Below the pieces are notes generated by a model. The model saw nothing but the letters and a program-made list of their open reading frames with translations, searched no databases and was not told the origin of the DNA. The position numbers and the translations under genes are program-made. A DNA stretch of 64,000 nucleotides from Gammaproteobacteria bacterium (GTDB taxonomy: Bacteria; Pseudomonadota; Gammaproteobacteria; UBA4575). The stretch spans positions 480,001-544,000 of the forward strand of contig CBDEUS010000002.1 of NCBI GenBank assembly GCA_965243395.1. Reading direction: 5' to 3'. Shown one piece after another: positions 1-64,000 of this stretch (position 1 is its first letter; each line of letters starts with the position of its first letter).

Positions 1-259
1 TTGCCAAACCTAAATCCGTGTTAATTGTATTAGACATATTGTTTTACGGTCTAACTAGGCCTATAACGGCATATGAAAGAGATTGCGCTACTTTACGTAT
101 TACGTTAATGATGCAGTAATTATATGAAAGTATTTTCACGAAATTACTTTCAACTATTATTCATAAAGTAAATATTTATGGGTTATCTTATCGTCATGGT
201 TTGAAATTGCCTAGTTATCTATTATGAAATTCTGCAAATAAATCTATACTTTAAAAATA

Positions 260-2905
260 ATGAATGATATTGACCCACAAGAAACTAAGGAATGGTTGCA
301 AGCTATGCAAGCCATATTAGAGCGTGATGGTGAAGCCCGTGCTCATTACATCATCGAGCAGCTCATTCATAATGCACGTCTTGCTGGAGTTAATTTACCT
401 TTTCGTAATACCACCGCTTACGTAAATACCATACCTGTAGATGAAGAAGCTCGTCTGCCTGGCGATCCTCAAATGGAGCACCGGGTGCGTTCTTTAGAAA
501 GGTGGAATGCACTTGCCATGGTCGTACGTGCAAATAAAAAATTTCCTGAATTGGGCGGCCATATTTCTACCTATGCCTCTTCAGCTACATTAATGAGTAT
601 TGGATTCAACCATTTCTTTCGCCCGGCAACGAAAGATTTTGCTGGGGATTGTATTTACTTCCAGGGACACGCTGCCCCCGGTGTTTACGCGCGCGCTTAT
701 TTAGAGAATCGGATCAGTGAAGAGCAGCTACAACATTATCGTCGAGAAGTGGATGGTAAAGGCCTATCTTCTTATCCACATCCTTGGCTCATGCCAGATT
801 TTTGGCAATTTCCAACAGTATCTATGGGGCTTGCGCCAATTATGGGGATTTATCAAGCACGTTTTATGGAGTACTTACACGATAGAGGCCTAATTGATAA
901 AGGAGATCGTAAAGTTTGGGTCTTTACGGGTGATGGCGAAATGGATGAGCCTGAATCACTTGGAGCCATTTCGCTTGCTTCACGAGAGGAACTGGATAAT
1001 TTAATTTTTGTTATCAACTGTAATTTGCAACGCCTAGATGGTCCTGTTCGTGGCAATGGAAAAATAATTCAAGAGTTAGAGGGTGTGTTTCGTGGTGCGG
1101 GCTGGAATGTTATTAAACTTATTTGGGGTGGAAACTGGGATCCTTTATTAGCAAAAGATAAAGAGGGATTTTTGCGCAAACGCATGAATGAAGCATTAGA
1201 TGGTGATTTTCAAAACTATCGCGCCAAAGGAGGCGCTTATGTGCGCAAACACTTTTTTGGCGAATATCCTGAGCTGGAAAAAATTATTGAAAATATGACC
1301 GACGATGATATTTGGCGTTTAAATCGTGGCGGTCACGATCAACAAAAAGTCTACGCAGCCTATGCCGCTGCTGTAAAACATCAGGGACAACCAACCGTTA
1401 TTTTAGCGAAAACCGTGAAAGGCTATGGGCTGGGCAAAAGTGGTGAAAGTATGAATATTGCTCATCAGCTTAAGAAACCTACTAAAGATTCGCTCGTCGC
1501 ATTTCGCGATCGTTATCGAATTCCTGTAAGCGATGAACAATTAGAAGAGGTGCCATTTTATAAGCCCGATGATGATAGTGCTGAAATGCAATACATGAAG
1601 AAATTGCGTAGCAAGTTGGCTGGTGAAATTCCTAAGCGTTCACAATCAAGTATAAAAATAAAAGTGCCAGAACTGGAAATATTTAAAGATTTAATCAATG
1701 GCAGTGACGGTCGTGAAAACTCTACTACGATGGCTTTTGTAAGAATTTTATTGGCGCTTACACGTGATAAAGAAATCGCAAAATATGTAGTACCTATTGT
1801 TCCTGATGAAGCACGCACATTTGGTATGGAGGGGTTGTTTCGAAGCATGGGAATATATGCTCACAAAGGACAACTTTATGATCCAGTCGATGCTGATCAA
1901 GTCATGTATTACCGCGAAGATCAGGCTGGGCAAATTTTAGAAGAAGGTATAAATGAAGCAGGAGCAATGTCCTCGTGGATTGCCGCATCAACTTCTTACA
2001 GTGCTCATAACATGCCAATGATCCCTTTTTATATTTTTTATTCCATGTTTGGATTTCAACGAATTGGTGATCTCGCTTGGGCTGCAGGAGATAGCCGCGC
2101 ACGCGGATTTTTAATTGGTGGAACAGCCGGACGTACCACTTTAGCGGGTGAAGGATTACAACATCAAGATGGCCACAGTCACTTACTAGCATCTACGATT
2201 CCTAATTGTCGTGCATATGATCCTGCCTATGCATATGAACTTGCTGTAATCGTTCATCATGGCATGCAATCTATGTTTGAACATAACGAAGATCATTACT
2301 ATTACATCACAGTGATGAATGAAAATTATGCACAACCAAAAATGCCGCAAGGTTGTGAACAAGGCATTATTAATGGCATGTATCAATTGCAAGCTCCTGA
2401 TCCTAAGAAACACCACGTGCAATTGTTAGGAAGTGGAGCGATCTTATTGGAAGTAATTGCAGCTGCTGAATTGCTTGATCGAGATTATTCAATTAGTGCC
2501 GATATTTGGAGTGTTACAAGCTTTAATCGTTTACGGCATGAGGGCATGGAAGTTCAACGATGGAATATGCTCCATGCAGACGAAAAATCTAAAACTACTT
2601 ACGTTGAACAGTGTCTGCAAAATACTAAAGCTCCAGTTATAGCGGCAACGGACTATATGAAAATTTATGCAGACCAAATACGCCCATTCATTAAATCGAA
2701 TTATGTCGTATTAGGTACAGATGGGTTTGGACGAAGCGATACACGCAAACAATTACGCCGCCATTTTGAAGTGAATTCACATCATGTCGTTATTGCAGCA
2801 ATTTATTCGTTGGTGCAAGAAGGTAGTCTCGATAAATCGGTTTTGCACTCTGCCATGCAAAAGTATGGCATTGATGCTGATAAAACTGATCCTGTATTTT
2901 CTTAG
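260..2905 (+). CDS. aceE: pyruvate dehydrogenase E1 component, homodimeric type
   Basis: 881 aa; N-terminal DIDPQETKEW, LGGHISTYAS, FPTVSMGL and TPP motif GDGEMDEPES. Confidence 0.97.
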   Translation: MNDIDPQETKEWLQAMQAILERDGEARAHYIIEQLIHNARLAGVNLPFRNTTAYVNTIPVDEEARLPGDPQMEHRVRSLERWNALAMVVRANKKFPELGGHISTYASSATLMSIGFNHFFRPATKDFAGDCIYFQGHAAPGVYARAYLENRISEEQLQHYRREVDGKGLSSYPHPWLMPDFWQFPTVSMGLAPIMGIYQARFMEYLHDRGLIDKGDRKVWVFTGDGEMDEPESLGAISLASREELDNLIFVINCNLQRLDGPVRGNGKIIQELEGVFRGAGWNVIKLIWGGNWDPLLAKDKEGFLRKRMNEALDGDFQNYRAKGGAYVRKHFFGEYPELEKIIENMTDDDIWRLNRGGHDQQKVYAAYAAAVKHQGQPTVILAKTVKGYGLGKSGESMNIAHQLKKPTKDSLVAFRDRYRIPVSDEQLEEVPFYKPDDDSAEMQYMKKLRSKLAGEIPKRSQSSIKIKVPELEIFKDLINGSDGRENSTTMAFVRILLALTRDKEIAKYVVPIVPDEARTFGMEGLFRSMGIYAHKGQLYDPVDADQVMYYREDQAGQILEEGINEAGAMSSWIAASTSYSAHNMPMIPFYIFYSMFGFQRIGDLAWAAGDSRARGFLIGGTAGRTTLAGEGLQHQDGHSHLLASTIPNCRAYDPAYAYELAVIVHHGMQSMFEHNEDHYYYITVMNENYAQPKMPQGCEQGIINGMYQLQAPDPKKHHVQLLGSGAILLEVIAAAELLDRDYSISADIWSVTSFNRLRHEGMEVQRWNMLHADEKSKTTYVEQCLQNTKAPVIAATDYMKIYADQIRPFIKSNYVVLGTDGFGRSDTRKQLRRHFEVNSHHVVIAAIYSLVQEGSLDKSVLHSAMQKYGIDADKTDPVFS

Positions 2906-2913
2906 CGCTAATT

Positions 2914-4155
2914 GTGGAAACAAAAGAAATTAAGATCTCTGATATTGCTGATTTTGATGCAGTAGACGTAATAGAGATTTTAGTAAAAAAAGGAGACGAA
3001 ATTACCTTAGAGCAACCCTTGGTAACAGTGGAAAGTGACAAAGCCATGATGGATTACCCTTCTCCATCAGCAGGGATAGTTGAAAATATAGTCGTAAGCG
3101 AGGGAGATAAGATAAGTGAGGGTGATACGTTATTGACGCTAAAAGTAACTTCAGATGAAGCACCTTCAACTGAAAAAGTTATTGCTGAGCCTAAGGAAGA
3201 GTTAGAAAAAGAAAAAGTCGTTGAAAAACAAGTAGTACGTTCTGAAAATATTCAACCGTCGAATACCTCAAATGCCTATGCGAGCCCAGGAACACACAAA
3301 TATGCACGTGAGTTAGGAGTAGATTTAGACAATATACATGGTAGCGGACGACAACAAAGAATTGTTATTGAAGATATTCAACAGCATGTTCGTGACAACT
3401 TGTATTCGACTTCATCAAATAAAGCTATAAAACAAAAAGCGTTAGACTTTTCTCAATACGGTCAATCACATGCAAAAGATTTAAGTAAAGTTCAAAAATT
3501 AACAGCGCAAAATATGCTTAATGCTTGGCAAAGTATCCCGCATGTGACCCATTTTGATAATGCTGACGTTACACAATTAGAACAACACCGAAAAAAACTA
3601 GCTAGCGAACTTGAAACTAAGAAAATAAAGCTCACGCCACTTGCGTTTGTCGCTAAAGCACTCGTATTGTGTCTTAAACAGTTTCCTGATTTTAATGCTT
3701 CACTTGATATTGTATCTGAGCAATTAATTTATAAAGATTTTTTTCATATTGGTATAGCAGTAGATACTGAACATGGGCTATTTGTACCGGTATTACGTGA
3801 CGTAGACAAAAAAACATTGGAACAGGTAGCAAAAGAATTAGTTGAAGTCAGCACACTGGCAAAACAAAGAAAACTTACTCCTAAACATATGGGAGGAGCG
3901 AGTATGACAATCTCAAGCTTGGGTAATTTAGGCGGCCAAGCTTTTACGCCCATTATTAATCCCCCCGAGGTTGCGATATTAGGGCTATCCAAAATGCTTA
4001 TTAAAGATCAATTGAGCGAAGCAGGAACAAAACAACAAAAACTATTACCTTTATCATTGTCATATGACCACCGAGTGATTAATGGCGCAGATGCGGCACG
4101 TTTTTGTTCACATTTAAAAAATGTTTTAGAGGATATCTGGAAACTTATTCTTTAA
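2914..4155 (+). CDS. aceF: dihydrolipoamide acetyltransferase E2 (single lipoyl domain)
   Basis: lipoyl motif VESDKAMMD, E3-binding ASPG..YARELGVDL, catalytic SYDHRVINGADAARF; directly follows aceE. Confidence 0.93.
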   Translation: METKEIKISDIADFDAVDVIEILVKKGDEITLEQPLVTVESDKAMMDYPSPSAGIVENIVVSEGDKISEGDTLLTLKVTSDEAPSTEKVIAEPKEELEKEKVVEKQVVRSENIQPSNTSNAYASPGTHKYARELGVDLDNIHGSGRQQRIVIEDIQQHVRDNLYSTSSNKAIKQKALDFSQYGQSHAKDLSKVQKLTAQNMLNAWQSIPHVTHFDNADVTQLEQHRKKLASELETKKIKLTPLAFVAKALVLCLKQFPDFNASLDIVSEQLIYKDFFHIGIAVDTEHGLFVPVLRDVDKKTLEQVAKELVEVSTLAKQRKLTPKHMGGASMTISSLGNLGGQAFTPIINPPEVAILGLSKMLIKDQLSEAGTKQQKLLPLSLSYDHRVINGADAARFCSHLKNVLEDIWKLIL

Positions 4156-4173
4156 GTTTTAACGACAACGATC

Positions 4174-5274
4174 GTGATAATTGGTGTTCCAAAAGAAATA
4201 AAAGCAGATGAATACCGTGTTTCATTACTACCGGTTGGCGCACAATTACTTGTTCAAGATGGTCATGAGGTACTTATAGAAAAAAATGCGGGTCTAGCAA
4301 GCGGGTATCATGATAAGGAATTCGAGTCGGCGGGTGCAAAAATAGTATCGAATGTGAATGACATTTTTGCTGAGTCAAATTTAATTGTAAAAGTAAAAGA
4401 ACCACAGCACGAAGAGCTTGATAAATTTACTAACTCGCAAATCATATTTAGCTATTTTCATTTTGCGAGTTCGGAAGCATTAACCAAATCATGCATAAAA
4501 AGCGGTATAACTGCTTTAGCTTATGAAACGCTTACAGATGTTCATGGACAATTACCCTTGTTAAAACCCATGAGCGAGGTTGCAGGCAAGATGTCTATTC
4601 AAGAAGGTGCTAAATGTCTTGAGAAACCTATGTTAGGAAGAGGTGTGTTATTAGGAGGCGTGGCAGGTGTTGCGCCTGCAAATGTACTCATTCTTGGGGC
4701 TGGTGTTGTGGGCTCAAACGCAGCACGCGTCGCTGCTGGATTGGGTGCAAATGTGATTGTAATGGATATAGACATTGAAAAACTTCGTCATATTGATGAA
4801 GTAATGCCAGATAATGTCACAACTATTTATTCTGACCCTCATGCAATTGAAAACTGTGCAATTAATGCAGATTTAATTATAGGTGCAACACTCGTTCCTG
4901 GTGCACGCGCAAAAAAATTGATCGACAGAAGCTTATTAAAAGATATGAAAAAGGGTGCTGTGCTTGTTGATGTATCCATTGATCAAGGGGGGTGTTTTGA
5001 AACCAGTAAACCCACTACACACCATGATCCGGTCTATGTAATTGATAATATCGTACATTATTGTGTAACTAATATACCTGGTGCCGTTGCGCGTACAAGC
5101 AGTCAAGCATTATGCAATGCAACGCTACCCTTTATTCAAAAATTGAGTAACTTAGGCTTACAGGCGTTTATTAATGAAAGTAAAAATTTACGCAATGCAC
5201 TCAATATTCATGAAGGCAAGATTAAACATTTAGCTGTAGCAAACGCATTTCCAAATTTGCCGAATAGCTTCTAG
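4174..5274 (+). CDS. ald: alanine dehydrogenase
   Basis: IGVPKEIK..EYRV start, PMSEVAG, GAGVVG Rossmann motif, IDQGGCFETS, HYCVTNIPGAV. Confidence 0.95.
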   Translation: MIIGVPKEIKADEYRVSLLPVGAQLLVQDGHEVLIEKNAGLASGYHDKEFESAGAKIVSNVNDIFAESNLIVKVKEPQHEELDKFTNSQIIFSYFHFASSEALTKSCIKSGITALAYETLTDVHGQLPLLKPMSEVAGKMSIQEGAKCLEKPMLGRGVLLGGVAGVAPANVLILGAGVVGSNAARVAAGLGANVIVMDIDIEKLRHIDEVMPDNVTTIYSDPHAIENCAINADLIIGATLVPGARAKKLIDRSLLKDMKKGAVLVDVSIDQGGCFETSKPTTHHDPVYVIDNIVHYCVTNIPGAVARTSSQALCNATLPFIQKLSNLGLQAFINESKNLRNALNIHEGKIKHLAVANAFPNLPNSF

Positions 5275-5868
5275 CTAGCGAAATTCTAAAAAATATATGG
5301 TCACGCCAAGAAGTATTAATGCAATTTCTATAATGCTTATCCAGATGATCATATAAGTAATTCTCCTGGCCATTGGCTTCATTGGCAGCCAAATTCGTTG
5401 TTTATAAAGTTTCCAAGGCAAAAACCAAGACCAACGCTGCCAATCGATTACATAGTTTTGAACTTCTTCTGCCCATTTCGTTAGGCTTTTGTCAACGCTG
5501 CTAAGTTCATTAGCGGTATCGTTAGATGAAGGTGAATGATATTTTTCAGTTATTTTTAATTTTGATCCTTCTGGAATAGATAGTGTTTTAAGTATTGTTT
5601 CAGACTTAATTCCATTTTCGTATTCAATCTTAATGCCATCATCAATATCAGTGACATATATGTTTGTTTTAAGTGAGAACGTATGGTTCTGGCTATGATT
5701 AACTACATCAATGAAATATTTTTGCGGCCCTAAATTTTTCCATTGCTTAATTTCAAGATAAGGATTAATTTTAAAAAGTTGCTCGATATCGCGACAAAAA
5801 TGAATTAAAGCATCTTGGCGTAGGGGCGTTTTGAATTCTGCCCACGCCTTATTATCTGTACTTGTCAA
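5275..5868 (-). CDS. hypothetical protein with C-terminal TM helix
   Basis: 197-aa ORF, last gene of the minus-strand YeiH/USP operon; hydrophobic C-terminus. Confidence 0.7.
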   Translation of the reverse strand: MTSTDNKAWAEFKTPLRQDALIHFCRDIEQLFKINPYLEIKQWKNLGPQKYFIDVVNHSQNHTFSLKTNIYVTDIDDGIKIEYENGIKSETILKTLSIPEGSKLKITEKYHSPSSNDTANELSSVDKSLTKWAEEVQNYVIDWQRWSWFLPWKLYKQRIWLPMKPMARRITYMIIWISIIEIALILLGVTIYFLEFR

Positions 5869-5874
5869 AAGGAA

Positions 5875-6342
5875 TTAGTGTTTCGTGTCAGGGTAAGGAA
5901 TTTGCAGAAGTGCTGTACTCAAATTCTTCTTAATTGAATCCGTCATCATGCGAGAATGCAATCCAGATATAAATTTTGGTCGGGGCGAGCCTGTAACGAT
6001 TAAATCAAAATCGTGTTCTTCACAAACGTTTTGCAAACAATTTTTTGGGTCACCGAACATGAATAGACTTTTATATTTTGCATTATGCTTTGAAAGGGTA
6101 GCCTCAACTCTAGAAATCGTTATTTCTGCTTCATTTACAAGTTCAGATTCCAAATAGTTACAAAATCGCTCTTGTGTGATTTGGTTGCTGAGCCAATCAT
6201 CCCCAGTCATATGTTTCCAAAGCTCAGGAACTACATACAAGTGAATAACTTCAACATCCTTTAAGTGCATATTTAATAATGCCTGTTCAGCGGCACGCGC
6301 ACCTGTGGAGCCATGGCTGGCAAGCAAAACTTTCTTAGGCAT
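5875..6342 (-). CDS. universal stress protein (USP domain)
   Basis: KKVLLASHGS...A start, GDP...DLIVTGS motif typical of the UspA fold. Confidence 0.8.
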   Translation of the reverse strand: MPKKVLLASHGSTGARAAEQALLNMHLKDVEVIHLYVVPELWKHMTGDDWLSNQITQERFCNYLESELVNEAEITISRVEATLSKHNAKYKSLFMFGDPKNCLQNVCEEHDFDLIVTGSPRPKFISGLHSRMMTDSIKKNLSTALLQIPYPDTKH

Positions 6343-6355
6343 AAATGTTAACTAT

Positions 6356-6478
6356 TCAATAGGCTAGATAGACAAATAAAGCAACCAATAAAGCTAATAT
6401 GAGTGCCACTAAATCTTCTCTTCTATCGCTGCTGAAGATAGATAGTGCGGATCCACGATCAAATTTATTATCTTGCAT
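6356..6478 (-). CDS. small single-TM protein (40 aa), not in the ORF track
   Basis: hand translation MQDNKFDRGSALSIFSSDRREDLVALILALLVALFVYLAY; AGGAG RBS upstream; fills the gap between the YeiH and USP genes. Confidence 0.7.
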   Translation of the reverse strand: MQDNKFDRGSALSIFSSDRREDLVALILALLVALFVYLAY

Positions 6479-6496
6479 AAGAATCTCCTGGAAAAT

Positions 6497-8077
6497 TTAA
6501 ATTTTTTCCGAAATAAATAATAAAACTACAATTAAGGACAAACTGGCTTTAACGAATCCCACGATTCCCCCGATTACTGCAGGTTGCCCTCCTGCTTGCC
6601 GCATTGCGGAAACAGTAATTTGCATGCCTAAACCCACCAATCCAAATGCAAATAACCAGGTAATCCAGTTTCTAAAGGCCTTTATCTTTTTTGCAGTATG
6701 TCGTACAGACTTGTGGGCTTTTTTAAGGATTTCATTTGCAGATTTGGTAAGTACATTTGCGTTTATCAGACCTCGTATCGCATCATCATCATCGATACTC
6801 ATGATCTTGCCATGTTGAATTAATTGATTAAGCGCCTGTTTGCGATCTTGTCGCTGTACTTTTGAAGATTCGTTGACTAACAAACTTTTATTTTCATCAC
6901 TTAATAGATTTTCAGATTTAAATCCACTTTCTTCGGTGTTCCCAAAGTACTTTCCTTTGTAATGATTGGCAGGTGCAAATATACCTGTTGTTGAAAGTGC
7001 AAAAAGTAAGATAAAACCCAAAACAAAAATTGGGAATTTTTCAAAAATAACTCTACCAACATTAACTTGGGTATCCACACTGTCTTCACGTTTTACGTAC
7101 CAAACGGATAACCATAAAACGATAATAGGCAAAATAAGCACACGTGTAATATTAAAAATTTCAGCAACTTTTAGGGTTTCAATTCCATCCGGTTGATAAG
7201 CTAACGCAGCACCTGCTACTTGAGCGGAATTCAAAATACCTGTGCCTGCCCAAGCTCCAAACTGCACGTGTGAGAAATTTAATAAGTGTCCAATGATGGG
7301 GAATATAAACATACATAGCACACCCCATAGCAATATCGTGCCAATGGTGTAAGCAATTTCTACAGACTTTGCTTTAACAACCGGGGCTGCTGCAACGGTC
7401 GCAGATACTCCACAAACCCCCATTCCTGCAGACAACACGCCGCCCATAGAATTGGATATTTTTCTACGAGCTCCTAACCATAAAACTAGACCTACTGAGC
7501 CTAATACAAAAAATCCGATCATGATGATGGATAGCCCACCGAGATTTTTTAGTTCTGCAGCACTATATAAGGTACCAAGTAAGATCACTCCGGTTTTTAA
7601 ACCTAACCGGGAAAGCCGTACTCCATTTTCAGCCCATTCTGGAATTCTGAAAACGTTAACGATGATGATGCCAACTAAAATGCCTAAAACTACATAGTTC
7701 AAGCCGAGAATTTCATGTAGATATTTTCCAGTGTTACCTACTTTCCCAATTGAACTCCCTACGACAGCAATTTCTGGTGCAACAAACCAGCGCACAAGCA
7801 TTGCAATTAACAAAATGAACATAACTCCAGCAATAGTTGAAAGGTAATAGTCGCATGTTCCTTCTTTAGGAGTGCTTAGCCATTGCCAAAGACCGAAAAT
7901 GATAGAGAAAATCCCAAAGTAAAGAGGCAGGGTAGTAAGTTCATTAAAGTATTTATATTTATTCCCACCAAGATGATTAATATAGGATGCAAGATAATCA
8001 GAACTGGCTAGAAACCAAATGGCCAACATAATTAGCCCGATAAAGAACAAAGCAGAAGATTTTTTTGTATAAACCAT
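6497..8077 (-). CDS. YeiH / putative sulfate exporter family membrane protein
   Basis: multi-TM; LKTGVILLG, GMGVCGVSAT.AAAP, FGAWAGTGI motifs of the YeiH family. Confidence 0.8.
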   Translation of the reverse strand: MVYTKKSSALFFIGLIMLAIWFLASSDYLASYINHLGGNKYKYFNELTTLPLYFGIFSIIFGLWQWLSTPKEGTCDYYLSTIAGVMFILLIAMLVRWFVAPEIAVVGSSIGKVGNTGKYLHEILGLNYVVLGILVGIIIVNVFRIPEWAENGVRLSRLGLKTGVILLGTLYSAAELKNLGGLSIIMIGFFVLGSVGLVLWLGARRKISNSMGGVLSAGMGVCGVSATVAAAPVVKAKSVEIAYTIGTILLWGVLCMFIFPIIGHLLNFSHVQFGAWAGTGILNSAQVAGAALAYQPDGIETLKVAEIFNITRVLILPIIVLWLSVWYVKREDSVDTQVNVGRVIFEKFPIFVLGFILLFALSTTGIFAPANHYKGKYFGNTEESGFKSENLLSDENKSLLVNESSKVQRQDRKQALNQLIQHGKIMSIDDDDAIRGLINANVLTKSANEILKKAHKSVRHTAKKIKAFRNWITWLFAFGLVGLGMQITVSAMRQAGGQPAVIGGIVGFVKASLSLIVVLLFISEKI

Positions 8078-8211
8078 GCATCACCCTGATTTATTTTTGT
8101 TATAGAGTGCTTATTTATATTCTAATCTGTGCCAGTAATGTGTGTATAGCTATTTGTATCCAGAGTATGAAAAGACATCTATAAGTTTTATTTATTTTTG
8201 CTATCAATTTA

Positions 8212-10116
8212 ATGTCAAAAATTTACAAACACGACAATGATGATACTCCGGCTTATCGAAATGCTTGGAATAGTAGTTTTGCTGAAGTTCTGTCTCGACG
8301 CATGAGTCGTCGCGCGTGGATAAAGAGCATTGGCTTGATGGGTTTTTGTACAGTTTCAAGTAATGTGAATCTGTCTGCAAAAGATAAGCAAACACTACTT
8401 TCTTTTGAAGAAATTTCTCATGGCTTAGACACGCAATTACATTTAGCAAAAGATTATTCCGCACAAATTTTATTAAGATGGGGAGACCCATTGTTTAGAA
8501 ATGAAAGTAAATTTAATCCTTATAAACAAAATGCTGAATCACAACTCAAACGTTTTGGATACAACAATGATTTTGTAGATTATTTATCAATTTCACGTAA
8601 GAAAAATATTTCTAATCATGGGTTATTAGTTGTTAATCATGAGTATGTAAATAGTAGCTTGATGCATCCGGGCTCACCTAGACCCTATGATTTAGCACGA
8701 GAACAAATTGATACTGAAATGGCCGCTCACGGTCTCAGCATTATTGAGGTGTATAAACAAAAGAATCATTGGAACATTAAACTTGATTCAAACTACAATC
8801 GACGCATCACGCCTTCTACTAAGATGAAATTATCGGGCCCTGCAAAAGGGCACCAAAGAGTAAAAACTGAATATTCTCCTCAAGGTGATTTTTGTTTGGG
8901 TACGTTTGGTAATTGTGCTGGGTGTGTAACACCTTGGGGAACTGTATTAACAGCAGAGGAAAACATTCAAGCCTATTTTATGGGTAATGCGAAATCTACG
9001 AATGAGCGCGAAAACTACAAACGTTTTGGATTACATGGAGATAAAACAGCATTATCTATATGGGGAAATTATCATGATATTTGGGATTTAGATAAACATC
9101 CACAAGCTGCTATGCATGCAGGATGGATTGTGGAGATTGATCCATACGATTCTTCATTTGTGCCGATTAAACGAACAGCTTTGGGTCGCTGTAAACATGA
9201 GGGATGTGATGTGCACATCAATAAAGATGGAAGAGTCGTTCTATACATGGGCGATGATCAAACATTTGAATATATATATCGCTTTGTAAGCAAGGAAAAA
9301 TTTCAAACACATAACCAAAGAAATAATTTGGCTTTATTGGATGAAGGTGAGTTGAGTGTTGCGGAATTTACAGATCAAGGCACAGTTATTTGGCATCCAT
9401 TGCAATACGGAAATGAACCACACATAAAAAAGAACGGATTTAACAGTCAAGCAGATGTCGTTTTAGATATGCGAAAAGCAGCTGATTTAGTAGGCGCAAC
9501 ACCGATGGATCGGCCCGAAGAAATAAAAGTTAACCCAAAATCCGGAAATGTATTTGCTGTTTTAACTAACAATTTCAAACGTACACCGTTGCAAGTCGAT
9601 GCTGTAAATCCTCGTGCATTAAATCGACATGGGCACATTCTAGAGCTCATCGCTCCTGAACAAGACCATAGTGCCAGAGAATATCAATGGGAAGTATTCA
9701 TATTAGCAGGAGACCCAAATAAAAAAATTGATCAGGCTTACTATTCTGCAAAGTTATCGGAAAATGGTTGGTTTTCTAGTCCTGATAATTGTAGCTTTGA
9801 TAGGTATGGCAATATTTGGATTGCTACGGATGGCTTTAATCGATCCGGCAAAGCAGATGGGATATGGGTTTCTGTGACTGGTAATGAAAATGAGAAAATT
9901 TGTAAGCAGTTTTTACGAGCTCCGATTGGTGCGGAAGTTTGTAGCCCTTGCTTCACACCCGATCATAAAACGATGTTTTGTTCTATCCAACACCCGGGAG
10001 ACGGGTCGACATTTGATCAACCCAATACGCGCTGGCCTGATTTTAATTTAAAGATACCGCCTCGTCCTGCCGTGGTAGCGGTAACTCACGATCAAGACGA
10101 GGAGATAGGAAGTTAA
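8212..10116 (+). CDS. phoX: PhoX-family alkaline phosphatase (Tat exported)
   Basis: twin-arginine SRR leader, VNHEY, NCAG..TPWGTVLTAEEN, KRTALGR.KHE, DRPE, PDN, QHPG motifs. Confidence 0.9.
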   Translation: MSKIYKHDNDDTPAYRNAWNSSFAEVLSRRMSRRAWIKSIGLMGFCTVSSNVNLSAKDKQTLLSFEEISHGLDTQLHLAKDYSAQILLRWGDPLFRNESKFNPYKQNAESQLKRFGYNNDFVDYLSISRKKNISNHGLLVVNHEYVNSSLMHPGSPRPYDLAREQIDTEMAAHGLSIIEVYKQKNHWNIKLDSNYNRRITPSTKMKLSGPAKGHQRVKTEYSPQGDFCLGTFGNCAGCVTPWGTVLTAEENIQAYFMGNAKSTNERENYKRFGLHGDKTALSIWGNYHDIWDLDKHPQAAMHAGWIVEIDPYDSSFVPIKRTALGRCKHEGCDVHINKDGRVVLYMGDDQTFEYIYRFVSKEKFQTHNQRNNLALLDEGELSVAEFTDQGTVIWHPLQYGNEPHIKKNGFNSQADVVLDMRKAADLVGATPMDRPEEIKVNPKSGNVFAVLTNNFKRTPLQVDAVNPRALNRHGHILELIAPEQDHSAREYQWEVFILAGDPNKKIDQAYYSAKLSENGWFSSPDNCSFDRYGNIWIATDGFNRSGKADGIWVSVTGNENEKICKQFLRAPIGAEVCSPCFTPDHKTMFCSIQHPGDGSTFDQPNTRWPDFNLKIPPRPAVVAVTHDQDEEIGS

Positions 10117-10135
10117 GTTGCAAAGTAAATCTTTT

Positions 10136-10444
10136 TTATCTTTCACTTGGTGGGACAAATTTATCTGTCCAAGGGGAAAGCTGAATAAATTCACTGAATT
10201 CTGCACGATTAATTAACCCGTTTGAGTCTTCATCAAAGCGAGCAAAAATTTCGTCATCACTTAAGTTATAGACGGCTTTAGCTTCATCGCGGTCCAATCG
10301 TTCATTTCGATCCAGATCTGCACCCCAAAATAGTCCGTCTTCAAAACTGCGTCCACCTCCAGCAACACCCGCTATAGAAGCAAGAGGTATCAACATAAGC
10401 ACAACAGCAAATACAACATTAAGGAATTTCATTATTTTCTCCAA
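10136..10444 (-). CDS. exported EF-hand protein
   Basis: signal peptide; DLDRNERLDRDE and DEDSNGLINRAEF EF-hand-like loops. Confidence 0.7.
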   Translation of the reverse strand: MEKIMKFLNVVFAVVLMLIPLASIAGVAGGGRSFEDGLFWGADLDRNERLDRDEAKAVYNLSDDEIFARFDEDSNGLINRAEFSEFIQLSPWTDKFVPPSER

Positions 10445-10716
10445 AATAGTTTTGATAACCCAGTAGACCGCATTATCAATAAAAAATTACATCAAAAAGG
10501 TTAAAAATTTGTAATATTCGAAATCATATCTATTTCGTTAATAATTATTTTTTATTCGTATGAATATTTGCTTTCAAATTTAGACTGTGAATTGAGTTGC
10601 AATTATCAAAACGAGTTAACCACCTGTCTATTTCAAATAACCGTAAATATTTATGTTCGCCTATAAGCGTTTAATTTTACATATAATGTTTTATTTCCTT
10701 TAACACGGGTGGGGTT

Positions 10717-10968
10717 ATGTTGGGTTTAAAAAAATCACCTAAGAGGGAACAAAAATCATTATTAGAGAGTAAGCAATTACCTGATCGTCGAAGTAAGAGG
10801 GCAGATCGGCGTTCTTTTGGCTTACCAAACAAGTTTCCCTTGTCAGATCGTCTTGGAAAGATTATTAAAGTGGATCGCCGCAGAAGGCCTGATCGTCGTA
10901 TAGCCAATATCGAAGTTAAAGAAGACTGTCTATCGAATGATTCGAGGTGGTTTAAAAATAATAATTAA
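10717..10968 (+). CDS. small basic protein with repeated DRR motifs
   Basis: 83 aa, purine-rich RBS, DRR motif occurring four times. Confidence 0.5.
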   Translation: MLGLKKSPKREQKSLLESKQLPDRRSKRADRRSFGLPNKFPLSDRLGKIIKVDRRRRPDRRIANIEVKEDCLSNDSRWFKNNN

Positions 10969-11047
10969 AATTATTGTATATTTTTGCTTAGTAAAGTCTG
11001 TTAAATCTCGACAACCCAATTTTAGGAGTTGGGTAATTATTTTAAAA

Positions 11048-11704
11048 CTACTTAAAACTTAGCTTGGTTTTTCGAGTATAGAACGCTTCGGAAAAACCTG
11101 AAGAAGCATTACATTCAATGCTACGTAGCCTCATTAATGCTTTAAAATTTTCGGGTTTAAACCAATGTTTGTCATGTTGAGATACAAAGTAGCGTTGGAG
11201 GCTGTCTACTTTTTTCTTAGCATTTTCAGTAGAAATTTCCATGAAGGTATTCGGTTGCCCGAGGTCACCATCGAATTTGGGGATCTCATATTCCAGAATT
11301 AAATGATCTCGAAATGTATTCCATGTCAGGTCCGAAATAACTCGATGATCTTGATGAAGATCATTGCGATAATGAGTGAAAACTATATCGGGTTTAAAAT
11401 TATACTTAAGTGTTTCAAATGCATCTTTAATTTCTGTGCCGATATAAGGAAAGTAACTATTGCGAAATTTATGTATTTCGATATTGACCTTGGCCCAGTT
11501 TGCACTTAGTTCAGACAGAGCCATTCGGGTTTCTTTTTCACGCGTTTCATTGGATGAGAATATAGAACAGTATAGTTCTGCTTGCTCAAGAGAATTACCG
11601 AGTTCTAATAAGGTGCCACCACAACCAATTTCAATATCATCGCAGTGTGCACCTAGGCACAAAATTCTTGGTCGAACTACATCAGACAGACCAAGTTCAA
11701 TCAT
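11048..11704 (-). CDS. PIG-L/LmbE family deacetylase
   Basis: AHCDDIEIGCGG and DLHQDH motifs; start placed at MIELG (11704), overlapping the rfbF stop. Confidence 0.85.
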   Translation of the reverse strand: MIELGLSDVVRPRILCLGAHCDDIEIGCGGTLLELGNSLEQAELYCSIFSSNETREKETRMALSELSANWAKVNIEIHKFRNSYFPYIGTEIKDAFETLKYNFKPDIVFTHYRNDLHQDHRVISDLTWNTFRDHLILEYEIPKFDGDLGQPNTFMEISTENAKKKVDSLQRYFVSQHDKHWFKPENFKALMRLRSIECNASSGFSEAFYTRKTKLSFK

Positions 11705-12509
11705 GATCAAACTCTTTATTTTCGTGCTTACGATTATTCCAAGGTCGCTCTCCACGGCCTTCCATACGATCAAAAGTTATTTTATCTTTAAAAGTGTCCA
11801 TTGCTTTCCAGAAACCATCGTATTTGTATGTCCAAAGTAACTTTTTCTCTGCAAGACGACTGAATGGCTGCTCTACTAGTTCTTCATTTGATTCAATGTA
11901 GTCAAAAATATCATTGCGAAAAAGGAAATACCCACCATTTATCCAGTAATCTGAATCTTGACTTGATTGTAGTTGCTCAACATACCCTTTCTCATCCATT
12001 TCTACATGATGTAGAGTCAGGTGCGGCTTGACACTAACAAAGTTAGCCACAGTGTTTTTGCTTTGAGCATTGTTAATAAACTCATAAAGCGGTAAATCAC
12101 TAAGTTGGTCGCTATAGTTGGCAAGAAAGTATTTTTCACCTTTAATATGTTCTCGGACAGCAGCCAATCGTTGTGCAAGATTGGAATGCAAACCAGTATC
12201 TACGAATGATATTCGCCAGTCATGAATGTCACTAATGGCTGGTTGCAATGTTTTACCCCCTTCCATCATAACGAAATCGTTTGTTATATATGTATTGTAA
12301 GTTAGAAAAAATTTTCGAATCAGGTCACCGCGGTAACCTAAACAAAGAATAAAGTCTTTGTGGCCATAGGATGCATAATATTGCATTAAATGCCAAAGTA
12401 TTGGCCGGTTTCCTATTTCTACTAATGGTTTAGGTATGACATCCGAGTGTTCGCGAAGACGAGTTCCGAGCCCGCCGCAAAATAAAACAACTTTCATATT
12501 AGTCCCCAA
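11697..12509 (-). CDS. rfbF: glucose-1-phosphate cytidylyltransferase
   Basis: KVVLFCGGLGTRLRE, PKPLVEIG.RPILWH, WINGGYF, FWKAMDTFKD. Confidence 0.85.
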   Translation of the reverse strand: MGTNMKVVLFCGGLGTRLREHSDVIPKPLVEIGNRPILWHLMQYYASYGHKDFILCLGYRGDLIRKFFLTYNTYITNDFVMMEGGKTLQPAISDIHDWRISFVDTGLHSNLAQRLAAVREHIKGEKYFLANYSDQLSDLPLYEFINNAQSKNTVANFVSVKPHLTLHHVEMDEKGYVEQLQSSQDSDYWINGGYFLFRNDIFDYIESNEELVEQPFSRLAEKKLLWTYKYDGFWKAMDTFKDKITFDRMEGRGERPWNNRKHENKEFDHD

Positions 12510-12928
12510 ATATTTAGTGTTAATTGAATTTCATAACTAGAATCAAAATCAAAATCAGAATCGATTAATTTTAATTTAAGTGATTATGAATCTATATTTT
12601 CCTAACTTGCTAGAGCCAAAAATATACGTCACGTACTATGTGGAATATAATTGCAAACAATAATTAAATTCAGCAAGCTAATATAACTAGTGGATAAAGT
12701 ATCATTTTTACAATTGTAATTTTGTGGAAATATATGCATTTTAGTTACAAACAATTAGTATTCTCTAAGAATTAATCTTGTTTAATTCAAGACATAATTC
12801 CAATAAATAAAGCATGGTTATTTTTATCTAAAATTCATGTTCCCATTGTGTGCCTAAGTTAAGGTTATATATCAGTCAATGCGCTGAAAATAATTAAAAA
12901 AACCTTAAATTGTTGAAAGAAATTAAAG

Positions 12929-13627
12929 ATGAAATTGCTGTTGATTGAAGATGATGATCGAATAATTGAGTTTATTCAGCCGGGGCTACAAGCTGAAGGC
13001 TATATTGTCGATGTTATAAAGGATGGGCAAACCGCAAAAGACTTTATGCCTTATCATGACTATGGCGCAATCATATTGGATCTTTTATTGCCGGGAGTTG
13101 ATGGCAGGGCTCTCTGCAGTCATATCAGAAGTACAGGTATAAGAATTCCGATATTAATGCTGACTGCATTAGACACTGTGGATGACCGTGTTTTAGGTTT
13201 AAAAATTGGTGCAGATGACTATCTAGCTAAACCCTTTGCATTCGAAGAATTACTGGCTCGAATTAAGGCTTTGATACGACGTAGCTGTGACTATCAAAAT
13301 CAATCACCAAGAGTTCTTAGATTTGCAGATCTTGTTCTTGATGAAGAAACTTATGAAGTCACGCGTAATGGTAAAAAAATAGATCTAACACCAAAGGAAT
13401 TTACTCTTCTTGCTTATTTGATGCTCCATGCAGAAAAAGTAGTTAGTAAAACAAAGATACTTGATAATGTTTGGGGGTATGACAGCGACCCATTTACGAA
13501 TGTCGTGGAAGTTTATATAAGACATTTGAGAAATAAAATTGATAGGTCTAATAAAGTTCCACTAATTCATACAGTACGCGGGTTTGGCTATAAACTTCAC
13601 GATTCCACGGTCAATAAAAGCAATTAA
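12929..13627 (+). CDS. OmpR/PhoB-family response regulator
   Basis: receiver motifs (IED, LDLLLP, GADDYLAKPF) and winged helix (NVVEVYIRHLR.K, TVRGFGY). Confidence 0.95.
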   Translation: MKLLLIEDDDRIIEFIQPGLQAEGYIVDVIKDGQTAKDFMPYHDYGAIILDLLLPGVDGRALCSHIRSTGIRIPILMLTALDTVDDRVLGLKIGADDYLAKPFAFEELLARIKALIRRSCDYQNQSPRVLRFADLVLDEETYEVTRNGKKIDLTPKEFTLLAYLMLHAEKVVSKTKILDNVWGYDSDPFTNVVEVYIRHLRNKIDRSNKVPLIHTVRGFGYKLHDSTVNKSN

Positions 13628-13629
13628 GA

Positions 13630-14613
13630 TTGAATATGTTTTTTGCTATTTTGCTAAAAAATATGGTTTATAAAAAAACCATATTGATTAAATCATACCT
13701 GGCACTATTACTCCTTTTATTTTTTCAACAACCACTACATGCAGAAAATACTAACAACGATGTAGTTAGTAATGATATACGAAATGAAGTTTTAATACTT
13801 GGGCGTGTTTCACAAGGTCCACGTCGACATTATCGGGCTTTTGATAGCCTTGGAAAATATCTTGTCAAACACATGGAAGATGTTGGAATAAAAAGTTTCG
13901 AAATTAACTTTCCTCGAAACAAAGATGAAATGATTAAAGAATTGCAACAAGGCAGAATCGATTTTCTTTGTGATACTCCATTTTCAGCACTATTCTTTGA
14001 AAGAGAAGCAGATGCGAAAATCATATTACGACAGTGGAAGAATGGAGCTTCGTCGTATCGAACACATTTTATTACACATAAGGATAGCCAAATTAAAAAT
14101 CTTAGTGATCTTGCGGGGCACAAAATTGCATTCGAAGACCCTGGTTCTACATCAGCCTTTTTTGTGCCGATGCTTTCGCTTAAAAATAATGGTTTAGATG
14201 TGCAGCAGCTAGGGAGTTCAAGTTATAACCCAAAGCTGAATACCGTAAGCTACACTTTCAACTTTTCAGAGGAAAATATTCTTTACTCAATTTTGCGCGG
14301 AAAGAATGATGCTGGAGCCATAAGTAATTTGGACTGGATTGATCCAACACAAGCACCTGAAGGTTTAAAGCGAGACTTGAGAGTATTTCATACGACTCCA
14401 AACATTATACGTTCATTGTTTCTTGCCCGATCAGGCATTTCACCCGATATCGAAAAGCGAATTATATTTCTCTTAACAAACATGCATGAAAGTGAAGAAG
14501 GAAAAGAGGTGCTGAAAAATTTTTTTAAAGTAGCCCGATTCGATCGACTTGTTGATGATGCGGCAGAAGATCTTGAGTATGCGCGCGAACTGTTTGCCGG
14601 ATTTGATTACTAA
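13630..14613 (+). CDS. PhnD-like phosphate/phosphonate-binding periplasmic protein
   Basis: signal peptide, DL.G.KIAF.DPGSTSAFFVP motif of PhnD-type binding proteins; no ABC permease nearby. Confidence 0.75.
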   Translation: MNMFFAILLKNMVYKKTILIKSYLALLLLLFFQQPLHAENTNNDVVSNDIRNEVLILGRVSQGPRRHYRAFDSLGKYLVKHMEDVGIKSFEINFPRNKDEMIKELQQGRIDFLCDTPFSALFFEREADAKIILRQWKNGASSYRTHFITHKDSQIKNLSDLAGHKIAFEDPGSTSAFFVPMLSLKNNGLDVQQLGSSSYNPKLNTVSYTFNFSEENILYSILRGKNDAGAISNLDWIDPTQAPEGLKRDLRVFHTTPNIIRSLFLARSGISPDIEKRIIFLLTNMHESEEGKEVLKNFFKVARFDRLVDDAAEDLEYARELFAGFDY

Positions 14614-14624
14614 AACCTAATAAT

Positions 14625-16244
14625 ATGAAACTGCGTCAACAATATGTATTAATACTTGGATCAGTATCGGTACTGATCATATTGACAATATCTGCAGCGA
14701 TGGCCTTACGACATAAGCATATGGAGTCACTGTTACTGCAATCAAGTTTTAATGCGATGTCTGAATCTCTTTATATCGAAAATGAAAACGCAGCGCGAGC
14801 GCTAACAATGACACTCACAGACAGTCTTGTTGAGCCAATAGCGGTGGATGACTTCGAAGGTATTGCAAATGTTGCCAAGTCTGCTCGTAAGCTTCCACGT
14901 GTATCTAAACTAATAGTATTTGATGCTCAAGGATTATTAGTTCATGACGGTACAGATCAAGTCAGTGAATTTGGCACACTAATTCCATCGGAAATTTTGG
15001 ATGTAGTTACTTCTAATTTTCATACTGTATCCGAAAGAAAAAATGACTTCTTAAAAGTTTGTGCTCCAGTCCATATTGATAACAGAGTGTTGGGAGGTAT
15101 TTATCTAGAATTTAAACTTGATTATGTAGATTCACATATTCAGGATTTAAAATCTGAACTTGAATATATTATCAAAAGTAATGATTTACGTGATTTTTTA
15201 CTGACAACACTATTAGCAATTATGGTGTGTATTTTGGCAGTATTAGGCGGCTTTTTTATCTCAAGACATCTGTCACAACCAATTCTTACATTAGCAGAGC
15301 TAACACGGCGAATTGGTCAAGGAGAATATGGAATTAAAACCAAAGTAACGAGTCGTCAGGATGAATTAGGCGAGCTAGCACAATCAATTCATTGGATGTC
15401 AAATGAATTAAGTAATCATACCTATACTAAAGCTCAGTTAGAGAATCTAATTAAAGTGCGTACGGCCGAGCTTGAGGATGCAAATCAAAAACTTTTACAA
15501 ATAGACGAAACTCGTCGAGAGTTTTTAACCGATTTAGGACATGAATTGAGGACGCCGTTAACTGCGATACGAGGCATTTCCGAGGTGAGGCTTCGATCTA
15601 GCGAATATCTAAATAACAATGACAGCTCTGCGCTTAAGCGTATCGTGGAGTTATGTGGACAACTTGGTTCTTTAGTGGATGACTTATTATTTATAGCGCG
15701 CTCTGAAACAGGAAAACCTGTACTAGATACTACTACACTTTCATTATGCGCTCTTTTATCTAATGTAAAAGAACAAATGGCAGAGATCGCTAAGCAAAAT
15801 CAAATTAAACTCATATTTACATGTGATCATGACAGTTTAATTGAGGGGGATCCACGAAGATTGAAACAACTGTTTAGTATACTTATCGACAATGCAATAA
15901 AGTATTCAAAACCAAGCGGGATAGTAAAAATTGAAATTACTACCAGAACTGGCATCCCTCAGAATTTTGCTGACGTACGAATAAGTGATACTGGGATAGG
16001 TATGACTAAAGATGAGAAAGACCAGAGTACGATCCGCTTTTTTCGTGGCAAGCGCGCTCAAGAGAAACATGATAAAGGGATGGGGCTGGGGCTTTCTATA
16101 GCAAGAGCTATCATGAGCGCACATGGGATTAATTTTAATTTGAGCAGTGAAATTAATAAGGGAACAACCGCTCTAGTCACATTTAATCTAGATGTAGACA
16201 GCTTCGAAGAAAATCAAGATACTAGTCAAATAGCGGGAATGTAA
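14625..16244 (+). CDS. HAMP sensor histidine kinase
   Basis: two TMs, HAMP (DELGELA), H-box HELRTPLT, N-box DNAIKYS, DTGIG, GLGLSIA. Confidence 0.95.
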   Translation: MKLRQQYVLILGSVSVLIILTISAAMALRHKHMESLLLQSSFNAMSESLYIENENAARALTMTLTDSLVEPIAVDDFEGIANVAKSARKLPRVSKLIVFDAQGLLVHDGTDQVSEFGTLIPSEILDVVTSNFHTVSERKNDFLKVCAPVHIDNRVLGGIYLEFKLDYVDSHIQDLKSELEYIIKSNDLRDFLLTTLLAIMVCILAVLGGFFISRHLSQPILTLAELTRRIGQGEYGIKTKVTSRQDELGELAQSIHWMSNELSNHTYTKAQLENLIKVRTAELEDANQKLLQIDETRREFLTDLGHELRTPLTAIRGISEVRLRSSEYLNNNDSSALKRIVELCGQLGSLVDDLLFIARSETGKPVLDTTTLSLCALLSNVKEQMAEIAKQNQIKLIFTCDHDSLIEGDPRRLKQLFSILIDNAIKYSKPSGIVKIEITTRTGIPQNFADVRISDTGIGMTKDEKDQSTIRFFRGKRAQEKHDKGMGLGLSIARAIMSAHGINFNLSSEINKGTTALVTFNLDVDSFEENQDTSQIAGM

Positions 16245-16422
16245 GTCAGTTTTAAATTACATCTTTTCTATATTTCTGGTAATTCTGACTTTTTCATTGA
16301 ATATTTATTCAATTTTAACTCAAATTTAATGCTTAATTTAGCATGTACTTATATGTTATATAAGCGCTTTATAATTAATAATTGATATCATTACATCGAC
16401 AATATTTAAAAAGATTTAAATT

Positions 16423-16911
16423 GTGAAATTAAATATTATTGAAAAACGCAATTTGCAGGATTCATATTATCCAGCTAAAAATAATTATGATGATAAACCT
16501 GCAGATAAATTTTACAAATTAGATGATTCATTATTGAACGATTTTCAAGATGAAGATGTTGCAGTTATCTCACAAAAGTTTCTTAAAAAGATTGACTATT
16601 ACGAAAGTGCAAAAAAAAGTATAAATGAAACATTAAAAAGTAAAAAACTGAGTTTGAGGGAATGGAGAGTTCTGAATGAAGTTGTTATTTCAAAAACCTC
16701 AGGCCCTAAAATTATACGTTCTCATACAAATTATACTTATCCACAAATTTCAAATATATTAAACATGCTGGAATCAAAAGGGTTAATTAACCGAAATTAT
16801 TTTGTTCCTAAGGATCGAAGAACAGTTCAGATATCAATTACAGCTTCTGGAAAAGAAGCTTGGAAGCTTGGTATTCAAAATATAATTGATTTTGAACAAA
16901 ATGATGTTTAG
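16423..16911 (+). CDS. MarR-family regulator
   Basis: LSLREWRVL...LESKGLINR....DRR...ITASG winged-helix pattern. Confidence 0.75.
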   Translation: MKLNIIEKRNLQDSYYPAKNNYDDKPADKFYKLDDSLLNDFQDEDVAVISQKFLKKIDYYESAKKSINETLKSKKLSLREWRVLNEVVISKTSGPKIIRSHTNYTYPQISNILNMLESKGLINRNYFVPKDRRTVQISITASGKEAWKLGIQNIIDFEQNDV

Positions 16912-16926
16912 AAATTCGTAATATTC

Positions 16927-18363
16927 TTAATTTTTCTTTATACCAAGTTTGATAATTCTTGAGTTTAAAGTCGACGCATTCATCCCTAAAAGTTCTGATG
17001 CACTGCCTTTTCCAGATATTTTCCAGTTAGCTTTGTTTAATGCGGTTCTGATATTTTCTCGCTCAAGATGTTTAATTTCATCCGCTTTTAGTAAGGCATG
17101 TCTTGTAAGTGAAACTGACTGCTCTAAGTTTTCACCCTTATCGTGGTCTCTTAGTAAATCTGGACTAATATGCAATGATGTGCCCTTGCTTAATATAACA
17201 GCTCGTTCAATTACATTTTGTAGCTCTCGAATATTTCCTGGCCAGTCATAATCTTTCAGCTCATCTACGGTCTGTTCATTTAGACCATAACACTGTTTAT
17301 TAAATCGATTACAAGATTCATCTAGAAAGTGTCGAGTCAAAATTGCAATATCATTTAATCTCTCTCTAAGGGGAGGCACTTCAATTGGAAACACATTAAG
17401 CCGGTAAAATAAATCTTCTCTGAAGTTTCCTTCTTTTACCATCTGTTCTAAATTACGATTGGTCGCTGCAATGATTCTTACATCAACATGCCTTGTTTTT
17501 TCATCGCCTACACGCTCGAATTCTTTATGCTGGATCGCACGAAGTAACTTAGGTTGAAGCTCTAGAGGCACCTCACCAATCTCATCTAAGAATAGTGTTC
17601 CTGTATCTGCAAGTTCCCAACGGCCTTTACGATCTTTAAGTGCGCCTGTAAAGGATCCCTTGACGTGACCAAAGAATTCGCTTTCGAATAAATCTTTAGT
17701 AACGGATGAACAGTTTATGGTTACAAAGGGCATATCGGCACGATCACTTTGTTTTACAATTGTGCGTGCAACTACTTCCTTTCCTGATCCAGTTTCACCA
17801 AAGATCATAACCGATGCATCAGTTTGAGAAACTGCTTTCAGCTTTTCAAACAAATGCTGCATAGCAAGAGATTGGCTGATTAAGGGATATTTCTCTTTTA
17901 CAAGATCTAATTCATCCCGTAAGTAATCTCTTTCATCTATGAGTTGGTTTTTAATCCTAATGAGTTGTTTGATGTGATGGTTTGTATTTGGAGGTATAGC
18001 TTCAGCGTCTTCAACATCATATAGCGCCCACGTTATGTTTTTAGGGTTTCCTTCTTTATCGTAAATAACTTCTGCCGATGCAATGGCCTCGAAAATATCT
18101 CCATTTTTCTTTACACATTCTATTACTTGATTGGAGAGTTCACCTTTGTCAATGATTTGTTCCAATAAACCAGACAATAGTGCAGTATTGGTCTCTTCGC
18201 TTAAAAATTCGAATACTTTTTTCCCAATCACTTCGTGCTCTTCAAATCCTAATTTCTCAAGCCATTTCTTACTAACGGCTTGCATGACTCCATCACCATC
18301 AATAGCCTGTAACATCACAGGCGTTTTTTCATAGAAGAATTGATATAAGTTTTTGTCGTTCAT
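16927..18363 (-). CDS. PAS-domain sigma54-dependent enhancer-binding protein
   Basis: PAS N-terminus, GETGSGKE, ESEFFGHVKGSFTGA, FLDEIGE, WPGNIRELQN, Fis-type HTH. Confidence 0.93.
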   Translation of the reverse strand: MNDKNLYQFFYEKTPVMLQAIDGDGVMQAVSKKWLEKLGFEEHEVIGKKVFEFLSEETNTALLSGLLEQIIDKGELSNQVIECVKKNGDIFEAIASAEVIYDKEGNPKNITWALYDVEDAEAIPPNTNHHIKQLIRIKNQLIDERDYLRDELDLVKEKYPLISQSLAMQHLFEKLKAVSQTDASVMIFGETGSGKEVVARTIVKQSDRADMPFVTINCSSVTKDLFESEFFGHVKGSFTGALKDRKGRWELADTGTLFLDEIGEVPLELQPKLLRAIQHKEFERVGDEKTRHVDVRIIAATNRNLEQMVKEGNFREDLFYRLNVFPIEVPPLRERLNDIAILTRHFLDESCNRFNKQCYGLNEQTVDELKDYDWPGNIRELQNVIERAVILSKGTSLHISPDLLRDHDKGENLEQSVSLTRHALLKADEIKHLERENIRTALNKANWKISGKGSASELLGMNASTLNSRIIKLGIKKN

Positions 18364-18435
18364 AGTGACTCATATGTACGATCAATATCGATAATTTAAA
18401 GTCTAACTCTACTCTTGTGTGAGATTCAAAATCCT

Positions 18436-18535
18436 CGAAATTTCGCAAAAATTTCTGAAATTTCAGTATTCATCCTATTTTTCAAATTCTAAGTTATTGA
18501 TTTTATATATGAGAAATCTTGGTACGGTTGATGCA
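18436..18535 (+). promoter_or_regulatory. sigma54 promoter with palindromic activator sites and IHF-like box
   Basis: TGGTACGGTTGATGCA (GG-N10-GC, 18520-18535); CGAAATTTCG (18436) and CTGAAATTTCAG (18455) palindromes; AAGTTATTGATT IHF-like box (18491). Confidence 0.8.
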
Positions 18536-18585
18536 ATTGTCTAGGCACAAATGTTTCAACAACTATTTTCAGGAGAAAAATTGAT

Positions 18586-19080
18586 ATGAAAGCGATACAA
18601 CTAAATAACTTTAATTTCCTTATCCAATTATTGATGGTTATTTCCATTAGTATGTTTTTTTCACAAGTCTATGCACATGAATTAGGCTCAAATAAAAAAC
18701 CAATTGCATTTGGAGCTGATCAAACCATTGTCGATGTAGACAAACTTGTTTATGAACCACTTGAAGTTGAGGGGCTACCAAAAGGTGCTGAAATCGCGCA
18801 CATTCGTGGTGATTTAGGTAAAGCTGGAAGTGAATCTATTTTACGTATTCCACCCGGTTACCATGTACCAAGTCACACGCATACCTCAGAAGAATTGTAT
18901 ATGTGGATTAGTGGAGAATTTACTTTAATTTCTGATCAAGGCGATGAAAAAAATTTTCGTGGTCCTGCTTATATAAGTTTTCCTGGTAATGCACCGCCAC
19001 ATACTTTGATCTGTGGAAAAAAAGAGCCCTGTATCTTTTATCTGGCCTATACAAGACCATTTGACATTATTTACGAGTAA
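18586..19080 (+). CDS. exported cupin-domain protein (DUF4437-like)
   Basis: signal peptide, P.HTHTSEE...ISG and PPH cupin motifs. Confidence 0.7.
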   Translation: MKAIQLNNFNFLIQLLMVISISMFFSQVYAHELGSNKKPIAFGADQTIVDVDKLVYEPLEVEGLPKGAEIAHIRGDLGKAGSESILRIPPGYHVPSHTHTSEELYMWISGEFTLISDQGDEKNFRGPAYISFPGNAPPHTLICGKKEPCIFYLAYTRPFDIIYE

Positions 19081-19116
19081 CAATAATTCTTCCCGCACGC
19101 AGTAATGCGTAGTATT

Positions 19117-19172
19117 AACGGGATGCTATATTTTCCTGCCCATCTCATTTGCATAAGCATCCCGTTCTTTTT
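19117..19172 (+). terminator. stem-loop with T tract after the cupin gene
   Basis: AACGGGATGCT...AGCATCCCGTT followed by CTTTTT; loop unusually long. Confidence 0.5.
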
Positions 19173-19230
19173 AAATAATACAAATTTATTTTCTTAACCA
19201 AGCTTGTTTGTGTATTGGAATATCGTTACA

Positions 19231-19331
19231 CGAAATTTCGGGATTATTTTTTAAATTTCGAAATTTATCTTATGTATAAAAAGCTATCTTATTGATTTGT
19301 ATAGTGAGTTCTTCTTGGCACAGTTGATGCA
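19231..19331 (+). promoter_or_regulatory. second sigma54 promoter with the same architecture
   Basis: TGGCACAGTTGATGCA (19316-19331); CGAAATTTCG (19231) and TAAATTTCGAAATTTA (19252); TTATTGATTT box. Confidence 0.85.
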
Positions 19332-19379
19332 ATTACTTGAGCGTAATTATTTGAAGAACTGTTAGAAGGAGAATACAAA

Positions 19380-20030
19380 ATGTATAAATCAATTAGTTCA
19401 ATTATCTTTGCGTCACTTTTTGTTTTGATCGCAAATAATCTCAATGCGAAAGACATCCCAGGGTATACATATAGTGAATCTAATCTAGAGACAGCACCCT
19501 ATACCTTGAAAGATTTGAAATTGTTAAAAACCACTGTGTTGTTTACTGAAGACGATGCCAAATGGTTACGCAAAAGTCGTAAGGTACTTGAGCCACATGC
19601 AGAAGAAATTTTAGATACATGGTATGGCTTTGTTGGTTCCCATCCTCATCTTATTTACTACTTTTCAAATAAGAAGGGTGAGGCAGATGCTAATTATCTG
19701 GCTCGAGTACGCGCACGGTTTATTCAGTGGGTCTACGATACTGCAGATGCAAATTATGATCAGGATTGGTTGAACTATCAGTATGAGATAGCCAAGCGCC
19801 ATCATCGTATTGGTAAAAACAAGGTAGATGATGTGCAATCAGTAGACCATATCCACTTCCGCTATGTAGTCGCTTTACTATATCCCGTCACGGCAACATT
19901 AAAACCTTTTCTTGAACGTAGTGAATATTCACCAGAGGAAGTAAATGCGATGCATCAAGCTTGGATCAAATCTGTATTGATGCAGACGATTTTATGGAGC
20001 CACCCATACATCAATACAAATGAATTTTAA
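19380..20030 (+). CDS. protoglobin-domain protein with N-terminal signal peptide
   Basis: IPGYTY, LLK.TVLFT.DD, ILDTWYGFVGSHPHL..YF, WLNYQYEI..RHHR..KN.D protoglobin motifs. Confidence 0.85.
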   Translation: MYKSISSIIFASLFVLIANNLNAKDIPGYTYSESNLETAPYTLKDLKLLKTTVLFTEDDAKWLRKSRKVLEPHAEEILDTWYGFVGSHPHLIYYFSNKKGEADANYLARVRARFIQWVYDTADANYDQDWLNYQYEIAKRHHRIGKNKVDDVQSVDHIHFRYVVALLYPVTATLKPFLERSEYSPEEVNAMHQAWIKSVLMQTILWSHPYINTNEF

Positions 20031-20091
20031 CCATTTAAAAGGTAGCCGAAGTAAATTTACTTTGGTTGCCTTTGTTTTTCGGGAGATAGAA

Positions 20092-20382
20092 ATGTCTGCA
20101 TATTGTTTATTTGATAATTTGAAAGTTACAGACCCTGCTGCACTTGAGGTATACAAGAAACATGTGGGGCCAATTGTTGCGAAATTTAGTGGCCGTTATG
20201 TAGTTCTAGGCGGCCAATGTGAAATTGTCGAAGGCGATTGGAAACCAACTTACCCGGTAATGATTGAGTTTCCGAGACTGGAGGATGCTCGTAACTGGTA
20301 TCAATCTGAAGAATATGATGAATTAAAAACAATACGTTTGAATGCTACAAAATCAAACGCTGTGTTTATTGAAGGAATCTAG
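20092..20382 (+). CDS. DUF1330 family protein
   Basis: GRYVVLGG...EGDW.P...IEFP....ARNWYQSEEY; start placed at the ATG after the GGAG RBS. Confidence 0.85.
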   Translation: MSAYCLFDNLKVTDPAALEVYKKHVGPIVAKFSGRYVVLGGQCEIVEGDWKPTYPVMIEFPRLEDARNWYQSEEYDELKTIRLNATKSNAVFIEGI

Positions 20383-20398
20383 AAAGTCGTAAAAACTA

Positions 20399-20449
20399 AT
20401 TGGTGGGCCCGGTAGGACTCGAACCTACGACCAAAGGATTATGAGTCCT
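20399..20449 (-). repeat. att site: duplicated 3' part of the tRNA(CAT) gene
   Basis: 51 bp identical to 63263-63313; diverges after the anticodon stem. Confidence 0.95.
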
Positions 20450-20559
20450 TAATCCTATCTACTTGTATAAATAGTTTAACTACCTTTTAAAAACTATAAT
20501 ACGTTGTAATTAAAGAACATTTTTACAACGAGCGTAGTGCATCTATAGTGCAAAGGTAG

Positions 20560-21858
20560 TTGAACATGAGTTTAAAAATGGTGGCCCTGAGGGTGGATAG
20601 CAGATCCGGGGATTTTTCTGTTCGGACCGCTTCCAACAAAATATATCTCTCCAAAGCGAATCTTAAAAAAATTCCCTTACCTGAAAAAGGTACCCAACGG
20701 ATTTGGGATACCGAACAACCGGGTTTGTTTGTGCAACTTTCCTCAACCGGAAACGCGGTCGCCTACTATCGCTATCGATTGAATACACGTCAGCGTGATT
20801 ATCGTATCGGACGCGTCTCGCATTTGAGTATGAAATCGATTCGTGAAGCGGTACGCAAAGCGGCAGCGAAAGTCGAATTGGGTCGCGATCCGCAACAAGA
20901 ACGTAAAGAGGAAAAGAAACAACAACTCGAAGCCTTACGTCAACAAGAGAAAGACACGCACTCCACTTTGGGAAACTTTTATTACAACTATTATATTGAT
21001 TATGCCAAGGCGCATTTAAAAGACTACGAAGCACGTTTGCATTCGATCGAATTTAATTTTCAACAATGGTTCGAATGGCCGATGGAAGAACTCACTCCTG
21101 CGGTAGTGAGTCAATGGCGCAATCAAAAAATGAATACACCTGTGATCCGAGGTAAAGGAGCTAATCGAACGGAACATCCGAGAAAACCGGGTGGTGTGAA
21201 TCGACCGATTGCCTATCTTCGTGCTCTACTCACCGTTGCATTTGAAGAAGTCGAGATCATCGACAAACATCCGTTGGCAAAATTCAAACCTTTAAAAGAA
21301 CCCAAAAATCCTCGCAAACGTTTTTTACGTGAAGACGAGTACATTCGCCTGCGCAATACCTTGCGGGAACGCGAAGACTATCTCCCGGTGTTCATCGAAC
21401 TCGGAATTCATACCGGACTTCGCATGAATGAAATGCTGACACTGACTTGGGAGAATGTGAACTTTCAAGAGAAGTGTCTCATCGTGGAATCACAATATGC
21501 CAAGAGCAAACGTCAGCGAACGGTACCGTTGAATGACACCATCATCGCAATGTTGCGTGAATGGAAATTTAAGATTCAACGCTTCGGACCGTGGGTGTTC
21601 ACCAATCCTGAAACCGGTAACCACTATGTTTCGATTAAACGGGCTTGGGTTGCTGCGATGAAGGAAGCCAATATTGAAGACTTTGTGCGTCAGGATTTAC
21701 GGCGCACCTTTGGTAGTTGGTTAGCTGAACGTGGAGAAAGTATTTTTGTCATTAAAAATTTGCTTGGTCATAGCACCGTACAAGTCACCGAAGGGCATTA
21801 CGCATATCTACAAGATGATTCACAACGCCAAGCGGTGAAACGACTCGAAAATAAATAG
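20560..21858 (+). CDS. tyrosine recombinase/integrase with Arm-DNA-binding N-terminus
   Basis: WDTEQPGL.V...YRL...R..RIG arm domain; HTGLR..E, QDLRRTFGSWL, LLGHS...T..HY catalytic motifs (Q in place of the usual H in HxxR). Confidence 0.92.
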   Translation: MNMSLKMVALRVDSRSGDFSVRTASNKIYLSKANLKKIPLPEKGTQRIWDTEQPGLFVQLSSTGNAVAYYRYRLNTRQRDYRIGRVSHLSMKSIREAVRKAAAKVELGRDPQQERKEEKKQQLEALRQQEKDTHSTLGNFYYNYYIDYAKAHLKDYEARLHSIEFNFQQWFEWPMEELTPAVVSQWRNQKMNTPVIRGKGANRTEHPRKPGGVNRPIAYLRALLTVAFEEVEIIDKHPLAKFKPLKEPKNPRKRFLREDEYIRLRNTLREREDYLPVFIELGIHTGLRMNEMLTLTWENVNFQEKCLIVESQYAKSKRQRTVPLNDTIIAMLREWKFKIQRFGPWVFTNPETGNHYVSIKRAWVAAMKEANIEDFVRQDLRRTFGSWLAERGESIFVIKNLLGHSTVQVTEGHYAYLQDDSQRQAVKRLENK

Positions 21859-22386
21859 ATGCAGCAAAAATACACACAAAATGCACAAGACGGGGCGTCT
21901 TTTAACTACAAGTTCACCCCGGAGAAGATTGATGAATTTTTAGAGCAACTGGGTACTAACGGTAATATTTCACTTTCTGCAAAGATGGTGGGTATGAGTC
22001 GGCGTGCAATATATGCCTTTGCAAAGCGCGATCCGTCATTTCGAGAAGCGATGGATAATGCACGTGCGGAAGCACAAGACATGCTGTATTACGAGACTTG
22101 GCGGCGTGCAGTGCAGGGTGTGGAGGAGACGCTTTATTATCGTGGGAAGCCGTGTGGTACTGTCACTCGATACTCCGATAAATTACTTGCCTTGTTATTA
22201 CGACGACAATTCGGGATGCCGTTTTCGAAAGATGATGATTATCAGTTCACAAATAATGAAGATGAATCTCACTCAGCAACAATTGTCGATGACAACCTTG
22301 ATTTAAGCAAACTCACAGACGAAGAATTAAATACGTTTGCGCACTTAATTGATAAGTGTTCTGTCGAAGAAAATATTTCTTTTTAA
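21859..22386 (+). CDS. terminase small subunit-like HTH protein
   Basis: FLEQL...GNISLSAKMVGMSR..Y...DP.F.EAMD.A, RRAVQGVEE..YYRG......YSDKLL pattern, and DLSKLTDEEL tail typical of phage TerS-like proteins. Confidence 0.65.
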   Translation: MQQKYTQNAQDGASFNYKFTPEKIDEFLEQLGTNGNISLSAKMVGMSRRAIYAFAKRDPSFREAMDNARAEAQDMLYYETWRRAVQGVEETLYYRGKPCGTVTRYSDKLLALLLRRQFGMPFSKDDDYQFTNNEDESHSATIVDDNLDLSKLTDEELNTFAHLIDKCSVEENISF

Positions 22387-22520
22387 TTTTCTAATTTAGT
22401 AACTTCAATCTGTATCATAATGATAGTGATTGATCTTACTTTTATATTTTTACACTTAGCAATTATTGCTCAATACTAAAGTTATAGTATCTATAATCTA
22501 CTTTTAACTGGAGATTAAAA

Positions 22521-22784
22521 GTGGATCTAGAACATAACAGAACAGGCTCTATACAAGACGGCCAAATTCTTACATGTGCTGAAGCCGCTAAGTATTTAGG
22601 TGTGAGCATACTTGCTCTACGCGACTCACGATATTCGAATAAGTTATGTGGACGTAAATCACCGAAACATATTAAATTGAATCACCGTACTATTGTTTAT
22701 CGTAGAACTACTTTAGATGAGTGGCTTAATTCACTCGAAGAATTTGAGACTGCTTCAGAAGCTAGATCAGCAATTCAAAAATAA
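22521..22784 (+). CDS. AlpA/excisionase-like HTH protein
   Basis: LT..EAAKYLGVS...L......P..IKL..R.IVYRR..LDEWL. Confidence 0.8.
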   Translation: MDLEHNRTGSIQDGQILTCAEAAKYLGVSILALRDSRYSNKLCGRKSPKHIKLNHRTIVYRRTTLDEWLNSLEEFETASEARSAIQK

Positions 22785-22800
22785 TGAAAATAATAAATAA

Positions 22801-23223
22801 ATGTCGACTAAGTATCATTATACAGATGACCTTGTATTAATAGATGAAGGAGATTATGAGTTTATTTATGATCATCACGAAACGTATCTATATTTAGGAA
22901 AATCCCCGAAGTTAGCGGTGTGGTTTAAAATTATTTCGAAGAGTAAGTTTAATGGAATATATATTCCACGATACTACAATGTTGCAAAAGTTAATGGAAA
23001 AAGAGAAATAAATGGATTATTTGATCCAAAAGGTCAAAAAAGTGATCTCGTAAGAGAAGCGACACTAGTCACGGGGGAGATACCTGAAAGATATAATGAA
23101 TCTCTAAGTTCATGGAAAGGAATAGTAGTTCTTGGGTATGTGCATGCAGTTCAAAAGAACTCAAATGGTCAAAAGTTACATGAAAAATTGCACTATTCTG
23201 TAATTAAATATTTATATATATAA
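22801..23223 (+). CDS. hypothetical protein (phage/satellite-like)
   Basis: 140-aa ORF co-oriented with the AlpA-like gene. Confidence 0.6.
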   Translation: MSTKYHYTDDLVLIDEGDYEFIYDHHETYLYLGKSPKLAVWFKIISKSKFNGIYIPRYYNVAKVNGKREINGLFDPKGQKSDLVREATLVTGEIPERYNESLSSWKGIVVLGYVHAVQKNSNGQKLHEKLHYSVIKYLYI

Positions 23224-23471
23224 GTATTCTAGTATTTCAAATTAGTATTTTAAATTTGTTAATTAGCTATCCCTAACCCTAGTGCCATACCAGTTCCTTC
23301 TCCCTTCCTATTGCTAAACTTATTCCCACACCTATATACACATGTGAATATTCAGGTGTGTTATTGAAGACGATAATTTTTTCTATAACCCTGTAGTATA
23401 AATTTAATTTAATCGCAATCATTTACTCTAATAGGTCAAAAACCTATACATCAGCACCTGGTCAAACAATT

Positions 23472-24362
23472 TTAGTCCCACTCAACAGCCACGCTTATCA
23501 CAGCATCTAATACAATGGCAGCATCAGCTGCTGCTCGTCCATGCAAGGTAACTCCTAATTCCATTGAGTGTTCAAGTGATGCAGTATTCATGTTTGAGGA
23601 TCCAATATATACAGCATCTCTGTCACATAATATTACTTTTGCATGAAATGTTTCTCTTCCAGAGCCTACAATTTTTGGTATCGAATAGTTTAAGACGCGT
23701 ATTGCATTCTCCTTCAGCCACATTGAAATAGTATCGTAACCTTGAGGATAGTCACTTCGAGACGGTGAATCTAAACTTCTTAGGATAAGTACCCGTTCAA
23801 CATCAGCGTTTATAAGAGAAAATAATTCCTGAAGCCACAAAGCACCTTTTATATCAAAAAATGGTGTCATTACCACAACTCTTTGTTTTGCAGTTTGAAC
23901 CATGTTTTGAAACGCGCGAGCAGTTGGTTCCAGTTCAGATGTCTTCCATCCAAACTCTGATAACTTTTTTTCTAAATTACTTGGTTTTGGTGGTTTAGTT
24001 AAAACGACACTTGCATTTGTCGCGTCTTTATGAATATTAGAAATGTAAAAGTCTATAGTACTAAGTGCAAAAGCCAAACGTTTAAATAACTTGTAGGTAC
24101 TACTAAGAGGTAAATAGCCATTATCAACCTTTTTGATAACTTTTAGCTCTACAGATTTTTCAAGTACTTCATGTGTAGCAGCTTCTTCTGTTAGTCCTAA
24201 TTGTGCATGATCAATCAATGTACGTTCAGATTGTACTAACGTTTCTGGTAACTCTGCCCAAGAATCAAAAAGTGAAGATGCTAAGCTCGCTCTATACACA
24301 AGTCCTACAATTATTTGTTTCTCAAACGCTGAAAGTTTTTCTGCTGACATTGCAAAAAACAC
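23472..24362 (-). CDS. phospholipase D-family nuclease, DrmC-like
   Basis: single HKD motif FHAKVILCD...YIGSSN...S.ELG; last gene of the helicase operon. Confidence 0.8.
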   Translation of the reverse strand: MFFAMSAEKLSAFEKQIIVGLVYRASLASSLFDSWAELPETLVQSERTLIDHAQLGLTEEAATHEVLEKSVELKVIKKVDNGYLPLSSTYKLFKRLAFALSTIDFYISNIHKDATNASVVLTKPPKPSNLEKKLSEFGWKTSELEPTARAFQNMVQTAKQRVVVMTPFFDIKGALWLQELFSLINADVERVLILRSLDSPSRSDYPQGYDTISMWLKENAIRVLNYSIPKIVGSGRETFHAKVILCDRDAVYIGSSNMNTASLEHSMELGVTLHGRAAADAAIVLDAVISVAVEWD

Positions 24363-24366
24363 TAAA

Positions 24367-26574
24367 TTACATTATTGAATCAAAATAACCATCGATTGCG
24401 CCTTTCCTAATATCGAATCGCTTTGGCCGACCGCCTATTGATCGTAGTACTGTTCTTGATAAAAGTTTGTTGCCGGCAATACAAGATGTTTCAGGAATCA
24501 TGATGCAATCTGGACAAGCCCCTCCTCTTTGAGTACATAGAGAACCAGTACCACATTGTGTTGCTTTAATGCTTAACAGAGATGAAAGCATTGCAGTTCC
24601 TGAATTACGCCACATTGCAGAGAGATTTCCCAAGTCCATAGTAGTTCCACTACGATAGACCACAAAGGCAAGATCTGCAGGGAATATATATTCTCCTAAT
24701 GAACCAAGATCCAAACCAGAATATTCTGACACATGCTTCATCAATAAGTGCGAGTAGCTGTGAAGTAGTGTGTAGATATAATAATAAACTGATGGTGAAT
24801 CAGACTGTTCTAACTGATCTAAAAAAGGCTTCATAGGTTGGGCTACATTTAATATACCTGCGCCAATTTTCTCAGTGGGATTTAGGGAGAACATGTCAGA
24901 ACAATTTAAGTCTTTAAGCCAAGCTACAACCGTTTCTTCTTTAAGCCTCACATACAATGCTTCATTACTTTGCTGGACAACATACACGGGGTGACATGAT
25001 ATGTCGTTATATTTTACTTTTGGGAAAAGCCTCATTCTTACAGGCATTCTCTTACCTCGTTTCTCTAAAGTTGGAGTCGACTCCATCCGTGAGTAACCAA
25101 AACTAAATTTGCATAAGTCAAATTCACGAATAAGACCCATATCATCAAGGCCCAACTTATCTAATAGCTCACGTGTATAGATTTGCTGTTCTTCAGTCTC
25201 TTCTATTTTATTTGGCGCTAGATCTTCATCAAGTCTGGTAAACGAAACATACTTTTTTTTCCCATTTGTCTTTGTTTCTACATCCAGCCTTGTATTCTTT
25301 AAAGCAGAATGTTCTACAGCTAATCTAAATGGGTCAAACTTTGAAGCAAATCGAGTTTGACGTTCATGAATATTAGCCAGGACATTACTAGGTAAATTCA
25401 CCTTTGCAATTAAAATTTCTCGTCTATGCAAATCATCTATAATCCGTTTTTTAGTTACATAAGCTGTATCTAAAGATTTCTTTAATATTTTACTTGTTTG
25501 GTCATCTGAATTTTCTAATAGCTCTTCAATATCTCTAATTGTACTAACTGCACTTCTATATTCTGCGAGATCAATATTACATTCATCCTTTCCTGCACAT
25601 GCATTTTCGACATCTTCATCTGTAATTAAATCTACAGCGAATCCATATTGTATTGCTACAAAGTCTTTGAGAGCTTCTTCTCGACTTGGACGTAATCGTG
25701 TCAAAAGATCTTGGCTTCCGTCTTTGAAGTCGACAAATAAATCTGATTTGAGGTAGTAAGCGTTTGATGCCCGATAAGGCGTTGCTTCCATTCGAACATG
25801 AGAAACCCATGCTGAATAATTGAATCGTCCGATTATAGCTAAGGTGTCTTTGTCATTTTGCAACCATTTCCCTGGGTGTAATGGTTTATCACAAACTGCA
25901 CACTCAAAAAACCATTCTCCTATTTGAGGGGATTTTCTATTAAGCCTAAAGTCGGCACTATTACACGTACATCTGCTTCGACGCGGAACGACTTTTTCTT
26001 TTTTACTATCCCATTGCCATTGGCCCGGAAATGGAGCAGCCCAGTTGCCCGACCAATGAACAAAAATAACATCAAGTTGTTCCCAATCGCATTGCCCCTT
26101 TTTTCTAGGATTTGGACAATATTCTGGTGTTAACTTACTCAAATTCTTGTCGAGCTCATTTAAGTTTTTATAATCTTTAAACATTCCACATGTTCTACAC
26201 ACAAAGCTAAGTGGTGCCGGTGTGTATCCCATATGTGACGGTTTGCATAGATGAAACCTGTCTTCACCAGGTAGTTGAAACTCAGAACATGATGAATTAA
26301 GCAATGCCCTATCTACACACTGAAGCGGTTTCACTGCTTCATTTGAGTTACCCCCCTCTCGAGCAGACATTGCCCTATCAAACCATGATGAACCTAGCTC
26401 ATTCATGCGTTCATATATAAGCTCTTTGGTAGGTTCACTAAGATCAACTGAAGCACCAGCTGTTGAACGCGAAATACATGCACCGAGACCACCTTCAAAT
26501 GTAAAAAAACTTTCAGGCGCATAAGCAGTCGCAAGTTGATTTCGAGATCGAGACATAGTTTTAGCTTTAGCCAT
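24367..26574 (-). CDS. DrmB-like protein with C-terminal DUF1998 Zn site
   Basis: YTLLHSYSHLLM, C...SLC...GGACPDC..IPETSC...NKLLSR. Confidence 0.8.
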   Translation of the reverse strand: MAKAKTMSRSRNQLATAYAPESFFTFEGGLGACISRSTAGASVDLSEPTKELIYERMNELGSSWFDRAMSAREGGNSNEAVKPLQCVDRALLNSSCSEFQLPGEDRFHLCKPSHMGYTPAPLSFVCRTCGMFKDYKNLNELDKNLSKLTPEYCPNPRKKGQCDWEQLDVIFVHWSGNWAAPFPGQWQWDSKKEKVVPRRSRCTCNSADFRLNRKSPQIGEWFFECAVCDKPLHPGKWLQNDKDTLAIIGRFNYSAWVSHVRMEATPYRASNAYYLKSDLFVDFKDGSQDLLTRLRPSREEALKDFVAIQYGFAVDLITDEDVENACAGKDECNIDLAEYRSAVSTIRDIEELLENSDDQTSKILKKSLDTAYVTKKRIIDDLHRREILIAKVNLPSNVLANIHERQTRFASKFDPFRLAVEHSALKNTRLDVETKTNGKKKYVSFTRLDEDLAPNKIEETEEQQIYTRELLDKLGLDDMGLIREFDLCKFSFGYSRMESTPTLEKRGKRMPVRMRLFPKVKYNDISCHPVYVVQQSNEALYVRLKEETVVAWLKDLNCSDMFSLNPTEKIGAGILNVAQPMKPFLDQLEQSDSPSVYYYIYTLLHSYSHLLMKHVSEYSGLDLGSLGEYIFPADLAFVVYRSGTTMDLGNLSAMWRNSGTAMLSSLLSIKATQCGTGSLCTQRGGACPDCIMIPETSCIAGNKLLSRTVLRSIGGRPKRFDIRKGAIDGYFDSIM

Positions 26575-26615
26575 TATTTTTTTCTCATAATTGATTTGGT
26601 TTCAAATACTCATTT

Positions 26616-29600
26616 CTATGAATCAATGTCAGCTCCTGAGCCTTTTCTTATAAACATCATTGCACGGCCCGTTACACCATCTTGTACTCTATTATTAGCA
26701 GCATCGAATTTTGATTCTTGAATTTCACCTGGAAGATCGACATCTCGGAGCGATGTCATAGGTCTTAGTAAGGGAGAGCGAACTTTAAAAAAATTTGACA
26801 GGTATGTGGCACTTACGAATTTGTCTTCATCTAGATCTTGTTGATAGTGATTTAGTTGTTCTTTAAGTAAAGCCCGATAATAATTTTTTCCTTCAGGTGA
26901 AGGCGAAAATTCAAGTCCAAGTGCTTTTTCCATGAAAGTATTGGTTTCTTTTAAATTGTCCGGTTTATTTAGAAAGTTTTTTACGTCATCAGCCATCATA
27001 TAATAAGGTGACTTATCCTTATTTTTTTCATTTGCAGCACATAATTCTTTAATTGCATTTATGCCGCATACATACTCTTGAAAGAAACTTGGCATTACAC
27101 GAACAAGAGCTTTTTCTGCCCATCTATCTACAGATGCTGGGAGAATCATCCTTTCTAAAAACCTATGAAAAATATCATGTATCTCCAACACAAATCGGTC
27201 TCTATATCGTTGAGGTATTGGTACCAGCAATGAAAAACCGACATGCGTACGACCGACACGTGAAGAAGCTTGAATATATTGAGCGATATCCGACGGCATT
27301 CCTGCAAAAAACATTGCATTAAATTCTTCAACATCAACTCCATGTGATATTGCTGATGTTGCAATTATTGATCTCAACGTATTATTAAGATCAGGAAAAG
27401 GTTTATTTATACCGACTCGTTTCTCTGCTTTTCGAATAACTTCCTGGATATCTCCAGCTGACACAGCTCCAGAAATAAGTTCTGAAGAAAGTATGTGCTC
27501 ATCATAACCATTGGCTTTGTGGAGCTTTTCAAATTCGACTTTCTCAGTATCAATGACTTGATCACCACCTTTTTTATTAGTTACATATGTCAATGAGATA
27601 CGATGTAAGTCGATAAGGGTTAATAGTGTCTCGATACTTGCTTCAGTAAGTAACCGCACATGTTGTTTATATAATGCTCCGGGTGATACCCATTGTATTA
27701 ATTTTTCTCTTGCATATTTTTGTTTAGTGGAATCTTCACTTCGTAAATATTCATACATTTCTGTTATAGCAAGGTGATAGTGTCCAAGTACAGAAGCCAT
27801 TGCCACAGTGTGACGATGATTATTCGTAAGGACAGAAACATATATTCGAGCCCAATGGCTTCTTATTTCAGTTTCATGTATGGGTATCTCTACGCGTTCA
27901 GAATCTTCCAAAGTATTGTCTGGGTCTTTGGGATTCATATAAAAGGAACTGTATAATTCCGGTCCCGGATATGGAAATTGTATCGTCGAAGACCGTTGAT
28001 ATAGATTTCGCATTTGTCGATTTGGATCTGCAACTGTTGCAGATGCAGCAATCACTTTAATTTTTCTGCGAACAGTTGAGTTTGGTTCACAGCAAATAGC
28101 GCCATCAAGCAATGTAGCAAGTTGATCAAAAGCGGATTCTAATGCTGACTCAAATAGTGCTGCAAATGTTCCTAGCGATTCATCTAGTAAATGAGCCTCA
28201 TCTTGAATAAGCAAAGATGGAAATGGATCATAAAATCTTTTTTCACCAGTTGAAAAAACTGGAAACAACTTTCGTGAATTAGAACCAGGATGCCCATCCC
28301 ATTGTTTGAGCTGGTTTGGGGTGTGTAACCGATCCGAATCATTTAAAATTAATGGAGCAAAACCAAAAATTCCAAAGAATTTTCTAATTGTGCTTTGGGT
28401 ATGACCTAAAGCAGCAAGTTTATCAATCGTGCCCAACAAAACTGATGGTGCAAGGCAATAGATGTCTTCATCTACTATATAAAAAGGAAGTGGTGTCGGA
28501 GACTTAAAACGAGCGTTCCATGAGCATTTTTCTTTTGACGATGTACAAAAATGTCCTAATGTATTCGCACTGTTAGCAGAATGACGCCTAAGTGCTATAG
28601 CATCATCTTTATTATTATGACAAAAAGGGCATTTAGTGATTTTCAACCATCGTTCTTTTGCGCTTTTATATGGTTGAGTTTCTTTGAATTTAGTTTCATC
28701 GGTTGGAGCAACATCTATCTCAGTTGGAACGTCATTATATGCTTCATCTTTATGCCAATTAGGTGTGTTGCTGCGACCTACCCAGAAACCCAAGGAAAAT
28801 ATCTCGCCAGGATGATGACGTAAGTAGCGTATTTCCTCAGCAGCACTCATCACCTCAAAAGTTCTTCGTGCTTGCTGCAGTGTTAATAATCGAAGAGGAT
28901 AACGCATGAGGGCTGATACACCGAAATGCTTTCCTCGTAGTCGATCTAAAAACAAAACAAAAACTAGTAAACCAAGAAAAGCCTCTGACTTACCCCCACC
29001 AGTTGAAAAGTAAAGAAGCGTTACAGCATTTGCATGCATTGCTGTCTCTGGTGTGTAAAAGCTATGGTATTCAGGAATACGAGTCACAAACGAAGGGATA
29101 GTTGCCAAAATAAATGCCAGTTGAAACAAACGCCACTCTTTATAACCTTTTGCTTTGGCAACTTTGTGCATTGCTGTGTTCATAGACACCCATGCCTCAA
29201 ACGGAATGCCAAGAGGAGATTCCTGAACTCCTGGACCGCTCCAATGCTTGCTTGATACATCTAAAATTTCAATTCCACAGCGTATCGCACTTAACTCATC
29301 ACGCCATTTCTTAAGATCTTTTTGAAACTTATCTTCCTCCAGAATCTTTTGTTCCTCAGAATCTGGTTCTTCCAAACCTGAATCTACAGGATTATTTTTT
29401 ATTTTATTTAGCCAAGACTCATATGAATCCAGTAGTGGTTTAAGTCCTTTTACACAATCTGGCTGTGACAATTTTTCAATATTGCTTTCTACTGTTACTT
29501 CAGCAGGTATTATTCTTGGTAAAATATACCTTGGTGACCATGTCGTAGTTAGTAAATGTTGATCACCGATTTTTGTCATCACGACACCACCATTGAATCC

Positions 29601-30794
29601 AAGGGCGGGATATTCTAAGTAGCGATTGTATTGATAGGATGGTTTGACACGGTCAAGACGTAAGGGCTTGTGTATTGAAGCTGGTAATTCTACCGACATT
29701 GATACATGGAACAGTGATGGTTCGATTTCTTTATAATTTGTTTTGTTTAATGGCTTCGTCCAATTCTCAATTGCAATATGAATTGTTTTTCGTGATGGTA
29801 TTAAAGGATCTGGTACTGTCTGAACCACCCATCGAAAATCAAATTCCGGTACTAACACCTTTAAATCGGATGTTCTTACCGAATCAAGATATTTTTCCCA
29901 GTTGCGTATATCAGATGGTTTAACTTTCAGCCCTTTTCTGTAGCACCAATGATGACCGCCAAAATTTTCATCAGTGCTCGTTGCCCAGTTATTTAATTGT
30001 TCTTTAATTGAATTATTAAGTAAGTTTGTTGCATTCGATGCATCCAACTTATCTAATGTGAAGTTAAACGAGGGAAGCTCTAGTTCAAGGCGAAGCCATT
30101 TGGGCGGTGGTAATATTTCTTCGACTACGTCATCGGGCAATGTGCCATTGCATTGAACTTCTTCCATTGGAGGATTTTTATCTTCATTAGGTAATTCATC
30201 ATTTTCTTCCGCTTCATTATCAGAAAACTCAAATTCATCCTTATCAATCTGACTACGATCGAGCTCGTTATTAAAGGGTATACCCATTTCTTTATGAATA
30301 GCCTTGCGCACTTGCTCGCTTTTTGTTTTCCAATCAGGGTGGTCATATCCACCCTCTAAAGAATTCCTCAATTCTGAAAGTGCAAAACGGGTTTTAGTTT
30401 TTATCTCTTTGTTAATTTTAGAGGTAAGTGGGAAATTTGGTGCTAACCTGCCATCAGGTTTTACGTCTTCTTGTGAGGGCAATACTCGTATGTATACAGC
30501 ACCATTAACTGAAACTTTGATATTTGAATTCTTTGCATCTGATCTGACTTGAAAATCTAGGCCATGTGCACTTATCTGAATTGGATTGGCTTCTTCATCA
30601 CCATCACGCTCACCTTCAGGCATTGGCACTATGAATTCTGAAACAAGCTGTAAACTAGGTTTACGTTTATATATTACTTTGTAAAATTCACCTCGTCCTG
30701 CCAATCGAGCAGAAACATTATTTAGCAAACTGTCAACGACAGCTTCTTTATATCCGTCATGAATTTCACGTGGATCTTTGCTAAGAATAGACAT
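26616..30794 (-). CDS. DrmA-like SF2 helicase
   Basis: WRLFQLAFIL, Walker A FSTGGGKSEA, RYPLRLLTLQQ, QDEAHLL, SAT, ISHGVDV, YIQASSRVGR. Confidence 0.85.
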   Translation of the reverse strand: MSILSKDPREIHDGYKEAVVDSLLNNVSARLAGRGEFYKVIYKRKPSLQLVSEFIVPMPEGERDGDEEANPIQISAHGLDFQVRSDAKNSNIKVSVNGAVYIRVLPSQEDVKPDGRLAPNFPLTSKINKEIKTKTRFALSELRNSLEGGYDHPDWKTKSEQVRKAIHKEMGIPFNNELDRSQIDKDEFEFSDNEAEENDELPNEDKNPPMEEVQCNGTLPDDVVEEILPPPKWLRLELELPSFNFTLDKLDASNATNLLNNSIKEQLNNWATSTDENFGGHHWCYRKGLKVKPSDIRNWEKYLDSVRTSDLKVLVPEFDFRWVVQTVPDPLIPSRKTIHIAIENWTKPLNKTNYKEIEPSLFHVSMSVELPASIHKPLRLDRVKPSYQYNRYLEYPALGFNGGVVMTKIGDQHLLTTTWSPRYILPRIIPAEVTVESNIEKLSQPDCVKGLKPLLDSYESWLNKIKNNPVDSGLEEPDSEEQKILEEDKFQKDLKKWRDELSAIRCGIEILDVSSKHWSGPGVQESPLGIPFEAWVSMNTAMHKVAKAKGYKEWRLFQLAFILATIPSFVTRIPEYHSFYTPETAMHANAVTLLYFSTGGGKSEAFLGLLVFVLFLDRLRGKHFGVSALMRYPLRLLTLQQARRTFEVMSAAEEIRYLRHHPGEIFSLGFWVGRSNTPNWHKDEAYNDVPTEIDVAPTDETKFKETQPYKSAKERWLKITKCPFCHNNKDDAIALRRHSANSANTLGHFCTSSKEKCSWNARFKSPTPLPFYIVDEDIYCLAPSVLLGTIDKLAALGHTQSTIRKFFGIFGFAPLILNDSDRLHTPNQLKQWDGHPGSNSRKLFPVFSTGEKRFYDPFPSLLIQDEAHLLDESLGTFAALFESALESAFDQLATLLDGAICCEPNSTVRRKIKVIAASATVADPNRQMRNLYQRSSTIQFPYPGPELYSSFYMNPKDPDNTLEDSERVEIPIHETEIRSHWARIYVSVLTNNHRHTVAMASVLGHYHLAITEMYEYLRSEDSTKQKYAREKLIQWVSPGALYKQHVRLLTEASIETLLTLIDLHRISLTYVTNKKGGDQVIDTEKVEFEKLHKANGYDEHILSSELISGAVSAGDIQEVIRKAEKRVGINKPFPDLNNTLRSIIATSAISHGVDVEEFNAMFFAGMPSDIAQYIQASSRVGRTHVGFSLLVPIPQRYRDRFVLEIHDIFHRFLERMILPASVDRWAEKALVRVMPSFFQEYVCGINAIKELCAANEKNKDKSPYYMMADDVKNFLNKPDNLKETNTFMEKALGLEFSPSPEGKNYYRALLKEQLNHYQQDLDEDKFVSATYLSNFFKVRSPLLRPMTSLRDVDLPGEIQESKFDAANNRVQDGVTGRAMMFIRKGSGADIDS

Positions 30795-30814
30795 ATATAA
30801 GTTTTATAGTTTCG

Positions 30815-33607
30815 TTAATGTGAAATATCATTACGCTTATTTTGTGGTAGGGTAATATTTTCTACACAATAAACACAGCGCAATGCTTCTTGTTGCAACT
30901 GTCTAATAACTTTCTTTGAAATTTTTCTATAAATGAATGCACTTTCTGGCTGAAACAGTATTTCTGCATACTGTGCAGAGAGTTGGCGCCCCAGCTCTAT
31001 ATTTAAACTACGCGCATTACGAATGTAATTCCAATACATAACTGCTTGTTCGTCATTTATTTCTAATGCCATGCAAAATATTTTAAAAAACTTGAAATCT
31101 TTTGGTGCATGCGGCTTAGTATCCCCATCAATTTTTAAATCTAACCAATAGTTGATACGGTCTGATCTACAATTATTAGCAGTCGTGTCGATATCGATCA
31201 TTTTTTTATGGATTACCTTCGCTAAAGTCGAACGTTTTTGTTCTTTAAAAATAATTTCGCAGCGATACTTGATATCTTCATGGTATATCTTAAGTAGGAC
31301 ACGTTGAGGATAGACTTCTGAAGGTGAGCCATCGTTAGTAAGCTGCAAGACAGATTCAAGCTTAGTTCGAAGTTCATCATCCATTACAAATATAAAATCA
31401 CCTTCCTCAATTGAACGCGCATTGACTCGACGAAAAAATGGATCCTCATCAGCTTCATAGCGATATAGCATACCTGTGGCGTAATGATGAGAACCATCCT
31501 CCAATCCAAATTTGAAGTATGTTTGATTGACTTTGTCATTTGAATTATTAACAGCTTCTAAATTGAACTGCATATTCATTTTGTGCAACTTTTCAATGTT
31601 CAGAGGATTTGGTATTTCGTTAAGTTTTAACGTCAGCTGTTGTATGAGTAATCCCATCCTTCCTCGATAAGGTCTAAAAACTTCTATCCCATTCATGCTT
31701 TTGAGAGTTATTAATGTAGATTTAGCCTGCTTATAAGTAATTAATACTGATGTGCCATGAGGAATATCTGGGTGTGCGATTAAGCAACGTATTACATCAG
31801 AATTAACCCCAATAAATAAAAAATGGCAAGCTTCAAATTTTTCAGAAAGAACTTTGCGGACAGTAAGTAGCGTATGCCAATCTATATTTAATTTGACCGT
31901 TTCCCAATCATTAGCAAGCTTTCGTTTTAAAAAGTTTTGCGCCAACTCAATATAATCGATGTTTGGTAAAACTATAAGAAGCTTTTTACGATCTTCGATT
32001 ACATATTTTTTTACCTCACTGAAAAGCTTGGATGCCAAGGGAGTTGCGTCTGCCCACATATCAATGAGTTTTTCGGCTTTACTAATAGCCTCGTCTGCTT
32101 CTTTTCTTTTAGCATTAAGTTGTCCCGACTCGAGTACCTCTTGTAGTCCAATACGGACAGATGACCATGAATTTTTTTGATTTACAAATAGGTGGCCTTC
32201 CTTTGTTTTTGTTAATTTAGCTGTAAGATCACTGTAGCCTGCAGGCAGATTTGACAAACGCGCAATATAGCAACAAGCATTAATAACAGCTTCATAGCTT
32301 GAGCTCTCATAGTTGCCTGCTTCTTTGGCAAGTCGTTGAAATGATAAAGCAACCTGAGACGCATCACGGTCGACAATATCTACTTTGAAATTTGCAAGAC
32401 TCTTTTGCTCGGGCTTCCAGTCTGCTGAAAGAGCTTGGGGAGACAATATCGCATTAACCCTGTCAGATTCTGCAGCCCATATTTTCTCTTTATATTTTAA
32501 TTTTAATTTTACTAGTTTATCTCGAAGTACAAAAAATGTTTTTGGATCGTCTGTGACAATTAAAGCACCACAATTTTCATATCCATTTTCAATAGCAACA
32601 TTCAAAAAGTCAGGAATTTTCATAATAGATTTGTAGTTGCTTAGAGAAGTTGCATCAAGCAGAATAATTTCTGGCTGGTTATTCTCTTTTAATGCTTCTG
32701 ATCCAAGAGAGTCTTCCCAATTGCTTTTGTTTGTGTTTTGAGGTAACACCATCATGGCACCAGGCGCATAAATTGGATTACCCCACTCGTCATTTACTTT
32801 CTCTCGTAATATTCGCCGTCGTGCTAACTTATCAACCTTCTTAAGTGAACGTTCTAAAGGGAAGTTAGCCACTGTAGTCCAATCTTGTTGTTCTGGAACG
32901 TAAGTAAATGCTGGTATGAGCTCGGCTAGAGATGGATCGTCCATCTCAGGATTATTTTCCCTAATATCATTCAGCGCTGTGAGCATTGCCTTGAATGATT
33001 TGGATTGTGTATGACACTCGAATTTAAGCCCCTCTTCTTCATTATGTACCCAAAGCGATCGAAACAAGTCGCTTAGTTGTTCTCGGTTCACTAAAGTAGA
33101 TTGTAAAGAAATTCGGTATGTACGCTTTCCTGGATATAAGAGTGTTCTCATACCGCGCAAATCTTTTGCAAAGTTACGCTCAATGTTTGCTAGTGCATGC
33201 AGTAACGCAAGCCCGAAGAGACGTACGGGCCAGATAAGACACAAATTAATTTCGCCCTTTTCAGTAGTTTCTAATGTTAAATCAACTAATTCACTAGCCC
33301 ATGGCTGTAATTGGAGCTCTTCCTTGCTCTGAGTTCGCCTGAAAAATTTAAGACTGGAGTCACCAGAGTGTAATTTCCCCCATGGATGACATTTGTTTAT
33401 TACAGGCGCTATATTCTTTTGAACAATTTCTTTTTTATCTTTTGGGGTATTTTTTAAATTAATATCAGATTTAGATTTAGACGATCGAGTCTGTTTAGAT
33501 TTAGGCTTTGGTCGTGGTGTTTTGAATTTTCTAAGTAACTTCTCCTTCATCTCCTGTTTTTGTTTACGCGCATCTACTAAGTCTTTAAATTTTTTTAATG
33601 AAGACAT
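30815..33607 (-). CDS. large hypothetical protein (930 aa) in the DrmD/DrmE position
   Basis: long ORF between the methylase and DrmA-like genes; no SNF2 or Walker motifs recognised. Confidence 0.7.
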   Translation of the reverse strand: MSSLKKFKDLVDARKQKQEMKEKLLRKFKTPRPKPKSKQTRSSKSKSDINLKNTPKDKKEIVQKNIAPVINKCHPWGKLHSGDSSLKFFRRTQSKEELQLQPWASELVDLTLETTEKGEINLCLIWPVRLFGLALLHALANIERNFAKDLRGMRTLLYPGKRTYRISLQSTLVNREQLSDLFRSLWVHNEEEGLKFECHTQSKSFKAMLTALNDIRENNPEMDDPSLAELIPAFTYVPEQQDWTTVANFPLERSLKKVDKLARRRILREKVNDEWGNPIYAPGAMMVLPQNTNKSNWEDSLGSEALKENNQPEIILLDATSLSNYKSIMKIPDFLNVAIENGYENCGALIVTDDPKTFFVLRDKLVKLKLKYKEKIWAAESDRVNAILSPQALSADWKPEQKSLANFKVDIVDRDASQVALSFQRLAKEAGNYESSSYEAVINACCYIARLSNLPAGYSDLTAKLTKTKEGHLFVNQKNSWSSVRIGLQEVLESGQLNAKRKEADEAISKAEKLIDMWADATPLASKLFSEVKKYVIEDRKKLLIVLPNIDYIELAQNFLKRKLANDWETVKLNIDWHTLLTVRKVLSEKFEACHFLFIGVNSDVIRCLIAHPDIPHGTSVLITYKQAKSTLITLKSMNGIEVFRPYRGRMGLLIQQLTLKLNEIPNPLNIEKLHKMNMQFNLEAVNNSNDKVNQTYFKFGLEDGSHHYATGMLYRYEADEDPFFRRVNARSIEEGDFIFVMDDELRTKLESVLQLTNDGSPSEVYPQRVLLKIYHEDIKYRCEIIFKEQKRSTLAKVIHKKMIDIDTTANNCRSDRINYWLDLKIDGDTKPHAPKDFKFFKIFCMALEINDEQAVMYWNYIRNARSLNIELGRQLSAQYAEILFQPESAFIYRKISKKVIRQLQQEALRCVYCVENITLPQNKRNDISH

Positions 33608-33710
33608 GATTTGGTTGTAAACGATTTAACGACTTAACAAAGTTGTTTTCCTAAATATTTTAAGTATTCGAGGTAAATACAAAAATGTGACACAACATGG
33701 TGCATAATTA

Positions 33711-35009
33711 CTATATAGGTATATCTTTAACTGCTGTAACTGTTAAGTGTCTGCAACGTATTCTTTCATTTAACCAACATGTTACTTTTTTGCTTCTAAG
33801 AATAGTTACTAATTTAGTACATTCAGCTACTGTGCCGTTATTAGGGATACAAACGATAAGATGGTTTTCGACAGCAACTGGCTTTTTTCCGCTAATTATC
33901 ATTGCAACAGCTCTGTGCTCATCGCCATGTCTGGATGTTCGTTTAATGACAACGAAGGGAGGCTTAAAAACTGTACCATTGAATCTAATATTTTCTAGTA
34001 CTTTAGTAGTTTTTCCCCAAGGTTCCAGGTTTTTAGCGTGAATGTATGGATACCATCTACCTAATCCTTTATTTCGAAATGGCACAACCGGTCCTATATG
34101 AACCAAATAATTTTTACCAACTGTTTTTTTATTTTTTATTTTTTTGTTATTTTTCCATTTTCTAGAATTAGATATAAGTGCACTGGTAATTGTTGCATCT
34201 AAAACGAAAACATCGACATCTGCACATCTATCGAATCTTCCATACAATTCAATGTCGTTAACGAAAGCATTTAAATTAAATTCTTTGCGCCATAACTCAT
34301 ATCGAGAACCTGATCGTAGTACATCTGGAAGGATAGCGATCAGTCTAGTACCTGATTTTGCATTTTTTATACATTGATCGACAAACACTGCAGCGGAATT
34401 TACACCACCTCCTATCCATGGGTACTTTTCCTTAGTTTGAATCATATTAAATGGGGGATTCATCAGAATATGTGTAACTTTTTTATAATCTCTATATTTT
34501 AAGCCGTCACCTGTTTTAATATTTGGTAAAAGTTCTTTTAATCGAAGTCTTTTTTGGTTTTTTGCTTTTGCTCCTCTTTGAATTGCAATTAAAGCGATCC
34601 TACTACGAGCTGCATTTACAAAAATCGGATTTAAATCTCTTCCAACAAGCTTTTTACCCCAACTGATTAAAGTTTTTTCTAATGTTTGTTCAATTGGTAA
34701 AACTTTTGCAATAGAAATCAGCAAGTCACCAGCGCCACATGCCGGGTCATAAAATATGCTATTAGGTTGAATTCTATTTAATTTGTTTTGTATCGCTATC
34801 TCACTTAAAGAAGAACCTGTAAAAAAAACACCGTCTTTTCTCCTTACTTCTAAAGACACAGTATTTCTTAGTTCCTTTGAACATTCTCCATCTAGTGCAG
34901 CGGCTATACTTGTTTGCGCCTCATTAGATATGGCACCACTCTGATTTCGTATCACTAAAGAAGTTAAATAATCTGTATATGGTTTAAATTGTTGGTATTT
35001 AGTTAGCAT
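33711..35009 (-). CDS. N6-adenine DNA methyltransferase
   Basis: GVFFT, motif I YDPACGAGDLL, motif IV MNPPF. Confidence 0.88.
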   Translation of the reverse strand: MLTKYQQFKPYTDYLTSLVIRNQSGAISNEAQTSIAAALDGECSKELRNTVSLEVRRKDGVFFTGSSLSEIAIQNKLNRIQPNSIFYDPACGAGDLLISIAKVLPIEQTLEKTLISWGKKLVGRDLNPIFVNAARSRIALIAIQRGAKAKNQKRLRLKELLPNIKTGDGLKYRDYKKVTHILMNPPFNMIQTKEKYPWIGGGVNSAAVFVDQCIKNAKSGTRLIAILPDVLRSGSRYELWRKEFNLNAFVNDIELYGRFDRCADVDVFVLDATITSALISNSRKWKNNKKIKNKKTVGKNYLVHIGPVVPFRNKGLGRWYPYIHAKNLEPWGKTTKVLENIRFNGTVFKPPFVVIKRTSRHGDEHRAVAMIISGKKPVAVENHLIVCIPNNGTVAECTKLVTILRSKKVTCWLNERIRCRHLTVTAVKDIPI

Positions 35010-35049
35010 GTTTTGAGGATTAAAATTGTTGAGAATCTATAGATATGCA

Positions 35050-35322
35050 CTAGGCTAACTCCCAAGGTAAATCACGTCTACCGTGGACAGGCTTAAGCAC
35101 ACCAGAATTACGTAGTTTTTGTGCTGCCCACCTTACATCATATTGCCAAGTATAGAGAAGATCCCCTGATGCTCTTAGTTCTAACTCATGATTTTCCCAA
35201 ATATATTTTGAAACATCTTTTGGCCATCCTTTTCCTCCCAGGGATTTAAGGCAATCAACTATCCAAACCATCATATCGTCACGATTAACCAAAAAATCTC
35301 CCAGAAAGTTTTCTATTGCCAA
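35050..35322 (-). CDS. small winged-helix protein (Mrr N-terminal-like)
   Basis: L..LGG.G....V.KYIW......YTWQYDVRWAAQKLR..G.L......WEL pattern. Confidence 0.6.
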   Translation of the reverse strand: MAIENFLGDFLVNRDDMMVWIVDCLKSLGGKGWPKDVSKYIWENHELELRASGDLLYTWQYDVRWAAQKLRNSGVLKPVHGRRDLPWELA

Positions 35323-35728
35323 ACTATGAATTTAAGTTTTTTCATTAACAACTAATATAAGAATAGAAAGCATTATAAATATATATGATATGTATTAATT
35401 ACTTTCTAAATTTTCCTTAAACAGGATATTTCATTTTGTATGCGGTCCAAGGATCACCCCTCCGCAGTGCACCCAGCGTCAATCGATTGTCGTGCATGAG
35501 TTATTCAATAATTGAAGGTTCATTCTTTTATTTCCACCGCATCCTCCACCATTAAAGTCGGTGGAGTAGATCGCGCCTAAGCATTATGTAGTCGCAAGGG
35601 ATAGGATAGACCCCATGAGTATACTTAGACGCGACAACTTTTAACGATGCACCCTGTAAGGGGGTGGAGTTGGAAAGCATTCCCCCAATGGTGTGCACAC
35701 TACTCACTCCCGATTCTTGTTTTGATCC

Positions 35729-35857
35729 TTAGTGACAATGTCGAATCATGGTTTTGCGATCGTAATGACATCCATCTGCGGCCGTGCGCCCGGAATGCGC
35801 CCAGACACTGCTGAGCATCAACAGGGTGAGTACAATTGTTAGAGTGAGTATTTTCAT
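35729..35857 (-). CDS. YHYH-like small exported protein (42 aa), not in the ORF track
   Basis: hand translation MKILTLTIVLTLLMLSSVWA-HSGRTAADGCHYDRKTMIRHCH; AAGGA RBS. Confidence 0.75.
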   Translation of the reverse strand: MKILTLTIVLTLLMLSSVWAHSGRTAADGCHYDRKTMIRHCH

Positions 35858-35882
35858 AACACATCCTTTGCTTCGTTAATAA

Positions 35883-36080
35883 TTACTTCGATGATTTTGT
35901 GCGGACCTGAATAATTTCTTCCACGGCTTTCATATACGCAGCGCGCTCCGTGGCTTGGGCATGAAACCATTTATTGACATAAATCAAATCACTTTCTTGA
36001 ACACCTTCTTGTTTTCGTTTTTTCAAATTCTCATTCACTAATCCTACAAAGGCGTTGTAGTTATGCGTAAAGGTAAACAT
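35883..36080 (-). CDS. hypothetical protein
   Basis: 65 aa, GAGG RBS, tightly packed in a minus-strand operon. Confidence 0.6.
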   Translation of the reverse strand: MFTFTHNYNAFVGLVNENLKKRKQEGVQESDLIYVNKWFHAQATERAAYMKAVEEIIQVRTKSSK

Positions 36081-36091
36081 GACCTCATGAG

Positions 36092-36517
36092 TTACAAATC
36101 ACGATTACCATCTTTATCTTCATCATTGTTCATATGAGACAATTCACTCAAGACGCGATCGGCTAACACCGTACACAACTGCTTGCCGCGCTCATTGAGA
36201 TAGAGATGTTTGGTTTTACTATCAAATTCATCATCCACTTCTTCGATTAAATCAAATCCGGGTAAACGCAGCCGGGTCTCTCGGTCTCGATCGAACGAGT
36301 ATTTACTTAAGTCCCCCACATAACGCTTGGTGGTGGTCAATGATTGAGGGGCCATGGCGTCGTTGATTTCTTTGCGTGTAATGCCTTCATGCAAGCTGAT
36401 TAAAAATAATATGTCCAAGTGATGCGCATTGAAGGTTTTGTTGACAAACTGTTGGGCGGCATGAATACATCCACGTAACTTTGCAATCGCAATCAACTGT
36501 TCCTTCGTTAACATCAA
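36092..36517 (-). CDS. MarR-like winged-helix protein
   Basis: LFLISLHEGITRKEI...DLIEEVDD..DSKTKHLYLNERG pattern. Confidence 0.65.
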   Translation of the reverse strand: MMLTKEQLIAIAKLRGCIHAAQQFVNKTFNAHHLDILFLISLHEGITRKEINDAMAPQSLTTTKRYVGDLSKYSFDRDRETRLRLPGFDLIEEVDDEFDSKTKHLYLNERGKQLCTVLADRVLSELSHMNNDEDKDGNRDL

Positions 36518-36627
36518 TAATTTATTTCATCAATAATGTGTATTGGTGCACAGTGAACTCGGTCCCAGTGGACTTAGTCCGTATTCGGACTTTAAAAACT
36601 TACGAAGTGTTTGTAGATTTTTAATGA

Positions 36628-36710
36628 AGTATGTGTCTAGACCTTAGGCTAGAGTCAATTCTTTATTTAAATTAATTACCCGTACTAAACTCTAGACTCA
36701 ACTACAGAGT
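36628..36710 (-). promoter_or_regulatory. MerR-type promoter/operator pair
   Basis: minus strand TTGACT-19 bp-CATACT with a TCTAG/CTAGA dyad (36628-36658); 22-bp dyad ACTCTAGACTCAACTACAGAGT at 36689-36710. Confidence 0.55.
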
Positions 36711-36931
36711 TTTATCGAACTTAACCAATTAAAAGATAAACGATTACGTTTAAACGTTTTTCAACGTAAAGTGGTAGTAGTATTCGTTATAAATAATGCG
36801 ATATTTCTTACCGAATAAAATTATTGGTGAAGTCAATTTATTTGCAGCTCATGCTCTTTGCTGCATTCAAATAGTTAGGGGACTCAATAATTAGCTAAAC
36901 GAATTTCAAAAAAAATTAAAAGGTATTAATT

Positions 36932-37225
36932 ATGGGATTATTTTTTAAAGACGAAAGCCACAAGATTATGTGGAACATGGGACAAAACTTAAAGGCACTA
37001 CAGCGACACGAAAACGGTGGATCTGATTTATTAAGAAGAAGCACAGTAGTTTTGATATCTGAGCAAAGAGAACAGCTGAAAAATTTAGGTATCAATAATG
37101 AAGACATCCAATCTTACTTTCGTAGGAGAGGCAAAAAAGAAGATATTTATTTTGATGCTTACTTAGAAGAATGGGATGAACACCACGAGATGTTGTTACA
37201 GGCAAGGGAGCAAGCTAAGTCATGA
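36932..37225 (+). CDS. hypothetical protein
   Basis: 97 aa, first gene of a tightly coupled + strand run. Confidence 0.6.
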   Translation: MGLFFKDESHKIMWNMGQNLKALQRHENGGSDLLRRSTVVLISEQREQLKNLGINNEDIQSYFRRRGKKEDIYFDAYLEEWDEHHEMLLQAREQAKS

Positions 37226-37824
37226 AATTTATATTATGGCTAATGACATTACTGAGTATTCCATTAATGCTGCTAAATGCATTTGGAGGAATTATTTCCG
37301 GCATTTGGTTAGCAATACTCGGTGAGTGGGGAACTATCGGATATGGTTTTGTTTTTATGATAGGCGGAATATTGTTGTTAGGAATTCCGCTTTTACTCGC
37401 AATGATCTTCATGCCGCCAGCTATTTATTTTACAAACAAAGGCTATAACTTTATAGCTCACATATTTACGTATTTAGGCGCTTTATACACTGCAGCAGTA
37501 ATAACAGCTTGGTCAATGTTCATTTTAATCTTCTTCGTAGATGGTACTGGGTATAAGGATTTCATACCGACTTTAATTTGGACATACAGTGTTGCAACAG
37601 CTCCCCTCGCTTACATGGCAAGTAAAGAGCAAGACAACGAATACACAACATTCACAACATTTTTTAGTCAGCTCGCATATTTATGCGTAGTTTTGCTGGT
37701 AGCACTTGTAAGTGAAGTCACGACTATTGATGCCATTATTGTGTTTGGCTTCATAATGTTTATAGGATCGATTGTGCAGATGGTGCTTGTAACAGCAAAT
37801 ACAAAAGAGCGGCAATTGTATTAA
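37222..37824 (+). CDS. hypothetical multi-TM membrane protein
   Basis: 200 aa, about 6-7 hydrophobic segments, ATGA overlap with the previous gene. Confidence 0.7.
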   Translation: MKFILWLMTLLSIPLMLLNAFGGIISGIWLAILGEWGTIGYGFVFMIGGILLLGIPLLLAMIFMPPAIYFTNKGYNFIAHIFTYLGALYTAAVITAWSMFILIFFVDGTGYKDFIPTLIWTYSVATAPLAYMASKEQDNEYTTFTTFFSQLAYLCVVLLVALVSEVTTIDAIIVFGFIMFIGSIVQMVLVTANTKERQLY

Positions 37825-37836
37825 AAGGAGTTAATC

Positions 37837-38292
37837 ATGAGATGGATTATCGTTCTATTTTTATTAAGTACAGCAGTAAATGCGGATGTCGTTAGATGTG
37901 AATTTGGGACTCATGAATTCACCATTATTATGCCAAGCGAAAATGATATGAAAAAATATATAGTTGCAAGAGATTACGAAAATAATGATGACGAGTTGGA
38001 ATTGTTAGCGATGAGTTACACAGGGAAAGTAATAGATAAAAGCTTCGAACATGAAGCTATCGCAGTAAGTGCATTCAGAGGCTGGCGTGAAGTTGTTTGG
38101 TTCGAGCATGATAGATATTCGAACAAGATAGTTTGGGATCCGACAGGCTTAAGGAAAGATGTATTGACATACGATTACGAAAATACAACTCCAGAAGAGC
38201 GACAAAAGATACTCGAAGAGAATACTAAGAAGAATAAAGGCTACGCTGAATATTCATATGGCAGAACAGTAATTGAAGGGAAATGTAAATAA
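37837..38292 (+). CDS. hypothetical exported protein
   Basis: AGGAG RBS, signal peptide ending AVNA. Confidence 0.7.
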   Translation: MRWIIVLFLLSTAVNADVVRCEFGTHEFTIIMPSENDMKKYIVARDYENNDDELELLAMSYTGKVIDKSFEHEAIAVSAFRGWREVVWFEHDRYSNKIVWDPTGLRKDVLTYDYENTTPEERQKILEENTKKNKGYAEYSYGRTVIEGKCK

Positions 38293-38462
38293 TGAAACAT
38301 AGTGATTTAACTGTAATTGTAGTAGTGCTAGTTCTAGGATTTGGATCAATTAATTACTGGTTATGGAAGATTGAAGCACATACAGACAACGCAGCATATA
38401 GTGTAAATTCAATCGATTATGTAATTGAGCAATGGCACAAATATAATCGGTACGGTGAATAA
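38292..38462 (+). CDS. small TM protein (56 aa), not in the ORF track
   Basis: MKHSDLTVIVVVLVLGFGSINYWLWK...; TAATG coupling to the previous stop. Confidence 0.55.
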   Translation: MKHSDLTVIVVVLVLGFGSINYWLWKIEAHTDNAAYSVNSIDYVIEQWHKYNRYGE

Positions 38463-38465
38463 ATA

Positions 38466-38633
38466 ATGAAATGGATTTTCATGATGCCGTTTTTATTAAC
38501 GGCTTTAATTGGTCCGCATATAGCAAAAGAAACATATTTTGAATGGATTCTTGGTAACGGATGGTGGCTGGCTATTTTATTTTTAATAGGAATAAGTCGA
38601 TGGACTCATCCTGAAATGTGGAAGAAGGAATGA
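38466..38633 (+). CDS. small two-TM protein (55 aa), not in the ORF track
   Basis: MKWIFMMPFLLTALIG...WWLAILFLIGISRW...; fills the operon gap exactly. Confidence 0.55.
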   Translation: MKWIFMMPFLLTALIGPHIAKETYFEWILGNGWWLAILFLIGISRWTHPEMWKKE

Positions 38634-38634
38634 T

Positions 38635-38847
38635 ATGGAATACGAAAGCGCTAATGGTTGGGTTCAAATATGGCAGCTATTTGCAGAAAACTGGGCTGTG
38701 ATTTTAGGAGCTGTAGGAATCATAATCGTAATTGGTTGGACAATCATCGCTGTCAGTGAATGGATTTACATGCTTTGGTGTGTCACGCGTTATCACTATG
38801 TTCAGTTGCCTAACGACTTCAAAATGGAAAAGGATAAAAAATCTTGA
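38635..38847 (+). CDS. small TM protein
   Basis: 70 aa, hydrophobic core, coupled to its neighbours. Confidence 0.55.
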   Translation: MEYESANGWVQIWQLFAENWAVILGAVGIIIVIGWTIIAVSEWIYMLWCVTRYHYVQLPNDFKMEKDKKS

Positions 38848-39185
38848 AGATCATAGTCGTGCTAATTCTTTCAGTATTTAGTAGTACATTATTCGCTTCA
38901 GAAGCTGATGTGGTGAAACGTGAGTGCAACGGCAAACTAGAAGTTACTCTTAAAGATAAAACGAGAGTGGATTGTTTGACTGATGATGTGGCATATGAAT
39001 ACGACAAAGCAAAAAACTGGGCTGAATGTGTTACCCAAGCGATGCACTATGGCATGTGGACGAACCGTAAAGGCGCATGTGTCCTAATTTATGAAAAGCC
39101 AGAAGACCGAAGATATTTTGATCGAGCGCAAAACTTAATCTGGCATTACAAAATACCGATTAAATTAGAACACGTTAAGGAGTGA
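38844..39185 (+). CDS. hypothetical exported protein (possible PD-(D/E)XK-like fold)
   Basis: signal peptide; E..L.D.TRVDCLT..VAYEYD.A..WAE...QAMHY pattern. Confidence 0.6.
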   Translation: MKIIVVLILSVFSSTLFASEADVVKRECNGKLEVTLKDKTRVDCLTDDVAYEYDKAKNWAECVTQAMHYGMWTNRKGACVLIYEKPEDRRYFDRAQNLIWHYKIPIKLEHVKE

Positions 39186-39304
39186 AGAATGAAAATATAT
39201 TTAAGATTTTTTTCATATAAGCGTTAATTCCATTGATACTATGCGGGAATCGATGGGATCTGGAATGTTTATCGAAGATAAAAACAGTAACTAAGGAGTT
39301 CTAT

Positions 39305-39565
39305 ATGAAATGGATTTCACTGCTAGTGTTGTTTTTCACAACCTCTGTCATCGCGGAGAGCATACTGATCGAATGGGAATTAGAAATTCTCATGCAAGAT
39401 GGCACTTATGCATATGGCATGGTCTATCTTAATCAGGATGGCGATTTGATTGGCACGCTACGAACCGGCGAAGAAGGGGATGGCGATTATGTTCAGGTGT
39501 ATGGCAATCCAAGCGACGAAACGTTGTCGTTATATGGTGGAAATATTGCCGAGACGGCCTATTGA
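39305..39565 (+). CDS. hypothetical exported protein
   Basis: AAGGAG RBS before MKWISLL signal peptide. Confidence 0.55.
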   Translation: MKWISLLVLFFTTSVIAESILIEWELEILMQDGTYAYGMVYLNQDGDLIGTLRTGEEGDGDYVQVYGNPSDETLSLYGGNIAETAY

Positions 39566-39641
39566 AAATAGGTCCGAATTCGAACCTATATAAAAAGTAT
39601 AGAATTAATTCAAAAATTAAATAGTTGGTTTTTGTAATAAC

Positions 39642-39672
39642 TTGACTCTAGTGTGGGTCCAGAGTTTAGAGT
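39642..39672 (+). promoter_or_regulatory. MerR-type promoter (19-bp spacer with dyad)
   Basis: TTGACT-19 bp-TAGAGT with an ACTCT...AGAGT dyad, just upstream of the MerR gene. Confidence 0.7.
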
Positions 39673-39696
39673 CTATGCACCTAAAGAGGGCACATT

Positions 39697-40560
39697 ATGG
39701 AGTTTAAAATCGGCAAACTTGCGTCGGAGACGGGAGTGGGCGTGGATGCAATTCGTTATTATGAAAAACAGGGACTCGTGCAACCGGTCGATCGTAGATC
39801 CTCTGGGTATCGAATCTATAATGATCAATCGATCAAAGAAATTGAGTTCATCAAGCGTGCCCAACTGCTGGGCTTCAATCTTTCGGAAATCAAAAACATT
39901 ATTGAGATCGATAAGAATCAAGACAATATTGATCAAATAAAAAATGTATTACGCAATAAAACGCGCGCACTCAAAAAATTATTATCGGATACGGCATTAA
40001 TCACGCGAGCCTTAAATATTATTGATGCAAAATACAGTGGTTCACGTGATTTGAACTTCATGGATGTAATTTTCAGTGATGAAATCGATGCGTTAACTGA
40101 TTCATCTGAACATAACAATACGTATCTTCTTGAAACCGGCACCTGGAATATTAATGGATCGGCAAAAGCGGTCGATGGAACCGTCCTCGATGTAGTGGGT
40201 GTGTCGACCATCACCCATGAAGAAAAGATTTGGACCATTCGTAATGATTTCGTCATAGGAGGCGGACCCGTCAGTACCGTGATCATTCACGTGCCCCCCA
40301 TCCAAAACAATATGGATGTATCTAGATATGTGGGAAACTGTTGTTTGTATGGAGAAGTGGCCGGAGTGGTCACGTTATCGGAGTCGAATTTATTTAAGTG
40401 CTATGAAATGCCCGAATTTGGTTATAAGGGTTTTGAGCATTTGAAAAAACTCAGCAGCGAAGTCTATGATGTAAACGGATCCGTCATTGATGATGAAGTC
40501 ACGCAACTTCAATGGGAATATCGGCTGGAGCGTACGGAAACGTCTGTACCCTCATCGTAA
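39697..40560 (+). CDS. MerR-family regulator with an extra C-terminal domain
   Basis: KIGKLA..TGV....IRYYEKQGL.....R..SGYR.Y, FIKRAQ.LGF.LSEI; about 150-aa beta-rich extension containing CC. Confidence 0.85.
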   Translation: MEFKIGKLASETGVGVDAIRYYEKQGLVQPVDRRSSGYRIYNDQSIKEIEFIKRAQLLGFNLSEIKNIIEIDKNQDNIDQIKNVLRNKTRALKKLLSDTALITRALNIIDAKYSGSRDLNFMDVIFSDEIDALTDSSEHNNTYLLETGTWNINGSAKAVDGTVLDVVGVSTITHEEKIWTIRNDFVIGGGPVSTVIIHVPPIQNNMDVSRYVGNCCLYGEVAGVVTLSESNLFKCYEMPEFGYKGFEHLKKLSSEVYDVNGSVIDDEVTQLQWEYRLERTETSVPSS

Positions 40561-40610
40561 TTGAATTACATTAAATATTCTCTTTGAGAATATTAAAGGT
40601 TTGGGGACTA

Positions 40611-40637
40611 CCAATCCTTTAAGCAATGATACAAGGA
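40611..40637 (+). repeat. 27-bp direct repeat, copy 1
   Basis: CCAATCCTTTAAGCAATGATACAAGGA, 26/27 identical to 52518-52544. Confidence 0.85.
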
Positions 40638-40818
40638 ACACCGCTCCTAGGTGCATATAAAAATATGAGACTAGAATAAATGAGTTAGGGCTTGATACTT
40701 TCTAATTAGAATAATTTCCACTGATACATCCACCCTATATCGGTCATCAAGATCGGTATTCATCACAATAAAATATATTTTGTGAGAAGAGAACTACCAA
40801 TTTCTTTAATATTTACCA

Positions 40819-40921
40819 ATTTTCCGCTATTGACCGAAAGGAGACAAAAAATGGGACTCAGTTGATTGGATTTAAATAAATACAAGTTCAAAATGTCTGC
40901 TTACGACCCAAAGCGGACATT
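40819..40921 (+). repeat. two 30-bp palindromic sites flanking a conserved 43-bp spacer
   Basis: ATTTTCCGCT-ATTGACCGAA-AGGAGACAAA and AATGTCTGCT-TACGACCCAA-AGCGGACATT. Confidence 0.85.
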
Positions 40922-41207
40922 CGGAAAAAACATAAAGGACTGGTGGTCCTCAAATCATTACTACTTATTTACATTCTAAACTGTAGGTGAAACCAACTAG
41001 CAGGCCGAATATTTAAAAATAGCTTTCAGCATATATCTAGATTTATAGTTCGAAAAAACTGAAAGATTACGAAGATTTAAACGTATTTTAAACTATTGTT
41101 AACTTGAGTTAGATCAGTAATTTTAGTCCTAGCTTTATTATAGTGGTTAAGTGCTTTGAATAATAATGTTCAAGTTTAATTATGCGACATCTTCGTGAGG
41201 TAAAAAG

Positions 41208-42167
41208 GTGAATAAATTTTCGAATATTATTTTTGTCTTAGAAGAAGAAATCGATAATACCGCAGCATTTCAACAAGCGATTTCTTTGGCAAAAAATCAT
41301 CAAGCAATGCTTACTGTGGTTGGTACTGTGTATATGTCAAGCATTGATCAGAAAAGTGGTCGTAACAACGAGCTTGTACCAATTCTAACTAAGCAGAGAC
41401 AAGGGCAACTAGAGTCTCTTGTGAATGGAATAAAAATCTCTGACATTGAGATCAATACCAAAGTTCTCATTGGGCGACCGTTTATTGAGATCATTCGTGA
41501 AGCGATCAGACAGGAAGGAGATTTGATTATAAAATGTGTTAAAAACACTAGTTCTATGGCTCGTTATTTATTCTCTGCTTCAGAAATGAAGTTGCTACGA
41601 AAATGCCCATGCCCAGTATGGTTAGTAAAATCAACACAACAAATTGGTGATCGAGAAATACTGGTTGCATTAGATTATCAACATGAAGACGCAGAGAACG
41701 ATGATCTCAATCAACGCTTATTAGAACTTTCTATTTCATTGTCATTAGCTGGTTATGGGGAGCTACATATTGTACACGCATGGAATTTACCTTATGAAAG
41801 CTATTTACGTGGTCCGCATATGTCCTACACAGATTCAGAAGTGGATGATATGGCTCATCAGGAGAAGTCGAGCCGTACAAAATGGTTATCGGATGTAGTT
41901 GAGAAATCTTGTAAGTTATACGGTGAAGAAACGATAAATTTCCTTAAACCGCAGCTACATCTCGTACATGGTAATGCAAAGCACATGGTACCGAAAATTG
42001 TAAATGAAATTGGTGTAGAACTAGTTGTGATGGGAACAGTGGGCCGCGCAGGTGTTCATGGTTTATTAATAGGCAACACAGCAGAGAATATTCTTAACCA
42101 ACTCGATTGTTCAGTATTAGCAATTAAACCAGAAAATTTTGTCAGTCCTATAATGATCGACGACTAG
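41208..42167 (+). CDS. tandem-domain universal stress protein (UspE-like)
   Basis: LLRKCPCPVWLVK, ELHIVHAW, VVMGTVGR.G..GLLIGNTAE.IL..L.CSVLAIKP. Confidence 0.9.
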   Translation: MNKFSNIIFVLEEEIDNTAAFQQAISLAKNHQAMLTVVGTVYMSSIDQKSGRNNELVPILTKQRQGQLESLVNGIKISDIEINTKVLIGRPFIEIIREAIRQEGDLIIKCVKNTSSMARYLFSASEMKLLRKCPCPVWLVKSTQQIGDREILVALDYQHEDAENDDLNQRLLELSISLSLAGYGELHIVHAWNLPYESYLRGPHMSYTDSEVDDMAHQEKSSRTKWLSDVVEKSCKLYGEETINFLKPQLHLVHGNAKHMVPKIVNEIGVELVVMGTVGRAGVHGLLIGNTAENILNQLDCSVLAIKPENFVSPIMIDD

Positions 42168-42231
42168 TAGTAATAAATTTGGTTAGATGAGTGTTACTTT
42201 TTCAGAAGTTTATAATCTTCAATAACATGAA

Positions 42232-42261
42232 TATGTCCGTTATTGGCCGTAAGCAGACATT
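42232..42261 (+). repeat. 30-bp palindromic site
   Basis: TATGTCCGTT-ATTGGCCGTA-AGCAGACATT. Confidence 0.85.
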
Positions 42262-42349
42262 AACGACACAATTCGTGTATGGAAAACAGTGCAAGCAGTA
42301 ATTGTGATATTCCAAAGCATCACACCTATGATGCTCCAAACCGAAAGTA

Positions 42350-43246
42350 TTAGATTTCTTCTAATAACCATTCTTGAAAACATTTAATTTTCTTGCGATG
42401 AGCATAGGATTCAGGATATACAAGTGTATATCTTCCACCAAGAGGAATTTTTTGTTGATAGGGTGCAACTAAACGATTAGTCGTAAGATCCTCGTCAGAC
42501 AAACTTATTCGACCCAGTACAATTCCAGCTCCATCTATTGCAGACTGCACGGCATGGTCCGGTTCACTAAAATGTGGCCCTAAATCAAAATTAATATCTG
42601 TATAACCTGATTGTTCAAACCAATATTGCCATCCTGGTTTACCTAAAAACGTCTCAATGGAATCATCATGTATAAGGGTAAAACTTTTAAGATCTTCAAT
42701 TTTTTCAAGCTTACCTTTTTCTTTTATTAATAATGGGCTACACATAGGTGTTATATGTTCTTCAAAAAGCTCAATTTTTTTCAGGCCTGGATAGTCATCG
42801 GGACTGAATCGAATTGCCGCATCAACGGACTCCCGGTGAAAGTCTACAATTCTGAGGCTTGATGAAATATGAAGATTGATATTTGAATATGCGGAATTGA
42901 ATTTTTCTAACCTAGGACTAAGCCACTTTGCGGTAAACATTGGCGCGGCACTTATACTTAGTTCTTCTCTACCTTCATCTCCTACAATTTGTTCAATCGC
43001 TTGATCAAGCTGTAAAAAACCATCACTTAATCTTGGCAATAATCTTTTAGCGGTATCAGTGAGGAATAATTTATTAGGTTGTCGCTCAAATAATTGAGCA
43101 TCTAAATATTCTTCTAGGGTTTTAATCTGTTGGCTAATTGCACCAGGGGTGACATGCAGTTCTTCAGCAGCTTTAACAAAACTTAAATGTCTAGCCGCGG
43201 CCTCAAATGAACGTAAAGCGGTAAGTGGATAGTTGCGTCTAGTCAT
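42350..43246 (-). CDS. LysR-family regulator (GcvA-like)
   Basis: PLTALRSFEAAARHLSFVKAAEELHVTPGAISQQIK.LE; start placed at MTRRN. Confidence 0.92.
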   Translation of the reverse strand: MTRRNYPLTALRSFEAAARHLSFVKAAEELHVTPGAISQQIKTLEEYLDAQLFERQPNKLFLTDTAKRLLPRLSDGFLQLDQAIEQIVGDEGREELSISAAPMFTAKWLSPRLEKFNSAYSNINLHISSSLRIVDFHRESVDAAIRFSPDDYPGLKKIELFEEHITPMCSPLLIKEKGKLEKIEDLKSFTLIHDDSIETFLGKPGWQYWFEQSGYTDINFDLGPHFSEPDHAVQSAIDGAGIVLGRISLSDEDLTTNRLVAPYQQKIPLGGRYTLVYPESYAHRKKIKCFQEWLLEEI

Positions 43247-43361
43247 AAAAACCCGCCCTATATTTTCTAAACCAGGCTTAAGAATTACTCGTTTGCTGGG
43301 AAGCAAGACTGTAATTATCGTTTTACCTTCAATTTATCACAACTATTAAGGAGAAAGGGCT

Positions 43362-43808
43362 ATGCCTATTATTGATATTGAAATCCCGCAAGGGGCGTTA
43401 AAAGACAATGTAAAACACCAACTACCTGAAAAATTAGGCCGTATTGCCATTGAATATGAAGGGTTAAGCGGCAGTCGATTTGCACAAGAGTTTACTTGGT
43501 TATACATCCATGAGTTACCGGTAACTCATGTAGCGCAAGTATCTGGAGAGCTGCCTAAGCCAATTTATCGGGTCACCTTTACTACTTTAGAAACACTTTT
43601 AGACGATGAACGTAAACACATGCTTGGTGTTGATGTTGCCAAAGCTATTTACGAAGCAGAAGGCTCAAAGTGGAATCCCGAGGAAGCCCATAACCGGGTT
43701 TGGACATTTTTTAATGATGTCAGACAAGGTGACTGGATTGCTGGCTCACTCATCAACAACATTCCAGATCTTCAAAAAAGAGTGGAAAAAGAGCGAGCGG
43801 CTGCCTAG
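43362..43808 (+). CDS. tautomerase-family protein
   Basis: N-terminal Pro (MPIIDIEIPQGAL), two beta-alpha-beta repeats; divergent from the LysR gene. Confidence 0.75.
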   Translation: MPIIDIEIPQGALKDNVKHQLPEKLGRIAIEYEGLSGSRFAQEFTWLYIHELPVTHVAQVSGELPKPIYRVTFTTLETLLDDERKHMLGVDVAKAIYEAEGSKWNPEEAHNRVWTFFNDVRQGDWIAGSLINNIPDLQKRVEKERAAA

Positions 43809-43893
43809 GTATTTGAAATTTATTAGTAATGAATAAGTGCATCCCATTATTTATGGGATGCACTTTAAAAGAAGATTAATGCAGGAGATTACA

Positions 43894-44502
43894 ATGCAAA
43901 ATTTAAACAAAGGTGTTTTTTCTAAAAACCCTAACTATAACGAATCAACAATGCGCAAAGAGTTCGCCCAGCTAATGCCTTTGCGAACGATCGTTATCTA
44001 TTGTTACGACCCACGTGCAACCGGTATTCCATCTGCGGTGGCACAAGAGTTTGGAGATGTATATCCCGGGGAAACAGTGTTTGATGAGGAAGGTAATGGG
44101 ATTGCTACTACATGCTCATTATTAAATGTAATTGTGGCGGGCGGGCGGGCGATTGATGCGCTTCGCTCCATAACTGTTGGGCAACACTTGTTAGGAGTGG
44201 AGAACATTGTTGTCGTTCATCATACCGATTGTGGTGCTACGTCATATACAGCGGATGGAATCGTCGAAGCTTTTAAACATGAGCATAATGTTGATATATC
44301 GAACTTATATGACCAAGCTAGTGTTTGCATTACTGATTTTGAATCTTCGCTCAATCATGACGTTCAATTAATTCGTAACTCAGTTGGCACACCGCCACAT
44401 GTAAATATCTATGGCTATGTCTATGACATAGACACATATGAATTAACCAAAATCACTGAAGATTTATCTTCCAATACATTTCAAGCATCAGCGGTTCAAT
44501 AG
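43894..44502 (+). CDS. beta-class carbonic anhydrase / COS hydrolase-like protein
   Basis: CYDPR, AGGR, VHHTDCG Zn ligands, GYVYDI; start placed after the AGGAG RBS. Confidence 0.8.
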   Translation: MQNLNKGVFSKNPNYNESTMRKEFAQLMPLRTIVIYCYDPRATGIPSAVAQEFGDVYPGETVFDEEGNGIATTCSLLNVIVAGGRAIDALRSITVGQHLLGVENIVVVHHTDCGATSYTADGIVEAFKHEHNVDISNLYDQASVCITDFESSLNHDVQLIRNSVGTPPHVNIYGYVYDIDTYELTKITEDLSSNTFQASAVQ

Positions 44503-44514
44503 AAGGTAAATATT

Positions 44515-45060
44515 ATGAGTAATTTCAGTTATTCAAAAAAATTCCTAGGGGTAGGGGATGTTTTCTTACGCTCCCCTGATTATTACAAACCTTTACTCGA
44601 CTTTTTGGAAAACGTAATGGTCAGTGAATCGGAACTAACAAAAGCAGAACGGGAAATCATCGCATCGCATGTATCTAATATTAATGGATGCACATTTTGC
44701 TTGAATGCGCATCGAGCCACGCTAGAAGCAATGAATGTGAGTAATGAAACAATATCCACACTTGAGAATGGGATAGAAATAAAGGGTATCCGTGATGAGT
44801 TGCGACAATTAATCGTATTTGCAGATAAATTAACACGAACACCTGAAAGCATATCAATTACTGACATTGATGCTCTTAAAGAAGTAGGTATTTCAGAACA
44901 GACTATTGAAGATACGATAAATGTTGTGTCGATCTTTAATTATGTAAATCGATTGACAGATTCATTTGGCGTGAAGGGTAACCCTCTATATTTCAAGCAA
45001 GTGGGCACGTCACTTGTAAAATATGGTTATGCGCATTTGCTGAATAAAAAGGCGGCCTAA
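44515..45060 (+). CDS. AhpD/CMD-family peroxidase-related protein
   Basis: EREIIA..VS..NGCTFCLNAH motif. Confidence 0.85.
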   Translation: MSNFSYSKKFLGVGDVFLRSPDYYKPLLDFLENVMVSESELTKAEREIIASHVSNINGCTFCLNAHRATLEAMNVSNETISTLENGIEIKGIRDELRQLIVFADKLTRTPESISITDIDALKEVGISEQTIEDTINVVSIFNYVNRLTDSFGVKGNPLYFKQVGTSLVKYGYAHLLNKKAA

Positions 45061-45078
45061 TTCTTAGGAGACCAGCAA

Positions 45079-45225
45079 ATGAATAAGTTTTATAAAGGAA
45101 TTGCTTCACTAGTAATTTTAGTGATTATCATTCTACAAATCGTCTATGTTATGCAAGATGAACATATAAGTAATGATAATCAAAAAAATTATGCGTTAGA
45201 AAGATTTCCAGACATTCATCCTTGA
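45079..45225 (+). CDS. small single-TM protein (48 aa), not in the ORF track
   Basis: AGGAG RBS; MNKFYKGIASLVILVIIILQIVYVMQ... Confidence 0.5.
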   Translation: MNKFYKGIASLVILVIIILQIVYVMQDEHISNDNQKNYALERFPDIHP

Positions 45226-45244
45226 TTAGTGAGAGTTCTTTAAA

Positions 45245-45637
45245 ATGAACGACAAACTCGCATGGAACATTAAGGGAGAAACGTTTGAGGATGGAAGTAA
45301 TCTATCGGATTGGGAAAAGTTTTACCAAAGCCCGGAATGGCATTGGCAATATGATACTCATGAGATGACATTTGGAATTTATAAACATTCAGGGCAATTT
45401 TGGAAGCTTTATCTTGGGCGATATGTTCTCCCAGGTGAAACTGATTATACATACGATTACGGTGGTGTTGCTTGTCGCATGATGCTGGTTAAATATCGTA
45501 GTAAAGCTCGTTCACCACATTCTTCTATGCTCAAAGAAAAGGGCGAGGAAGAATGGATACGCACTAACGAATACGATCCTATCATTCACTCAATCTTAAA
45601 AGAGGGAGAAACCTCAGTTGAATATGATGAAAAATAA
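45245..45637 (+). CDS. hypothetical protein
   Basis: 130-aa aromatic-rich ORF. Confidence 0.6.
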   Translation: MNDKLAWNIKGETFEDGSNLSDWEKFYQSPEWHWQYDTHEMTFGIYKHSGQFWKLYLGRYVLPGETDYTYDYGGVACRMMLVKYRSKARSPHSSMLKEKGEEEWIRTNEYDPIIHSILKEGETSVEYDEK

Positions 45638-45860
45638 TGTAGAACAGAAAGAGCCTGAAGAAATTACATTATGGCAAGCTGTGAAGAGTGTGTTGGCTTC
45701 ATTTATTGGAATTCAAAATAAAAAGAATATGGAGCGCGATGCTCAATCAGATAAAAACATTCCCATATTCCTCGCAGTAGGTTTTATACTCGCAATCCTG
45801 CTCCATGTAATAATTTACATAGCCGTAAAAATAATTCTTTGGCAATCAGGGATTTCCTAA
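45618..45860 (+). CDS. DUF2970-like small membrane protein
   Basis: WQAVKSVLASFIGIQ..KN.ERD followed by a TM helix. Confidence 0.75.
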   Translation: MNMMKNNVEQKEPEEITLWQAVKSVLASFIGIQNKKNMERDAQSDKNIPIFLAVGFILAILLHVIIYIAVKIILWQSGIS

Positions 45861-45889
45861 AATATTGAACATCGAATATATTTAATAAA

Positions 45890-45992
45890 CTTGTCCGCTA
45901 TTGGCCGGAAGCAGACAAATTATAGGATGAGTCAGGTTGGAATCAATGAACTACAAACTTAAAATGTTCGTTTTAAGTCAATTGCGGACATT
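45890..45992 (+). repeat. two 30-bp palindromic sites (second degenerate) flanking a 43-bp spacer
   Basis: CTTGTCCGCT-ATTGGCCGGA-AGCAGACAAA and AATGTTCGTT-TTAAGTCAAT-TGCGGACATT. Confidence 0.8.
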
Positions 45993-46079
45993 GTTAAACT
46001 ACGCTCTGCAGACATGTATTCATCATATTAAGCATCTACTTTGTGTGACGAGGACTACCAATCCTCTTAGCTTTATTCA

Positions 46080-46109
46080 ATTGTCTGCTTTCTGCCAATT
46101 GTGAACATT
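46080..46109 (-). repeat. degenerate 30-bp palindromic site, opposite orientation
   Basis: ATTGTCTGCT-TTCTGCCAAT-TGTGAACATT. Confidence 0.65.
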
Positions 46110-46127
46110 TAGTCCTCTAAAATTTTT

Positions 46128-46847
46128 TCAAAAATGAAATCTTGTGCTAATAATATAATTTGTATCATCAGGGCCATTAAGATCTTGCGTAACCCCTCCT
46201 TCTAGAACCCAACGTGGTGTTACGACCCATTGAAATCCACCCGTAATTTGTTGTACAACCGTATTACCTTCTACTCCCCGTCCTGCAAACTCCAGAACAG
46301 TGTTAACTTGTGAAGATAATCCCCACTCTGGATATTCTTTAGGGAAAATTCGATATTGCCATGACACGTCATAGCGCAATGTATTGGATGCATCATCGAT
46401 GCCTTGTTGCCAAAGTGCATCAATATCAACTTCATGTCGATCATGAACATGAGTGACGACAAACCCAGCTGAAGCTTTCGGATCTCGATCACTCTCCGTT
46501 GGTACTACTGCACCTAAAAGCAAACCAAATCGTGTCGGATTTCTTGAATCAAGATCTTGCCAAAGAATATTGCGATATAATAAATCTATATCTCCCAACC
46601 GATCTCCTTTCCCAGAAGAAATTCGATAGGGTACAGCTATGAAGAATGATTGTTTACCATCAATTCCGTAAGCAAGATTTGAGGCAAGTCGATCGTTATT
46701 GGTTTCTGGGAATTCGTCTACAACGAATCGCGTAACGGCTCCACCTTTATTGATTGGTAATGCAACAAAGGAACGAAGGCCCATTGCATAGCAGTTGACA
46801 CTTGTTAAATACAGACTACAAAGAATTAACAGGCCACAGTTTCGCAC
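46128..46847 (-). CDS. putative outer-membrane beta-barrel/transporter protein
   Basis: signal peptide, amphipathic beta strands, C-terminal RFHF; in the metal cluster. Confidence 0.6.
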   Translation of the reverse strand: MRNCGLLILCSLYLTSVNCYAMGLRSFVALPINKGGAVTRFVVDEFPETNNDRLASNLAYGIDGKQSFFIAVPYRISSGKGDRLGDIDLLYRNILWQDLDSRNPTRFGLLLGAVVPTESDRDPKASAGFVVTHVHDRHEVDIDALWQQGIDDASNTLRYDVSWQYRIFPKEYPEWGLSSQVNTVLEFAGRGVEGNTVVQQITGGFQWVVTPRWVLEGGVTQDLNGPDDTNYIISTRFHF

Positions 46848-47203
46848 GGATGTTCAGCTCGACCATAATGTTGAGAGACTCCAGAAGCAAAACCCGCATC
46901 TTTAATAATCTCTTTGAGTTCCTCAATCGTTACAGTAGCTCCTGGTATTAAATAAATACGTGTTTTATTTTGCTTTAAGCTTATATCTGCTTTTTCAACC
47001 TCTTTGTGTTTTTCTAGATTCTTTTTTAATCCATACACGCAAAAGCTACAGGTCAGCCCGTTAAGTTCAAATTCTACTATTTGTTCATGTGTGGCGATTG
47101 CAGAAAACGGCCCTAATAGCAAAGAAAGGCATAATATCAAGACATATGCGAATGGGTGATTCGATGATATATGCTGCAATGAAGCCGTTGCTTTTGGAGA
47201 CAT
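46826..47203 (-). CDS. periplasmic heavy-metal-associated (HMA) protein
   Basis: GLTCSFC motif after a signal-like N-terminus. Confidence 0.8.
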   Translation of the reverse strand: MSPKATASLQHISSNHPFAYVLILCLSLLLGPFSAIATHEQIVEFELNGLTCSFCVYGLKKNLEKHKEVEKADISLKQNKTRIYLIPGATVTIEELKEIIKDAGFASGVSQHYGRAEHPCETVAC

Positions 47204-47274
47204 ATAGCTTTCCTTTATAAAGAATTATTTAAATATTAATTGTCTACCACGTTCAATAGCAAACTTTTACATAC

Positions 47275-47562
47275 TTAACCTTTGCTTGAAACTTTGCCAA
47301 TGGCGCAACTAACCACAGATGTCGCTTTAGTCTTGAGATTATTGGAACCCAGAGATCCAACTTCTGGATAACCTAAGTTTTTGAGTTTTTCGCTAAGAGT
47401 GTGTTCAAGACTGGCATTTGTAGTCTGAGTTGTCACAACAACCTGTTTATCTTCAACATTGACATCAACTGCTTCAACTCCATGTATTTCACTCAACTTT
47501 TTTGTGATGGTATTGGCGCACCCACCACATCTGATGTTTTCAACTTCAAATTTATATTCCAT
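47275..47562 (-). CDS. HMA-domain copper chaperone
   Basis: VENIRCGGCANTI; C-terminal VSCAIG. Confidence 0.85.
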   Translation of the reverse strand: MEYKFEVENIRCGGCANTITKKLSEIHGVEAVDVNVEDKQVVVTTQTTNASLEHTLSEKLKNLGYPEVGSLGSNNLKTKATSVVSCAIGKVSSKG

Positions 47563-47595
47563 TTTCTATTCCTTTGATTATTCACTTATTTAACT

Positions 47596-48918
47596 CTAAG
47601 TAATTTTAGGACGCACTGGGTTACCAAAGTCAGGATCACTGCTTATTCGAGAAGCAACTGTTCCTGGTGGAGAGGCATACCAACCTGGATCACCGTAGTC
47701 ACCTTTTGCAAGGCTGTCGCGCACCTTAACCGTTGTAAACATTCCACCCATTTCTATGTTTCCATACGGTCCTTTCCCCGTCATCATCGCAAGTGTATTT
47801 CTAGGGCCAGGGTGGTGTCCCATGTCTGTATGCACTTGATGTTCTGCCATTCCATGTTCACCCATTGCCATAAAGCCCGGTAACATTTTCTGAATTTCTT
47901 GTTCGATACCCGATTGATCGACACCAAGTGTATTGGGGATTTCATGTCCCATTGCATTCATGGTGTGATGTGCCATATGACAATGGAATGCCCAGTCACC
48001 GGGTTCTGCTATAAACTCAATATCACGAATTTGACCCACAGCCACAATTTCAGTGGTTTCATTACGCCAACGAGATTGTGGCCAGCGGCCACCATCTGAT
48101 CCAGTTACCCAATACTGAACACCATGCATATGTAATGGATGATTCCACATTGAAAGATTTGCCATACGAATACGTACTCGTTCTCCGGTTCGTGCAACGA
48201 CTGGATCAATGTAAGGAAAAACTTTGCTATTCATGGTCCATAAATCGAAATCTTGCAAGATAGATGGATCAGGACGATAGGTTCCGGGGTGAACACTCCA
48301 ATTGTGAAGTAAAAAACAATAGTCTCTATCTACTGGAACCGCTTCTCCATTTTTTGGGTGAATGATGAACATTCCCATCATACCAACTGCCATCTGTGTC
48401 ATCTCATCTGCATGAGGGTGATACATGTGACTACCGTGTTGCTTTAACGTAAATTCATAAGCAAATGTTTCGTTGGGTTTTATTTGCGGTTGATTTAATC
48501 CGCCTACACCATCCATACCGCTTGGTAATAAAAGACCATGCCAATGAATAGTCGTATGTTCTTTCAAACAATTGGTAACTAAAATTCGAACACGGTCCCC
48601 TTCAACTGCTTCAATTGTTGGTCCAGGGGTTGTACCGTTATAGCCCCAGCATTTTGCAGTAGTGCCAGGTGCAAATTCATGTTCAATTTCTTCTGCGACT
48701 AAATGAAATTCCTTAACACCATTTTTCATTTTGTATGGTAGTGTCCATCCATTTAGTGTTCGACATGGTAAATAGGATTGTTTGTTTCCAGAGGATTTTA
48801 CAGGTGTTGCAACGTTTTCTAATGCTTGCTCAACTGACATTGCAGTTTTGGTTGCTGTTAAACCTGCTGCGAGTGCACCCACTCCGGTATACGATAAAAA
48901 TTCTCTTCTTGAAGTCAT
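47596..48918 (-). CDS. Tat-exported multicopper oxidase
   Basis: SRREFL leader, IHWHG, MYHPH, HPLHMHG, FHCHMAHH. Confidence 0.92.
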   Translation of the reverse strand: MTSRREFLSYTGVGALAAGLTATKTAMSVEQALENVATPVKSSGNKQSYLPCRTLNGWTLPYKMKNGVKEFHLVAEEIEHEFAPGTTAKCWGYNGTTPGPTIEAVEGDRVRILVTNCLKEHTTIHWHGLLLPSGMDGVGGLNQPQIKPNETFAYEFTLKQHGSHMYHPHADEMTQMAVGMMGMFIIHPKNGEAVPVDRDYCFLLHNWSVHPGTYRPDPSILQDFDLWTMNSKVFPYIDPVVARTGERVRIRMANLSMWNHPLHMHGVQYWVTGSDGGRWPQSRWRNETTEIVAVGQIRDIEFIAEPGDWAFHCHMAHHTMNAMGHEIPNTLGVDQSGIEQEIQKMLPGFMAMGEHGMAEHQVHTDMGHHPGPRNTLAMMTGKGPYGNIEMGGMFTTVKVRDSLAKGDYGDPGWYASPPGTVASRISSDPDFGNPVRPKIT

Positions 48919-48944
48919 TTTGTTACTCCTATGTTTTAATTCTA

Positions 48945-50579
48945 TTAATGATGTTGATGTTCATCATGTTCACTATCGGTAGATGAAGAATTCGATTCGT
49001 TATTCATTTGGTGGTCTGAATGATCCATCTCATGTTCTGAATGATTCATGTTGTGTTCAGAGTGATCCATTTCATGTTTGGAATGATCCATTTGGTGATC
49101 CGAGTGATCCATATCGTGTTCAGTATGGTCCATTTGATGCCCTGAATGATTCATATGATGACCTGAGTGATCCATGCCACTTGATTTTGGAACAAGGTAG
49201 TCTTCTATATTGATGTGAGCATCACCAACCAAGCTTGTACTTGGTAATGTATTTCCAACTGCACGACTTAATTCAACGCGTCCATGCCAGTAGTCTTTTA
49301 CAGCACTTAAATAACCAAGATACGCTTCGTACTCTTCTCGTTTCACCTCGAGTAATTCAAACGTACCGATTAACATAAAGTTTTCTTCTTCTTGAGCACG
49401 TGCTACGTCGTCAATACGTGCAGGTAACAATCCTTTTTCATACTCGTTAATTCGCTCTTTTGCATTTAACACGGCCGCATGCGCTAAACGCACATCATTT
49501 TCAACTTCAACATCAAGGCGTTTTACTTCTGCTATTGCAATTTGTAATTCTGCATTAGCACGTAATTTGGCGTCTCGATTTTGGGAAAAAAGTGGAACTT
49601 CCCATTCGAATACTGGACCCGTTAATTCTGCGCCATCTGTTTCTTGTTCATGCTCAATACCAATTTCAAGTTCACCTAACCAGCGCGTCCAATTAGTAAC
49701 GCCAAGTTTGTTTGCAAGTAACTCAGCATTTTTATGTGCCGCGCTGTAATCCAGTCGTGAATTACGAGCTAATTCAATTAATGTATCTAGATCATCTTCT
49801 TCAGTTACAGGCACTGGTAATTGAGTAAACACATCTAATTCTTGTCCTAGTGAAAACCCTAATAGATTTACTAATTCAGAACGTTTTTCAAATGCCTCTG
49901 CACTTGCATCCAATGACTCCAGTTTTGTTTCAGATGCTATGATTTGTTCCTCTAGAAATTCACGTGGAGATAAATTACCTGCTTTGTCATATCGTTTAGC
50001 AAGTTCGAAAGACAAGTAGCCAGCTTTAGCTATTTGTGATTGCACTGAAGCCATCTGCTCTGCTGCTACATAATCGTAGTAAGCATTTTCTGTTTCAGTA
50101 ACAATTTCCAATACATCTGCTGCAACTAATTCTTTGACTCTTTCAAATTCACCTTCTGCATAGCGTTTTCTCGAAGGCAGAGTAATTAAGCTTGTAAATG
50201 AAGTGATTAATCCAAATGTTTCGAGATTACTTTCACCTGACTCATCTGAATCTAAATTTGAGTAATGAAATATTGGATTATGAATACGACCAGCTTCATA
50301 CACATCGGCCGCTGCAATTCCTAATTCTGCATACGTAGTTTTAAGTGTTGGATTATTGGCTAAAGCAATACGAACTGCTGTATCAGCAGTTAGTGCTTGT
50401 GCGCTTAATGAATCGATGTACTCTTTACTATCAACTTGAGATTCCTCAGGTGTTTGTACACCACGATCATTAAGTAAGACATCTACATCACTTTTTCCCA
50501 AATCTTCAGGAATCGATGTACATCCTGCGAGCAACCCAAATAAAAAGGCTACGATAATGGGGTTTGTATAAGTTTTCAT
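48945..50579 (-). CDS. TolC-family copper-resistance lipoprotein with His/Met-rich tail
   Basis: LAGC lipobox, helical TolC-like repeats, C-terminal MDHSxHx repeats. Confidence 0.8.
   Translation of the reverse strand: MKTYTNPIIVAFLFGLLAGCTSIPEDLGKSDVDVLLNDRGVQTPEESQVDSKEYIDSLSAQALTADTAVRIALANNPTLKTTYAELGIAAADVYEAGRIHNPIFHYSNLDSDESGESNLETFGLITSFTSLITLPSRKRYAEGEFERVKELVAADVLEIVTETENAYYDYVAAEQMASVQSQIAKAGYLSFELAKRYDKAGNLSPREFLEEQIIASETKLESLDASAEAFEKRSELVNLLGFSLGQELDVFTQLPVPVTEEDDLDTLIELARNSRLDYSAAHKNAELLANKLGVTNWTRWLGELEIGIEHEQETDGAELTGPVFEWEVPLFSQNRDAKLRANAELQIAIAEVKRLDVEVENDVRLAHAAVLNAKERINEYEKGLLPARIDDVARAQEEENFMLIGTFELLEVKREEYEAYLGYLSAVKDYWHGRVELSRAVGNTLPSTSLVGDAHINIEDYLVPKSSGMDHSGHHMNHSGHQMDHTEHDMDHSDHQMDHSKHEMDHSEHNMNHSEHEMDHSDHQMNNESNSSSTDSEHDEHQHH
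48997..49180 (-). repeat. 21-bp tandem repeats encoding M(D/N)H(S/T)xHx
   Basis: about 9 heptapeptide units within the TolC C-terminus; bounds approximate. Confidence 0.8.
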
Positions 50580-50684
50580 AATATCTTCCTAAATACATAT
50601 TCAAAAATACGTTACGTTTTATTTGCGCAACAAATTTAAATAGATAACCGTTTAACCAAACGGTCCAATTCCGCACTTGCGGAT

Positions 50685-51068
50685 TTAGGAAGAAAGAATC
50701 GGGGGTCGGAAAAGTAGATTCGGGTCAGATGGCTCAGCCCGTACTTGAATTTCTTGATATGTTGATTTGGATGAAAGTCTAAGATCAAATTTAATTGAAG
50801 TAGTTATTAAAGATGCACTACAACCAGAGACTGAACAATCCAAACTACCGCTACATCCACAATCACAATTGGAATGATCATTGTTTTCATCTTCTTGTGG
50901 AGGGGTATAGTCATGCATGTGTTCATGCATACCATCATCATTCATATACATAGCGTGTGAAGTATCGTCAGAAGACTGGCAATGTGAAGCCATAGTCACG
51001 CTTGCCCACATAGATATAGGCAGTGCCAATAACATTACAAATATAACGATTTTACGCCAACGCTTCAT
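50685..51068 (-). CDS. CopL-like His/Cys-rich metal-binding protein
   Basis: signal peptide, CDCGC...DCS...C, C-terminal LLFRPPI. Confidence 0.65.
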   Translation of the reverse strand: MKRWRKIVIFVMLLALPISMWASVTMASHCQSSDDTSHAMYMNDDGMHEHMHDYTPPQEDENNDHSNCDCGCSGSLDCSVSGCSASLITTSIKFDLRLSSKSTYQEIQVRAEPSDPNLLFRPPILSS

Positions 51069-51257
51069 ATAGATTTTAAGTTAACCCTATTCAATGTCAT
51101 TTGCAATTATTTTAAGACTTTCTGTACATTAAAAATCATCTAAAAAAATCTGAGTAATATTTAAATCTTCAAATTCAGATACTTAAAAATATAGCTATTC
51201 ACTTATCTGAATCTTTGCTCTACCTAAATGTATTCAAAATCTCCTGACTTAAACATT

Positions 51258-51289
51258 ACAGCGGTAAACAACTAAATATTTACCGCTGT
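51258..51289 (-). terminator. hairpin after the 51306-51797 gene
   Basis: ACAGCGGTAAA...TTTACCGCTGT. Confidence 0.6.
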
Positions 51290-51305
51290 GTAATTGACAA
51301 TTTAG

Positions 51306-51797
51306 CTACGAACCAAGATCTGTGCCTAGATCTCTATACTCTTCGTATAATTCGTAAGCTTCGTTTTGATGATGCATCATTTGCTCCATCATCTGTTGCA
51401 TCAAGTCCAAATGCTCCTCCATGTTTTCAGCACGAACATGTGAGCTCATTTTTCCTTCATGTTTCATGGCAGCATGTATTTCTTCCTTTTTTTTACCCAT
51501 TGCTCCTTTATTGCTGTCATCTTTCATCATCATTTTCATACCTTCTCGTATACTCTGACGATGTCCTTGCATGAGTTGTTTACGCCTATCTAGATCTGTT
51601 TCACTTCGGATAGCTTCCATTTGCACTTGCATGAGTTTCATATGATCGTGCATTTTTTGCATATCCATATGCCCTTCATGAGATTCAGAACTAGATATGT
51701 TTTTATGTTCATGCTCTTTTTCTGATGCAGATACCGCTGTGGCTATCCAAGTCATGCTCATTACGAGCAGAAGTAATGCAGTTGTTAATATTTTCAT
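51306..51797 (-). CDS. exported Met/His-rich protein (metal binding)
   Basis: signal peptide; many M/H residues; D.DRRKQLMQ.H...M and MQQMMEQMM pattern. Confidence 0.7.
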   Translation of the reverse strand: MKILTTALLLLVMSMTWIATAVSASEKEHEHKNISSSESHEGHMDMQKMHDHMKLMQVQMEAIRSETDLDRRKQLMQGHRQSIREGMKMMMKDDSNKGAMGKKKEEIHAAMKHEGKMSSHVRAENMEEHLDLMQQMMEQMMHHQNEAYELYEEYRDLGTDLGS

Positions 51798-51932
51798 AAT
51801 AATCTCCTAAAAATTAAGTAAAGATTTCAAAATTTGTTACGAATGAACGTAACGATTTAAAAAAATTGAATTAATTGCTTGTAGCTAGATGTGTTTACAT
51901 CAAAGCCAAATGCAATATCCGCGGAAGCGGAT

Positions 51933-52307
51933 TTAGGAGATTGTGATAGGGGGGCGGAAAAGCAGGTCTGGATCAGCCGGGTCTGGAATTGAATGAATTC
52001 TTTGATAAACAGAATGTGTTGTATAGGCTAAATCTACTTCAGATTTGTTTAACAAAGCGATAGCGCCACAGCTTGATACAGAGCAATTTAAATTTTCATC
52101 ACACTCACAATTTGACTGGTTCTTTGAATGTTTTGATGTCTCATGATCATCACCATGCATTGATTCATTATCATCCATTTGTGCATGAGAGGAATGAGGT
52201 GTTGAATCAGACATTTGACAGTGTGATGCCATAGATGCACTGGCCCATAATGAAATTGGGAATGCCAATAACAAAGTGAAAATTACAATTTTTCGCCAGC
52301 GTTTCAT
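51933..52307 (-). CDS. CopL-like protein, paralogue of 50685-51068
   Basis: same MKRWRKIVIF start, MASHCQ and LLFRPPI end. Confidence 0.65.
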   Translation of the reverse strand: MKRWRKIVIFTLLLAFPISLWASASMASHCQMSDSTPHSSHAQMDDNESMHGDDHETSKHSKNQSNCECDENLNCSVSSCGAIALLNKSEVDLAYTTHSVYQRIHSIPDPADPDLLFRPPITIS

Positions 52308-52517
52308 GTACGAATAGAAATTATCTGTGTTTGTGTACTTTTATGACCTTACAATATTAATAAAGTTGCTGTACTGATTTAAATCAAGAAAAACATATTT
52401 ATATCAATATCTTATTTTATGTCTCGTCATAGTTACGGATTTAACATTATTAATCTAAGTAACTGATGTGATGAGATGTATTCCTCACATCAGACACATA
52501 TTCTGGAGACAAGAGAC

Positions 52518-52544
52518 CCAATCCTTTAATCAATGATACAAGGA
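52518..52544 (+). repeat. 27-bp direct repeat, copy 2
   Basis: CCAATCCTTTAATCAATGATACAAGGA. Confidence 0.85.
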
Positions 52545-52667
52545 CTACACCTCCGCGGGTCGTCTCAAGGAATGAATTTAGGTTAAGTGCGTTACGACAA
52601 CGTCCTTGTATGCAAATAATATGTCCACCGGATCTTCCACGTATATCAAAGTGATTGAGTGTTGTTT

Positions 52668-52699
52668 AAAGAAAGGCGCACACCGATACGCCTTTCTTT
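52668..52699 (-). terminator. intrinsic terminator after the di-haem gene
   Basis: AAAGAAAGGCG...CGCCTTTCTTT. Confidence 0.65.
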
Positions 52700-52726
52700 T
52701 TCAAATATAACAAATTAGAAAAGATG

Positions 52727-54451
52727 CTATTCGCCTCCTTCGCCGGCGATTTGAAACAGTGCACCCAGATTGATTGAACCATGTACATCCGGGGATTGTA
52801 TGTTTTCCAGATCATTCGGATTCCCGGCATTTAAATTGGAGGCCGTATCATCCGGTGGAAATAACACTAAGGTTTCTAAAAACGCAAGAATACGTCGTTG
52901 ATCTCGAACCCTGAGATTGACATACGCATCTCTTGATTCTTGTGCTTCGCCCCCATGACGTTTAATGACTGCATCTAAATTAATACTACGTCCATCATGT
53001 CCATAGGGTGCAGTAGAACCCACGCCCCATAACGGTTCGGTTACGAATTCTGTTACCACTGAACCATCAAAATCACGCTCATGAAAGGCAGGACCTAAGT
53101 CATGGCGTTTAAGATCAGAATAAAAATTTTGTACAACAAATTGTTCGCCGTTGGGTTGTAACAATGGAAATTCATTGCCATCGTCTTCCGGAGTAAACAA
53201 CGTGTTTGCGGTGGCAAATAATTGATTGAAAATTCCTTGTTCGGGATCGTAAACAGTTTCGACATCGGCGACACGACGATCACTATTGATTCGTAAATTC
53301 GGCTTATGACATTCCGTACACCCAATGCTTTCTAGCAGATCGCGACCACGTTCTGCTTGGCGTGTGACTTGGTATTGAGCCGGTTTAAAATAATTAAGCA
53401 AATAAAATTCCATATGATCAATGAGTGCAGGATCAATTTCACTGACTACACCATCATTATCGGCATCTTCGCTGGCATCACACACGGGAGGACGTTCAAA
53501 GGTATCTTGTTCGGGATCGTATTCAAAACCACTTGGACTGGTCATGGCTTGTGGATTATCCGGATCCGTGACCGCACAGAGCACAGGATCCCACGCTTGT
53601 AGACCCATCTCATCTTTAAAGGCACCAATGATAAATTCTCGCATCGATATGGTTCCGCCTTGATGAAAAAAAGGTTTGATACGCAAATCTTCATCGACAC
53701 CTTCCACCGCGGAAGTATCAACCTCGCCATTCGGGCATGCGGTGAGGGTGCCAAAAGACACGCGTTTGGCCCGAAGCGGTGTGGTGATACAACGATTTTG
53801 TTCGACCGCAACCTCTAATGCGCGATCGCGACGTGCACGTAAGCGTTGTGTCATCTCTTCGGCCAGTTGCTCCACAATACCCAAACCAAATAGATGCGGG
53901 GCATCACGACTGTCCGGTCGTGTATTCACATCCCCACCAAATCCTGCTGAACCTCTCGGACGTCCATGACATGCGGCACAACTATCTGCAAGCCCGGCTC
54001 CAAGTGCACGATTTTGTGTAATGTCTCCGGTTGAATTTGCATTAACGCGAGGACCATGACCTTCATCAGTAGAAAATTTTCGTTGAAAAAGTTGTCGACC
54101 TCGTCGTATAGAGCGTGCGGGATCACGTTTAATTAAATACACTGCTGATCCGGCGGTGTTCACATCACCGTGACCATTACCAATTTGTTCATCTAAACGT
54201 TTCGCGATACAACCACCAGGCGCATTAACCGTTCCTACATCGACCTTGTCACAAGGGACAAGTTCTGCTTGAACATTTTGTGCAAACATAAGCCCGACAA
54301 GCATCGTGAGCACGAGAACGAATCGAATTAGAAGAATATTCTGACGAGCGAAACCGATCGGTTTCCCTACTTGTTTTAATACACTCATGTTGAGACCTCG
54401 ACAAATATTAACTGCGTTAAAATACATTGCGTAAACCGCCTTGTTGCGCAA
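52727..54451 (-). CDS. di-haem oxidoreductase family (DHOR-like) exported protein
   Basis: two CxxCH motifs (CAACH, CTECH), PHLFGLG, YSDLKRHDLG, TEPLWGVG.TAPYGHDGR. Confidence 0.8.
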   Translation of the reverse strand: MRNKAVYAMYFNAVNICRGLNMSVLKQVGKPIGFARQNILLIRFVLVLTMLVGLMFAQNVQAELVPCDKVDVGTVNAPGGCIAKRLDEQIGNGHGDVNTAGSAVYLIKRDPARSIRRGRQLFQRKFSTDEGHGPRVNANSTGDITQNRALGAGLADSCAACHGRPRGSAGFGGDVNTRPDSRDAPHLFGLGIVEQLAEEMTQRLRARRDRALEVAVEQNRCITTPLRAKRVSFGTLTACPNGEVDTSAVEGVDEDLRIKPFFHQGGTISMREFIIGAFKDEMGLQAWDPVLCAVTDPDNPQAMTSPSGFEYDPEQDTFERPPVCDASEDADNDGVVSEIDPALIDHMEFYLLNYFKPAQYQVTRQAERGRDLLESIGCTECHKPNLRINSDRRVADVETVYDPEQGIFNQLFATANTLFTPEDDGNEFPLLQPNGEQFVVQNFYSDLKRHDLGPAFHERDFDGSVVTEFVTEPLWGVGSTAPYGHDGRSINLDAVIKRHGGEAQESRDAYVNLRVRDQRRILAFLETLVLFPPDDTASNLNAGNPNDLENIQSPDVHGSINLGALFQIAGEGGE

Positions 54452-55069
54452 TTACTATTTGCTGATCAGGAATAGGGAAGGCTTACTTACAGAATAGTAA
54501 GTAAAGATCTCGTCCAACTCCTAGATAGCGCTGTCGCTTCTCTCAAAATATTGTTGTTCATTCAAGATCACTCCTCATCTTGAATGTGTATTATCCTAAT
54601 CTACTCACACTGTAGTAGCAATTGGCCATCGTCTTGTGTGATAAGTGTAAAAATAAAGTAACGATCTAATTATAAAGATGAAATCGTATTTAAATACTTA
54701 TTCATTGAAATATTTAATCTGTTTAATTAAATAAATATTCTTTTAATTTAAAAAGATTTCTCCAGTTTTCTACGTTGTATTTCAGCAACACTTTGTATGG
54801 ATACATATAGTAGGTGTAAAGCGTCATATTTTTCTAACACTAACTTCAATACAACAAAAAAATAAATTTGTGGCCGATACGCAACGTTAAAATAATAAAA
54901 TTTTATATTTAATTTAAATAATAATGTTTAGCTCGTTTAATTTTTTACTAAGAAATAATTAATCAAAAATTTTAGAATTTTATTTTTCTATGATTGTCAA
55001 ATGCACAAGAGGAAAATGGAGTCGAATTTCCTCTCTTTTATAATTACGTTTAATAATAGGAGTTGGAAT

Positions 55070-55327
55070 ATGAAATATTTACACAAAACATTTTTTACCG
55101 CTTATATCGGTGCCCTTTTGATATGTAATCCAGTATTGGCTGCGAGCGAAGAGTTACCAGCCTTCGATACAGTCGATACTAATCAAGATGGCATGATAAG
55201 CAGAGACGAAGCCTCTAAAGTTCCAGAGATTGCTAATCTCTATAATGGTGCCGATTTAGATCAAGATGGAAATCTTGACGCTAATGAATACGATAGGGCC
55301 AAGAAACATATTGAGAGAAAGTCTTAA
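55070..55327 (+). CDS. exported EF-hand protein
   Basis: DTNQDGMISRDE and DLDQDGNLDANE loops; start placed after AGGAG. Confidence 0.75.
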   Translation: MKYLHKTFFTAYIGALLICNPVLAASEELPAFDTVDTNQDGMISRDEASKVPEIANLYNGADLDQDGNLDANEYDRAKKHIERKS

Positions 55328-55346
55328 ATAATAAATTCAATTGAAT

Positions 55347-55374
55347 ATGGCGCATCTATGATTAGGTGCGCCAT
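55347..55374. terminator. hairpin between convergent genes
   Basis: ATGGCGCATCTA-TGAT-TAGGTGCGCCAT. Confidence 0.6.
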
Positions 55375-55447
55375 CGTTATTAAACGAAAGACAAAATATT
55401 AATACCTTTGTATCCACCAGATTTCTACAATCAAATCTTATAAGGAT

Positions 55448-56167
55448 TTAATGTTCCCACATGGTTCGCTTCTTGCCTTTTTCTTCTTTAATCTTGGCCC
55501 CTGTTAGTTGACTCCATAAGTTGACTCCCACCATTACTTCAATATGAGTGGTCGGTACTTGGAATTTATCTAAAGATTTAGTTGATGATTTATGTGGCAT
55601 GACAAAGGACCACATATGAAGCGCCCCGCTTTTTCTTTCTGCTAACACAGATTTAAAAAATGCATGAGGGACAGGGAGTTTAATGGGACTATCATCAGTC
55701 GTTTGAATGGTTTCAATTACGAGATCGAAATCAAAGATTGGTCCGCTGATAACATACACTTCGTATACGTCATCCAGGTCATTTAATTTTCTTACGGCAT
55801 TTTCAAGTCGCTTCCACACACCATTATTAAAACCCTGTTCTTGTGGGCACATATTAGAAAGCAAAAACGTTTCACTGTCTTGTAAAACCTCTTCATTCTG
55901 ATTCGCACTGGCTACAAGATGGCCTCGCGAGAAACCGGAACCTACATATTGTGCTTTATCCACTCGAAATAATTCTGGGATACGAAAGTCCGATCTAAAA
56001 TTTTCAGAACGTTCAACGTCTATCGTACCTCTATCCACTATTTCTAATGCCCATTTAGCTTGTCGATAGTAATAGGAGTACCCGACGATATAGTGTCTGT
56101 TAATTAGAATCTGGTCTGCCGCCGGCATTCCATAGCGAGTTTCAGCCCATTGACTAGGATCAAACAT
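55448..56167 (-). CDS. DNA/RNA non-specific endonuclease (NucA/EndoG-like)
   Basis: SGFSRGHL, TFLLSNMCPQ..GFN.GVW.RLE, VISGPIF. Confidence 0.9.
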   Translation of the reverse strand: MFDPSQWAETRYGMPAADQILINRHYIVGYSYYYRQAKWALEIVDRGTIDVERSENFRSDFRIPELFRVDKAQYVGSGFSRGHLVASANQNEEVLQDSETFLLSNMCPQEQGFNNGVWKRLENAVRKLNDLDDVYEVYVISGPIFDFDLVIETIQTTDDSPIKLPVPHAFFKSVLAERKSGALHMWSFVMPHKSSTKSLDKFQVPTTHIEVMVGVNLWSQLTGAKIKEEKGKKRTMWEH

Positions 56168-56359
56168 AAATTCCTCCTAATACTTGAATGTCCGCTTTCG
56201 GCCAATAGCCGTTTTTTTACACTGTCGAATATTTTATAAATCTACAAACGTAGGAATTATCACTATGAATGGTAATTCGTAGTAACTCTATTTCACAATA
56301 TAAAATAACAATTTTGGGTACAATAACATTTAATTTTATTTACATGGATGTAAATCTAA

Positions 56360-56740
56360 ATGAAAAAACTATTACTACTAATACTGTTATTACCAAGTAT
56401 TGGATTAACAGCTAATAATGGATCTGGGAATAAGTTATTAGAGCAATGTAGCTATGCGGATGCATTGATTCATGGCAAAAAGATAAATGCTGATTTAGGT
56501 GAAGATTATGCGTTTCTTTGTCTTGGCTACGTTTCAGGTGTCTATGACGCATTATTTATGAGCAATCAAGTATGTGGCCCTAATGTAGCAGATTGGAACC
56601 AAGCTAGAATAGTTTATAACTATTTAATCGAAAATTCCGAGATACTTCATTTTGATCGACATGTTCTCACCAAAATTGCATTAAAAAAAGCATATTCTTG
56701 TAACAGCAGTCAGACTGAATATTTATCTAGCACTGACTAG
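56360..56740 (+). CDS. Rap1a/Tai-like immunity protein
   Basis: signal peptide, GNKLLEQC, CLGYVSGV.D, VC.P......Q...V..YL, AL..AY.C. Confidence 0.8.
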   Translation: MKKLLLLILLLPSIGLTANNGSGNKLLEQCSYADALIHGKKINADLGEDYAFLCLGYVSGVYDALFMSNQVCGPNVADWNQARIVYNYLIENSEILHFDRHVLTKIALKKAYSCNSSQTEYLSSTD

Positions 56741-56774
56741 AAAAAGTCTGCTTTCGGCCAATAGCGGACAAAAA

Positions 56775-57431
56775 TTATTGTATATAGTTATTAAAAACTA
56801 CAAATATTAAACTCGCTTTTTTCAATTTTGTAACTTCATATTTATTCCCATCATGAACGGCAATCAGCGCATGCAACCCCGCTTCACTAATCCTAATATC
56901 ATGTTTGTATATTCCTTCTACACCAAAATCAATTTCACCTAAAAGTGTGCAGGGCTCGCTAAAATATGCAAGCATGATGAAATTCTCTTCATCATCTTCA
57001 AGACCTCCAGATAGAAACATATCTTTTCCAGCATCGTAACCAAAAGTGCTCAATCTTAAGTATTTAGTACTTGCTGGCTCAATATTTAACCCTTTGTTAT
57101 ATTCGCTCTCAATATTCGCGGCAGAATAACCCACAATCTCTGAACCAAATCTCTTAAGATCAATACTTGGTTTAGACTCTAGACTCATATCAATCATCCA
57201 ATATTTGTCTTTCAAGGGTGCACCATAAAGTGAACCTGGAATAATACCCAACTCAAGAAAAAGAGTATCTGGTGTATCAAAGTTATCTGAAACAACTTTT
57301 GTTTGTTTAAGCTTTAAATGGACTAATTTTGATGAATCTGAATTTTGATTTGCTGAAAAACCTAATAGCGAAATTAGTACTAAAATCGCCGTCATCCATC
57401 CAATCAATATTGATATTTTCTTATTCAACAT
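56775..57431 (-). CDS. hypothetical exported protein (cassette)
   Basis: 218 aa, N-terminal TM/signal; fills the interval between two sites. Confidence 0.7.
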   Translation of the reverse strand: MLNKKISILIGWMTAILVLISLLGFSANQNSDSSKLVHLKLKQTKVVSDNFDTPDTLFLELGIIPGSLYGAPLKDKYWMIDMSLESKPSIDLKRFGSEIVGYSAANIESEYNKGLNIEPASTKYLRLSTFGYDAGKDMFLSGGLEDDEENFIMLAYFSEPCTLLGEIDFGVEGIYKHDIRISEAGLHALIAVHDGNKYEVTKLKKASLIFVVFNNYIQ

Positions 57432-57478
57432 TTTTGTAATTTAAATGTCCGCTTTGGGTCGTTAGTAGTCATTTTATA

Positions 57479-57760
57479 CTAGTATTTTTTATTGCAGTTC
57501 CAACAATTCTTATTCGGCAAGCGAAAATCAAATATATTATTACTTCTCCAAATTTGCTTTTTGCCACAGTCATCACATTTCAATGTGAACATATAATAAA
57601 CAAAATATAAGCTATAGATTATTGTTACATAATAGTGCCACCCTATTTCTCCAAGCCAATTTTCATAGTTTGAAATAGGTTTTTGTAACACCCTATGTAT
57701 CACAACAAGTATTACGAGAACAGAAAGTAGAAATAAGAATTTTGTTCTATGACTGAACAT
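57479..57760 (-). CDS. two-TM protein with C-terminal Zn ribbon (cassette)
   Basis: CDDC and CWNC motifs. Confidence 0.65.
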   Translation of the reverse strand: MFSHRTKFLFLLSVLVILVVIHRVLQKPISNYENWLGEIGWHYYVTIIYSLYFVYYMFTLKCDDCGKKQIWRSNNIFDFRLPNKNCWNCNKKY

Positions 57761-57848
57761 GAATAATTTTTGTCCGCTTTGGGTCGATAGCAGTCATTTA
57801 GTATTTATATTTTTTGTACATTATACATTTATCTTTATAGCTACTCTC

Positions 57849-58495
57849 TTATTTTGTGCTTTGAATTAACTTACTAACTAAAACACCAAGCACTCCAATA
57901 ATGTAAAAGGCAATTGGAATAATTAGCCAGCCATACCATGTGCTTAATAGGTTTGATAAATAAGATCCAATTATACTTTGTGGTGCAAGTTTTATAGAAA
58001 TTAATCCAACAAGCATGATAACAACTACAAGGATAGCTACAGTAACATCACCACCTGTTACTTTCTGCACAGAGGCGTGCTGTGGATTTATCTTTTTTAA
58101 TCTACGCTTTATATACTGACCTATTAAATAAACTAGCCCACAAATGCCTAGTAATATAATCCCAGCAATTAAAAGTGCTATGCCCGCTCCCACATCACGC
58201 TTCTTGGAGATGTATATAATATTATTTTTTTCTCTAACTGATAAATTGTTCTCTTCAGCTATCTTATAAATTGCTTCCTTCCAAGGCATGCACTCAAAAT
58301 TAATGGGTACTGATTTATTTATGGATGAGTCCATTTTTATTTCAATCACAGCAAAATCTGCTAATAAAGCGTAAGCTGATTTTAATTTTAAATTTTGAAA
58401 ACTAAATCGAAGTCTCCGTCATCACAATTAGCCCACGCCAAGGAACTTACAAAAAATGTAAGAAAAATTAAAATAAAAAGTCTATTGCTTCTCAA
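57849..58495 (-). pseudogene. probable frameshifted gene: signal peptide + secretin-N (STN)-like domain + TM region
   Basis: upstream frame (L/M)RSNRLFILIFLTFFVSSLAWANC..FDLVF stops near 58390; a 1-nt shift continues QNLKLKSAYALLADFA into ORF 57849-58349. Confidence 0.5.
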
Positions 58496-58530
58496 TATAA
58501 TTAATCTGTTTTCGGCCAATAGCGGTCATA

Positions 58531-59088
58531 TTAAAATTCTTTTTCTTTTAGATAACCAGATGGACAATGTTTGTCTTCAATACGTGTATCACAAACATAA
58601 ACAGTCCTAAACTTATCAACCCATTTGTTCAATTCTGTAGCAGATACATTTTTTTGCCAAATTTTAAGTAGATGATAAGTACTATCTTTTCCTTTTATGG
58701 CTAGATTTAAAATTTGAGCTTTTGAATTGTCCTCTTTTAAGCAAACTGTACGCCAAAGCAAAGACTTATAATTTTGGTTATCTATTGGGTCTAATTCTAT
58801 AGATTCAAAAGATTTACATGCTTTTTTGCCCGGCTTATCTTGCTCTTTTCTCATTTTTGAAGGTTTTTTATTAGACCCATATCTAATATTTACTGCATAA
58901 GCATCTCGCATACCGCTTTCTTTACTACGCCATAGCATACTTCTAAATTTTCCTTCTTTCTTTGTAAGGATTTCCCATTTTTCAGAGCTTAATTCATAGG
59001 GGACAATTAAATTCTCACCTTCGTAAAATTCTGATGAATATACATTTGTAAAAATCCCAATCAATAAAATGAGTATTACTAATTTCAT
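58531..59088 (-). CDS. hypothetical exported protein (cassette)
   Basis: signal peptide, four Cys, C-terminal VCDTR....CP; stop abuts the site at 58501-58530. Confidence 0.75.
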   Translation of the reverse strand: MKLVILILLIGIFTNVYSSEFYEGENLIVPYELSSEKWEILTKKEGKFRSMLWRSKESGMRDAYAVNIRYGSNKKPSKMRKEQDKPGKKACKSFESIELDPIDNQNYKSLLWRTVCLKEDNSKAQILNLAIKGKDSTYHLLKIWQKNVSATELNKWVDKFRTVYVCDTRIEDKHCPSGYLKEKEF

Positions 59089-59169
59089 AATGCCGCCTTC
59101 GATGAATAAATTTAGTAGAACGGATAACTATCTTATAATGTCCGCTTTGGGTCGTTAGCAGACATTAAA

Positions 59170-59592
59170 TTACCACGGCCCTCTTAAACTTATATCAACA
59201 CCGTCTCCCGATGGTGTCATTTTAATTGTATACGCCACTTTTCTGCCATCAGTCCTTTCTACAACCCATGCTTCGGTTATCGATGTTGAATCTTTTGTCA
59301 ATAAGCGTGTTTCAATTACTTTACCAGTGGATTGCCCCTCGCTTGATTCAGCTTGTTTAATTAGATTTTCTATATCTTTCTTTAAGGTGGCATCAGCTAC
59401 AGTTGGAGATTCAGTACCAAGCAGGTATTTTTCCATTGCCACCGAACCACCACCAATATCTTTAGATGACCATCTATAAGGTGATCCATCTTGTTCTAAT
59501 TTTTTGTTTAAATCATTTACGGCATTATGGACTGAGGTATTTGCACAACCAAAGAATGTAAACATTGTTAAAAGTATTAATAGTAATTTCAT
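59170..59592 (-). CDS. lipoprotein (cassette)
   Basis: GAGGTG RBS, MKLLLILL..FFGC lipobox; the track's longer start lies inside the repeat. Confidence 0.75.
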   Translation of the reverse strand: MKLLLILLTMFTFFGCANTSVHNAVNDLNKKLEQDGSPYRWSSKDIGGGSVAMEKYLLGTESPTVADATLKKDIENLIKQAESSEGQSTGKVIETRLLTKDSTSITEAWVVERTDGRKVAYTIKMTPSGDGVDISLRGPW

Positions 59593-59633
59593 AAGCACCT
59601 CAATTAAATAAGCTCTCTTTCGGCCATTAGCGG

Positions 59634-59975
59634 TCATTTCTTAATATGAAAGTTAAAAGTATATCTTGCACGAAGTACAACTTTCTCAGAGTCATAAGAA
59701 TATTCTGATAGCTCAATTACGACCGTGTCCTTTCCGATATAATTGTTCATTGGTTTATATCTGAATATGTGTTCATAGGTTTTTTTATTCCAAATAATTT
59801 CACTTATTTCAGAGTTTTGTGCTTGTTTAACAATTTCGAGCGCTTGCTCATCACCAATACTGCCAAGATTTTTCTCATAGGTTTGATTAATATTCAAATT
59901 AATCTCAACTTTAGGTGCGCACCCAAAAAAAGAAACTAGAGTAAAAATTAATACTATTAGTAAGTATTTTTGCAC
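59634..59975 (-). CDS. lipoprotein (cassette)
   Basis: GTG start VQKYLLIVLIFTLVSFFGC lipobox; TGA stop supplied by the repeat arm. Confidence 0.65.
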   Translation of the reverse strand: MQKYLLIVLIFTLVSFFGCAPKVEINLNINQTYEKNLGSIGDEQALEIVKQAQNSEISEIIWNKKTYEHIFRYKPMNNYIGKDTVVIELSEYSYDSEKVVLRARYTFNFHIKK

Positions 59976-60100
59976 AACTGAAAATGCCCACTTTGGGTCG
60001 TTATTGGACATTTTTTTCTTGTATGTAATTGATTCCAACCTACTACTTCTCATTTTATGACTGCTTTCGGCAAATAGCGGACATATTAGGAATGTAATAT

Positions 60101-60397
60101 TCAATCAGCATTATAATCTTGCGGATATGGATTAGGCTTTTGGATTTTATCGCTGTAAATCCAAGAACGCATTAGTTTTGGGATAGCACTCGTGTGCAAA
60201 ACTGATTCACTTTCTTGATAAGAAAATCTCAGTGCTATAGCAAATCCAAGTACTGGCAGTATCCATATAATAAATATTCTAAGTATCTTAACTGGTGTTG
60301 AAATATTTTCTTCGAGTAGAGTAATTAAAGAAGCAATTAAATTAAAATAAACTATGAATAATATGATACAAATGGATACGATTATAAAAATGTCCAT
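60101..60397 (-). CDS. two-TM membrane protein (cassette)
   Basis: K......IWILPVLG motif after two hydrophobic helices. Confidence 0.65.
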   Translation of the reverse strand: MDIFIIVSICIILFIVYFNLIASLITLLEENISTPVKILRIFIIWILPVLGFAIALRFSYQESESVLHTSAIPKLMRSWIYSDKIQKPNPYPQDYNAD

Positions 60398-60500
60398 TAA
60401 GTTTTCACCTATTTACTTAATCTTTGTACACTTATCATCTATATGTTCTTAATATGATGTCTGCTTTCGGCCAATAGGGGACATTCATCATCCTAACTCA

Positions 60501-60962
60501 TCATGCAGTTGATCTTTCAGCAAACTCTCTAAATCGATTCATAAATGTGAGCGTCTGTTTTTTGAATACACTAGGCATGAAAATGCTCATAAGCTTGACG
60601 ACAATTCCTGAGCATTTGTATTCAGCGTTGAGAACCCACCTAGTTTTATTATTATCAACTTTGAAAAAATGGTTCTCAATGAGATTCCAAATGCCATCTG
60701 CTTCATAGGTTGCAGAAAATTCGTTGGGGTAATTGTGGGTTTTAATGGTCTCAATCATTTCGATTTCTCGTCCACCCATCTTATGAATTTGTTTTGATTG
60801 TGATCCTACCTGACGGGATTCGCCACTTATTTGTTCAAAGTTTATAAGGTCTGGCTGCCATTTGGCTAGATTATTTGGATCTAGAAATAATTCGATGACG
60901 CGCTCTCTCGGCAGTTTGATTTCGATTTCAACTTCATAACTTTTGGAGGTTTCTATTGCCAA
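60501..60962 (-). CDS. SRPBCC/START-family protein (cassette)
   Basis: EIEIKLPRERVIELF.DP.NL.KWQ, FKKQT..FM..F..FAE. Confidence 0.8.
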   Translation of the reverse strand: MAIETSKSYEVEIEIKLPRERVIELFLDPNNLAKWQPDLINFEQISGESRQVGSQSKQIHKMGGREIEMIETIKTHNYPNEFSATYEADGIWNLIENHFFKVDNNKTRWVLNAEYKCSGIVVKLMSIFMPSVFKKQTLTFMNRFREFAERSTA

Positions 60963-61001
60963 TTAATTGTCTCCTTTCGGCCAATAGCGGACATTTGAAA
61001 A

Positions 61002-61403
61002 TTATGAGTGATCAAAAATCTCGATGTCACCATTTTCAAATATAGCTATTATAATTTTATCTCTAATTCCACTTGTAACCCCGACATGAAATTGTAAGTA
61101 AATAACCCTACCTCCTAATTCTTCATAACCACCTTCATAGGATAATTGAATACCGTTATGATAAGCACTTGGGATTTCATTTAAAATTATTTGAGGTATT
61201 TCGATTGTTTTACCAAATGCTCGTACAGTAATTTCTGAAAACAATCGTTTGGTATCTTTCTTTGCCTTAACGACAACAGGGCCTGATTCATCAATCGCTT
61301 CAGAGAATATATGAATGCTAGTAAACGGTAGTACGCCTTCTCGTGAAGAGTATGTGGCTGACATTATTAGATACAAAATCAGGAAAACCATTACTTTTCT
61401 CAT
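61002..61403 (-). CDS. hypothetical exported protein (cassette)
   Basis: AAGGA RBS, signal peptide. Confidence 0.7.
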   Translation of the reverse strand: MRKVMVFLILYLIMSATYSSREGVLPFTSIHIFSEAIDESGPVVVKAKKDTKRLFSEITVRAFGKTIEIPQIILNEIPSAYHNGIQLSYEGGYEELGGRVIYLQFHVGVTSGIRDKIIIAIFENGDIEIFDHS

Positions 61404-61472
61404 AACCTATCCTTAAATATATCTAGTGAAAAAAGAATATTGAAATGTCCGCTTTGGGTCGTTAGCAGTCAT

Positions 61473-62048
61473 TCAATCGCTATTTATACTATCTCTCCAC
61501 TTCCATGGAGGGATTGGGTCTTCTGTTTTCCATAGTCCTACTTTTTTTGACTTCGCCCAGTATTCTTTACTATTTAAATCTTTCTGCCTTTCTTTTGGTA
61601 ACTGCTTGTAAAATCTTCGCATTACCCATGCATGACCGCATACGACCATTTTTGCATTTACATTTACCCATTCATTATCTGATTCACTTTGTACATATAT
61701 AGTTGCCAACATTCGCTCATATTTATCATAACCATGTGACTCTATTCGAATATGACGACCACCAATTAATCGAATCAGGCCATATTTAGCATTGTCACCC
61801 CAAGGCTGACCATCTTCTGGGCAATCGATTGCGTATAGCCTTACTTTAGACTTACTCCATTCATCACCTACGATAATTGTATCTCCATCAATTACATGAT
61901 GGACTTTTTTTGTCTCGTAGCTTTTTTTATTTGATATTAGTTCTTTATCTTCATCTGATTTTGGTTTTTTATCTTTATCAGACTTGAGGCTAGTTATTAT
62001 GACTAGAGCAATTAAAAATACTACAAATAAAAGTATTCCTAATTCCAT
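61473..62048 (-). CDS. thermonuclease (SNase-like) with N-terminal TM (cassette)
   Basis: VIDGDTI, VRLYAIDCPE..QPWG, DKYER.LA, AK.KKVGLW....P.PPWKWR. Confidence 0.9.
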   Translation of the reverse strand: MELGILLFVVFLIALVIITSLKSDKDKKPKSDEDKELISNKKSYETKKVHHVIDGDTIIVGDEWSKSKVRLYAIDCPEDGQPWGDNAKYGLIRLIGGRHIRIESHGYDKYERMLATIYVQSESDNEWVNVNAKMVVCGHAWVMRRFYKQLPKERQKDLNSKEYWAKSKKVGLWKTEDPIPPWKWRDSINSD

Positions 62049-62154
62049 TTTTTTAGCTTACATTTGTTTAGAGAAATATGTCGTTTTGAACCATTAGTGG
62101 ACATTTATGAATTAATGGGATTGTGCTGTTGTCATTCGGTGATTTCGTCGATAC

Positions 62155-62517
62155 TCATTTACCGTCACCACATCTGCCCCATTCTCTATAAACTTTTCCA
62201 TTCTTTGGTGAAATAAAAGCAACATCAAATAAGTTTTGTGAGTTAGAAACAATCACACAACCATGTAACACACCAACTTTCCCGTAATAGTCTCCATCAA
62301 AGTCTGATTTTAGAAATACTATTGCTGCATCATTTTGACCTACACCAGCAATTTCAATTAACAGACTCTTTCCAACTTCGTATGAACAGTGTTTTGTTTG
62401 ACTACTATCCTCATGACATTCTTTACCAGAAATCACAGCACTAAATGTTTTTTCTTCACCAAAACATGGTGCCGAAAATAAAATTAAAATGATAAATATA
62501 AATTTATAAATTTTCAT
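62155..62517 (-). CDS. hypothetical exported protein (cassette)
   Basis: signal peptide, Cys-containing 120-aa ORF. Confidence 0.7.
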   Translation of the reverse strand: MKIYKFIFIILILFSAPCFGEEKTFSAVISGKECHEDSSQTKHCSYEVGKSLLIEIAGVGQNDAAIVFLKSDFDGDYYGKVGVLHGCVIVSNSQNLFDVAFISPKNGKVYREWGRCGDGK

Positions 62518-62572
62518 TGATTTAGTCCATTTTAATTAAAGATAATTAATGTCCGCTTTCGGCCATTAGCGG

Positions 62573-63103
62573 TCATTCTGTGGAAGACACTAATTCACTA
62601 CAATCCATCACCTCTTTTGCAACGATTTGTGTTGGTGAGGTTGTTCGCTCAACGACTAAGGCAGGCTTCTCTTCTTTGCTATTAATTATAAATACACGAT
62701 ACGTATGCCCTGGATTAGCATTTAAATTAACATCGGCATTACAACTCAACGTTATCTGCTTATACTCTGGTTCAGAAAAACCGCCACCTAATTTAGCTAT
62801 TATGCAAAAAGGTAAAAGAATTAAACACCGAAGTTCAGGATTTTTTCGATCTTTATGCTTTATTTTATCTGAATTTGGTTCTACTTCTATTTGATGAATT
62901 ACATTTCCATTAAAGGAAATCTCAAAGTTTCCAGACTTTGATTGATAAGACTTGTTTTTATTAAAAGGCTTATCATTAATACTGACATTTTCCACCTGGA
63001 CATTAATTGTTGATTCTTTAAATAATTTACCTTTTAAGCTAGGCCCTGATGACGTTGAACATCCTGATATAAAAATTAGAGTTGTGATAACAAAAATTTT
63101 CAA
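62573..63103 (-). CDS. lipoprotein (first, tRNA-proximal cassette)
   Basis: ISGC lipobox; TGA stop lies within the repeat arm. Confidence 0.7.
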   Translation of the reverse strand: MKIFVITTLIFISGCSTSSGPSLKGKLFKESTINVQVENVSINDKPFNKNKSYQSKSGNFEISFNGNVIHQIEVEPNSDKIKHKDRKNPELRCLILLPFCIIAKLGGGFSEPEYKQITLSCNADVNLNANPGHTYRVFIINSKEEKPALVVERTTSPTQIVAKEVMDCSELVSSTE

Positions 63104-63264
63104 AATTTGAAACTTAATTATGTCCGCTTTGGGTCGTTAGCGGACATTCGAGCACACATAATATATACGGTCAAAATAGATAGAACATTTGGTGGAAGGA
63201 TGGTGGAAAATAATTCCAAGGAGATATCAAAGAAACCGGATAATTAGTAACTAGTTGATTTTAT

Positions 63265-63341
63265 TGGTGGGCCCGGTAGGACTCGAACCTACGACCAAAG
63301 GATTATGAGTCCTCTGCTCTAACCAACTGAGCTACAGGCCC
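63265..63341 (-). tRNA. tRNA with CAT anticodon, probably tRNA-Ile2 (lysidine)
   Basis: GGGCCTGTAGCTCAGTTGGTTAGAGCAGAGGACTCATAATCCTTTGGTCGTAGGTTCGAGTCCTACCGGGCCCACCA; position after rpoD as for E. coli ileX. Confidence 0.92.
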
Positions 63342-63370
63342 TAACAAGATAAGTAATTGAAAGTAGAAGT

Positions 63371-64000
63371 TTACTCTATTTCCAGAAAACTACGTAACTG
63401 TTCAGAGCGACTCGGATGGCGTAGTTTACGCAATGCTTTAGCTTCAATTTGTCGAATACGTTCACGTGTTACATCAAATTGTTTGCCTACTTCTTCCAAT
63501 GTATGGTCAGTATTCATATCAATACCAAAACGCATACGCAGAACTTTAGCTTCACGGGGAGTGAGTGATGCAAGAATTTCACGTGTGGCCTCGCCTAAAC
63601 CCTCGAATGCTGCGGAGTCAACGGGTGACTCAATAGTGGCATCTTCGATGAAGTCACCAAGATGAGAATCTTCATCATCACCGATAGGTGTTTCCATTGA
63701 GATAGGTTCTTTTGCAATTTTAAGAACTTTACGCACTTTGTCTTCGGGCATCTCCATACGCTCAGCAAGCTCTTCCGGGGTCGCTTCACGTCCCATTTCT
63801 TGCAACATTTGGCGCGAGATGCGATTAAGCTTGTTAATGGTTTCGATCATATGTACAGGAATTCGAATAGTGCGCGCTTGATCAGCAATCGATCGTGTAA
63901 TGGCTTGACGAATCCACCAAGTTGCATAAGTAGAAAATTTGTAACCGCGTCGATATTCAAATTTATCTACGGCTTTCATTAAACCGATATTACCTTCCTG
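63371..64000 (-). CDS. rpoD: RNA polymerase sigma factor RpoD (3' part; 5' end outside the window)
   Basis: [39 protein letters not shown]; region 4 [30 protein letters not shown]. Confidence 0.98.

Follow-up and report, generated by a model that had tools for sequence, protein, structure and literature searches.

Integron arrays and integrase-less clusters (CALINs) consist mostly of small ORFs of unknown function in one polarity, each with a palindromic attC site whose structure is conserved and whose sequence varies; their content turns over between species at fixed chromosomal positions. In Xer modules, including the pdif modules of Acinetobacter plasmids and the dif-integrating elements, short arm-core-arm sites bound accessory genes and the host recombinases are encoded elsewhere, with the pdif sites alternating in inverted orientation. 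The intergenic mosaic elements (dRS3 palindromes) and minimal mobile elements of Neisseria are variable units with one short palindrome, exchanged between conserved flanks. The rAID-1 arrays of Bacteroidales immunity genes combine small genes and conserved intergenic repeats with a tyrosine recombinase of their own. Finally, the REP/BIME elements, with their RAYT enzyme, are extragenic palindromes of tens to hundreds of copies, forming ordered mosaics with common arms.

The window considered here is a 64,000-nucleotide stretch of a gammaproteobacterial genome (G000; G001 onward are the other genomes compared), in which 15 palindromes of 30 bp, all in one orientation and of two loop types, span positions 56187-63148. 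The array shares with integron arrays and CALINs the small unidirectional ORFs with a palindromic site each, the turnover at fixed positions, and a composite in two halves with a variable spacer, but differs in having no IntI, many arrays per genome, a composite of two hairpins, a GTT-containing string opposite to the gene strand, and near-perfect palindromes whose sequence is conserved. As in Xer modules, accessory genes lie between short arm-core-arm sites with no recombinase beside them, but the palindrome is unlike the host's own dif and the sites are in direct orientation. The likeness to the dRS3 mosaics lies in arrays of variable units split by a short conserved palindrome and swapped between conserved flanks, except that the units here are whole genes and the 30-bp repeat is common to several classes. 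The rAID-1 loci are likewise arrays of small genes with conserved intergenic repeats, and one gene here is of the Rap1a immunity type, but the present arrays have no tyrosine recombinase of their own. The REP/BIME elements, which like these sites are possible recombination anchors, differ in that no RAYT was found here in five site-rich genomes and in that the present sites cluster with accessory genes and are conserved across classes. The whole looks like an undescribed way to store and swap accessory genes. Our preferred, still tentative, reading is that the palindromes bound single-gene cassettes and are quite possibly their points of exchange, served by a factor whose gene does not adjoin the palindromes.

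Sites and genes of the window array

The array is contained in a 42.9-kb island between a tRNA and its 51-bp repeat (Table 1). When the two arms were searched for with the 10-nt core left free (at most 3 mismatches), the window had 10 matches, 7 of them within 56187-63148, versus 0 expected from 100 shuffles. Scanning with two 30-mer consensus forms (at most 8 mismatches) yielded 14 sites in this interval, in one orientation throughout, and one more was read by eye, in agreement with the 15 copies, single orientation, and two core variants given in the preliminary description. On the + strand, loop type v0 reads TTGGGTCGTT and loop type v1 reads TTCGGCCAAT. The start-to-start distances of the 15 sites (556, 701, 325, 732, 636, 472, 374, 73, 400, 510, 478, 632, 472, and 571) match the spacing of 325-732 bp, with one exception of 73 bp, reported there.

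Thirteen of the 14 intervals contain one main ORF each, 12 on the - strand and one on the + strand, as had been described, and the single ORF per interval, the constant polarity, and the close packing bear out the cassette-like layout. Pfam matched the Rap1a, SNase, and SRPBCC (Polyketide_cyc2) ORFs, for which the earlier labels hold, and had no match for the other 10 array ORFs. The start codons were also said to lie often near the upstream site. This stands for four of the 12 minus-strand ORFs, at 3-15 nt (start/site pairs 60962/60966, 57760/57769, 57431/57444, and 63103/63119); the remaining eight lie at 27-151 nt, so the proximity is not general. At site 11, the second arm on the gene strand reads as a ribosome-binding site, 3 nt upstream of the next start codon.

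Table 1. Features of the window array and its island, in window coordinates
Feature	Coordinates	Strand	Type, basis, or remark
51-bp perfect repeat of 63263-63313 (tRNA 3' half)	20399..20449	+	far end of 42.9-kb island
P4-type island integrase, 432 aa	20560..21858	+	candidate only as regards acting on palindromes
Second composite, same island as array	40819..40921	-	v0 at 40892, v1 at 40819
Four further family sites	42232..46109		42232(-), 45890(-), 45963(+), 46080(+); site scans
Endonuclease_NS gene, array flank	55448..56167	-	Pfam
Site 1	56187..56216	+	v1; decayed right arm; 4 mismatches to v1 consensus
Rap1a-like ORF	56360..56740	+	Pfam; sole cassette in opposite direction
Site 2	56743..56772	+	v1; consensus scan
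Cassette ORF	56775..57431	-	Pfam: none
Site 3	57444..57473	+	v0; arm search and consensus scan
Cassette ORF	57479..57760	-	Pfam: none
Site 4	57769..57798	+	v0; consensus scan
Cassette ORF	57849..58349	-	Pfam: none
Site 5	58501..58530	+	v1; decayed left arm; 8 mismatches
Cassette ORF	58531..59088	-	Pfam: none
Site 6	59137..59166	+	v0; arm search and consensus scan
Lipoprotein-like cassette	59170..59637	-	ORF list; relative comparison
Site 7	59609..59638	+	v1; decayed left arm; 7 mismatches
Cassette ORF	59634..59975	-	ORF list; Pfam: none
Composite	59983..60085	+	v0 59983-60012, conserved 43-nt spacer, v1 60056-60085
Cassette ORF	60101..60397	-	ORF list; Pfam: none
Site 10	60456..60485	+	v1; arm search and consensus scan
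SRPBCC (Polyketide_cyc2) cassette	60501..60962	-	Pfam
Site 11	60966..60995	+	v1; arm search and consensus scan
Cassette ORF	61002..61403	-	Pfam: none
Site 12	61444..61473	+	v0; arm search and consensus scan
SNase cassette	61473..62048	-	Pfam
Site 13	62076..62105	+	degenerate; one-base indel in left arm; read by eye
Cassette ORF	62155..62517	-	Pfam: none
Site 14	62548..62577	+	v1; arm search and consensus scan
Cassette ORF	62573..63103	-	Pfam: none
Site 15	63119..63148	+	v0; final site before tRNA; arm search and consensus scan
tRNA, CAT anticodon	63265..63341	-	attachment site of island

A single site consists of a 10-bp stem and a 10-nt loop, and the gene strand of site 6, as single-stranded DNA, folds at -6.6 kcal/mol. 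The sites are members of a hairpin family that forms ordered mosaics of v0, a spacer or third hairpin, and v1, the third hairpin type occupying the spacer in GC-rich lineages; such mosaics resemble BIMEs as well as the two-part attC layout. Among 63 close site pairs, v0 is followed by v1 in 57 and the reverse order occurs in none. The 103-bp composite unit recurs elsewhere in G000 and is present in nine of the 14 other genus genomes (G001-G005, G007, G009, G012, and G013). The preliminary description had overlooked both these mosaics and the spread of the family over several proteobacterial classes. Hairpin pairing seems to be weakly selected, because the two arms do not co-vary: arm pair 7/24 has 116 Watson-Crick pairs versus 116 by chance, and arm pair 5/26 is a T.T mismatch in 65 of 278 sites. 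No terminator-like site (GC-rich stem plus T run) was seen in a 3.6-kb array with 12 sites, 5 in composites, and Rfam 15 at E<=1 had no match at the sites.

A 30-bp near-palindrome near start codons could also be the operator of a dimeric regulator, with all cassettes in one regulon and the sequence conserved for regulation rather than mobility. In the composites a weak -35/-10-like pair indeed adjoins v0, ending at its first bases on the gene strand. We consider an operator very improbable: only one of five composites reaches the threshold of a promoter scan, and the region has fewer promoter-like sites than its own shuffles; sites also occur 3' of genes and at duplication junctions; and up to about 200 copies per genome over several classes would be unusual.

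Arrays across the genome and among relatives

G000 contains 88 site copies, versus 0 in shuffled contigs, in about 14 arrays. Scatter after core genes in the manner of REP elements was not seen, since 84 of the 88 sites lie within 4 kb of another (random placement: mean 21, maximum 38 in 1000 trials). The arrays are found genome-wide, between core genes, with no recombinase near, which removes the link to the island or its integrase considered in the preliminary description. Adjacent sites are co-oriented in 65 pairs and not in 4. The longest ORF lies on the strand opposite to the written site in 49 of 53 intervals and on the same strand in one, the bounding sites of the remaining three being oppositely oriented; ORF polarity relative to the site thus agrees in 49 of the 50 intervals between co-oriented sites. 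The ORF usually takes up 85-99% of the site-to-site interval, and in many arrays the genes are separated by single sites of either type. The same polarity prevails in the loci of relatives (64 opposite, 10 same) and in low-GC (52 and 12) and high-GC (41 and 13) metagenome contigs.

All 14 other species of the genus have the palindrome, as do other genera, Alphaproteobacteria, Woeseiaceae, and metagenome contigs; core matches number up to 196 per genome among the relatives searched. An exact 25-mer was found in at least 120 metagenome contigs, of 32-65% GC among the matches listed; the site has therefore been held constant while the nearby DNA drifted to host composition.

The content of the window array is missing from all 14 other genus species, and the rpoD/tRNA flank is retained at 78-91% identity in 12 of them; in the nearest relative the locus is free of sites. 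Three loci show arrays inserted or deleted between conserved core genes, with species-specific content. In G012, for instance, nuoN and the tRNA-fMet/rimP side flank a 16-kb array of about 25 cassettes; in G000 these flanks are 58 bp apart. The gap after xerC-hslVU-orf148 contains 1-5 detected sites in G000, G001, G011, G012, G019, and G022 and is about 100 bp long and site-free in G015, G017, and G023. The locus C2:997.7-999.6 kb is empty in G001 and G003, consists of the platform only in G006, G008, and G014, and holds 1-3 or more cassettes in G011, G005, G000, and G012.

Individual members of the window array have homologs elsewhere. The lipoprotein-like cassette has one in another array of G004, with a 3' site of equal type, and the SNase cassette one at another place in G011, with a decayed 3' site. 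The homolog of the flanking Endonuclease_NS gene in G011 has a site abutting its 3' end, and in G001 a matching site adjoins the tRNA that follows site 15.

Junctions of cassettes shared between loci

As the preliminary description had anticipated, homologous and even identical cassettes occur in different neighborhoods, and their identity stops within or at the sites. In G019, two cassettes 1.8 Mb apart share 443 of 443 interior bases within unrelated flanks. Their upstream sites have five differences in one arm and match from the core on, a non-consensus base included, which places the junction at the core/arm boundary. In a second pair (884 nt, 100% identical) the junction is within the upstream site. 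On the 3' side, identity ends at most one base from the outer edge of the site in all five informative pairs; on the upstream side, it spans the whole site in three of six comparisons, two of which extend 3 and 19 nt further. Two duplicated blocks take in a whole flanking hairpin, and in one 97%-identical pair the upstream sites differ in core type. Linkage analysis of a first set pointed at first to a sharp break at position 19|20, which was replicated in part on independent metagenome sites: in neither set is loop type linked to the right arm, and in the high-GC metagenome set it is not linked to the left arm either. The non-uniform junction positions and the partly replicated boundary count against our preferred reading.

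The variable junctions, in or beside the sites, are consistent with double crossovers in flanking repeats. This brings in a strong rival, REP/BIME-like extragenic palindromes with a host function, between which accessory genes are swapped by homologous recombination or gene conversion with no dedicated recombinase. Short intergenic palindromes in many copies (up to 196 core matches), several hairpin types with common arms in ordered mosaics, and arrays with no recombinase beside them are all in line with it. Taken by itself, this explanation is rather unlikely, since the defining enzyme RAYT (Y1 transposase, PF01797) was not found in five site-rich genomes (G000, G019, G042, G043, and G044) and the one copy in G041 lacks these hairpins at its sides. 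Further, the sites cluster in arrays of small accessory ORFs rather than being dispersed after core genes, their arms show no co-variation, the array scanned has no terminator-like sites, and near-identical 30-mers over classes and 32-65% GC are unexplained by homology alone. The host function could be, for example, mRNA 3'-end protection, insulation, or binding of a nucleoid or topoisomerase protein.

Many arrays have, on the gene strand, v0 before and v1 after the gene and short conserved spacers between units. Together with the duplicated blocks that include a flanking hairpin, this recalls IS200/IS605-type units, in which a gene between left- and right-end hairpins (v0 upstream, v1 downstream) would be moved single-stranded by an HUH (Y1) transposase acting in trans or later lost. 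Such units are improbable, given the same five genomes in which no Y1 transposase was found, the single sites of either type between genes in many arrays, and one junction inside a site core.

Candidate enzymes and the proposed exchange

The tyrosine recombinases of G000 are limited to XerC, XerD, and three integrases of the P4 type. IntI, RAYT, serine recombinases, IS110, rve, reverse transcriptase, and Rpn are all missing from this genome. The best TIGR02249 score is 83 bits versus a cut-off of 265, the top two loci being XerD and XerC, and IntI is thus lacking in G000, as stated previously. No recombinase is encoded beside any array examined. Pfam found none among 10 representatives of the commonest families and 28 G000 neighbors, and none of 427 ORFs (at least 180 aa, 130 loci) matched the three P4-type integrases, the Xer and IntI proteins not being among the queries of that comparison.

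Among 25 family genomes, IntI exceeds the family cut-off in two, one of them G014 with 3 core matches, and no site lies within 18-20 kb of intI in either. Thirteen of the 14 other genus species have no IntI, and 12 of these have 29-196 core matches. These counts, together with the site structure, make it most improbable that we see true integron cassettes, that is, unusual attC sites in CALINs served by an IntI from elsewhere or from the past. The cassette-like organization, the two-part composite with a variable spacer, and one junction mapped between G and TT of GTTAGC in the v0 core would suit an integron. However, the v0 string falls short of the integron core GTTRRRY, agreeing at five of seven positions, and runs opposite to the gene strand; the v1 core contains no GTT; and the 103-nt composite folds on either strand into two separate hairpins, not one long attC-type stem. 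The sites are thus probably not attC, as had been proposed.

To return to cassettes exchanged by a factor in trans, the 30-bp palindromes would be both cassette boundaries and points of exchange, a cassette comprising one ORF of fixed polarity together with either a single site or an ordered v0/spacer/v1 mosaic. The sites form a family common to many Proteobacteria, in which the arms are conserved and the cores fall into a few discrete types, and arrays build up at several hot spots between core genes and in islands, varying by species. Each site could serve as a "simple site" of arm-core-arm form (roughly 12-6-12) recognized by a sequence-specific protein acting in trans, with strand exchange near the core/arm boundary leading to excision, insertion, or replacement of gene-plus-site units. 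A tyrosine-recombinase mechanism is a candidate that fits the arm-core-arm geometry. The data establish the sites with their polarity, clustering, and broad taxonomic range, the array-level insertions and deletions, and identical cassettes in different contexts whose identity ends within or at sites. We infer that exchange is the work of a dedicated recombinase and not of general homologous recombination, the protein and the position of the cut being likewise putative. It is conceivable, if somewhat unlikely, that this is an IntI-independent cassette system widespread in Proteobacteria, in which, by way of the conserved 30-bp sites and their frequent ordered mosaics, single genes are captured, stored, and swapped at many hot spots by a conserved host enzyme or by an unrecognized recombinase never beside the arrays.

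XerC and XerD are the sole tyrosine recombinases that the site-bearing genomes examined have in common. G007 (91% complete), with 30 core matches, has only XerC- and XerD-like ones, and canonical xerC and xerD are present in G000. The dif of the host lies at C1:959290, where the GC skew peaks, and has no arm sequence in common with the palindrome, in accord with the earlier distinction between these sites and Xer dif. In six genomes of three genera, xerC-hslVU is followed by an array 2-4 kb downstream, a proximity that may reflect chance or common descent.

The cassette array of the window and its island

In the window, the arm pattern combined with a free 10-nt core (at most three mismatches) gave 10 matches, with none expected. 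A looser scan with two consensus forms identified 14 co-oriented sites, and a fifteenth carries a one-base indel (see table). The spacing is 325-732 bp with a single exception of 73 bp, and one main ORF occupies each of 13 intervals, on the minus strand in 12 of them, confirming the preliminary description of a co-oriented array with one gene per interval, mostly in one direction. Some sites contribute a stop codon to the gene before them or a ribosome-binding site to the gene after them. The gene labels proposed earlier hold for Rap1a, SNase, and SRPBCC, which have Pfam matches in the array, as does the flanking Endonuclease_NS gene; no Pfam match was obtained for 15 of the 20 proteins scanned in two arrays. 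The Rap1a-like gene is the sole window cassette with reversed polarity.

The array lies near one end of an island bounded by a tRNA-derived repeat. Of the 14 other species of the genus, 12 retain the rpoD/tRNA flank (78-91% identity), but none has the content of the array at this locus, and the closest relative has no sites there. The array was recovered from the reads of one sample (sequencing runs X2-X5), and runs X6-X8, with the same organism label, matched the tRNA only. Site-to-site read joints in X2, with sides of 20-32 letters, are a product of the repeat itself.

Features of the window and accessory repeats of the source genome (contigs C1 and C2)
Feature	Position	Strand	Remark
51-bp perfect direct repeat, tRNA(CAT) 3' half	window 20399-20449 and 63263-63313		bounds the 42.9-kb island
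P4-type integrase ORF	window 20560-21858	+	island end opposite the cassette array
77-nt direct repeat	window 40611-40687 and 52518-52594		71% identical, 11.9 kb apart, within the island
Endonuclease_NS gene and divergently placed Rap1a-type immunity-like gene	window 55448-56740		inner end of the array
Array of 15 sites	window 56187-63148
Fifteenth site	window 62076-62105		one-base indel
Second repeat family	C1:28580, 30496, 281094, 282284, 423476; C2:247761, 275890, 997753, 999595, 1047030		about 15 more
Short repeat with hairpin	C1:878359, 893529, 898692, 902052, 905287		about 50-70 bp
Tandem repeat, 318-bp period	C1:1272667-1279027; C2:1292331-1299009		to both contig ends, opposite orientation

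Clustering, turnover, and distribution of the sites

The source genome, G000 (2.58 Mb, 38% GC, two contigs, 100% complete; the window spans C2:480001-544000), contains 88 sites with at most seven mismatches; shuffled contigs contain none. As many as 84 of the 88 lie less than 4 kb from another site, whereas 1000 random placements put 21 there on average and 38 at most, and the sites make up about 14 arrays. The genome-wide scatter after core genes, named at the outset as the pattern of a REP-like repeat, was not seen. Adjacent pairs are co-oriented in 65 cases and not in four. Among 53 intervals of 150-2500 bp, the longest ORF runs opposite to the site orientation as written in 49 and on the same strand in one, the remaining three being flanked by opposed sites; it usually fills 85-99% of the interval. 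The same polarity (opposite versus same) holds at the relatives' loci (64 versus 10) and in metagenome contigs of low (52 versus 12) and high GC content (41 versus 13).

Comparison of loci between species indicates that the arrays behave as variable insertions. For instance, a 16-kb array of about 25 cassettes in G012, another species of the genus, separates flanking sequences that have 58 bp between them in G000. An array is found 2-4 kb downstream of xerC-hslV-hslU in G000 (C2:245-253 kb), in the congeneric G001, G011, and G012, and in G019 and G022 from further genera of the family. The gap between xerC-hslVU-orf148 and the next conserved gene contains one to five detected sites in six genomes from three genera, and is about 100 bp long and site-free in three genomes (G015, G017, and G023). 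Finally, the locus at C2:997.7-999.6 kb is empty in G001 and G003, holds only a pair of a second repeat in G014, one hairpin or a v0 site (the first of two core types, v0 and v1) with its spacer beside this repeat in G008 and G006, and one to three or more cassettes in G011, G005, G000, and G012.

This second repeat family consists of two to four short hairpins with GGA in the loops, often placed as inverted pairs at array ends; where it stands alone at one locus in relatives, it forms an empty 'platform'. It has no Rfam matches, and its GGA loop motif presumably resembles the binding sites of CsrA-type regulators. Another short repeat, which includes a hairpin, is immediately adjacent to three v1 sites (C1 878359, 893529, and 902052); a group II intron was rejected as its identity, as Rfam reports no intron and the repeat is too short. 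The 318-bp tandem repeat probably represents a single long repetitive gene and accounts for the two-piece assembly.

The distribution was scanned with a 16-nt core at one mismatch or less, the reversed pattern serving as a control (0-2 matches). Each of the 14 other species of the genus has the core, in 3 to 196 matches, and it reaches at least 10 matches in another five genera of the family (G015, G019, G021, G022, and G024) and in G038 from another family; five small-genome genera of the family have no match or one. Two alphaproteobacterial genomes have 56 and 71 core matches. Among the matches listed, complete 30-mers are found in loci titled Alphaproteobacteria, Caulobacteraceae, Sphingomonas, Woeseiaceae, Polynucleobacter, Pseudomonas, Nitrospina, and others, and a 16-mer scan of a genome collection was diluted by chance matches in Collinsella. 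An exact 25-mer is present in at least 120 metagenome contigs of 32-65% GC. Plasmid collections gave seven single, imperfect matches, the two annotated contexts (after vapBC and before fos) offering no lead, and a phage collection gave no matches to the site.

Junctions and architecture of the site

Diverged homologs of window cassettes were found in other arrays beside unrelated neighbors, as anticipated for mobile units. The homolog of a lipoprotein cassette in the congeneric G004 (72% identity) begins its homology exactly at the 3' site, and that of the SNase cassette in G011 (76%) has a decayed site. One cassette of G019 stands at two loci, 1.8 Mb from each other and unrelated in their flanks, with 443 of 443 interior bases identical. 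The upstream sites of the two copies have five differences in one arm and its inner two bases and are identical from the core on, including a non-consensus base, which places the junction at the core/arm boundary, after GGGTCG in the + strand reading. In a second identical pair (884 nt, 100%) the change falls within the upstream site, and in a third the whole upstream site is kept.

Over all data, six upstream and five downstream junction comparisons were informative. Downstream, identity ends within one base of the outer edge of the site in all five; the shared part there is consensus, so these breakpoints are weak evidence. Upstream, the break lies inside the site in three cases, at its first base in one, and 3 or 19 nt outside the site in the other two. 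The comparison of shared half-sites covers 26 homologous pairs, with same-context pairs mixed in. By mutual information in 304 family sites, the loop type is tied to left-arm position 7 and to position 19, and not to the right arm. In the independent metagenome sites it is likewise unlinked to the right arm in both GC sets, and is linked to position 7 in the low-GC set only and to position 20 in the high-GC set. This linkage is compatible with a fixed crossover near 19|20, and is not proof of it.

Sites are often combined into composites, in which v0 is followed 73 bp on by v1 with a conserved 43-nt spacer. Five composites stand in a row in one G000 array (C1:232.7-236 kb), and about 16 in one array of G012. 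In 120 of the metagenome contigs, 63 close pairs comprise 57 v0-v1, six v0-v0, and no v1-v0 arrangements; among the matches listed, the commonest spacings are 83-84, 47, 101-104, and 162-163 bp, with 91-92 and 57-59 bp also seen. In GC-rich contigs, the spacer contains a third hairpin, which shares the arms and differs in the loop. Folded as single-stranded DNA, the composite forms a pair of distinct hairpins (about -14 kcal/mol, z about -4); one long, attC-like stem is not the favored fold. IntI in G000 scores 83 bits against a cut-off of 265. These results agree with the original statement that neither attC nor IntI is present, and true attC sites are a less likely reading. A promoter in the spacer was also considered and rejected, one of five composites reaching the scan threshold, and no terminator-like sites were found in the array scanned. 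Across 278 distinct sites the arms lack co-variation (pair 7/24 is Watson-Crick in 116, with 116 expected), and 65 have T.T at pair 5/26; this lack suggests that pairing as such is not under selection.

Candidate enzymes and interpretation

G000 encodes five tyrosine recombinases: XerD, XerC, and three P4-type integrases. The canonical xerD adjoins dsbC, the canonical xerC lies in DUF484-xerC-hslVU, and dif, at the GC-skew maximum, is unrelated to the palindrome. Service by the island integrase, one of the options first suggested, finds no support in the congeneric G007 (91% complete), which has 30 core matches and only two Xer-like genes (E<=1e-10). No recombinase was found among the array neighbors examined. 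Apart from XerC and XerD, the genomes examined have no tyrosine recombinase in common, but the site is unlike dif. IntI occurs in two of 25 family genomes, one of them with just three core matches, and no site lies within 18-20 kb of intI in either. An IS110 element was rejected, as Pfam gives no match for the neighboring 373-aa ORF and G000 lacks PF02371. This genome also lacks Y1/RAYT, serine recombinase, IS110, rve, reverse transcriptase, and Rpn-type nuclease genes; IS200-type units are a less likely explanation of the sites, as is an operator. Rfam gave nothing at the sites.

The facts fit gene cassettes with a conserved palindrome as both their boundary and their place of exchange. We infer that the site is an arm-core-arm target, about 12-6-12, which would be recognized by a protein supplied in trans, because its sequence is near-constant across host compositions and its polarity and mosaic order are fixed; general homology requires none of these. 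The main alternative is a REP/BIME-like element with copies that do no more than anchor homologous recombination. It accounts for the mosaics and the scattered junctions, but leaves unaccounted the clustering of sites, their conservation across classes, and the missing RAYT, which is also absent from four further site-rich genomes; the RAYT of a Woeseiaceae genome (G041) is not flanked by these hairpins.

Integrons, defined by their integrase, are the textbook example of how bacteria accumulate and rearrange single genes; pdif modules, Neisseria mosaic elements, and rAID-1 arrays are further systems for comparison. The genomic outcome here is the same as in integrons, namely many arrays of one-gene units, a content that changes fast from species to species, and the recurrence of identical units at separate loci, whereas the integrase is lacking and the boundary sequence is near-constant in hosts of 32% to 65% GC. 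Parts of PMC8876359 served as the integron literature for this comparison. Sequence strings and keywords retrieved no earlier description, supplementary files and subscription journals being beyond their reach, and palindrome-bounded cassettes have possibly been described elsewhere.

If a specific protein acts on the site, the arrays would represent a second cassette system of broad distribution, and pull-down with the 30-mer could identify the protein; if none does, they would clearly exemplify a REP-like repeat that orders accessory genes into modules open to exchange. In both cases, the site is a simple marker for accessory-gene hot spots in uncultured Proteobacteria. Read on the gene strand, it opens an ATG frame, which explains a class of spurious small ORFs starting within it, seen in the ORF lists of GC-rich loci; similar peptides are presumably present in alphaproteobacterial annotations. 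In the v0 core (e.g., window 59147-59160), eleven bases equal the first eleven of E. coli tRNA-Lys as printed in several papers, a likeness that is probably due to chance.
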